A DNA stretch of 53,938 bases, counting the filler, from Bipalium vagum (lineage: Eukaryota): assembly GCA_037834085.1 (NCBI GenBank). It is 3 parts of 3 records of this genome, joined end to end, with 100 filler letters (N's around TTAATTAATTAA, not from the genome) between each part and the next. Parts side by side here need not be neighbours in the genome. Positions count along the whole stretch, not along the records: positions 1 to 15,931 come from JBBMKC010137176.1; 2 more parts are not named here. One strand, written 5' to 3'. The notes under the pieces are model-generated. The model worked only from the letters and a program-made list of their open reading frames with translations, did no database searches and was not told where the DNA came from. Below, one piece after another: positions 1 through 53,938 of the stretch (the stretch's first letter is position 1; the number at the start of each line of letters is the position of its first letter). The position numbers and the translations under genes are program-made.

Positions 1-39
1 TCAATTAATTTTATTGTGGGTAGGTAATTAAATTCATAA

Positions 40-40
<1 letters not shown>

Positions 41-112
<72 letters not shown>
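41..112. repeat. (AAT)n abutting (ATT)n microsatellite, forming a spacerless palindrome
   Basis: Seen directly; centre between 69 and 70. Confidence 0.95.
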
Positions 113-429
113 CCAGTCAAGCATGTTGTGTAGATTTCATGATGTACCCATGATTGCTCCTGATCGACCAGTGGACATCCAAAGTATAAGCGATAAATAT
201 GACTCAAATCTGGTGTGATTGAACGTCACAGTAATGTTGTAGTAAATGGCCCAAAACATAACAGGAAATATCATGATTGTTTCTGTTCATCATGATCAAT
301 GAAATCAGTAATGTAAGATTGTAATTAATGAAATATCAAAAAACAAGAGAACATAGCCCATTGGTGATGTTAGCTTTTATAATAACACATAAACAATCTA
401 TGAACATGAACCCACTTATAATATTTTTT

Positions 430-555
430 CCGCTTTATCTTAGAAACGTGATGTGGTAGAAGAAAACTACAGACAGGTTAGAAATCAGCATCTCAAACTC
501 CAATTACGGCTTCTTTAATTTCATCTCTGGTGAAAATTTGTGTTGTTGACGAGTG
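430..555. mobile_element. Probable Chapaev3 (CMC) transposon terminus
   Basis: Ends ...tgttgttgacgagtg|taa (reverse complement CACTCGTCAACA, flanked by TWA), like recalled Chapaev3 ends. No partner end found. Confidence 0.4.
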
Positions 556-711
556 TAATTAGCAATATATAAAATTTCAAGGATAAAATTGAATAAAGAA
601 TATAAAGAAAAAAATTAAATAATTTAATAAAATTAAGCGAAAATACAAAGAAAATAAATTTTATAATTTTTAAGTAAAATAAATACAGAAAATCAATTTT
701 AAATTACCGGA

Positions 712-1690
712 ATGGGTAGAAAATTGGTTGCGGATAGGGATATCCTCAAGGATATGTCAGCAACAAAAAGAGCCCGGCGTTACAAAAGCCAAAGCGTGGA
801 AGAAATTGAGGATGAAAATTACAACTGTGTTGTGCAAAAAAGAAACCACAATAGAGCATTGAAAATAAATGATATACGAACCAGAGGAAAGACGTTGGCA
901 GAAGAGCACGGTTACCACGAATTTAAGGCATCTTTGCGTTGGTGCAGCTTATTCATGGTACGAAAAAAATTTTCAGTGCGAAGAAGAACAAGAGTAGAAG
1001 AACAAGAGTAACTGCCATGTGATCATTAGCAAAAATTTTTTTCTTTTCGGAAGTTTGTCGAACCTGAAGCTTTAAACATTTCTTCTCACAACTTTGGTGT
1101 CGTATATGAACGGACGGTGGGTGTCAAGGGGCGAGACAATATAAAAATTGACTCTATATTTTATCGTTGTAGTTGGTGTGACTGCTGCTGGTGAAAAACT
1201 CAAGCCTATGCTCATTTTTTAAAAGAAGTTGATGCCAAAAGGCAAATTTCCTGCAAATGTTATTATCAAAACGAATGAAGAAGGTTGGATGAATCAAGAA
1301 CTGATGAAAGAATGGATCACTGAAGTATGGAATCAAAGGCAATATCGCAATTTAGACCCTGGTCGACCTTACTCATTTTAGACTCTGCTCGTTGTCATAT
1401 AACTGACGAAGTAAAGCAGTTCTGTCAACAATACAGAAAAATCGCTGAAATACCAGCTGCTTTGACCAAATTTCTGCAGCCCTTAAACGTAGGTATTAAC
1501 AAACCATTCAAGGATAAATTGAAGGATTGCTGGAAAATGGATTGCAAATGAGGCCCATGCAAATTATGCCAAAAGCGGAATCAGAAAAATAATGAGCTAC
1601 CAAGAAGAAGCAATTTTGGTCAACGAAAGTTTTTCTTCTATCTCCTCTCACTCTATCAAACATAACTTCGAAAAAGCCTTGTGTGACGTC
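712..1690 (+). mobile_element. pogo/POGK-like transposase pseudogene (CENP-B HTH + DDE_1)
   Basis: EFKASLRWCSLFMVRKKFSVRRRT; VTAAGEKLKPMLIF; NEEGWMNQELMKEWI; LLILDSARCH; LTKFLQPLNVGINKPFK; frameshifted. Confidence 0.9.
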
Positions 1691-3476
1691 GAAAATCTAA
1701 AAAACGATTTTTTCAGTAACCGATGATGATTATGTAGAAATTTGAAATTAAATTAAATTATTGTTACTTATGTTGTTGTTCTTTGGTTATATAATCAATT
1801 AAAATATTTTCTATCTTGCAATCAATCTGAAATTATTTAGCAAAATCTTTAGAAATTAAACCGCTCTTATCTATGGAATTTTAGGGTAAATCAATAAATT
1901 TAAAAATAAAGAATTGAAAATCCATGTCAGGGTAATTTAATCCGCTTCTTAAACGAAAAGTTTTGCTGAAATTAAGTGGAATCTTAATGACGCCTTTTGA
2001 TAAAAATTACTGTTGTAATTTGTTATTTGCATTTAATGTAATTTTGAAATGGGTAGATTTTAGTAACTTCTAAATTCCAAACCTAAATATCATGATCAAT
2101 CTTCATGATTAAAAAAATCTGTAATTTGATCTCTTGGATTCAATATTTAATTTGGAACCGGTCTAACCGGAAATTATAAATTTTAAATCATCTTAATTTT
2201 ATTAGGATTTTTTAAAAACGGAAAGAGTTTATTAGGCTGTGGGAAATTTATTGTCGCTTTTCTATATACAAAGACAAATACATTGAAAACAAAAATATAT
2301 AAGGATTTCGATTGATATTTTATAAGTATTGATTTACAATATTAGGATAGGTAAGCCTCTATTGAAAAAAAAATTATTTTATTCTTTTATGTTTGTTTGA
2401 CTAATATAAAACTCAGTATAAATGATAGACATAACGACGCGATTTCGAACATTATATGAAGCTTGTACAAAGCTTCTATTAGCAAATAAGATGCTCAGTG
2501 TTGGTACTAAAGATTTCGTTCTTGAGACATCTATTCAAGACGGGTGTTGTTCATGATATTGATATCACTCATGTAACTGTCCTTATCTAGTCAAATCCTC
2601 ACAATCAATTCGTAAAAAATTAAGAGAAAATGACTAAAATCCGCGTTAATCCATTTGCGCTTCAATTGAACAAAAAGACCAAAAATTCCTAACAACTGCA
2701 CGGACTTTACAGTTTCACAATAGAAACCTCGCTCTTAGTTTATTAAATATTTACAAAACCGATCAATATAAATAAATTATAAAACAAGAAATGTACCAAA
2801 TTTTTTCAAATTTTCTTGGCCCTGGGAGGTTTCTTAACTCTTGAGAAAATATTTCAAAGAAGACGACAAATCGATTTTATTTTGTCCTTTTTCATGTACA
2901 AAATTAATTGTTTTGTTTTATTTTAATTTTAAGAAATATCTAAAAAAACAAAAAACCGAAATATTTTATATTAAATCGATTAAAATTTATCTATTTATTT
3001 TCTCTCCCACATTTTTAAGATTCCCGAAAATATTTTTATCGAATGTGGTTTTGATTGTGGTTTTGCGAAGATGTAATACAGCTTAGATAGTGTAAGAACA
3101 TTAGTTGTGCAAACAGCCAGGCTACGAATGGTCGTTTTTGGTCTGCTGTGGGATCCCACTGCCCATTAAGGAACTTGTTCATAGAAAAATATCATTAACT
3201 AAGCAAACACACTGGAAGATCATAGAGAGTAAACTGAAGAAGGAATGGTCCTCGAGAAAGGATTTTTATATGAATAAATTTTTTTTTCATTAATGATCAT
3301 TATTAATCAATATCAAAAAATCGATATGATTTGTCATACTCTCAATAATCATTATTTAATGTAGCCTTACGAGATAATCAATACATCATTGATTCTAATA
3401 TTTATTGATCAATATTATTTAGTTTGATTAATTAATTACACAAAATGGAAAATTATCAAAAAATCAATGTCGTTAC

Positions 3477-3647
3477 CGTTTGGGAAATCCTCGAATGAGT
3501 GGAAAAGTCGTATATGGGAATTTCGACCTTTTTTCCGTGCTTCAACTGATTCAGAGTGTCAACAATCAAATCAATGTCGAATGCTGCCGGGTGATCAAAG
3601 TTGTAGTTGGAATTTGCAGCCTCGGCTCGTTCTTCGGGACTGAGAAC
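3477..3647 (-). CDS. UCKL1: Uridine-cytidine kinase-like 1, NFDHP exon
   Basis: VLSPEERAEAANSNYNFDHPAAFDIDLIVDTLNQLKHGKKVEIPIYDFSTHSRISQT, 171 nt, phase 0-0; uridine kinase motifs NFDHPxAFD and PxYDFxTH. Acceptor ttcgag|, donor |gtaacg. The next exon was not found inside the window. Confidence 0.95.
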
Positions 3648-5003
3648 CTCGAAACAAAAGAACCATGAACATTTATAGTTTTCAAAGAATTAAATTCTTA
3701 AATTCCTTGTTTTCTTTATCGGTATTACTTTTTAATAACCAATAATTTCCTTTGTGGCCAAAAGAAGCCCAACATTAAAAAATAATTTTTATAATTAAAT
3801 CAATAATGGAAAAAAAATTTCAATTTCGTGAAGAACAGATACCCATGAGGTGAGGGAAACGGAAAAAATTCACAAGCCCAGTTGTTTAATACAGAACTTT
3901 GAAAGGTACGAAAAACTTGAAAATGTCGTTAGCCTCAAAATTTTGTGAAACCTCTTAAAAATGCTTAAGGATAAAGTTCTCTTAATTATTAGAACTGTTG
4001 CTGAAATAAGCTGATGGATACAGAAGAACAGGTCACCTATGTTACATTAATGAATGTGTATGAAGGTAGGACAATCAGGTAATTAGAGGCATTTCCAAGG
4101 CTTAAAATGATTGGTTTCACAGTAATCTTGTGCATAGAATCGAGAAAAAGGCTGTTACGAATTTCAATCGTTGTTCAACCCAATGTGGGCGTTGCCTGAC
4201 AGAGACACTGCCTCAAACAGCCCAATTCCGCAATTTCCCAAATAATCACGATCCAAATACTGGAAAATGGAAAACTTAATAGAATCTCATCAAATTTCAG
4301 TCAAAACATAACAAAAGACGTGCAAAGCATTTCCATTTACTGACAATAAGAAGAAAATATTAATTATGAACGAGAACCCAGAAAAGGGACCTCAACCGTT
4401 AAACATGTATACAATAGAAATAGAAGTCCACAACATGGAAATTTAGAAAAAATTAACTGGAAATGCATAATATTAATAATTATCATTTTTCATAAGTTTA
4501 AATAAAATTTCACTTTTCTTTACTTGTTTTATTAGAAACAATAAGGGGTTTATTAACGGCCAGAGATTTTCTTCAATTTTGAATAAGAAAGTGACTTGTG
4601 GGTCACCTTGTTGATATATATATCTAAACCATAACGAATTATTAAAATGGTGTAAACCTTGAACTAATGTGACGAAATAAAACATGAACTTTATAAAATC
4701 GACGGAAAAACAGTTGAAAATTTAATTTTAATAAGTTATCATTATCATTAATCAATATCTTTATTAATGTTGATTATAATTATTATCATCATGATTATTG
4801 TTATTATCATTATTTTATTAATTATCTATTAACATTATTTAGAGTATTTATTATCTATAATCGACGAGAGAAACGAGAACAGAACTCTTAGGCGTGGACA
4901 CAACAAACAAAATGATCATCATTATCGATGAAATTAATAATTGATTTTTCATTATTGTTATTCCAACCAATTAAATAATAAAATGAGCCGCGTTTATCAT
5001 TAC

Positions 5004-5234
5004 TTTATAAAACGAATCCATGCAAACCAAAGACACCCAGGGAATGTTAAGGTTCTCAATTATTGTCCTGGCCACGGTGGTTTTGCCACTGCCACTGCCA
5101 CCACAAATGCCAATGACAAAGGGCTCCTTCAGTTGACCGTCAGCCGTATACCACGGTGGACGACCGGCCGTATAAATTGTTCGCTTACAGCCGTTGCTTT
5201 CCGTTTTCAGAACGTGATTCAACGACCCAGTTTG
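5004..5234 (-). CDS. UCKL1: Uridine-cytidine kinase-like 1, P-loop exon
   Basis: [13 protein letters not shown]...[40 protein letters not shown] matches the UCKL1-specific [12 protein letters not shown] motif plus Walker A; 231 nt, donor AAA|gtaatg. Confidence 0.95.
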
Positions 5235-5281
5235 CTAGTCAACACAAATTTCACATTTACCGTCAAAGCCAACAAATTTAC

Positions 5282-5336
5282 TCGGTACTGAATGCGTGAT
5301 TTCGCTTTCGACTTCTTCATTTCACCCTTTTCCTCA
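5282..5336 (-). CDS. UCKL1: UCKL1 exon (EEKGEMKKSKAKSRIQYR)
   Basis: Ends CGA|gtaaat; a 47-nt intron (5281-5235, ending gactag) gives a phase-0 in-frame join to the kinase exon. Confidence 0.7.
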
Positions 5337-5380
5337 CTAATTCCGAGATCAAATCAAAAATTCTAATCAACATTTCCTAC

Positions 5381-5394
5381 TTCAATTTTCCCAT
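5381..5394 (-). CDS. UCKL1: UCKL1 putative first coding micro-exon (MGKL/N)
   Basis: ATG GGA AAA TTG AA|gtagga; a 44-nt GT-AG intron (5380-5337) joins it in frame to T GAG GAA AAG GGT GAA ATG AAG. An alternative start is the ATG at 5320. Confidence 0.5.
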
Positions 5395-5779
5395 TTTTAC
5401 AAATTTTGAATTATTTTTTGAACGATTTAAACAAACTCAATTTTGTTGAGATTAACAACTTTCCTTTCTTTTTAATGAAAATCTTTCATGATTGCTTTTA
5501 ATAACTGAAAGTAAAATTTTTGTATTCTAATTTTTAATGTGTTTTTTCCAACTAATTGCTTTTGTTCTTTGCTCAAAATTCCTATTAAATATTAATTATT
5601 AATTTTTACACATAATTTTTAAACTAAAATATCTAAATCATTGAAATCTTTTTCTTGGTTAATTTTAACTCAAATTTAAATATTAATAAAACTTTTGTAA
5701 TACTTTATTTTATTATCTAATAATTTTTTATTATTTAACTATAATGGAAATTACTTATATATATTAATTGGATATTATT

Positions 5780-6315
5780 ATATATAGGAACTGGATATTA
5801 TAAAAGAAAGGCTGAAAAAGAATGCATATCCAGGTAGAAAGATAGAAAAGGTTATCAATGGAACAATTAACAAATTAATAACTGGAAACGAAAATGATGA
5901 AAAGAAAAGTAGAAATAGAAAAGAAGAGTTCAAGAACATAATAAAAATACCATTTTCAAAAGGATTTAGAACATTCAAGAGCATAATAGAAAAAACTGTT
6001 GGGCTTGACGATTTAAAAGTAATTTCAATGACAACAAAAACAAAAAGTTATTTAAAAATTAAAACGCCAACACCTGGATTATTGCAAGCTAATATCATAT
6101 ATGAATTTAAATGTCATTGGTATAATAACCTATACATGTGGGAGACAAAGCGTCACCTCAGAACACGTGTTAGTGAGCATTCGCAATTAAGGAGAACGAG
6201 TAAAGTTTTAGATCATTCTTTGAATGGTGTTGTGCAAAAAGGCAAGGTTAACGCTAAAGAATTTCTAATATATCATATACCGAAAGAAAATCTGGGTAGA
6301 CAATGTTTGCAATAA
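5780..6315 (+). mobile_element. Penelope-like retroelement 3' part (RT thumb + GIY-YIG endonuclease), decayed
   Basis: LKKNAYPGRKIEKVI...IKIPFSKG...NIIYEFKC...LYMWETKRHLRTRVSEH is the PLE GIY-YIG pattern. Confidence 0.85.
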
Positions 6316-7877
6316 AAGAACAGCCGAAAATTACTACGCATAACCTAATGAGACTCTGTTTTGCCACTGTATCACTTTGACAATGTTCGAATTTTGATTT
6401 TTTTATCCGGTTCTCTATACTTAAGCATCAATGAAAAATTGGATGAAAGAATAGATTTTTGAAATCGAAGAAAAAAATTAACACGAAAAGATTGTGACAG
6501 TGACTGATTGCAAGAATTCTCTAATTGAATGTGAAAAGACTGTTTAGAGAAAATTAATTTTCAAAATTGTATTGGGTTTAGTCAAGAGCGCAACTAGAAA
6601 AGGGTTATAAAATTCGCAGAGGGTCCGAGAAAAAATAAAATAATATAAACTATAATCAAGCAATAATAATAAAAATAATTTTTGATAATTCAATTAGAAA
6701 TTGGAGTTTAATTAAGAAGATGACTTTATTTAAGTAAAATCAAGTAGTTCATCAGGTAGTAGTTAGAATTACTAAGAAAATTCAGTATAAAAGAAAAACC
6801 ATTACTCCATAATTATAATCTCCAGAGTTACATTAAAAGACAACTTTTTGAATATTTCACCTCAGAAGATAATTTTCGAAAATAAAGATATTCTTAGGGG
6901 GAAAAGTTAATTTATTTTTGCCTTTTATCTTGAGATCTGGTTATGTTACTTTAGTAAATCTTGGGGCTCAGCTAGTAGTCCGGAGATCAGAAGAGAATAA
7001 AAATAAAGCGACAGATTTATTTATTTTATTTATTCTTTTCCTTTGTTATTTAATAACTTTTAAATCTAATTAGTTGTTGTCGATTTAATAATTGATTGGA
7101 ACCTTATTAATTGAAATTATTATGATCTTGACATTATTGAAATGGAAAATTTAGTGATCGTCTTCATTGCTAACTAAACGTTACATTGACGACTTGATAA
7201 TTGATATCATTGTTATTCTGTGTGTTATTATTATATTATGATATAAATACGTGAAATTGCGTTTTACTGATCTTTGCTGATTACACCAACTAATAGTGTT
7301 CGCAGTCAGATTGATTTAAGTCATCAAATAGTTAAAATTTGGAAAGAAAAATGTAAAATAAAATAATATGAATTTTAAATGAAAAATATTCATATACTTA
7401 TATAAGAGTGAGTAAGATGGGGTGTATTAACCTGGGATTCGCCTCAATTAAAACATCCCAGAGAATTCATCAATGAAGGGGAGCTCCACAACCTCAAGCT
7501 TTCTTTCTTTATTAAACGACAGTGATAGGTCAGAGTGCATCTGGTATTGACGTGTTTATTATCAAAGGGTTTTCTAAAGAAAATTAGTATGGAGCCAACT
7601 TAATGATACCCGACTGCATTTACTTCCAGATCATCAACATTATACAAATAGGAAAGTGAATGAATATCCTAGTCTAAACAACTGGTTTTACCAGTTTTTG
7701 TCAGTGTTACAAACAAAAGTTTAGAATTCCTTATTGTCTCAACGTTTTTATTATCAATAACGTAATCAAATTAAAATTCTCATTAGATTTATAATGAGAT
7801 TATCGAATTTTATACTTCACACTTTATCTTTAATTATGTAATGCTCATCATGTGTTTACGGTTAATTTATCTTTGAA

Positions 7878-8850
7878 CGGGTGACCCATACGTCACTTTC
7901 CAATTAAGAAATTGAATAATAAGCTTTTATTGAAAAATTGATTATTTTTAAAGATTTACGAATTTAATTCTTGGAAAATCGATACTGAAAAAAAGCGACT
8001 AGCAACAAATAAGAGGTATCAAATTCTATTATCAAAACAAGTATTCCATTATTTTAAAACTACGAAAATATAAAAATATTTCAAAATCAGGAAACCACCA
8101 ACAAAACCATTAATAATCACTAATAACAACAATAACCAACAAGAATTTTCTAACAATAGAGTTCTGTTACGGATTTAGAACGACCCGGAGACCAGTTTCA
8201 GTATGATCTCAAAAAATGTTTCTTGGGAACAGCACAGTACTATGGAAGACACTTGATTAACTGGTCAAAGACATCCATAAAACTGAGTTACCAAGAACTT
8301 CATTTTAAGTATACATCCACACAAAATCCAAATAGTTCAAAGTTATAAGTAACAGATAAACTTTGCGATTTTAATCCAAGATCTGGCCAGAAAGAAAATG
8401 GTTCTGTTGAAAAATTTATTATGAGAGATGAATTGCATTTTCACCTGAATGGCTATGTCAATAGGCAAAATACCATCTGGGGATACCTAGAATCCGGGGA
8501 TTATCCAATCAAATAAATTACATTCCCTTAAGATCACAAATTGGTGCGAAAAAGGAAATGCAGTCAGTCACAGACCCCAGATATCTAAAATGGTTGGAAC
8601 ATCTTGTGCACTCAGAAAAAGACTACATATATTGAACTTAGTGGCAACAAGAGAGGATCTTGTTGACATTATCAGAGCAACAATGGAGTTGCTAAGAAAT
8701 TTCTTTGGAAAGCAAATAATTTCTAGAAATTCAGATTTTAAATGGTCTGCTTAACTTAAATGATCGATTTAACAGCACCAGACTTTTTTTGCTTCTAGCT
8801 GAAATACCGATTGTGTTTGTAAACAGCCTCAGAATTATCCCTTTTGAATT
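7878..8850 (+). mobile_element. DD41D (rosa-type) Tc1/mariner remnant
   Basis: RDELHFHLNGYVNRQNTIWG, LHSLKITNWC and DLTAPDFF motifs; gggtg TIR-like start. Confidence 0.7.
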
Positions 8851-8862
8851 ATCCCTTTTAAG

Positions 8863-9131
8863 AAAAATTAAATGAGAAAAAAAATACCGATGGAAATATA
8901 AATTAAAATCCAAAATCCAAAGAAAATAATCATTGGATTAAAGTAGGTCCAAAACCTAATCCAACTTCCTCCAATTAATAAACAACTTGATTTTAAAGAC
9001 GAATCTATTTTAGTACAGCCATCCACTGTTATCAGAGGTTATATTGATCAGACTAGACCCATCCACATCATCAACGTCTGGTAGTTGATAATTTTGTAAC
9101 ACCGCCATTACTTCTTTTCTTCTATACTTAA
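8863..9131. repeat. Direct repeat copy 1 (decayed Tc1/maT-like transposase fragment on - strand)
   Basis: Near-identical to 10251-10442 apart from a ~77-bp segment (8935-9011). The - strand reads YQTLMMWMGLV*SI*PLITVDGCTKID. Confidence 0.85.
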
Positions 9132-9660
9132 CCCGATTAATGAATTACTTTATTAAAGTAGAATGTAAGATGAAAAATCTACTATTATTAACGTTTTATC
9201 AAGACATATTGAAGAAAAAAATGTAACAGAAGGTACCACACAAACTTTACAACTATCAAATAAACCATTTTAAATGAAGTTTAGAGAAACAGAAATTGAT
9301 TTTAATTAAATGATAGTTTATTTATTCAAAATAAAATAAAACGTAAAGAGGTCCAGTTAAAATTCCACAAATGCCTTAAATCCTATACACTTTGCAAAAA
9401 GTATAAATAATAGAACATATTCAAAATATGTAAAAGCAATTAAATATTTTAATACAAATCCACAATTACGCTTATTGGAATTTCAAAATCTATATTCAAT
9501 ATTTTGTTTTCATTTAAAAGGTCAGTCAGAAAATTTATGCTTAAATGAGCTATAGTAAATTTACATTTGTAGATGAAAAACCACCGTAGGAAAAATAAAC
9601 ATTGTTTTATTAAAAACATCAGTTTATGGAATTAAATGTAAAAGGAGAAAATTGTCTTTT
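9121..9660 (+). pseudogene. Decayed double-jelly-roll major capsid protein (C-terminal half), Polinton/Maverick/adintovirus-like
   Basis: Manual translation across stops and frameshifts: LNPINELLY*SRM*DEKSTIINVLSRHIEEK...LSNKPF...NDSLFIQNKIKRKEVQL/NST...TYSKYVKAIKYFNTNPQLRLLEFQNLYSIFCFHLKGQSENL. The motif order fits the recalled animal Polinton-type MCP C-terminus. Confidence 0.65.
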
Positions 9661-9720
9661 TTTTAAAACTAAAACGAAACATGTAGGAGTCAAAGATTCT
9701 ATTTTACATTTTTTAATAAA

Positions 9721-9897
9721 ATGGGAAGTTGTTATTCAAAATCTCTACATCAATATGATGATTAATTTGATAATAATGATATTTTAAAAGAATCAGATTC
9801 TAACTTCTTAAACGTAACCGGAGATATAATGAAAGATGTTACATATATGAATAAAGATAAATGTTCCAAATCTTTTTGGTGGTCTAAATGTTGTTAA
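9721..9897 (+). pseudogene. Small ORF MGSCYS...SKCC (one internal TAA) downstream of the capsid fragment
   Basis: 58 codons in one frame with a single internal stop. Confidence 0.4.
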
Positions 9898-9957
9898 TTT
9901 ACTATTTTTAATGACTTGAAATACGAATTGAAATAAAAGTAACTTAATTTAAAAGAA

Positions 9958-10191
9958 ATGTTAAAACGAAAATTGAAAGAATACTTTTTATTATTGAAAA
10001 TATTAGAAAGCAGGTTTTGAAAACCCTTTGAAAAAGTCGAATCCCAATTAAAAGACATTTCAGATTTATCAAATAGAACATTGTTAAATGAAATACAGAC
10101 AAAGTCTAATTATACTATGGAACCATTAAAAATGTTGATAAACGTTTATCTTCGAAAACGTTGGTTTGAAATAAGCAAAGCTACTTATTAA
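9958..10191 (+). pseudogene. Second small ORF of the viral-like block (one internal TGA)
   Basis: MLKRKLKEYFLLLKILESRF*KPFEKVESQLKDISDL...VYLRKRWFEISKATY*; 77 codons with a single internal stop. Confidence 0.35.
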
Positions 10192-10250
10192 ATGAAGTTG
10201 ATAAATCATAATTTTTACGAAACTTTCCTCACATTTTTTCCTTTTCAAAG

Positions 10251-10442
10251 GAAAATTAATTGAGAAAAGAAATACCGATGAAAATATAAATTAAAATCCA
10301 AAATTCAAAGAAAATAATCATTAGTACAGCCATCCACTGTTATCAGAGGTTATATTGATCAGACCAGACCCATCCACACCATCAACGTCGGGTAGTTGAT
10401 AATTTTGTAACACCGCCATCACTCATTTTCTTCTATACTTAA
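10251..10442. repeat. Direct repeat copy 2
   Basis: Shares aaataccgatg...aataatcatt and agtacagccatccactgttatcagagg...ttctatacttaa with copy 1. Confidence 0.85.
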
Positions 10443-10449
10443 TCAGATT

Positions 10450-10590
10450 TAAATTTAAGTTTCCAATTTCTCCGGAAAGTACTTTTGATTTCCGATTATA
10501 TCTTTTCCAAATTTGTCAAGCCAGTCGTCTGGCGCTTTAAAGGTTTCAATATCTAACTCTGCTGCAATATTAGAAGTTTCTTTTTCATTA
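10450..10590 (-). mobile_element. Tigger/pogo HTH fragment
   Basis: IAAELDIETFKAPDDWLDKF...KVLSGE. Confidence 0.65.
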
Positions 10591-10729
10591 TATTATTTTT
10601 TCATTACTGTTTATTTTATTTATTATTATTATTATTATTATTATCATTATTATTATTATTATCATTTTATTATCATTATTAATGTTATTAGTGTCTAATT
10701 TTTATTATTTTTATTAATATTATTAGTAT

Positions 10730-11322
10730 AAGGAGTGATTCCAACAATCCAGGGTTGGGATAACGATGAGGTGTGGTTTACGTTCACAAGGTATCGTTTG
10801 GCCATACTTCTTCGAAAATGCAGTAACTGGGGAGTGATACCTGGAGAATCTTGAAAATGTTTTTATGGCCTAGAATAACAAGAGGTTATAGATGCTTACA
10901 ACACGATGAGGCACCTGCGCACTATTCGCAAAATATCAGAAACTGGCTAGACCAAAAGTTCCTAAATCTCTGGATTTGAAGACGAGGTTCAATTGAGTGT
11001 CCTTCTCGTTCGCCCGATCTAACTCCGCCAGACTTCTTCTTGTGGGGATATCTAAAACAAAATGAGTACAGAGACAGACCTCATATAATCGCTGAGCTCA
11101 AGGATAAAATACTGGATGCTGGAATGTGCCAGCGAGCATGTCTAAATGTACTGTCTCGATTAAGTCATTTCCCGGCCATGAACGGGCTTCAAATTATTTA
11201 ATTACATATTGCATTTGTTTTTAAACATTCAAATAAAAAAGAATCACCTACTTTATATCTTTATAAAGTTTGTTCAAATATTTAAAATGAAAGTATGCTG
11301 ACATACATAATAAACGCCCTGT
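10730..11322 (+). mobile_element. DD41D Tc1/mariner 3' half
   Basis: LQHDEAPAHY...RRGSIECPSRSPDLTPPDFFLWGYLK; ends cgccctg|ta. Confidence 0.85.
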
Positions 11323-12976
11323 ATATATTTATGCACTGAAGAATGTGGCTTCAATGTTTCTGAAAGGTTCTGAATAATTGAAAACAAAGAAGGGACTAAC
11401 AGACAGTCAGTCAAACTCACGTGCTTTGTCCATTTAATTTATAATTTCACACGGGCATATTATAAAGCATGAACCACACATATTTCCGGTTGAAACCTGT
11501 CTTGTAACTCTCATGTAAAAAATTGTGGTCGTTAGGAATAGCAGGAGGAATGATTGGATTCTGGAAAGACCAAGTCGCTCATCTCTTCAATTGATTCTTT
11601 ATTATAATGAATTGCTCATATATTGAGAGGATCACTCTGCACGTAGACTTCTTTCTATATTTTAGCCTGAGATGTCTGAGGTACTCATTTTACAGTTGGT
11701 GGAACCTACTGACAATTATTGAGCAACCGAGTTAGACAACGAGTCAAAGAAACAGGAGAAAACGAATACTAACGTAAAGGAAAATAAAAATATTTCCAAT
11801 ATCTTCTTACTCCTTTTATTTATATATTTTGGCTTATCTTCTCCGGTTTGCTAATTTTACTGTGAGTATTTAAACAGATTTCGGAAGTTTAATTATTTTT
11901 ATGAAGTGCGCAATATTTAAATTTTGTCTTATCAAATGTAAAATCATAAAATCTCGGTGTGGTCGCCATGCCAATATCAATTGGCGTACCATCAATAAGA
12001 CAAGACATTTTTCGGATAATTTATTAACTGGTAAAACAAATAATATTTGGAAACATTTTCTTCAGACCTGGAAATTCTTTTTTAACTTTAAAAATATGTT
12101 TACCTTTACAATTTCCCTTTTACATATACTTTTTAAATATTTTAATATTTTAAACGTATTATCCAATAGATACACAATTAATTTTAAAAAGAATTAAAAT
12201 AAATAAATAATTAAAAAATTCCTCGGGTCTCATTAGCCTCTTCACAAGAGTTTTGTATTTCATATTAAAATATGGACACATTATATTACTCTATTGACCT
12301 TGTGAAAATTGTTTAAGTATTATCATTATTTTATGTCATCGACCAATGAAATCAGAAGAGTATGTCTAAATTTGTTGAAATGTTGAACCTAATGATCGTC
12401 TGATAAATCGGCTATGAAATTCGACTTCCTTTTTCAGTTATAACTTCTAATGGGGGTTTTTATGCACTTCTTCATTATATTTCATGAATCTTGTAGTGAT
12501 GCCGTAAACCGTTGTTTTTGTAGTCAGTAATGTTTTGTAGTCAGTCTGGCCTTACTGCTCGTCTACCGTATTCTCGAGTCATACCTAAAATTATTGAGTT
12601 TATTTCTCCACATTAATTATAATTATGATTATCGATTAATTGGCTTAGTTAAACAAATAAAAATTAGAAAGATTTTATAAAAATACAATGCTTAATGTAA
12701 CATAAATGTCTCAGACGTATGTATGAATTTAATTCCAATAAAGAGCCTTAATGAACAGCGAAAATATATCCACCGTAGTCAGGACGTTCAGCACTGGTGG
12801 TCATTTCATATAATATTTTAAAATAAAAAGATGAATGACTCCGCCTCGTTTATTTTCTTTGATATTTATGTGAAAGGTACTGTGGCCAGCTGGAACATAA
12901 AAACAGTACAGTATTTAAAGGAAATCCTTTAGATTGAATGGAGACGACAGTTTTAGAAAATGTTTTCTCTTAGTAC

Positions 12977-13089
12977 GCGTTTTGAAAGACCATCATTATT
13001 TATTTTTTTCCCGGTTGAATGGAGAAACAGTCTACGATTCAATTTTTTTATTGAAAATCCACAGCTGTACAGAAGGAACGTGCGATAAT
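12977..13089 (-). CDS. Next coding exon of the same gene (DYRTFLLYSCGFSIKKLNRRLF...)
   Basis: Acceptor tataaag|AT TAT CGC is phase-compatible with the upstream donor, giving PVDYRTFL...KKLNRRL, reminiscent of PDE7 PYIDFRIFH...RNIRRL. Donor CGC|gtacta is uncertain. Confidence 0.45.
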
Positions 13090-13812
13090 CTTTATAAATT
13101 AAAAAGAAGTTTTCTTTAAAATGTTTGATAAAATAATTATTATATGACGACATAAAATAAAACGATAATAAATCTATAAATAGAATGGATGATCAATATT
13201 TTCTTCAATTAATTTCGCTGTTTGATCTGCATGAGACCAAGTCAAATGCTTAAGTAATTTTGAGACCAGTAATATAAATTCCAAGAAGGAATGATGGTAT
13301 TTAGAATGAAGTTAAAGATGTTGCGAACGTTGATCGAAACATATATCGATGATCTTTTAAATGAGAGGTACACCAAAAGAAATGGCTGGCTTCAGACTGG
13401 TGGCAGTGAAATGAAAGAAATTGATGTATGGAGAGTGAGAGTGAGAGAGAGAGAGAACCAAATAGTAAAAAAATGTGCTTTTTCTCGTTTAAATAGATTT
13501 GGTGATGATATTTGCAACGAGAACAGAAATGATATTTGGTTCTATCAAATATTATGCAAAAAAAAATTAATTAAATATAAAAATTAAAAAAATTAACTTT
13601 CTGATTTTATTTTAATTTTATTACAAAAAAATAAAAAAGTATGAAATTTAAATTAAAAATAAAAAATATATTCTTTTAAGAGAACACTGTACGATTCTAA
13701 AACAATTAAATCATTAACATGTATTGAAAATCAATAAGTTTCAACAGGACATTCATTAACACTAATACAATTCTGTAATCGATGATAATAGAAGAAGTAA
13801 TAGCATTTTTAC

Positions 13813-13983
13813 CGACTGGTGATGGTATCTTAGGCGAATCTTTTTCGATTTCATTTGTCAGATCTTTTAGATTCTTTGACTTTCTCCTGCCAACCATACC
13901 ATCTTTCGGTCTGTACAAAGATATATCTCCGACCAATACAATTTCGACTCGTTCATCGTGTAGCACTGTTATCCTTGATATAT
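13813..13983 (-). CDS. Coding exon of unidentified gene, tentatively PDE7-like N-terminal region
   Basis: ttttag|AT ATA TCA...ISRITVLHDERVEIVLVGDISLYRPKDGMVGRRKSKNLKDLTNEIEKDSPKIPSPV G|gtaaaa; 171 nt, phase 1-1, GC-richer than flanks. Possible 16-nt first exon 14048-14033 (MSLNF) via a 49-nt intron. Resemblance to PDE7 (LYIRMLGDVRVR) is weak and from memory. Confidence 0.55.
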
Positions 13984-14659
13984 CTAAAAGTGACAATAAT
14001 AACTCATTAAAACCACAAAAAAAAACGGTTACAAAAATTCAAACTCATTTTCTTATATAATATAAAAATGGTTGCCAAAAAAATATTTTTAAATGTTCTG
14101 CGTTGTTTTAAGATCTGACACACCCTTTACTTTTTTATTTAAATGACATTGAAAATTAAAAGAGAAAAATAAATAAAAAACAAAGATCTACTAAGAATAT
14201 TTTTTGGCAAATATCTTTATTTCACAACTTTTTCTTTTTTTTTCCACAAAAACCTTTTTATTATTTCTGAACACCAATCCCTGTTTTTTGTGAAATTTGT
14301 GATACGGAATTGAAAACGCGACCAATTTCTTTCATCACATTTGAGATCTGAAGATGATAATAAAAAAGATTTGGGAATTTGCTCAATGTTTTACCTCATA
14401 ATTCGGCATTTCTTCAAAGGAAACAGTTTTAAAATAAAAAAAATGAAAGAAAAAAAATTATATAATACAAATAAAAATATTTAGTGACAATTTAATTAAA
14501 ATATTTTAAGTGTAAAACAAAAGTTTATTAAAAAAAATAATAATAAATAAAATATATTAAAAAAAAAGAATTAATTAAAAATATAAAACATAATCATCGA
14601 GAAAAATTAAAAAAAATAAAAATATTAAATGCTAAATATTTTAAAATATTATACATTCC

Positions 14660-14960
14660 ACAATTGTTCTTTGGAAAAGCATGGATCATGTTGCATTGCA
14701 TGCTTAAGGTATCCCTAAATTATTTCGATTGGGTTGACATCCGGAGAATTTCCTGGCCAATCTAGCAAATCAATATTTTTACTTTTAAGGTACTTATACG
14801 TGCTCTATGTAGAGATGCAATGTATAAAGCAGGCCGGTCATCTTCCAATATCTATTGGAATATTTCTACACGAACAAAGTGAGAATGCAAAAAGTCTCCG
14901 TGGACGAAACGATAGAGCTGTTGGCTATTGCCATGGAATTCTCGATGGGTGATTTGCAAA
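14660..14960 (-). mobile_element. Tc1 DDE fragment
   Basis: WPGNSPDVNPIEII*GYL on - strand. Confidence 0.75.
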
Positions 14961-15859
14961 AGCTCTCAATTATAATTGATAATATTGCAAATATCAATAA
15001 AAATAAAAAAAATAATTATAATCAATAACTGACATAATAATAATATATAAAAATAAATAAAACAATAATAAAAATATGGAGAATGGGAATAATAATTAAT
15101 ATATTAATAAAAAAAATTAAAAATATTAATAGAAAAAATAAATATAAAAATAATAAAGGTAAAGAGAATAATATTAAAAGAAATTACGTTAATAGTAATA
15201 ATATAATAAAATTGAAAATAAAAAAATTGTTTTAAAAATTATCTTATGCTTTATACAACTTTGAAAGCCTTGTAACATTTAGCTCGTGATTTTACTGACC
15301 CTTTATACTGGTGAAAATGTCTTCTGACACTTGCAATTTTAGTGATAAAAGATAAAAAAAATATTATATTTGAAGATTTGTTTAAATATTATCTTTAAAT
15401 AAAAAAATTTAAAATTTCCTAATTTTTAAATGGAAAATTATACTGATTGGACGATTTCTGAGTTGTAGACCTGGATTCTTAATTGGTAATGTCAACTGTC
15501 TTCTTAGTCAATTATTTCAGAATTATTATTATATTATTCCATACTCTTTAGTGGGCTTTAAAAATTTGAAGGGATGTGGTTTTGTCCATCGCACCATTTA
15601 TAATCATAATAAAATATTAGAAATTAAATATAGAAAATAAATTGAATAGTAATATTAAAAAAAAAGAAATAATACGAAAAAATAGATTGGTCTACAATCA
15701 CCACACTCTACGCTTTGAGACAGTTAATTCCTTCATTAGCCCATTAATTCTAACTATCTCCATCCCGAGATTAAGGTAGATTAATATTACCAAAAATAGA
15801 TGATTTATGGTCCCGACGACTGGATATAATCCTTGCTGAAATATTTTATTACCAAAATA

Positions 15860-15860
<1 letters not shown>

Positions 15861-15931
<71 letters not shown>
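15861..15931. repeat. (ATT)n microsatellite running into the gap (resumes 16032-16120)
   Basis: Seen directly. Confidence 0.95.
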
Positions 15932-16031
15932 NNNNNNNNNNNNNNNNNNNNNNNNNNNNNNNNNNNNNNNNNNNNTTAATTAATTAANNNNNNNNNNNNN
16001 NNNNNNNNNNNNNNNNNNNNNNNNNNNNNNN
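15932..16031. other. Artificial scaffold linker N44-TTAATTAATTAA-N44
   Basis: Exactly 100 bp, stops in all six frames, identical to 35774-35873. Confidence 0.95.
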
Positions 16032-16067
16032 TTATTATTATTATTTTTATTATTTTTATTATTATTA

Positions 16068-16120
<53 letters not shown>

Positions 16121-17859
16121 TATTCCTTATTTTAATGAAAATAAATTTTTCTCACATCGCAAACGGCATTTCAGTAGACAATAATTATTATTACGTGATA
16201 TAAAACTTTAGAAATGCATCACTTTATTCAGTTAATAATCTTTTTTAATCTTACATATTAAGACAATTTGTTTCAAGAGTGTCTTTTCAACTTAGCCTCT
16301 TCAACTATCACAGTGATTATATATAAAATATCATTCACGTTAAAATTATATATTTATTTTTTATTGAAAAATTATTTCTTAAAATCTTTTCTACATGATT
16401 ATTGATTTTTTTATTTGTGATAAATAAATATATATTTTAATTATAAAAACGAAAAATGTCAAGATTTTAATATTATTATAATTTATTTTAAATATTTTTA
16501 TTATTTATTTAATCATGTAAGAGCTGAAAACATGATTTTTTCATTTCCATCCTTCATTTTTATTAATCTTTATAATAATAAAAAATGATTAAATATATTT
16601 TATAATAACTGAAAATAATTACCGATGAAATTTTCATCAAAATCGTAAATTTTATTTTTTACTAAGAAATTATTTATTTTTCAACTATTCATTAAATATA
16701 TTTTCCAATAAAATTTCACGCGACAAGAAAGTCATTGGTATGTTAAAGATTGTGAACTGTTACCTGCCATAACTGATTATAAAATAACCATTTTATCAGA
16801 CAGGAGTAGCAATTATTTAAATGATAATTTAATTAAAAAATGTGAATTTATTTACTCAGATCGAAGTAAAATATTTCTTTTTGACAAAAATCTGAAATTT
16901 TCAATCATTTTAAGAGCATATATAGGGTAATACTACACGGAAAATTTGTCCTATATCTCTATTAATAAAAATTATTTCTTAATTAACAAATTTTGAATAA
17001 TAAATATTTTCATGAAAAATATTTTAATATAATCATTTAAAAGAAGGATTTTTTATTTTCATTTTCATTCTTTTGTAATGCTGTTTTTCATTATCAGTTT
17101 TCTTTATTTTCAATTTAATCAAAAACGTTTTCTTTCATTTCTTTTTTAATAATATTTCTGTAATAAGAAATAATTTTAAATTTATAAAATATTGTTAATT
17201 TTATTTTATAAAATTATATGTAAAAAATGTAAATATTGGCCAGAGAGAGCTTTTAAATTTCAAAAAAAATAATTTATTCTCAAATTAAATTAGCAAAAAT
17301 ATTTAAGAAATATTTTTCCGAAGAGAAGTAATATTAATTTTATTAATAATGTTTATAATATTGATTATAACATAACATAAGTGTATTTTCTCAATATCTA
17401 ATCTGGATTTAGTGAAAACACAATAAAATGATCTTACATCCCAAATAATTAATCAATTAACATTTTTTAAAAATAGAAACATTTTTTGTTCAAACAATAG
17501 AAATAATATAAAAAGTTCGTTTTCTAATCAACAGTAGGAAGAATAATGATTGGAATATGTTTTATCTTTGATGAAAAGAGCCTATCTTAGATAATGACTA
17601 AGGTAAATTTATAATTTTTATGTTATTTTAAGCATTAAACACGACAAGACTAAAGAAATTGACACTTATAAATATTTCGATATTTTTGGATGTTCTTGTC
17701 AAAAATAGTCAAAATCAATGCTACAAAATAATAGGAATAGTATAGAAAAAATCAATTAAACGGATAAATATTTATTAAAATGAAACTTAAATACTAAATC
17801 AGAACAGGATTTCAGAAACAGTTAAATGTGTAAATATCTCAATCTACCATTTCAAGAAA

Positions 17860-18517
17860 ACCCATTGGAATGACCAGAAAACGTAAAGTTTCACTTCCCT
17901 CAGAAAATTACACAAAATAGGTCGATAAAATTGTAATTTATGCCATGGAAATTTCTTAAATATTGTTTGATAATTTGGTATTTTGGATGTAATTGATTTT
18001 AACAATCATACCAGAAGACATTATGGCTACTCAACCATTAATTAAAAGACATGTAAAAGTTCCTACAAACAGAGAAACTATAAAAAAGTTTGTTATGTGC
18101 AATTTCAACCAAGGGTGCTATTGCTTACGATATAAAGATTGGAGCATACAATGTATTTCATTACTATTCATTATAGACAAACTTGTTTCATTTTTTATTC
18201 GAAATCCTACCAAAGTTTTAATAATGGACAATACTAGGTTTCGTAAAACCACGAATGTTTTAATGTATTAAGATAGAACAGAATTATTTATAATTTTTGG
18301 TAACATTCTTCCAAGTTAAATCCCATAGAGGGATTCTTTTCCATGATAAAAGTAAGATTTAAGGTATAAGGACAGTAATTGCTGATTAAGTAATAAAAAT
18401 TACTTTGAGAGAAAAATTGAATACTTATAATAATTTAAATGATAAGTGGGCTAATTTCTATAATAATCTTAGACAATGGTTAGAAAAAGCTAAAAGAAAA
18501 AAGCAATTTATTTTATA
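17860..18517 (+). mobile_element. IS630-like Tc1-superfamily transposase remnant
   Basis: KVLIMDNTRFRKT...LNPIEGFFSMIK...FYNNLRQWLEKA. Confidence 0.7.
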
Positions 18518-19883
18518 AATAATTTATATATATTTTTGGTAAATTCTTAATATTGTAATATGTTGTTATGGTTTTAAATATATGTTGTAATGATTTTGAA
18601 AAACCCAGTAAATTTAAAGAAATATTCCAAAAATATATCAATATTTACTTTAAAAATAAGAAGAATTGATTTATTAATATTTTATGCAAATATTAAAACA
18701 AAACAAATAAATTTCTATTTAAGGATTTGTACATTTCCTAATCCAAAGTGAAACTATAAATTTGTACATAAATAAAGTGAATTAATAAATTTTATTATTA
18801 TTAAAAATTTGAAAAGACAATCTGTAAAATAAAATATAAAATAAAATAAATAAATAAATAAAATATAATAAAAATCTGGTTTAATGAATTGCCAGTTGAT
18901 ATAAATTAAATTTAATGCATTTAATATTGAAATTGTAAATTGTTTATTGAAATGTATATTGGAACTATTTCTAATGTATCATCAAAATAATTGAATGAGA
19001 CAATGGATAATTTCGAAAAGTATTTTATCTCACCAGAATGCCAAACTTTTCTCATTTCATAGCTGGACAATGAGGACTATAATACTAATAAAATGACTGT
19101 TAACGTAAATAAAATAATGAAAATTTGCCGTCCTTATTTATCTCAATATCATATTCAGATATTCACATTAATTGGAAAAATAAATAAAGCGGAATAGCTT
19201 CGGGTGATTACATCCAAAGTAAAATATAATTTCAATAATATTTAGGAAATAAACTTTTATTAATAAAAAAATCATAATCCATATTAATATAGCTAAAACT
19301 TTGAATAATATAATTTAATAAAAATCCTATAAAATTTTATTCATTGCAATTATTAAGAAAAATTGTTTTTTTTTATTATTTTGGAAATTAATTCTTCTAT
19401 GAATTATAAATAATTAATTTTTCCAATATTATCACCCTCATTTACTTCAATGTGTTTTAGAAGTCCTGTTACTACATAATATTAATTATTTTTTGAAATT
19501 TATATATAATATTTTATGCTATAATTATGTATTAACTGCCAATAGGGGAATCGTTATTTTTGAAAATTAGATATTTTATATTTTAATGATTATTGATAAT
19601 TATGGATTGTGAAGTAAAAATTTCTGTATTTTTCAAAGAATAAATTTCAAAAAATATTTTAAGTAGCAACTTTATAATTATTATATCAGTATTTGTAGGT
19701 AACCTAATAATAATTATTAATAATATTTTTTTTGAAATTTATGAAAATATAAAAAATATTCTATCGCTCAAAAGTATTAGACAGGTACTAAAAATTTCAA
19801 ATATAACATGATTAGATCATATTTGTAGGAATCTACTTTTCTAAAAAGTTTATTCAGATTATACAAATACTCTATTTATGTTA

Positions 19884-21175
19884 TTGTGTTGATTCATAAA
19901 TTCGTGCGTTTTTTCTACATAAACTTTTAAACCAAAGCTTAAATATATTATTTGTTTAAATATTAACATGTTGCACATCATTTGAAAGCTGAGAAAGAGA
20001 TGCGTAAGATACTTTTAATTATATTAGGTTATATGTAGTTTGTGTAGATATATATTTATTCAGAAAAAAAGAATAGATAAATTAGCAATCCATATACTTC
20101 TGAAACATTACTGGAAGCAGAATTTCAGAGCCATAGATGCTGCAAAAAAATATGTGAAGTTGAAGGCGACAATTCAGTGTCTATAAGAACTGATCAAAAT
20201 TGGTTCAAAAAATTCAACAAGGGTGACATGGACCTCAATGATTATCCTGGCAGTGGACGTTCAACCACTGTAGATTCGGAAGCTATTCTCAAAGTCGTAG
20301 AAATGAATCCATCACATAGTACGCGTAGATTATCAGCTGAGACTGGAACATCACAACCATCCGTGGTCGTCATCTATATCAACATAACAGCCGATACAAG
20401 TGCGTTTCAGAAGTACCGCGTCATTTGACGCCAAGTCAAGTTGAACGCCGTTCGATCTGTCATCAATTTTTAAATAATTTAAATGATGAACGCTTTAAAA
20501 GTCGCATAATCACGTGCGATAAAAAATGAATATATTTTTAAATTCCGAATAGGAATAGCAATGATTGGAACCAGGCTAGAAGCCCAAGGCTGTTCCAAAA
20601 CAAGATAGGTTCGGAAAAAAGATCATCTTGTGCGTGTGGTGGAACTTTTATGGGATTATACACTTTGAAGTACTTCCAGATGACCAAACAATTACTGCTA
20701 AGTTATATTCTGATCAATTCGATCGGATTTATCAACAATTAGCCATAAAATATCCTGCTTTGGTCAACAGAAAGCGATTGCTTCCGCAACAGGATAATGT
20801 TCGTTCGCATACTGCGCGAGTAACGCAAAATAAAATTACCCAATTAGTAGGAATTGAAATTTTAACACATCCTTTATTCAGTCCAGATCCAGCACGTAGT
20901 GATTACCATTTTTTCCGACCAATGGCTCATATCCTTAGAGAACGACAGTTTGAGAATTTAGAACAGGTTGAAAATGGATATCGTGAATTTTTCCTTTCCG
21001 AAGATAAAGCATGGTACTGGAGTGGCATCAAAGAACTTGCCCATCGTTGGATTAAGACAGTTGAACATAATGGTCTTTATTTTTCTGAATAAAATTTGTT
21101 TGATTTCTGGATTCTTATCTCTAAAACATGCCTAATATTTTCATTAAAAACGCAAGAACTTATGAATCAACTCAA
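19884..21175 (+). mobile_element. Full-length (1292 bp) defective mariner with TIRs and TA TSD
   Basis: TA|ttgtgttgattcataaattcgtgcgtttt ... aaaacgcaagaacttatgaatcaactcaa|TA; WFKKFNKGD, ITCDKK, CVWWN, QQDN...SPDPARSDYHFFR. Confidence 0.95.
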
Positions 21176-21437
21176 TAGTTTGCAAATCTCAAACGAAAAT
21201 TTTAATTTGATATAAGTTAATAATTTCAATACCTAAAAGATACACGAATGTCGAAATTTTAAATAAGATTCTTTCATAACTATTGGATTTATTTTTAGAT
21301 TCCATTATTGTTTTATGCTGTTATACACATATTAAAAAAATTTTCATTGTTGTATTACATATATTTATTTTTATTAGTAAAATGCATTTTTCGAAATGAG
21401 TTGTGCTTTGCCATAAAAATATAAGTATTATTAGACA

Positions 21438-23120
21438 AATGGTCAAAATAAGAGAATTAACAATAACAGAATCAGAAAGAATTCTGATTTATCATGAAGA
21501 GGGTTAGTCTCAAGTTCAAATTTCTCAGAAAATAAAAATATATACAGTGCGCGTAAAAAGTCTGTTCACCCCTATAATAAATACTAATTTTAATTGAAAA
21601 GAATATTTTAAACAACGAAATTTATTAAATGAACAAGTCTTAATATTGAATAGGATAACCCTTTGATTTCTTGACCAATTGTAATCTTTTGAGCATTGAG
21701 TTCGCAATTTTCTGGCACGTGTTACGAGAAAGGTTATACCAATTGTTTTGGATCTCATTCCATAATTTTTCAGCACAATTATGTTTTATTGGACTTAGTT
21801 GACCTTTATGGATACCCTAGATATTTTCTATGGATTCAGGTCAGGAGAATTACCTGGCCAAGGTAAGACTTCAATATTTTTATTTTTCAGGAAAGCCTGG
21901 GTACTTTTGGTCTTATGAGGAGGAGCCAAATCTTGTTGAAAAACGAATGCTGCTTTTGGAAAGACTAAGCATTTTCCAACTATATCTAAGTCATGAAGTA
22001 TGTCTTTTTGATATCTCTCGGCATTCATATTTCCATTGATTTTTTTAGAAGTCCAACTCCATTACTGCTGAAGCAACCCCAGCCATAAATGGATGGACCA
22101 TGTCCCATAAATGGATGGATAAAGGCAGGGTTATACTTTTCCAATGCAGTTCTTCGAACCAATAACCTATTTAATGACGAATATTTAAATATCTCTACAA
22201 AAAGTTAATATTTAAACAACTATTTATAATTAAATTGAAATATATATCAAAATTAGTATTTTTGATAGGGGTTGAACAGACTTTTTGCGCGTACTGTAGA
22301 TACTGCTTGCAATTGATACCTTACAGGTTCCAAGATCAACAATGTCAGGAAGACAAACATCGTTGCGGGAGTCCATAATAAACAGAGTATAACAAAGAAA
22401 AATTAAGCAAATGTCCCCGTTAAATATACTTCTAACAACGGAAGTTATAGCTGCAAAATGTAATGAATTTAAGGTTAGTGGATGTCAGAGTGTCTACCGT
22501 AAAACACAGACTCCAAAAAACTTTTATTAAGAAAAGTTTTTAAAGCAAAAAGATTGAGATTCTAGATTTGATCAATGGAAAATGGTTCTTTGGACAAATG
22601 AATCGAACTTCTAGATTTTCAGTTCTCCGCGCAGAACATCTGTTGGAAGACTTGCTAGAGAAAAGTATAATTAAAATTGTTTGGTGACTACAATGAAGTT
22701 TGTAGTTGGTTTTGTTAGTGTTTGGGTATGCTTTAGAAGAGAAAATGTTAGTCAATTGCACAAAATGGAAGGAGCCATGACAAAAGAGATTTAAACGGAT
22801 ATTATAGAAAAGATGTTTAGGCCATCTGGTGACGATTATTTCATGAGAATATATATGCATGGTAATGATCCCAGCAAGAATTGCAAAGCCTACTTGAAGG
22901 AGTTAGAGCAGCAGAATATCCTTCAAGTAATGAATGGCGTCCTGAATCTCAACCTACTGAATTACTGTGGGATGGGTTGAACAGAAAAAAATAGACAGTA
23001 ACACCTACCCTCAGCAAAGAGTCTTTGAGAGACACCAGAAGTACAGTGGGTTGCAATAACACTAGACATTCTACGGAAATTGCTCAATAACATGCTGAAG
23101 ATTTGTGCAGATATTGATTA
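21438..23120 (+). mobile_element. Tc1 transposase pseudogene interrupted by a nested element
   Basis: MVKIRELTITESERILIYHEEG*SQVQISQKIK, then resumes after 22298 (SGRQ..., HGNDP, ILQVM). Confidence 0.75.
21545..22296 (-). mobile_element. Internally deleted Tc1 (752 bp) with ~48-bp TIRs and TA TSD
   Basis: TA|cagtgcgcgtaaaaagtctgttca ... tgaacagactttttgcgcgtactg|TA; FVFQQDLAPPH...WPGNSPDLNP. Confidence 0.92.
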
Positions 23121-23639
23121 TTGTTATAAAAATGTCATGCAGTGTTTTTTGAAAGCTGACTAATTCCTGCTTACATTTTTGTTCACAAATAATCAAAGTG
23201 ATAAAAAGTTAACACTTGACAAAAAAAATTGAATTTTTGATTGGTTGATTTTATTAAGGAGGATAATTTATTAATCAAAATTATCATGGTATTTCAAACA
23301 AGTACCTGAATTTCTGAAGTACCAGTAATTATTAAGTTGTAATATTTTGAGATATTTCAGCGACGTTCTCTTTGCTAATTATAAAAGTTGGTAATTTCTT
23401 AGCAATCATAGCAATTCTTGTGTAACCAAAATATATTTTTTATATAAATTTAACATTAATAAATAAATTAGGATATTAACAAAATGTTTTTTAATTTAAA
23501 GAAAGCTTTTTAATATTAATATTACGAATATTAGTAATATTAATAATTAATAGTAAGCAATAGCTTATAACTAATTATAATAATAAGTTGTATTAATTTT
23601 GTGATTTTTCAATTTTTAAATATATTTAAATCATTAAAG

Positions 23640-24060
23640 AGTGTTCTTTTGAATACCAGGTGATAAAAAACAATAGATTACGAACGACGAAGAATTAATT
23701 CTTTGATATTTAGTGGTCGGAATATTGCATTCATTTCAAGAAATTTAAATAGATCATATGTGTAAGTTATATAGAGCAACATGTTGATAAACGATTACTT
23801 GATTTTTAAAAGGTTATTTCAAATTATTTATAAAATCATAAAACATAGTTAGTAAAACATAACAAGTAAGCGTAAGCCGAAAAAAGTTTCCATAAGAAGT
23901 TTACCAATTGTCAATATTACTTCATGCTCAAAATAGTTGTAATGGCATTAGGAGGGCAATAAAAGTGAATGTGAGCGTGACAATGATATGGAACATTTTC
24001 AAACGTAATGCAAACATAATTCGACCAACAATGGTGTCTTGCCCAAATTTGATGTATTTA
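23640..24060 (+). mobile_element. Tc3/Tc1-like HTH fragment
   Basis: ISRNLNRS...IKVNVSVTMIWNIFKR...CPNL. Confidence 0.5.
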
Positions 24061-24124
24061 ATATATTAATTAATGTTTTATAAGTTAAATAGTGTTTCTT
24101 TGATTTAAAAAAAGAGTATATATA

Positions 24125-25342
24125 TTAGGTTATGCGGAAAGTCACTTCACTTTTTATATGCCTATCTTAATCCAAATTTAAAGCACTTCAGTCATTTTAA
24201 AGGTATAACATTTAAGTCTATTATGTCTGTTATACTATTAAAAGTATTTTATATTGATTTATTTGTTTTACCTTATTAAACTATTTATTTAGGCAGTATG
24301 TTTGAAATGAATATTCCAAAAACTCATTTTAGAATTATTTTGTTATATTATTACTGGAAGGGAAAAAATGCAGCATAAGTCAAGCGAAAATTATGTACCG
24401 TATATGACGAAGATTGTATTAGTATATGTCAATGTCAAATTTGGTTTTCCAGGTGACGTTTTGGATAAATCGAGCTTGAAGTCAAATCAAGTAACGGAAG
24501 ACCGCCGAAGGAAGACGATGAGGAAATGAAGATATTGGTAAAAAAATCAGAGTTTTACAACCCTGGACATTGGAAAGACATTAAATATTGCAAATTCAAC
24601 AGTCTAAAGTCATTTGAAATCACTTAGATGTCTCTTTTATGTATCTTTTTGTTCTCCATTGTTTAACAGAAAAAATTCTGAATCATTGTTTTGAGATGTG
24701 CGATTTACTACTGAAATCTGAAGTCAACGATCCATATCTTAGAAAAATAGTGACGGGCGATGAGAAGTAGATTATCTACCGCAATTTCAGACGGAAGCGA
24801 TCATGGCGCAAGTGGTAAATAAACATAGGCTATACCAAAATAAAGTTATATTTTGTGGTTGGTGGGATTAACATGGATTTTTTTTGAACTGCTATCCAAA
24901 ATCAACGATAAATTCAGAAATTTACTGTGACTAACTGGACAAATCAAATAAGAATTTAAATCATGGAGGCCAGTATGTCATTATGACAACACCTCATAGA
25001 AGTTTTATGACTGCAGAAATTCATCGAATTTAGTTGGGATATCCTTCCACATCCATCATATTTACACGATCTGGCCACATCAGATTTTTATTGATTTCAT
25101 TTCTGGATAATTCTTTGGATGGGAGAATATTCGATTCTGATGAGGATCTCCACACGTTCGCAGTTTTTAGTAAATAAAGACAATAATTTCTACGCGGATA
25201 GGATATTTAAGTAGTCTGGTAGATGGCAGAAGATCTTTGAACAAAAAGGACAATACATCATTCATTAACATATTTCTTAATAATAAAACTTTTGGTCTTA
25301 CTTTTTACTAACAAATGCGAAGTGACTTTCCGAACAATCTAA
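24125..25342 (+). mobile_element. Defective mariner (mellifera-like) with TIRs and TA TSD
   Basis: TA|ttaggttatgcggaaagtcacttc ... gaagtgactttccgaacaatctaa|TA; HFRIILLYYYWKGKNA, IVTGDEK*I, PHPSYLHDLATSDF. Confidence 0.92.
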
Positions 25343-25669
25343 TATAATTCACTAAATAAATGATGTTCCATATGCAAAAAACCTGTGCATTAAAATATTT
25401 AACTATAGAAAAAGATATTTAATGATTATAAATAAATCAATCAGCATTAATAAAATAAGAGGCACTTGATATAAAAATAAAATTAAATTGAGACAACCAT
25501 GAAATAGAAATATTATTATTATTATTATTTTAAACTGTTTATTTAATATTAATGAATCGATAGAAAGAATTTAATAATATATTGTTTATATGATTATGAA
25601 TAATAGAAAAATGTGAAAAATCAATAATATTTAAAATAAAAATCTATCTCAATGTACAAAATACATTAC

Positions 25670-25768
25670 TGTTTTTATTAACACTGAACTGCTGTCATTG
25701 TTTGTTAGGAAATCGAGAGCTGGCTTGACATAATATTTGTCAATAACATCCATTGAAATTCCATTGAG
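25670..25768 (-). CDS. Isolated candidate exon LNGISMDVIDKYYVKPALDFLTNNDSSSVLIKT
   Basis: cttctccacag| acceptor, |gtaatg donor, 99 nt, phase 0-0, open, GC-elevated island in very AT-rich DNA. Parent gene uncertain. Confidence 0.4.
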
Positions 25769-26964
25769 CTGTGGAGAAGCCGGATGACAATAGGATTATT
25801 TATTTTGATTTTTGTTTGTAATGAGATCAAAAAATCATTTATTTATGATATCATTTCAATAGGTAAAAATATCAATTGAGATAGTTAATGAATTTAATTG
25901 TGCAAAATCAATTTATTATGGATAAGAAATATATTTTCATTAAAACAATGTCAAATAAATCGTACGGAATTTTAATTATTATTCCATTTTGAATGTTTTA
26001 ATGAGTCGTGAAAAAGAATCTTTATTCAATTTGATTTTCAACCAAGTTGGATTGACAAAAAACGTTAAAGAATATTCTGAAATTAAGTTTCCTATGTTTA
26101 ATAAATATATATTTATTTTATTTTGATAAGATTAAAAGAAAATTCAATTTTGTCGAGGTTGATTACAGAGTTGTTCTTTTATTAACTTTTTTCAGAAGAC
26201 AAATGAATAAAGTGAATTTAAACACAAGATTAATTATTTTCATTTAATATATAGTGGTTTTGGGATTAACGAAATTGTAATCTTAGGTAATTTAAACAAA
26301 AGAGATATTTGGAATTCAACTTCAATTTACTTTTGATTTTATAAAAGTATGTAACAAAATCAACTTTAATTTAAAAAAATATATTTATCAAGGTTAATTT
26401 TCTTGAAAGATTTTCACAAAGTTTATTTATTAATTTTAATAAATGTTATTTTTAAGTTAAAGCATAATAATTTATTTTGAAAAAAAAAATTAGATTAATT
26501 AGTGTAAATCTTTTTCTGAAAGATATCTTAACTTTATATTTTTCTGTTTGAAAAAAATTCACTAATATTTATATATTTGAAATATCACATAAATTTCCCT
26601 TTAAATTTACAAACATGTGTGATTTTATATTCATTATCAAATTTATTAATTATTAACATTATTTTAAATTAATTTGTTAATCTAAAATAAAAAAATTTTA
26701 ATAAAAAACATGTTTTCGAAACATTTTGCACATGTACGGTTTATTAATATAAATTATACGAAAATAATAATGCACAATTTTATTTGCCTTTTACCGATCT
26801 TTGTTGATTCTCAAAATAGTTAAACAAATAAGTTATTTATTAAAAAAAACCATTGTTATTTGAAATTTCATGTGGTTCGAGAAATAACTATTGTCATTAG
26901 TAAAGGAAGACATGTGCAAAACATATTGGATTTCAAAAATAAAAATACAACCATCATAGACATT

Positions 26965-27540
26965 ATTTCTCAAAATATTTTCCTTTTCAGACCATAAATA
27001 TTTTCCAGTAAAATATGAAATCCAGGAAAACTTTCTGAAGAGAATTTTGAGACTAGTCCTTCAAAAATTCTTTCACTTCATGTCGAAGATGTTCTTTCTT
27101 CATATACCGCTTGTTCCATAAGTTCAGAAGGAGCCTGATCTTGACAGTATGGAGGGTTTTTTAACTGTCCCAGGCCAAAATCTTCCATATCTTTCATATG
27201 GGAGCGGTACTAGTGTGCATTGATTCATTGTTATGCCACGAGATTTAAGTATATATTTCAACTATCTATTCTCACTACTTTTCTAATGAAGTTTATCAGA
27301 ATTATGCTTTTAAATAAAAGGATAAGGCGCCTTTGTATAGAAAGAGTCTTGTAAGTCTGTCCGTTAATGACCATGCTCTGCTTCCATTTGAAGTAATCAC
27401 TGATGCTACTATCTGACATGATGAACCACAATCCAGCTAAGAATGAGAATTTTGATAGCCATACAGTTCACACTTCTACCGGAGTAGTTGAAGAATCCTT
27501 GGCATAAAACACTTTTTTTTGAAAATTTTCCATTATGATT
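26965..27540 (-). mobile_element. mariner C-terminal remnant
   Basis: LKNPPYCQDQAPSE (HPPYSPDLAPSD-like); VINGQTY. Confidence 0.6.
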
Positions 27541-27559
27541 CTGTACAATATAGATTCCA

Positions 27560-28010
27560 ACACCCATGAAGATATAAGGGAAGCCATTTTTTAGTTTTGT
27601 GAGGTGCTATCTGTAGTGTTTACCTAATGCTTTGAGAATTTCTTCTTTTGTAAAAAAGAGCAATTTTACGATTGTGGTACATTACGCAATACCTCTTCAA
27701 TGTATTGAATATAGTTGTGAGGTCTTTAGGAGGCTATTATTAGTGGTATTATTGTAGCTTTTTACCAAACCACCGGCTATTGTTCCAGTGAACTTAGAAT
27801 GAGCTCCACTGCTGTTTCATCTATCAGACAAATTGTCAATCAAGTAAAAGGTCTTTAGGACCTTATCTGCAACAAAGGGACTGTAACCTGCATTGTGCAA
27901 AGCATTTAGGTGATGTATTTTGCATAGGTGAGATTTAGAAGTTAAAATTTTGTTTGTAGCTATATTGTACAAATGAATGAAGGTTAAGAAACAGTGATGA
28001 TTGGTAAATT
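27560..28010 (-). mobile_element. Possible Penelope-like remnant
   Basis: ALHNAGYSPFVADKVLK resembles the PLE LxxNGYP thumb motif. Confidence 0.35.
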
Positions 28011-28084
28011 GGATTCATCTAAAATGTTGGCCACAGAATAACAATTCAAAGTATGGTATAGAACGTGTCTTATGTAACAAATTA

Positions 28085-29336
28085 CAGTGGTATACAAAGG
28101 TTTAAGACACCTTATGAAATTCTAATTATGTTATAAGTTTTATTTAATTTTGTACATATAATCAATTTACAGAGCAATGGAAATTTATTTACAAAAATAA
28201 AAATCAAATAAATATTGTTAATACTCCACTGGCAGTAATAACGCTTTCAGACCATCTGGCATTGGATTCACATACAGAGCTTGCAGTTTTTTGTACGGAA
28301 TACGGACTTTATTACGTCATCTAGTTGCTGACGATTGGCTGCCTTTCTTTGAGCAACTAATTCATTCATTTTTTCAATGTTACCTAATGGATTTAAGTCT
28401 GGTAATGTCAAGGCCACTCCAAAATTATGATTTCTTAAGCAATTTTTGCATACTTTTAAAACATGACATGATGCGGAATCGTGCATGAAAATATTACAGT
28501 TCGGATTACTTAAAGATTTTTCAAACATTTTAAAAAGTATGTCAGTGTACACTTTGGTGTCCATTCTTGTTTTTTATTTAAAATCTCTACTTCACCCGGA
28601 CCATTGGAACTAATGCAACCCCATATCATTATGGAGTCTACATGCTTCACTGTCGATTGTGTGTACTATTCGTTGTACCTTTCACCAGTTGGTCTGCGAA
28701 CAAATTGAGAATATTTTCAAAACAGCTTTGTAGCATTCACACACCAGAGCACTTTTTTCCAATCTTCTGAGGTCCAATGTCGACAGGTCTTCGCAAATTG
28801 CAATCATTTCCTTCCACTTGCTTTTGTAGAGTTGAAAGCTTTCAAATCCATGGCTTTCAGACGTCTACTAATCGTACTCCTTTGGAGATTTATACCAGCA
28901 TATAATAAATTTTTTCGAACATCTTCTGTCGTACACCATGAATTGAAATCATAGGATGTCGTCTACTTCGGCCGATCACTTCTTACTGTCTTATGATAAC
29001 TGCCTGTTTCATTATACTTGCGTAAAGTATTCTGCACTGCAAACATTTAATATTTAGGAAATGTTTGCAGGCTATACCCTAATCAGGCTAAGCATACAAC
29101 TTGTGATCTGATTGTCGAAATAAACGAAGGATATTTCCCCATAAGTTTCTAAGAGTTTTTAGTTTAAAAAATATAAAACTGAAATTTCAGAAATGTTAAG
29201 TTAGGTTTGATTAATAAATAAATCAATTACTTTACTTAAACAACTCTTAGAATTTGAGCCTGATCCAAAATGATAATTACTTAATTTATAATGAGTATAA
29301 TTAATTTAAGTTTCCTTAAACTTTTGAAGACCACAG
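28085..29336 (-). mobile_element. Defective Tc1 with TIRs and TA TSD
   Basis: TA|cagtggtatacaaaggtttaag ... cttaaacttttgaagaccacag|TA; TVKHVDSIMIWGCISS, FMHDSASCH, PDLNPLGN. Confidence 0.92.
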
Positions 29337-31339
29337 TACATAAATTTTGGTAGCTAGCAAAATACATGTTTACGAATGAATTATGCATACGTTATTAAAA
29401 CAAAGAAGTTAGTTAAACAAATGGTTGATAAAAAATATTTAAAAATTTTAATTCATGATAAGAATTAACAAAAATAGAAAGTCTTAGAATATTTTAAATT
29501 AAATAATAAAATGAAACATTTATATTATTTTTATTTATTTCATTAATATCAAAATTTCAAAATAAATTTTCAGCTAAAACAAACTTTTTATAAATTTATT
29601 ATATAAACGATTCATTTGTATAATTAATATATTAATAATATTTTTGTAAATAATTTAATCACATTTTGACATCTAAAGAATATTTTAACTTAGTTTATTA
29701 AAAATGGTTTCAGAAATTTAAATAGCAAAATATTTAATTAAAATTTTAATTATATTAATATTAAAATTTTTAAACTTTGATAAATAAAGTACAAAAGATT
29801 TTGATTTAATTATTGAAAAGAAAAGATTTTTCACTTTACACTCGTAATGTAGACCCACTTTTACGGTTAATAGAACAAAATTAGATAAACTACTAATAAA
29901 AATAATTAAATGGTAAAATAAATATTACATATAATAATTTTATTTTATATGTTCTAACTTTATTTTAAAAAATTAAACTTTAAAATATATTTATTTAATT
30001 TGATACGTCAATTTTATTATATATTTATTTAATTTAAAAAATGTGATTTTTCAACTAAGAAAAATATCAACCATTTTAATTAATTTTCAAACAAAATAAA
30101 GATTTCACGAAGCCATTTAAAAAATCTATATCAATTGAATTAAGTCCTGGTCATCAACAATCTAATGTTGTCATTTTAACAAAAAATATCTTTTAGTTAA
30201 TTTAAAATATATATATTTGCAAATATTTAGGAGATAAAATTAATTTTAATTTATTCAATATTTTATTATAAAGATTCCTCAAGAAAAATAAGTTATTTAT
30301 CTTCATTATTTTTATTATATTCAGTTTTACGAAGTTTATTTATCTTTCATTTTTTTTATAAGATTACATTATACATAAAGTTTAGCTGTTGGATTATCGT
30401 GCTTTTGCTAAAATCATTTACTTTTTGAGGTTAAATATTCAAAATTATGTTTTTTTCATTTTATATTTTTAAAAATTATTTTTATTTATATTTATACTAA
30501 CGTCTAATCGTTTATATCTGTTTATATCACTTTTACGAATAATTAATTCTTTGTTTAAATTTATATCACTATATTTCTATTATCTCTTGATTTGGATAAA
30601 AAAGTCTAGAATAATATTTTTTCTTATAAAAATTTTTTAAAAATAATCTACATTTTTGAAAATTTCTTTTAGAAAATATTTTTAATTAAATAAGAGCAAA
30701 CTTAAAATAAATGGTCAAATTCATAATTGGTTTATTTTTTAATTTTATAATTAATTAATGTGATCCAGTATAATATAAGATCGATTGTTTCAAAAACACA
30801 ACGCTTCTTTATAAATTCTAAAATATCCAACAGAACATTAAATATATTTATTTTTATATGATATATTTACAAACCCAATCCGATAAAAAGTATACTTTAA
30901 TATTAGATTCTATATGCTTTTTGATTACTCCAAGAAGCTGATTGCTTATGTGTTCGAACTCAATTGTCATTGTATTTTTTATGAAATTTGGAAGTTATTT
31001 TAATCGAGTAAGAATTAATATTCTGACAATTTCTCCCCATTTCAGTTCCAAAATTATTTATTATTCACAAATTATAGAGAAAACCAAATTTTATTTGGTA
31101 TATTAAAAATAATATGAACCAATTCAATAAAAGAAACACAAAAACCTAAGAAAAATAAGGAATAATTCACTTTTAGTTACCTATAGATAGAATATGTACC
31201 ACAAATCAAAACTTGATTAAACAAAAATTTTCGAAAATTTTTTGACTAAACTATCAGTTGTTAAATGAGAGAAGAAATAAAATAATGAAAATGGAAAATT
31301 AATTTTTGGAGTATTGATAATAAAAAAGAAAGTATACAT

Positions 31340-32612
31340 TAGGGTGGTGCATTTAAAACGTTCGAAAGTAAAACATCAAAACTCTGGAAAAAACAAATTT
31401 TTTTTATTTATAAAACATGGTCATTAAAATATGGAGATTTATGCAGTATTTAGCTATTTGAATATAATATTGGTAAGATGGCCTTCATTGAGATTTATGC
31501 AAGTTATGCATCTTGCCAAAAAGCTATTCATTACCCCTGTGAGCATTTATTTTTGAATTTTGCGGATTGCATCTCTGATAGCATCTTTTAAGTCTGTGAT
31601 GTTTTGAGGGCTGTTTTGATAGACCATGATTTTGCAATAGCCCCACAAAAAGAAATCAGGAGCTGTCAAGTCTGGCGATCTGGAGAGCCATCTAAATTTG
31701 GCATTCCGCGAGAGGATGCGATCAGAGAAAATCGTCATCAAGTATTCCATGACAATTTTCTTGATGTGTGGTGTTGCTCCATCTTGTTGAAAACATATCG
31801 AACGAATAGATATACTACGCTGCGAATATATAAAACTGCTGTAATTTCTCCAAATAACTCTGCAGAGTGACATTTGCACTTTTGCCTTGCATTTCAAAGA
31901 AATAAATACCAATAACACATTTGGACGATACTGCACACCATACAGTTACTCGACCTGTGTGTTATTTTTTTCGTGGATTATGCTTTGGGTTTTGATCTGC
32001 CCAAAAATAAAAATTTTGCTTTCCGTTAAGATCAAAATGTGCCTCACTAAACACGAACAAACGGTTTAACAAGGTCCCATTCTCTTACACAATACTGATC
32101 ATCTTTTCGCAGAACTGGAGACGCAAACTGTAGTCAGTTTGCTCTAATTTACTCACTATTTGCATTTTGTATCGAAATAAATGCAAATCATCATTTAAAA
32201 TGCGTTAAACACTTCTGCTGATATTGAGTTGACAAGACAGTCTGCGTGTTGATAATTTCGGATTGGTTTCAATTGCCGCGGCTACTGCAGTGATGTTCGT
32301 ATAGGACAATTTCTATTTATTGGCATAACATAAATATTACCCTCAAGTTCGAAATGATTAATGACACGTCAAATGGTTGTTGTACTCGGTATTTCCATTT
32401 ATATTCCCGTTTGAGTGCTCGCTAGACCAAAATTGGAGAATGGAATTCATAAAACAATTTAATTATTTTAATGTTGATTTCTGGATCCATAATTATAATG
32501 ATTTAAATTTCCACACTGTAATTATAACAAAATGAAACATTAAAACAAATATGCCTGCATTGGAATGAAGTTATCAATTAGTACTTTCGAACGTTTTAAA
32601 TGCGCCACCATA
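31340..32612 (-). mobile_element. Defective DD41D (rosa-type) element with TIRs
   Basis: ggtggtgcatttaaaacgttcgaaagta at one end and its near-exact reverse complement at the other; QQDGATPH...RSPDLTAPDFFLWG with 41 residues between the last two catalytic D. Confidence 0.92.
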
Positions 32613-33279
32613 TACATTAGTACATTGTTAACGATAAAGAATGAAACCAAAATAAAATAATGTTAAAATATTTTAATTTATTGAATATAAAATTTCTTAA
32701 CATATAATAATAATTATATGTTAAAAATAAAAAAAAAGAGAATTGATTAGAGCAAGTTTTTAAAAACTAAACAAATTATAATGACATATTCCATATCATC
32801 ATCAAATCATATTGTACAAAATTAACTCATTTTCATTAAAATAAAATAATAAAATTAATTAATAATAAAAATAACAGTTTTCAATCTACACATTCATAAT
32901 AATATTATAAAATAAGATATCAATACTGAAAAATTAATTGTTGATTTTCTTTTAAAATATTTCGTAACTTGAATTGAAGCTTCTTTGTCATAGACGAAAA
33001 GATAAAATCTCAAGAAAAATAATAATAGTTATTTAGATGATTATAAGAAAGTTTTACTTTTGTTTTCCTTAATTGTATATATAAATAATATTATAAAGTT
33101 AAAAGGAAAATATATAAAATCTGTATTAAGGACAAATATAAAATCAATAAAAATGCTCACAGTATAATGTAAAATTAAAATAATAATATTATTATTTTTA
33201 ATATTATGTAGTTGCATTAATTCTTGCTGTTTTTAATAATAAAAATTTAAATAAAAATTCCATATACATTTACATGATA

Positions 33280-33640
33280 TTTCATTCAAAAACGACTCAA
33301 TCATGCTAACAACATTGTCCAAGCTTTCTGGAAAAAGAATTCCACAAAAATGTTTTTCTTCGACTTTATTTACTATTAGTCAAGATACCTTTTCAAATCT
33401 TCACTTCACAAATCAAAAGGTTTGTCTGAACTATATGTTGATAATCCTGTATATCAAAGCCACCCAATTTGAACTACCAAAATCAATCTCGATAGCATGT
33501 TTCAGATTTTGCATGATTGTCATAAGCTGCTGAAAGCATTCTATGACTTTTTGCAGCATTTCTTTTGAATGAAAACAAAAAAGCAACGTCTCCAGCATAT
33601 GTGTTTTTTGGAATAAAATTTTCATACGAAATATATCGAT
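33280..33640 (-). mobile_element. Internally deleted Mos1/mauritiana-like mariner
   Basis: LLFCFHSK/RNAAKSHRMLSAAY...GGFDIQD joined to a C-terminal FLWN...LGQCC*HD segment. Confidence 0.75.
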
Positions 33641-33759
33641 TTTCGCTTGCTTACAGAGAGTTCTTCAAACATTCAAACTTACAGTTATGATCTTATAGAT
33701 TGATGAGGATCTGACACAATGCAAAACATCAACAAGTAATATTATAAAATTTCAAAGGA

Positions 33760-34100
33760 TATGAAATTCATTGGGAAATGCTTGATAGCAATCAAACCGT
33801 CAATGTTGAATTATACTGTCAATAATTGGATCGAGTGGCAGATGGAATTGACAAAAAAAACAATCAGAATTGAATAATACTGTGTCGGGATGATAACATA
33901 CGACCGCACATTGCCAACATATTTCGTGAAAACTTCAACATTTAGAGCCGAAATTCTTACACACCCACCATATTTTCTTGATCTGGTAAAACCCTCTTGA
34001 ATTTCAAATTTTCGCAAATGATGGCGATTTGAAAGTTGCTTAGAGACTTTATAACGAGGCATAAATGAAATGTGCGCCATGTGAAGTATGTGGTCAAACT
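33760..34100 (+). mobile_element. mariner catalytic-domain fragment
   Basis: DDNIRPHIAN...EILTHPPYFLDL. Confidence 0.65.
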
Positions 34101-35348
34101 AAATGGTGATATATGATAATAATTGATATATGAATTTCTTCTGTGGTGCTTCATTGCATTCGGTTCATTTGTGATTGTATTTTGTTATCAATAAAAATTT
34201 TTCAATTTTTTGGATTCAAATTAAAAAATTAAATTAATATTTATATTCCAAGAATTTTAGCATACGCTTGTTTCTGTTTGAAAAAAAAACACAACTTAAA
34301 CTAAATAGAGATTTTTCATCTGTTAAATTTCAAAAGTTACTAATTATCGCTGTGTTAATTAAAACAAATTACTAAAATAAAATATGCAAATTTGCAATTT
34401 CAGATTTATGACTGGGAAACTTCGCTTCAACTTAATCTTTGTATTTTTTTACAAAATATTATTAATAAAAATTTTTTATAAAAATAATTAAATAAAGTGG
34501 TTTATATTTAACAATTATTGTGATATCATATTTTTCAACCAAAAAAATCAATACACTTTAATGGAAGTTCCTGTTTAAATTTGACTTTCTAAATTATGTT
34601 ATCCTTATTATTTCAGAAAGTAAACATTGGTAAATTATATTTGATATACATTTAATACATTTAATACTTTCAGACCCAATCCGAATTCATTAGAATATAC
34701 CTTATGCAATTTAACAAAAGATATTCATAATAAACTATTTTTTTAAAAACACATTTCCATTCAACAACAAATGAAAACATACACCATATAGCTTACTCTT
34801 ATTAAATCAATTATTAATAAAAAATATAAATAAATAAAATGTTTATTATTTAATTGGTATTATCATTTGCACTAGGAATGAAAATAGATTTCGGTGTCTT
34901 AATTTTTTTAATTTCCAGTCCTATCACCCTTGATACACAAAAGAATGGGTGTTATAATTATTTACCTCTAAAGGTTTATTAATTACATAAACATGCATTA
35001 ACCTTGGTAGGAAGGCAAATAAAATTTTAAATAGAAAAAATATTTTTTAATAATAAAATTAATTAATTTAAATAAGTTTGTTAGCATCATTAACGTGAAT
35101 AGTAGTAACCCATTAACGTTTTTGGGTTTACCACTTAATTACAGGAGTTTAGTGTGACATTTACATTGATTTAAAGTTTACTGAAAATAATATACAAAAG
35201 AGTTCCCTAAAATACACGTACTTCTTTGATATAATTATTTAATAGTACTAATAATATTATTAATAATAATATAAATAATAAAATGATAGGCAAATAATAA
35301 CAATAATAAAATTAATATGATTTAGCCGACAAATATTATTTTATATAC

Positions 35349-35528
35349 CTTTTTCTTGTATAATTTTATATTCAGGATCACCGATAATTTCGAAATTCTT
35401 AAACCAATATACCTTTGCAGTAGAAGAAGCACTATGGACACATTTCAATTGAGCTTGACTGTTTTTCCGTTTTAGCATTAACTTTGAATTGTTTTCCAAT
35501 ACAACTGAAGGAAATAACGTACCATGCT
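35349..35528 (-). CDS. Ig-domain exon of the secreted/cell-surface Ig-superfamily gene
   Basis: (E)HGTLFPSVVLENNSKLMLKRKNSQAQLKCVHSASSTAKVYWFKNFEIIGDPEYKIIQEK G|gtatat; I-set Ig pattern LxC...VxWxKN. Acceptor at 35529 (AAG) or 35527 (GAG). Confidence 0.75.
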
Positions 35529-35697
35529 CTTAATAAAAATAATAGTTTTCTTTTTGTAGAATAGGTCTGTAAACATTGATGGAAATTTGGATATATAATA
35601 AAATATAAATTATAAAAATGATCATTCATTAAATATTTATCATATTTTTGATAAGTCGATTTTTTAATTTCCTGGAAATTCTTTAACTTTTGCTTTC

Positions 35698-35700
35698 ATT

Positions 35701-35773
<73 letters not shown>
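35698..35773. repeat. (ATT)n microsatellite in Ig-gene intron, adjacent to gap
   Basis: Seen directly. Confidence 0.95.
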
Positions 35774-35873
35774 NNNNNNNNNNNNNNNNNNNNNNNNNNN
35801 NNNNNNNNNNNNNNNNNTTAATTAATTAANNNNNNNNNNNNNNNNNNNNNNNNNNNNNNNNNNNNNNNNNNNN
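35774..35873. other. Artificial scaffold linker N44-TTAATTAATTAA-N44
   Basis: Identical in structure to 15932-16031. Confidence 0.95.
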
Positions 35874-36427
35874 TAAACCGTTCTTGGGATCAGTGGATCG
35901 ACATTTTCATTTCGGATGAAGGATTTGGTCACCATTGATCGGTAAAAGTGAATGTTTTGGACCTCAATATTATTGGAGGTCAAAGCATCGAACCGATTCT
36001 GTAATTTGCAGAAATAGAAGCCTTGGAGGTATCCAGAAACCTTGTTGGCAACAAATCCAGTTTGGTTACTGTATATTACCTCAAAGGAGTTCTGTGCTAA
36101 TTTCACTTTCTGTCGAGGTTGGGTTAAGGAAACACATTTCTCTTTGTCATTCAGCTGGTTCTTCCTACAGAGCTCTGCCTTTTGTAAAATAAAATGACCT
36201 TGGACTCTGTCGACCTGACAAAAGAACTTGAAACCTTTATCAATGACCACCTTCACCAACACCTGTTGACTTAAATAGGCATCGACGACAATGTCATGCT
36301 CGTCCATGATATAATCATACTTTCTCGTGGAGACTTGGTTGCTTGGAGTAAACTTGAGGTAACAATTTACAACGGGAACCGAGAAGATTCCTGTGGAAAT
36401 CAAAAGAAGATTTAAGAATTGTTTCAT
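35874..36427 (-). CDS. Ig-superfamily secreted/membrane protein, first coding exon (signal peptide plus divergent Ig-like domain)
   Basis: Longest ORF in the window; MKQFLNLLLISTGIFSVPVVNC signal-peptide-like start; FxC (FKFFCQ) and GxYxC (QGFYFCKLQN) Ig motifs. The 3' end runs into the assembly gap, so the ORF-track stop is artificial. Confidence 0.75.
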
Positions 36428-38416
36428 AATCCGATGAATGAATGTCAAATGTCAAAGATTCTTTTATAAAAAAAAAGTGACGTAAGAATGGAAATAACGG
36501 AAAACAAAGGAAAGATATTTCCTCAAAAATCAAGGGCAGAGAACAACGGAAAGGTCGATACAATCTCCTTCTAAAATTTTTGACTAATTGGCGCAGCGAT
36601 TTAAAAAATAAATCAATTTATCCTACAGAGAAATTAGAATTTCTTTCTCCGTCATTCCTTTGTTACCCTTTGATCATAATTACCGGTTGAACTCTCTCAC
36701 TCAAGAGGTCACTTTGATTTCACGAGTTATCTTTATTTATTTTATGGTCCTTAGAATGGCACCCTTGGTAGGCTGTGGAATGAATTGTTGATCCTGAGCT
36801 CTATCGAACATAGCGGGATAGTATTTCTATTTTTCTCGAAAATCTTTTTTCTTTAACAGGTCAAAAATATTTTGATATTTTGTGTCACAAAGATTCAAAA
36901 ATATTAAGAGTTAATAAAAGAATTTTCAAAAAATCGAACTTGAAATATTCAATATTTTTAAAATCAATAAAAATCCTTATTCAACACTCCAGAAAACGCC
37001 TGGCCGAATTTTGATTGAAATGACGCATTTTGTGTTTGTTTTAATTACTCATTTTAATTAACTGTACGAAAGGTCATTTAATACTTAATTTAATATTTCA
37101 ATTTTTTGTGTCAAGTGGTTGATTCCAATATTTAGTGATTTAACGTGTTTCTGCGTGATTGTAAATTATTGAAATAAAGGCTTATTGTGATTATTTTGAT
37201 TCACTGGTAAAAGAACATGTTAATAATTAAACGTGAAGAGTCAGTACAATGTGAGCTGAAGGTTAGTCATATAATGGTAACACAAGATACTTTTTGGATT
37301 TTTCGGTTTCGAAATATTTCCCATTTAGAAAGTCACAGTATCAGCTACGCGACCAAAGACCTTCGACCACTGAACTAATTAAAATAAGTCTGGATGATAT
37401 ATCTAAATAAATAAAGGTAATATTTTGGAATTTTCTTATCGATTTATTGCAGAACTGACAGAAATGATGGAGGAACAATTTCTACAAAAGTAATATAGAT
37501 TATGCTAACCTTGTTTTATTTAATAGATCTCGAAATTTAGTTTCAAATCAATAATAATAATTATATACATTTATTATTATTATTTATTATTAAACCTACG
37601 CGATAAGTCATGACATTTGGAATTTAAATATATTTTGTGATTTTTTTCAGAATTTTTTGTGTTTCATTAGTTTTTGTAAATGTCAATCTTGTGCGGTAGA
37701 CAAAGTTTCATTCCACCCAAAAATAAAGTCTTAACAGTAATAATTTATAAATATCAAAAGTTTCACGAAAGACATTCACAGAAGACATTCACAGAAGACT
37801 TTAGAACAGAAATCGATTAAAACCCTTCCCTTGATAGCAATAGAACAGAACGGGAAAATTGTTTATTATTATTTCAAATAATATAAACTTTGTAATATTA
37901 AATTTGGGCGCGATCGGGTGCTTACTTTCAAAGATATCGTAAATTTGGTCCACATTCCTCCTTCAATTTCCCTCTCATTGTCCTTCACTCATTCTTTCCT
38001 TCCAAATTATCACGAATCAAAAAATCAATTTTTGTGATCCTGAAACCAAGTATCAGTCAGAGAGAACAATAAACATAAACAATAATTCCTACACATTCTT
38101 TCAGCCATGAAACTGGAAACCGGTTGCCATAACCACATAATCGATCAGTGAGAAAATACATGATTTTGTTTACCTAACAGCACGAGAACTCATTAAAAGA
38201 AAATCACGTGATTTTTTGATAATGGCGTAATAATAGCAACGGGAGAAAATGTTGGCACAGCCAACGTAAACAGCGAAAACGAGTAACACAGTTCAAAAAT
38301 TCAAAGTTTGTCCGCTCAGTTCAGACAACAGAAACGCCATCAGTAAAAAAAACAAAAGAAAAAATGATAACGTCGTTCCCAGGCTAATGGAAAATGACGA
38401 TTGTCCATTTCTCTAC

Positions 38417-38455
38417 CTCTCTCTCTCTCTTTCTCTCTCTATCTCGGTCTCTCTC
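38417..38455. repeat. (CT)n/(GA)n tract in the divergent promoter region
   Basis: ctctctctctctctttctctctctatctcggtctctctc seen directly. Confidence 0.8.
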
Positions 38456-38538
38456 GTTTTCCTTCAATCAAATCACAACTCGCCTTTTCATTCGCTTAAG
38501 CAAAGACGAAACCAGCCACACATTTTCTTCCCCTGCAG

Positions 38539-38546
38539 TGACGTCA
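38539..38546. promoter_or_regulatory. Palindromic CRE (TGACGTCA) in putative bidirectional promoter
   Basis: Exact CREB/ATF consensus in a relatively CpG-rich stretch between the Ig gene and srGAP, where I recognised no TE. Function is inferred only. Confidence 0.35.
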
Positions 38547-39060
38547 TGAGCGTTGAGAGCAAATAAAATGTTGTGTCCCAAACCAGTATGACACAAATCA
38601 ATAATGGCGAATGACATCGAATTCGTGAATTATTTCTGACTCGTTTTAACTGTTTCACTTTTTTTGGATTTTATTCATCTTGGAAAGTAAGAATTTTTTC
38701 CTGTCGTTTTGTGCCGTAGTGCAATTTTTTTGCGAACGTTTCACTTTTTTTGACAATTATGTCGTATTGATTATTTATTGATTATGTCCTGTGAGTATCT
38801 CTTTGTCGTTTAATCCAATTGGAACAGTCAGTCACGATTATCGATGATGATGATGATGAAAAGTCGTGGCCATTTATGTCATGTGGTATAAAACAATGGA
38901 GTTGAGTTTGGTTGCCATGTTTTTTTGAGTTGAAAGACTGAAAAACCTAGACAGTGTCTTGTTTGCTTATGGTGTTGTGAACGGTGTTTATTTTGTTTTA
39001 TTTACACAGATACCGTTTTCATCGTTGTTTTCTGTTGGAACTGGACATATTGATATCAAC

Positions 39061-39172
39061 ATGGATTATTCTTGTGGATTTGGCCCGGGTTTCGGTGGAT
39101 CTTTGCGTCGCGGTGGACATATTAGAAAGTCTTTGTCCGTTTCCTCAAAGTACATTGGAGGAGTTGATTACG
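39061..39172 (+). CDS. SRGAP: srGAP first coding exon (MDYSCGFGPGFGGSLRRGGHIRKSLSVSSKYIGGVDY)
   Basis: 112 nt ending G|gtgagc; phase 1 matches the phase-1 acceptor of the F-BAR exon. Upstream acceptor tacacag| at 39009 implies 5' UTR exons. Confidence 0.7.
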
Positions 39173-42100
39173 GTGAGCTTTGTGAACTTTGAATAGATTT
39201 TTTCATTGATTATGAGGAAAAAAAAATTTATTTTGTCAACAAGTCATCCAGTAGTCACAGCAGACAACAATTATGCTAATGGATGGTCGATCGATATTTG
39301 ATGAATTATTTAACGATTTTTACACTTGTAATTTCCTTTTTCACCACATTTCGATAATTGAATTTCGTCAGTTATTATCCGAGTTTTTTACAAATATTAA
39401 TCTAATGTGTCCATGGCTAGAGGAAATGCCATCGGAAAATGTGAATAAAAACACTAATGATCGATATGGCCAAATCTATCATTTTTCCATATTTTTATCG
39501 CGCAGCTTACAACCGATACCAAAAGTATTCGGCAAAAGAGACATTTTTGGAGAATGTCTTCTAAGATGCGTCACATTTGCTTATTTTGCAGAGTTTCTCA
39601 ACTTTGATAAAAATGTACCGGGAGGCACAAAAATTTATTTGAAAATAAATTAAAATAATCTTCATTTAAATTGACGACATATAGTTTCCGTTGTCCTTGA
39701 TAACCTGCCCATCGTGTCTTGTAAATGTTGACCTTTCTCTAGCATTGTATTGAAAAGTCGAGCGATATTTTCTTTGACCCGATAAGTACAAGTTTTACAA
39801 TATATTTCTGCGATAGTTTCATAATTTCTGAACGCGAAATCACCTTATACACTGAGGTCAGGGAGCAAGAGGATAAACTTAATAATCCAGCATTTTGAAT
39901 GGTGGAATTTTTTTATTGAGGTTTTTCGGAGGAGCAGTATCATTCAACTACCAATTGTTTTGTTTCTCAATTATTCTGAAATTGTCAAAGATCGATGTGT
40001 CTCTGCGAGTTGATGGACTCACCAATTTGTAATAGGTGGAAGAAAAATTCATTTCTTATGCTTGGATAGATATGAATTAGAATCTTTAAACATGTAACTG
40101 TCACTCAAAGTTTTAAAAGTTGATCTCGGTTTTTGGTCTGATTTTTTATGCAGATATAAAAAGTTGTGTCTAAGAAAACTCAGTCCCCAATATGGATCGA
40201 CGTGGAAATAAAAGTATTTTGGTATATCATTTTTATGTGAAACTATCCAAGAAAATAACGCAGTAGTATAGTAAAGTGCCATAAAATTTGTCAGTCATGC
40301 TCTTCAAGGATTCATAGTTCTTCAAAAAATCACCATCAAATCTTATTGACATTATTTTCATAAATGGCGGGAGGGAAATGTTTTTGTATTTTATAAAAAC
40401 ATTGACCTTGACAATTATACTTAAATAAATATTTTAGCTTAAAAAATAAAACGTTTGTTTATTTTAGGCCCAATTTTTAAAAAGAAACAAAGGAAAAAAT
40501 TAAAACTAAAGTTTATTTTCACGATAACTTATTTACATTTATTAATAATTAAACATTTGTTTAAATATTAATAGTATTTGGCGCGATGAATTTGAATATT
40601 GAAATCGTCAACGATGATGAAGCAAAAATATCTGAAAACAAACTCCAGAAGCACAAATGAGAAACAGGACTTCTTAACATTTACCGAAGTCAGTCATATG
40701 ATCTTAAAGATGTTGCAAAATCACTGGATATAAAGTATTCTGGTGCCAGGAGAAATTAAAAGCGAATTTTGTTTTGAGTTAAAGTTTTTATTGGCTGACT
40801 CATATTTTCTAAACCGATCGAACTAATAATGTCTAAACTAAAGAATTCGGAACGAGAAATTTTAAGAATTGATGAAACATTGAATGACTTGTTACTCCAG
40901 AATTAAGATTGTAATGACGACTTTCGTTGAATTACCAGAAATATTAATAGGTTGTATCAATAGTTTCGTTTTCTTTTATCAAAATAAATTTAAATAAACG
41001 TATCAACGCATTTATTTGATTTTATAATTTGTGATATTGAAGGAGGGGTCGTTGTCTGTAGCACAATCTCACAAGTGTTCAAAAAGTTTCCAGAGATACT
41101 AGTCTCGAATATTAGCATCACCAAGGAAGACCTGTGATGTAAATAAAGGGGTTCTACATGGAGATTAATTGGTCAATCACGTGTCTTTTCTTTAGGCGTC
41201 GTACTAATATGACAGATAAAATGTGTATCTATTTAATTAATCAAGGGAAAAATAAATATTGGATGTTACATGAGCAACCTCCGCGTCACGATTCCAAATG
41301 AATCGATATGGGTAAAAGCTCATAATCACTATTTAGTGGAATTATGAGGCTGTAATTCATTTTGAGTTTTCACGCGTGGTCGTTTTATAAATGTTGCAGA
41401 ACCTCCTTTGCTTCAAAGTCTAAAGAATGGTACAGTGAATAAGTACAAAATTAAAATATTGATGAGATCTTTCCAGATAAAAGACTGAATCGAAATATAA
41501 AAAGTTTCCAACAGATTAAACATAGATAAAAAATCTTTTCTTTAACTATTTGAGTGTGCCATTTTCAGCCAACTGTATCAAACAAATCTTTGAAGTCCCG
41601 GCTTAGATTGAATATCTATGCCTGGTACGTAATGCTTTATCGCCGACAGCCCGATTCTGCATTCTCAGATTATCATTTATTTAGATCTCTGCAGAAATCT
41701 CTCAATGGGGGTAAAGTTCAGGTCTAAGCAGGAATATAAAGAATTTTTTTTCCATTGAATGATGACTACGTGAAAAATATCAACAGCTTATCGAGGCGTT
41801 AGTCCTATCAGTGGTTTACGTACCTTTGTTCTAATCTTTATATTCCATTTCAATGTTTTATAAAGTACGAAAAAAAATCTCTTACCCAATATTTCCTTTG
41901 ACTTTTATTTTTGTTCTGTTCACTGAGGAAAACTCTCTGTGAAGCTAGAATAATTCAGTGACGTTATTACACATGAGAATTCCAAGAATGAGACATACTA
42001 AATCGTTTAAACAGTTTCTGAAACAGGAATCCAGCAATGTTTCGACTGTAATTTTCAGTTTTTCTCCACTTCGTACTGCAAAAGGTAGCATAACTATTCA

Positions 42101-42349
42101 AGCTCATAACGCTGTCTCAACACGTACAGTGATCTGTTGTTATTGATTTTGAGATAATTCATCAGATTCCAGTTGTTCCTTTTTTATAATTGATTTTTAT
42201 AAAAATTTTAATCGATATTGTGTTATTTTTTTAATTTTTAACTAATAATAAATTATTCACCGATAATTTAAAATGAAATTACAGTTCTGTGTAAGAGGTG
42301 TACCAGTGTGACTCCGGATTTTCCAGTAAGAAAAACGAAGATCTTTTAA

Positions 42350-43260
42350 AGGTTTATTTAAAACCTTTTTTCAAAATATTTTCCGATAACATCGCCCATC
42401 TTTTGGTCAACGAATGAATTGTACGAAGGTTAAACTTTATCTTTCGATCCAATTGTTATGGTCTAAACTGCAACGGTACCGATTTCATAAAATAATGCCT
42501 TCATCGAGCGGATAAACGAAAATCCGAAGGAGTGATACCTGTTGAATATGGGAGGTTATGTAAGACTTCCCAGTTTGAGCCTTCTAAGTAATTCTGAAAT
42601 ACTGAATGAACATGTTGTCTAGTGAAAGCCAAGTTGCAAAATTATTCTTTTCATGTCTGTCTCTCCACCCTGTTCTTTTCTCGCCAAAGTTTGCTTCCAA
42701 CAAATTAATTTTATCAATAATGTTCACAAGTTATGATTTTCTTTTTCCTGCCAGATTCAAAAGAATGACTTTAACCAATGAACAATCTGTTTAGTGGTAG
42801 ATGTACCGACTTCACCAAAGATGCTTTGCTTTTAAGTACTAACAATCCTATGCAGAAATGTTTTATTATCAATCCCTAAAGGAGGACACAAAATTCTTAT
42901 CTCTTTCCATCAACCTATGTTGGACTCAATTCCCTAATGTTATATTCATCACCATGGTAGTCAGAATGCAAAACTCAAACTTGTGTCACATTTCCTACAA
43001 CAACCAGTTCAGTTGTGTTCGACATGGGTTTTATTGAGAAAAGCTGAAAGTTTTTTATGATCAAAACCTTTCTGTCCATTGTGCTATAATCTTCATTTCT
43101 GAATCGGCATAACCCGTCTTTGCTTGTTAAAGGAGAAGGAGAATGTGCACCATCAATTTCTACGAATAAGCGCGAAATTTCTGCAATGGTTTTCTTCGCA
43201 TTATAGTAATGTAAAACTGCTTATCGCAAATGTTTTTTGATTGGTGTAAATGGGACATTT
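42350..43260 (-). mobile_element. Decayed Mos1-like mariner (srGAP intron 1)
   Basis: TPIKKHLR*AVLHYYNAKKTIAEISRLFVE...RFRNEDYS. Confidence 0.7.
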
Positions 43261-43598
43261 TGAATTTATGTATTATTTAAACAAAGTCACATGACATTAT
43301 ATATTAAGTAATATTACAAATAAATATAATTTTCCAAAAGTATCTTCCTAAGAAGATTTCCGGTACAGAAATTTTTTTCATATTTCATTTAAGTGGAAGT
43401 GAAATTAATATTTTCCTAGTTTATCGAAAATCTTTGTGCCGCTTATGTTAGTGGAACTGTTTCCAAATTTACATATAGATATGATAAAGTTACAAAATGA
43501 TGAATACAAAAAACCAGGTTGTCGTTGAAGTGGGTGATGGGTACTGGGAACTGATATACCACATTTTTCATTATAGTTTAATAGAAGTCAAGTAAAGT

Positions 43599-44131
43599 AC
43601 ACCGTATTTTCCGGACTATAAGGGGCATACTAAAAATGTACTTTGTGTAAAGTGTTTTCATAAATAGAACGCACCCTAAGAATGAGTTGACTGATTTATA
43701 CGAGCTCCTGCTTTCGATTTCAACATTTTGATAAAAGTGAATACGTTTCTGTTTAGTGCTCTTCCTGCAGGTCTCAACTGTCCAAACATTTTCAATTTCT
43801 AACGATCTCGCTATATTTCTCAAGATATCATCTTCTTGCTTGAGCCAATTTCTATATGGAATTTTCGCGACCCCGCCAGATTCCAGTTTTTCTTGACTAC
43901 CCCAATGGCACTCGGTTTAAATGCTGCAGTGTTTAAAATTCGTGTCATAGACTAAAAATTTAAAATATTTGAACAAGAATGTACCTCATCGATTTAATAT
44001 AACTCGTCTTCTTTATTGATTTTACGTAAAGTAGTTTATAACGTAAGGCGCACTGAATTATAAGAGGAGTCTCTTAAAATTAAATTTGAAAAATTCGTTT
44101 AAAGGTTCGCCTGTTCGTCAGGAAAAAGGGC
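43599..44131 (-). mobile_element. Internally deleted pogo/POGK-like element (Brinker-type DBD)
   Basis: Terminal ccgtattttccggactataagg; internal taaggcgcac repeat; MTRILNTAAFKP...RNWLKQED. Confidence 0.65.
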
Positions 44132-44739
44132 AGTTGTAAAATGAGAGTGAAATGAGGAAAATGTGTTTTTCGAAATTGAGTTCTCTGCTAAAAATATGAA
44201 AGAATTATGAATGCAGAAAATTTTTCAGAATTTACAAAAAATCTAATTTCCATTTTTATCAATATGGTAATGTGATTTTCAAAGAGCTTTTTTAATTTAA
44301 TCTAATTTAAAATTTTAATATAATGAATTAATCAGTACGGAACATCGAGAAATTTATATTGATCAATGGTTAAAATGTTTCTTCATTTTATTTCCATAAA
44401 TAAATTTTATCTCTGTTTTAGTTAAAGCATTAATCAGACAAACAATTTTAAAGAAAGATATTGCGTTTCATTTTCTGAGCTGTAAAAAATGTGTATAAAG
44501 TAAATATCCGATTTGGGAGCTTGGAAAAATATCTATATATCTATATCATAATTAAATATATTTATTTGGGGTACCCACAAAAAATGTCTTTATCGGAGGA
44601 TGGAAAATTAACAGGATTTATTAGCTTTAAAATTATTATTGATAATTATTTATTTTAGTTATCGATTAAATCTATAAATCATTAATCCATTATTTTGCGG
44701 AATTTAAAATTTAGTAAAAAATTAGAAAAATCTCAAATT

Positions 44740-45220
44740 ATAAATGTAAAATTGAAGAGCAGCATATTAGACATTGTCTAGTGTTTCATTATAATTTTGG
44801 TCATTTTGAAATACTGGGGAAACCATTACTGCACAATATTATTGTGATCAGATTGACAAATTAAAAGTAACAATTACAGAAAAACACGCAGTCCTTCTCA
44901 ATAAGAAAAATGTTGTCTTCCATTATGACAATGCAAGACCTCTTGTTGCAAGAATAAATTAGACTAAAAGTAAGATGCTTGGATGGGAGATTTTCACACA
45001 TCCCGCATACTTACCCGATCTTTTTCGATCTGATTTTCATCTTAGATTATTACCGCAAATTCTAAGTGGAAGAATCTTAAAGTCTTATGAGAATGTGAAA
45101 GATATCTTGCTCGATTACTTTAATTGTCGAAACTCAATCTTTTTTAAAACTTTGATTACAAATTTGATAAGCAGGTGGAAGAAGGTCAGAACTGGATGGT
45201 GATTACTTTAATGATTAAAT
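44740..45220 (+). mobile_element. Internally deleted mariner
   Basis: EQHIRHCLVFHYNFG fused to TITAQYYCDQID...FHYDNARP...LGWEIFTHPAYLPDLFRSDFHL. Confidence 0.85.
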
Positions 45221-45349
45221 ATAGGTGTTTTTAAATATATACTTTTACAACTTTTGATAAAAACGACTCCTAATAATTGAAATTTTTCTAAGAAATAGAA
45301 TTTCCGAAATTTAGTGTTTATTCATTGTTTTGTTCTTCTGTAACCAATC

Positions 45350-45980
45350 ATTTTTAAGGCATGGAATAATGTACAATCTTGTTAAAATGTGAATGATTTC
45401 AGCTGAAAGGTTAATAATGAATCTTCAAGCTCTGTCAATATTTCCTGATATTTTTAACTTTATAAAAATCAGGTCCCACTTGGCTGTAGAGCTAATGGCA
45501 TCTCATATCATTCAAGATAGTTCAAATTTCGATGCAGAAACCTAAAGTCTGGTCTTGGCCCAACGTTTTCCTTTCAAGTCATACAACTCAAATCATCACT
45601 AAAAATCCAGTTTTTCCATCTTGTTCTGTTTTCCTCACATCATTTGACTCTTTGTTTTATGCTTCAAGGTTGAATTGAGAAAATTTTGAAAAACCAGATC
45701 AATACAGATAATTTAAAATAGTATTCAAATATACTTTTAGGGATCCACAACTTGTCTTTTTTGTCAGATTAAAGAACTTTTTGTCATTCTTTATGAAAAG
45801 TTGGGTGGGTTTCTGTTGATTTACTTTTTTCGGACCCTTCCACTTCCTATCATTTTTATAATTTGAAAAAATCATTTCTATTGTTCTTAAAGATATTTCG
45901 ATTAATTTAGATATTTCCCCAGAGTTCTGAAACTTTTTTGTATAATATTTGAACTGGGTGATGCTTGGTCTTCATTTTGC
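45350..45980 (-). mobile_element. Decayed Tc1-like transposase
   Basis: EISKLIEISLRTI; MI*DAISSTAKWDLIFI; FTF*QDCTLFHA. Confidence 0.5.
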
Positions 45981-47360
45981 ACTATTATTTTAAGAAAATT
46001 AACAAACTATAAGTCCTTATGAGATGAAATTTAAAACTGATATGTATTATAAATATTGATTAAAAAATCCGCGTGACCTTGAAAATATTTTAATTATTTA
46101 AACAGATTTAATAATATTAAAATTTTAATGGCAAACCACAACTTTTTATTGTGATAACCACATTATGATTGATTTAATAGCAACCGGTATTTCCTTAAAA
46201 ATGACCCCTAGTACAGTGCAAAGTATTGGTTTTTAGGATTTTTGAGATTATTTCTTCTATTAAATATTAAGATTATTTCATGTTTTCACAATAAACCACA
46301 TTTAATGAGTGCATTATTTTCCACATTTTACTGGATACTGTTTTCTACGTCCCTCTGGTGTCTGCAGAGTCATGTTCGATTAAAGAACTAATTTAGGTAT
46401 CTTTCCAAGTTCTTTGATGGAATACAATATACTATTTTAGTTGTAGAGGATTCTGTTGCGTAAGCAAAGATACGTATGGTCTTCAGTTAAATTTTTTTAT
46501 TATGTAGCTAAGGTTACGTCTGAACTCCTGCTCTCTTTAATTAGTTTAAGAATAGAATTTATCCTAATTATTTTGTTTGATTAGCTGGGAGAAGACCATA
46601 CTGAAATATCCTCTTCAAATTACCAGATGGACACAATTAAATTTGGTCGTAAATAGTCATTAGTTATTAAGGCAGTGTTTCCAAACATAAATATGATCTC
46701 GTTAAGCTTAACATTGACATTGACGTATATGCAATTCAATTTTCATAACACTTCACCATGAACAACTCACTGTAAAAATAGAGAATTGCAAGAAAAAATT
46801 CTGTTCCTCAAATTTACCTCAGCTTATTACTACAAATTTCACACATCGGTTTTTAGTAAGACTTAACGAGATATATAAATATATATGCAACTGCACTTGG
46901 AAATTTTTAATTGATTTTTACTATTTATTTTATTATTTATTCGCGTGTTATATATCCCTATCATTTATAAATAATCGATAATATCATCATTCTCAATAAA
47001 CTCTCCGGAACCTTGGAATCTTCAACCTGCTTTCTAAACGAAATTTTTTCCCTCTTCTTTCAAAATATTCTTTGTTCCCTACCATTGTTTATTTTGTTAT
47101 AATTTTCATTTAAATATAAATCGGAAGACCGGGACACAGAAGCGGTACATTTTGCTTAATATTCTCTGTACGTATTTTAATATTTTTTGCATTTATATTA
47201 TTATTATATTTATATTATTAAATTATTATTTATTTATATATGAATTATAAATAATTAATTCTTGTCTATTTATTGTTTATTCAGAATAGAATTTTTTGTT
47301 TTAATTGATGATATTTGAGATTAATTTAATCATTGGTTTAATTATTTCATTTTATTCAAG

Positions 47361-47544
47361 TCCTGAGAACTCAACTCGCCGAACAGTTGAAATGTATGGA
47401 TAACAAATGGGAAATGGATTACAATTATCTCAATGATCTGTTGGATTTTTACAAAAAGAGGGCGGTACTGGAACAAGAATATGCTGAAGCTCTAAATAAA
47501 TTAGTACAAAGCAGTAAACAAAAGCTGAATGCCGACTCTACAAA
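47361..47544 (+). CDS. SRGAP: SLIT-ROBO Rho GTPase-activating protein, F-BAR exon
   Basis: LRTQLAEQLKCMDNKWEMDYNYLNDLLDFYKKRAVLEQEYAEALNKL matches the srGAP/ARHGAP4 IRxQLxEQxKCLD...L.DFFxKxAEIExEYSxxLxKL pattern; 184 nt, phase 1-2, donor |gtcagt. Confidence 0.9.
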
Positions 47545-48128
47545 GTCAGTTTTCGTAAATAAATTACCCCATTATTACTATGACGTCCGTTGTGAATATA
47601 ATTAAAAATCGGGCCAGACTTGCATCTTTCGCCTTTTGTTCATTGTATTATTTTTATAGCGGATTGGTGCTGAGGAAATATCGAAGACCCCCGATTATTT
47701 GTTTCTCTAAACGTCGTCTTGATTTTCTTGTCGAAAAAGCAGAGTTTTTACATTTCAGTTTTCCCATTGCACAACATTTTCTACAATTGGTTCACTTTTT
47801 TAATGTAACACAAATGTCAATGGCTACAGACAATCCACAAATAAAATCCAACGAAAAAATTAACGTAGCATTGAAAAACACACGAACTTGAAGGTCAAAT
47901 GAATACACGTAGGCTTAGTGATTTACATGCATAAAAATATATTAGACTGGTGCACAAATTCCTTGCTCTAAAAGGATGATACCGGAATACTTAAGCACAT
48001 ACTTCATACTTAATGAAATAGATGTGATTAAGTCTTTGAATATTTAGTTTTGTTTAGCTGAACTGTTGCCATGTGTTGGTTGACATACGATATTTTAAAT
48101 CGTAATATAATTATTTTTGTTTTAGGCT

Positions 48129-49090
48129 ATGCATCGATTGTCGGCCAGTGACAGAGCGAATCAAAATCATCGTTGAATTGAAATACAGATTTAGCCCATT
48201 ACCCGTGACAATTCAAAGAATATGGAGAGGTGTAATGAACAATGATCCACCAAGCAGACCAACGATCAGCGCAATATTTAACAAACTTATCACAAATTGG
48301 AGTGTCTCGGGTGCAAGAGTAGAACATTATTTGGATCAACTGTTGCAAGAAAAGCCCGACAGGTGATTTAGAAGGCCATCCAATGAATGTAATGCTTCTC
48401 ATGAGATAGTCCGAAGATTGGTGAAAATACTGCGTTTTAAGCCGTACATCCTCAGATTGGTTCAGTCGTGACAGAAGATGATTTTGACAGACTTGTGGAG
48501 TTTTCTGAGGAATTCCTCACAATAATTGGCAGAGATGCAAAGCTTGTTTGCCTTATTCTATGGAGTGACGAGGTTAAATTGCACATCGACGGCTCTGTGA
48601 ACAGACACAACACTGTTTATTGGTGCTTAGACAATTCTCACCTGAAAGGGAATTGGTCGGTCAATTCGCCTGTTATGGTCTGGGCTTTTGTTTATGTTGT
48701 TGGCTTGATGGGACCATATTTACTCTCCGAAAATTTGTCAGGCACAAATTAATTAGATATGGTGACTGGTTTTTTTTACCTGCTTTTAATCAGTTATCCT
48801 CCAGTTCCCCAATGCTTTCTGTGCAAGATGGCGCTCTTTAGCAGTTCGAGAATGAATATGACAGTTTTTTTCGAAAGTGAATTAGCAGAAGAGGAGATAT
48901 TGATTGGTCATCAAGGTCACCTTATCTTATCTTCTCCATTTTGTGTGGCGTATATTAAGCAAATGGTTTATTCACAACCACTGTTACAGTTACCATTATG
49001 CCAATCGAACTTTGTGAAAAAGTTTTTCTCTGTTTGTGACAGATTACGTCGTTGCAAGCAAGCTGAAGGAGAACATTTTGAACATAAATA
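48129..49090 (+). mobile_element. Decayed DD41D transposase (srGAP intron 2)
   Basis: PPSRPTI, FKPYILRLVQ, ILWSDEVKLHIDGSVNRHNTVYW, VQDGA, RRGDIDWSSRSP, EGEHFEH. Confidence 0.88.
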
Positions 49091-50210
49091 AATGTATTTG
49101 TTTTCACACAAGACATTATGAGTTGAAGGGTTCCTTTTCTATTCACTCATAAAGTTGAAAGTTACTCAATTGACACCCATGTGCTTTCAGTATGTTTGGA
49201 AGTACCTTCTTGTTTTATCGAATCAATAAGAAGATTTTATTAAATATTATTTTCATTAAAATTATGGTTCCTTTTGCGATCTCGTTTTGAGTATGTCAAA
49301 AAGTACCCGGGTTTTGACTCTTTAGTAAACAGATAAAACTTTAAAACTGTTGTCAAACAAATGTGCCATTTGTAAGTGCTTGTGTTACTCCGGTTGTATT
49401 TACCTGTATTTCTACTATGTAAACAAAGCTTAATTCTTGTTTCATTTGCTTTATTAGATTACTCTGTCAATTTAAGCCAATTGCAAAAGTTTTACATAAA
49501 TTCTTATTGCATAAAAATCATTATTTGTTAAGTTTTTACTTATTTTAAAGGAAATTCATTTTTGGTGGAGCAGGAGAAAAAATTAGCCGTTTTTAAGATC
49601 AGCGCAGCTGATTTGAAATTATGACAGGTTTGATACCTCAGTGGTTTTATTATTTGTAAGCGTTTATGTGAAAATCAATAGACAATTAAACAGTTTTAAT
49701 CTTAGTGATATTTGAAAAAAATCAATATAAGTAACCAAACCTTGGGTTTAGTTAAAACGAATAATATTTTTAATGAATTGTGTTTCTCTATTTTAATTGA
49801 TTAAATTGATTTTTCTCACGATCAATATTCAAATATTATAATCGAAAACATTTTCCATGCTTAAGTGCATAAATCAATAATAACTTGTTTTAATGGAAAA
49901 CTAAAGTAATCTTTAATTTATTTTAACAATTAGGACATTTTAAAATGTCACGGAAAATAAACTAAAACTTATTTAATTTTGAAGCATTAAAACAATTTTT
50001 AATAATAATTAATTGCTTAAATTTTATGTTATTAATTATTTCAGAACAAGCCTGACACGCGTTAATTCCTTAATTTAATAATTTCTTAATAGTTACTATT
50101 TTGCCTTGTCTTTTTGCGTTGGGACAAAATATTTTTTATGTGACGTTTTATAGTTTAGAAAGTAAATTTAAAGAGTACCATACATTGGAAAAGGAAAGTG
50201 ATTAAATATA

Positions 50211-51156
50211 TCAGGTTGCGTCCGGTGAAATAGCGGAAATCAAGAAGTCATGAGGCACATCTTATTCATCAAAATATTTTCCATTGTTCTCAATATACAC
50301 CCTTCTATCTTCGAGACAGTAAATCATAGAAATCAAGATTTCTGGACTCCAAAAACAGAAGAATGACATTTTGAACGTAACCGTGGTTATGAAATGGCCA
50401 GAAATGTATTCATATGTTTGAACATATGATAATCTGATCGCGAGAGTTCTGACGAATAAGTTGGGTGGGGTTAAACCTCATAGTTCCAATCATATAACTT
50501 TTGTACTGCTCACTTGGAAACATGGGGACCTGTATTATCGTGTACCAAAATAGACTCCTTTTTCTTAACAAGTTCTGGTTAATTGTCAAGAAACTTCTGT
50601 GCAATACTTCAATTTCGTTTCGAAATGACTGAGGGTGACAGATTCATTAGGTGTTAAAAACTTAAATTAATCCAGTTGCAGATTACCAAACAGACTTTCT
50701 TGGTTGAAGGCGTTACTTAGGCACTTGTTTCGGTTTTCCATCCATATCCAACCACTATGCTGATCTTCGCCGATTGTAATAGAAAACATTCTTCTCGTCA
50801 CAGATTTTGTTCGGGAAAAAAATAGATCAATTCGGATTCAAATAAACAAAGAAGAACCAATTTCGAATTTCATAATTTCTTGGTTATCATCATTTAATTG
50901 GTGCTGTATCGATTTATTGATCTTTATTTATTTAACCAAGCTCTAGAGGATGACTTTATGAGACTGAATTCTTTTTCTGATCGATTTTCTCGTATAAATT
51001 GAACATCTTTCTTTTAAAATTACATGTACATGAAAAAGCGAAAATGGCGCTTCAGTTTGAAATATTAAAACAATTATTAGCATAAAAATCGATCGATTAA
51101 TAAATCATTGAAATAATTAAATAATGAAATCCGCCATTTCACGTGGCACAACCTGA
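50211..51156 (-). mobile_element. Deleted mariner with TIRs
   Basis: tcaggttgcgtccggtgaaatagcgga ... tccgccatttcacgtggcacaacctga; *WLDMDGKPKQVPK. Confidence 0.8.
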
Positions 51157-51488
51157 TCAATATTATCAAAGTCTTTCACTCATTTTTTTCAAATGAGATA
51201 AATATTTTCATCTCCAAAAAGATATTTTAACAATGTCAGGAAATATGGACGAATACAAGATTCTGTTTCCACTGCTATTGATTGAATCTTTTCCAAGCAA
51301 TATGTATTAGTGAAAATGAAAATTGTAGCACTTAATTTTTTGTTCTTTAAATTACGAAAATGATATATGAAACAGTGTTAGGAGTCAGAGAGAAATTTAA
51401 TTACAGGACGAATTTAGCTGTGGAATTTCTCTAATTTCAGGATTCGAAACTACAGAAATCTTTAATTAACACAGGATTTACGGTAATA

Positions 51489-51492
<4 letters not shown>

Positions 51493-51566
<74 letters not shown>
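51493..51566. repeat. (AAT)n microsatellite
   Basis: Seen directly. Confidence 0.95.
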
Positions 51567-51829
51567 CCAATGAAAACAATTTAAAGATTTGAGCCTTTCT
51601 TTCATTATTTTGCTTAAGTCTATTCAAGGTGGTAATTAATCTTATACTTAATTATCAATTTTTTAATAAATAATATTATTAAATTTCATTGGTGTTTTCA
51701 TAGTAAATTCTCGATTCAGACGCATAAAGTATAACTGCATTTTGAACAAATAATAAAAATTTAATCAATTAAAATAATCACCATCTGAATTAATTGTTTG
51801 TTACAGACCGACGTCAGGTAAGCCAAAAA

Positions 51830-52209
51830 TGCATTTCGAAGGTTTACTTTACCGAATAAAAATCACATGCGGCATTGTATTAGTTACTAATTCCATTATA
51901 CACTAATGTACTAAAACGTCTTTTGAAGCTGCAAAATCAATTAACCAAATCCGGACATTGCACTTTCTAAGTACCATTTGAAATGAAACTTTTCTTTGTC
52001 GGGAAATAATAATAGTCTTTTATCATAAACCTATAAATGTTGCCATCCAAGAATTTTTCGACTCTCAACCAGAAAAGTTTATAAAGATGGCATCATGAAA
52101 ATACTTTGTAAATGGAGTTCCGATGTGTTTAGTTAATATACCTACCCTCTGTAAAATTTTGCTTAAAGTTTTCGGTAAAATATGAGAAAACTTATGTTTC
52201 GACCCATTA
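51830..52209 (+). mobile_element. Internally deleted mariner
   Basis: KNHMRHCISY...PDIALSKYHL...AIQEFFDSQPEKFIKMGI. Confidence 0.65.
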
Positions 52210-52358
52210 TTATTATGTCTTATTATTACTGAAGATCTGTCATTTCCGATTCTTGATAAAATGTGATAGGTACTGTAAAAACCTGTTACCTCATTATCTT
52301 TGTTTATTTATTTTATAATCCTTGACATTTATATTAATAATAACAATATATTTTCTAG

Positions 52359-52524
52359 AAGACAAAATTGGCCGAAGTACTCCTATCATTCACTGTTAAA
52401 TACATTATTAGACAGTACAAGTCAGACAGCTGCCGCCCATCAAATATTATCAGATATCTATTCTCGGCAGATGACCCAACGATTACAAGATCTTCAAGAA
52501 GATTGTACAAGAGCTCATAAACAA
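52359..52524 (+). CDS. SRGAP: srGAP F-BAR exon
   Basis: RQNWPKYSYHSLLNTLLDSTSQTAAAHQILSDIYSRQMTQRLQDLQEDCTRAHKQ matches srGAP HxxLSDIY...ED..R..K; phase 2-0 is compatible with both neighbours. Confidence 0.9.
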
Positions 52525-52567
52525 GTAGATTTATTCTTTTGAACATTGTGTAAGAATGATGAATTAG

Positions 52568-52795
52568 ACTCGAGAATTAGCTCAGCTATGTCAGACAACA
52601 GTTTTGTCGTGTACCTCAAAACTGACAACAAGTTACAGAGATTATTGTAACTCATATCAACTAGCTGAAGAATCAAAGAAAGTCATGGATAAAAGTAAAG
52701 AAAAGTTTGATCGAGAGCGTAAAAGGGCTCATGACAAAAATAAGGATGTTGAAAAAAGTCAGAAGATACGTAAACTGAAAGATGATTTAAGCCAG
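52568..52795 (+). CDS. SRGAP: srGAP F-BAR/coiled-coil exon
   Basis: After a 43-nt intron: TRELAQLCQTTVLSCTSKLTTSYRDYCNSYQLAEESKKVMDK...KIRKLKDDLSQ|gtgtgt, 228 nt, in frame. Confidence 0.85.
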
Positions 52796-53039
52796 GTGTG
52801 TATTATCTATATGTTATTATTTTAATGTTAATTTTCATTGGCAATTATTAAGTGTACCGTTAAATTATGAAGATTTTTTAAAATCGTCTTTTATGATGAT
52901 ATAAGATTGAATAAATTTTATTGATTATATATTGTATTTTGTTTTAATATAAATTGTTTACCAGGATTATCATTTAAATATTATTTAAGTTTTAATATTT
53001 TAAATATTTTTCGATTTAAGTCTGACAAGATTTATTCTT

Positions 53040-53460
53040 GGCAAAGAGCATTTGTGAGGAGTTATGACCCACTGTTCTATTACAGGCAAACATGCTGAAG
53101 AAACTTACTGCATACTTTGTGAAGGTCTATGGGAAATATGAACCATCTCAGGCTAACCATTGGTGTAAGCGCTTCAAAAATGATGATTTCAGTGTAAAAG
53201 ACAACAAACGTGTCCAGTTCATAATTTTGCATTTGAAGACCAACAATTGAAAGTTCTTTTGAATTGATCCTTCAGATTTCTATTTGTTACGGTTGATGGT
53301 ACATAGACTTTCTGAGCAGCACTTCAGAACTTATGAAGATGTCCAAAAATGGGTCTCTGAATAGTTTGCTTGGAAACAAGTAAATATTTTAGGACGACAT
53401 CCACAAGTTACGTGATAGGTTTAAGAAATGTTTACATAATAATGGATATTATTTGCATAA
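53040..53460 (+). mobile_element. Internally deleted Mos1-like mariner
   Basis: KEHL...HWCKRFKNDDFSVKD fused to DPSDFYLLRLMVHRLSEQHFRTYEDVQKWV. Confidence 0.85.
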
Positions 53461-53938
53461 GATATTTATATGCATCGTGAAATTCTCGTGATTTCTTTGT
53501 TATTTATCGGAACGCATAATAGTCGTGAAGCACATTTTTAATCTTAAAGCACCTATAAACTATTTTGCTGGACATGTCCATTTAGAAATTCATACTTTAA
53601 ACTACAAAATACGATTCCTAAACTTATTTAATATAAACTCTATTCTTTTTGATAAGATTATTTGAAACATTAAATATTCACAGACTATGAAAAATTTTTA
53701 AAAACTTCATAACTTACACAATTTTATAAACCATTTCATGTCAATAACAAGTTTTGTTATATTGCATTAATTTGATTAAATCTTTTTATTTATTTAAATT
53801 ACCAAATGTTTGCTATTTGAAGTAATCGTCACTAAGTCGAAATAGTTTTTATGGTACATAGCAATCTCGTTTATTGACAATTCGATATTTGACAATTCGA
53901 TTTCTGTCAAAGCTATTAATGTCAAAATCGATTCAATA

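What the first reader, a model, noticed from the sequence alone, without database searches (positions are those of the whole stretch)
9121..9660. Endogenous Polinton/adintovirus-like major capsid fossil missed by the ORF track
Seen: a stop- and frameshift-broken frame reading LNPINE..., NVLSR, LSNKP, NDSLFIQ, EVQL/NS, YSKYVKAIKYFNTNPQLRLLEFQNLYSIFCFHLKGQSENL. Established (recalled): animal Polinton/Maverick (adintovirus-type) double-jelly-roll capsids end with this motif order (N.S.F, .QLN..YP, Y..Y, EF..LY.IF.FD...Q.E.L). Inference: this is a relic of an integrated dsDNA virus or virus-like transposon in the host germ line, and intact relatives may exist elsewhere in the genome.
Basis: partly seen in the sequence, partly recalled or inferred. 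Interest (0 to 1): 0.7.

Follow-up and report, generated by a model that had tools for sequence, protein, structure and literature searches.

The report
Decayed Polinton virus capsid gene fossil
This is the broken back half of the shell-protein gene of a Polinton/Maverick DNA virus, a likely inert old copy among at least 150 relics in the genome of a likely invertebrate host; the kind is well known, but this family joins a phospholipase-like domain to its integrase and appears to have swapped among three DNA polymerases.

Summary
Confirmed. All quoted motifs are present. A profile of outside relatives scores 9124-9657 at 69 bits (best of 200 shuffles: 7), and the fragment, read with X at stops, folds like the second jelly roll of double-jelly-roll capsids. 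The relic runs about 9127-10130 (capsid back half plus the start of a fibre-like gene), has no element ends, and lies between two 94%-identical copies of host repeat DNA. It belongs to an old subfamily of a large family (at least 150 matches, probably thousands). Other copies supply A32 ATPase, a penton-like gene, an adenain-like protease, rve integrase, pPolB, terminal inverted repeats and a 6-bp target duplication, so this is a Polinton/Maverick. No full-length stop-free capsid gene was among the 51 best matches. Three features go beyond the textbook. The integrase has a PLA2-like domain in front and no chromodomain. The termini start ACAC and fold back on themselves. Capsid genes 92-95% identical sit beside different polymerase classes, three in all. 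Polymerase swapping is already in print; I found no paper describing the PLA2-integrase fusion, though it is common in databases.

The parts
9127..9679 (+). Relic of the C-terminal half (second jelly roll) of a Polinton major capsid gene. Broken by 3-7 stops in homologous codons, short deletions near 9255-9280, frameshifts near 9305, 9345, 9360 and 9545, and further indels at 9565-9615.
9700..10132 (+). Same element, 3' of the capsid: decayed start of a fibre-like gene (label partly recalled; weak T7 tail-fibre Pfam hit, E 0.01, on a family copy). This order is shared with other copies of the window's old subfamily.
   Evidence: tblastn 9799-9861 E 1e-5; blastn to L032, L034, L073, L083 out to 10118-10132
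8827..9138 (.). Left copy of a direct repeat that brackets the relic, with two insertions relative to the right copy. It overlaps the capsid start by a 5-base microhomology at 9127-9131.
10227..10449 (.). Right copy of the direct repeat (93-94% identical). It continues to about 10600 as a dispersed host repeat resembling a pogo/Tigger transposase relic on the minus strand (resemblance recalled; no Pfam hit).

Best explanation
The stretch is a stop- and frameshift-broken back half of the double-jelly-roll capsid gene of an integrated Polinton/Maverick element, and it is likely an inert fossil that makes no protein. SHOWN: capsid homology and predicted fold; the family's gene order (small ORF > PLA2-rve integrase > ORF > adenain-like protease > fibre-like > two ORFs > penton-like > A32 ATPase > capsid, converging on pPolB); TIRs; one 6-bp TSD; placement of the window copy in an old, long-branched subfamily; absence of element ends in the window. 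INFERRED from known Polinton biology: the parent inserted through its rve integrase, copied itself with a protein-primed polymerase from the TIRs, and could package its DNA in an icosahedral particle. INFERRED for this copy: both ends were later lost in a microhomology-mediated local duplication or rearrangement, and it has since decayed without selection. INFERRED for the family: recombination near gene boundaries 3' of the capsid repeatedly exchanged the polymerase module among three classes.
For: Capsid identity: open-frame own-genome copies hit PF21738 (L004 E 1e-18), and 69 of 76 aligned relatives do. The model of natural relative P0002 (pLDDT 78) matches SGIV, PBCV-1, mavirus and Sputnik capsids at E 1e-14 to 1e-12. 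The window frame with X at stops folds at pLDDT 84. Its top 12 of 48,161 chains are all double-jelly-roll capsid or scaffold proteins, 11 of them through the C-terminal roll (Z 5.8-8.0, rmsd 3.0-5.8, 101-154 aligned). Family genes: Pox_A32, rve E 2e-15, pPolB, protease H/D/Q/C motifs. TIR motif: 401 hits versus 11 for the control. L116 is a 4433-bp deleted copy with about 120-bp TIRs and a 6-bp TSD. Selection and decay: dN/dS 0.21-0.72 in 28 pairs of open-frame copies, showing past purifying selection; changes private to the window fall 19/113, 13/133 and 14/103 on codon positions 1-3 (chi-square p 0.26). Window branch 0.23 versus median 0.051. One 1327-nt contig of run X1 spans 9024-10350 with no differences at flank-like depth (probably the source data, so not independent).
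Against: Integrase, polymerase, TIR and TSD are not in the window. They are tied to it through relatives about 75% identical in DNA. The one TSD-bearing copy carries no capsid gene; it links through the shared integrase and TIR (L050 holds TIR, polymerase, capsid, penton-like and protease pieces in one locus). The protease call is weak (Pfam C5 E 0.04, below cut-off) and so is the penton call (Atlas lead only). The fold of the window frame is driven by its 76-row alignment, and Z 8 alone is only middling. Window-versus-copy dN/dS is still 0.37-0.84, not 1, because it includes the selected history. No single X1 contig bridges capsid and polymerase in L152, so the polymerase pairings rest on one fragmented assembly.
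Confidence: 0.9

Rival explanations
1. The relic is not inert but serves the host, for example as a piRNA or antisense source against the family, or as regulatory DNA.
For: It sits in a cluster of transposon relics. PIWI control of transposons in invertebrates is established (search listing).
Against: Private changes show no codon bias and indels are many. Nothing in the sequence marks it out from other copies.
Confidence: 0.05
2. The capsid comes from another double-jelly-roll virus (polinton-like virus, virophage or giant virus) rather than from a Polinton with rve integrase and pPolB.
For: The best structural matches are giant-virus and virophage capsids. The nearest relatives are unnamed environmental proteins.
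Against: Structural identity to those is only 3-14%, which reflects what has been solved. Own-genome copies sit directly beside rve integrase, pPolB, ATPase and TIRs.
Confidence: 0.02
3. The stretch is foreign DNA (a free virus or contaminant) or an assembly chimera.
For: The assembly is fragmented (272,664 contigs) and seems to hold a second, GC-richer Maverick type that may be foreign.
Against: Many stops and frameshifts; host-repeat flanks; flank-like depth across both joints; at least 150 diverged copies.
Confidence: 0.02
4. Family level only: the capsid-polymerase mixing is an artefact of mis-joined contigs or of recombination between dead copies, not exchange between replicating elements.
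For: Short-read, high-copy repeat. L152 is tiled only by 100-338-nt pieces between capsid and polymerase. L139 is truncated right at the join.
Against: The switches seen fall in the intergenic stretch after the capsid stop or after the HNH gene. One Beta subtype recurs with three capsid clades (L038/L050, L134/L139, L152), and the third class also with three (L015, L046, L047/L003). The same exchange is published for nematode Polintons.
Confidence: 0.3

Closest known systems
Polinton/Maverick elements (polintoviruses; Krupovic et al. 2014, PMC4028283; Barreat and Katzourakis 2021, PMC8097293)
   Same: DJR major capsid, penton-like gene upstream, A32 ATPase, adenain-like protease, rve integrase, pPolB, TIRs, 6-bp TSD; most copies are degraded fossils.
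   Different: Termini begin ACAC, not (AG)3 or (AGT)2 as given for vertebrates, and each end carries an inner inverted copy that folds back (z -8.3). Copy number is at least 150 and probably of order a thousand, against a vertebrate mean of 22 and maximum of 287.
Adintoviruses / MELD viruses (Starrett et al. 2021, PMC8502044; Buck et al. 2024, PMC11071296)
   Same: Alpha- and Beta-type PolB both occur; a parvovirus-like PLA2 domain is present; mixed hexon/PolB pairings are described. The Trichoplax MELD virus integrase is 47% identical over 72% of the family integrase.
   Different: PLA2 there is a separate PLA2X gene and the integrase ends in a chromodomain. Here PLA2 and rve are one frame with no chromodomain, and a third polymerase class occurs.
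Nematode Polintons with pPolB1/pPolB2 exchange (Jeong et al. 2023, 10.1101/2023.08.22.554363)
   Same: Near-identical capsid modules are paired with unrelated polymerases inside one host genome.
   Different: Two classes there and intact elements; here three classes (and two Beta subtypes) among decayed copies.
Spodoptera frugiperda Mavericks (PMC5803895)
   Same: Invertebrate Mavericks with a PLA2 domain and rve integrase.
   Different: PLA2 lies on a separate small ORF (CAP), and the integrase has a chromodomain.

Membership tests
Polinton/Maverick | Double-jelly-roll major capsid (PY) | tested here: met
Polinton/Maverick | rve integrase in the element | tested here: met
   In family copies (PF00665 E 7e-9 in L051, which also holds the capsid); absent from the window relic
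Polinton/Maverick | Protein-primed PolB | tested here: met
   31 of 84 capsid copies have a classed convergent pPolB piece within 6.5 kb; absent from the window relic
Polinton/Maverick | A32/FtsK packaging ATPase | tested here: met
   Pox_A32 above cut-off in L007 and L017, directly upstream of the capsid
Polinton/Maverick | Adenain-like cysteine protease | tested here: inconclusive
   H, D, Q, C motifs in order; Pfam C5 E 0.04, below cut-off; tblastn E 2e-4 from a C5-positive protease
Polinton/Maverick | Minor capsid (penton) | tested here: inconclusive
   Conserved ORF upstream of the ATPase; no relevant Pfam hit; Atlas cluster with 18% Adeno_Penton_B at 0.96 is a lead only
Polinton/Maverick | TIRs and 6-bp TSD | tested here: met
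   Shared termini upstream of integrase and of polymerase. TSD seen in the 1 copy found with both ends (L116). None in the window.
Adintovirus (strict sense) | Integrase with C-terminal chromodomain | tested here: not met
   No PF00385 on the 424-aa frame of L098; L093 ends at the same place
Adintovirus (strict sense) | Hexon recognisable by BLASTp against the Mayetiola or Terrapene reference | not testable with these tools
   Reference sequences were not held; BFVD adintovirus and MELD hits are 10-14% identical, at fold level only
Adintovirus (strict sense) | PolB with N-terminal OTU domain | not tested
   No OTU hit appeared in Pfam scans of polymerase pieces, but N-termini were not examined specifically

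The most novel reading that the evidence does not exclude
The fossil marks an undescribed, widespread lineage of invertebrate polintoviruses in which a parvovirus-type phospholipase is fused to the integrase, so the integrase would travel in the particle and help the genome cross the endosome. Its foldback termini resemble parvovirus or bidnavirus ends, and its capsid module swapped among three polymerase classes while reaching thousands of copies in one germ line.
Probability: 0.3. Interest if true: 0.65.

Novelty: new variant of a known kind. Interest (0 to 1): 0.4.

Why it matters
The fragment itself is an ordinary viral fossil. The family behind it is a dense record, within one genome, of how Polintons shuffle modules: a capsid tree can be laid against three polymerase classes. 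The PLA2-integrase fusion, common in databases but not found in my literature searches, gives a testable handle on the open question of whether Polintons form infectious particles, since a membrane-penetration domain on the integrase makes most sense if the integrase is packaged.

Tried and rejected
Pfam on the window fragment gave no hit. A sequence search of the PDB with the family profile found nothing real. A first TIR pattern gave 0 hits because I mis-spaced it; the shorter pattern worked. A genome search for Peptidase_C5 found only a different, GC-richer Maverick type. Cluster look-ups gave no informative names (20 of 20 proteins unnamed or hypothetical). Pfam could not confirm the flanking transposase relics. 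No RNA holder was listed for the window, which says nothing on expression. Earlier scan findings: nothing by sequence, by place or for the fusion words; 8 unrelated notes shown. Kapitonov and Jurka 2006 is not held, so whether AC termini or foldback ends were described there is unchecked. I rejected the idea that the PLA2-rve fusion is peculiar to this genome: 48 of the best 120 outside hits carry both PLA2 motifs and the rve motif. I guessed a flatworm host, and literature searches did not settle it; only 'invertebrate animal' is argued, from an innexin gene beside one copy.

Full report
OBSERVATION. The window is a pack of three stretches; the finding lies in the first (1-15931, GC 0.29), which is G000 contig C137176 at the same coordinates. 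Two blocks share one frame (9127-9270 and about 9361-9546) and NDSLFIQ/EVQL lie in another. The fragment alone hits no Pfam family. A profile from 16 full-length outside relatives scores it 69 bits against a best of 7 for 200 shuffles, and a profile from 73 distant relatives scores it 25 against 7.

WHAT THE PROTEIN IS. Own-genome copies with open frames hit PF21738, the double-jelly-roll-like domain (E down to 1e-18). Twelve outside proteins were found (37-57% identical), and 1909 representatives at E up to 0.001; the 20 looked up are unnamed or hypothetical. The model of natural relative P0002 (pLDDT 78, pTM 0.82) matches iridovirus, chlorovirus, mavirus and Sputnik capsids and viral capsid models. 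The window frame with X at stops, folded on a 76-row alignment, gives pLDDT 84. Its top 12 matches among 48,161 chains are double-jelly-roll proteins, 11 through the C-terminal roll (Z 5.8-8.0). That model leans on the alignment, and these Z values alone would be middling.

THE FAMILY. Genome searches gave 1052 first-look candidates by DNA (40 scored, 43 matches; capsid-spanning ones 72-77% identical), 1715 by P0001 (150 scored, 151 matches) and 3612 by P0002 (101 scored). Candidates are not copy numbers: at least 150 copies are shown, and of order a thousand are likely. None of the 51 matches at E up to 1e-60 is both full length and free of stops. Mapping natural ORFs over the fetched loci gives this order: small ORF > PLA2-rve integrase > ORF > adenain-like protease > fibre-like gene > two ORFs > penton-like gene > A32 ATPase > capsid, converging on an optional HNH-like ORF (label recalled) and pPolB. 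No one locus holds all of it. Sequence shared between the regions upstream of integrase and upstream of polymerase defines TIRs that start ACACAAAG; the motif occurs 401 times against 11 for the control. One 4433-bp deleted copy has both TIRs and a 6-bp target duplication. TIRs typically hold an inner inverted copy of the terminus 100-250 bp in, and one folds at -36 kcal/mol, z -8.3, 0 of 200 shuffles as good. These are the Polinton/Maverick hallmarks (PMC4028283, passages; PMC8097293, passages). An innexin gene beside one copy points to an invertebrate host.

THE WINDOW COPY. Family homology runs from about 9127 to 10130 and includes the start of a fibre-like gene. There is no TIR in the window and no other convincing element gene in stretch 1 (one marginal ATPase match at E 0.014). 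In a tree of 79 capsid segments (5 of 84 dropped as under 440 nt) the window falls in a 6-member group (support 96/95) with terminal branches 0.14-0.23 against a median of 0.051; 4 of the 6, the window included, have the fibre-like gene directly 3'. The bootstrap had not fully settled. The relic lies between two copies of a host repeat, 8827-9138 and 10227-10449, 93-94% alike, with a 5-base microhomology at the left joint. I infer a microhomology-mediated rearrangement younger than the insertion. dN/dS is 0.21-0.72 in 28 pairs of open-frame copies and 0.37-0.84 for the window against 8 of them. Changes private to the window are spread evenly over codon positions (19/113, 13/133, 14/103; p 0.26), as expected of neutral decay. 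A single contig of run X1 spans 9024-10350 without differences at depth 28 versus 26 on the flank; X1 is probably the source data.

BEYOND THE TEXTBOOK, 1: PLA2-INTEGRASE FUSION. PLA2 and rve lie in one frame in many copies (PLA2 hits are below Pfam's cut-off, best E 3e-4), with no chromodomain. The fusion is common outside: 48 of the best 120 hits carry both PLA2 motifs and the rve motif, including a coral protein. In print I found PLA2 only as a separate gene (PMC8502044, passages and one cut supplementary file; PMC5803895, passages; PMC3671162, passages). Searches for the fusion showed no description, but Repbase, subscription papers and unseen supplementary maps may contain one.

BEYOND THE TEXTBOOK, 2: THREE POLYMERASE CLASSES. 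Of 84 capsid copies from 89 contigs plus the window, 17 face a Beta-type pPolB, 10 an Alpha-type, 4 a third type and 1 an unclassed N-terminus; 52 show none in the DNA held. These loci were chosen by likeness to the window. The third type has one outside relative, a PF03175 polymerase. Capsids 92-95% identical face different classes (L152 with L160 or L145; L134 with L054; L139 with L127), while L152 and L038 share 93%-identical polymerase DNA beside 75%-identical capsids. The switches seen fall between genes. No contig of X1 bridges capsid to polymerase in L152, so mis-assembly is not excluded. Such exchange is published for nematodes (10.1101/2023.08.22.554363, passages) and as AB/BA pairings (PMC11071296, passages; PMC8502044). 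Large expansions are known in corals (PMC11131425, passages). PMC6431247 was read in passages for background. Kapitonov and Jurka 2006 was not available, and the replication model cited from it is recalled.

VERDICT. The locus is an inert fossil of a known class. Its family is a variant with a PLA2-fused, chromodomain-less integrase, foldback ACAC termini and three polymerase partners. It works like a Polinton and meets the main membership tests at family level; strict adintovirus membership is not met on the chromodomain and untested on hexon and OTU. Interest 0.4.

Noticed in passing
L104, L105, L107, L108 (GC 0.39-0.44) and L057 (GC 0.35): A second Maverick type with capsid directly followed by a C5-positive protease, only about 21% identical to this family's capsid and richer in GC than family loci (0.20-0.25). 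It may be a younger family or foreign DNA in the assembly.
   Followed up: partly
L116:3857-8289: Internally deleted 4433-bp element with both TIRs (about 93% alike), a 6-bp TSD, the integrase and part of an Alpha-type polymerase, but no capsid genes.
   Followed up: yes
L012, L018, L019, L020, L023, L028, just 3' of the capsid: A young subfamily has an unassigned convergent ORF with a helix-turn-helix look in place of the HNH or polymerase end.
   Followed up: no
window 5788-6315 (+): 175-aa frame resembling the GIY-YIG end of a Penelope-like retroelement (resemblance recalled; no Pfam hit).
   Followed up: no
window 703-1011, 20081-21092, 8300-8830, 10720-11200, 31547-31945: Tc5/pogo HTH (PF03221, E 8e-4), Mos1-like mariner (PF17906, PF01359) and Tc1-like transposase relics (the last three by recalled motif only).
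   Followed up: no
L026:2109-2774 (-): Uninterrupted BAR plus SH3 frame (endophilin-like) close to a capsid copy; a host exon or retrocopy.
   Followed up: no
L031:603-1484, L035:1558-2900: Related AT-rich frames of 110-280 aa in two loci, not scanned against any family library; possibly a lineage-specific host gene family.
   Followed up: no
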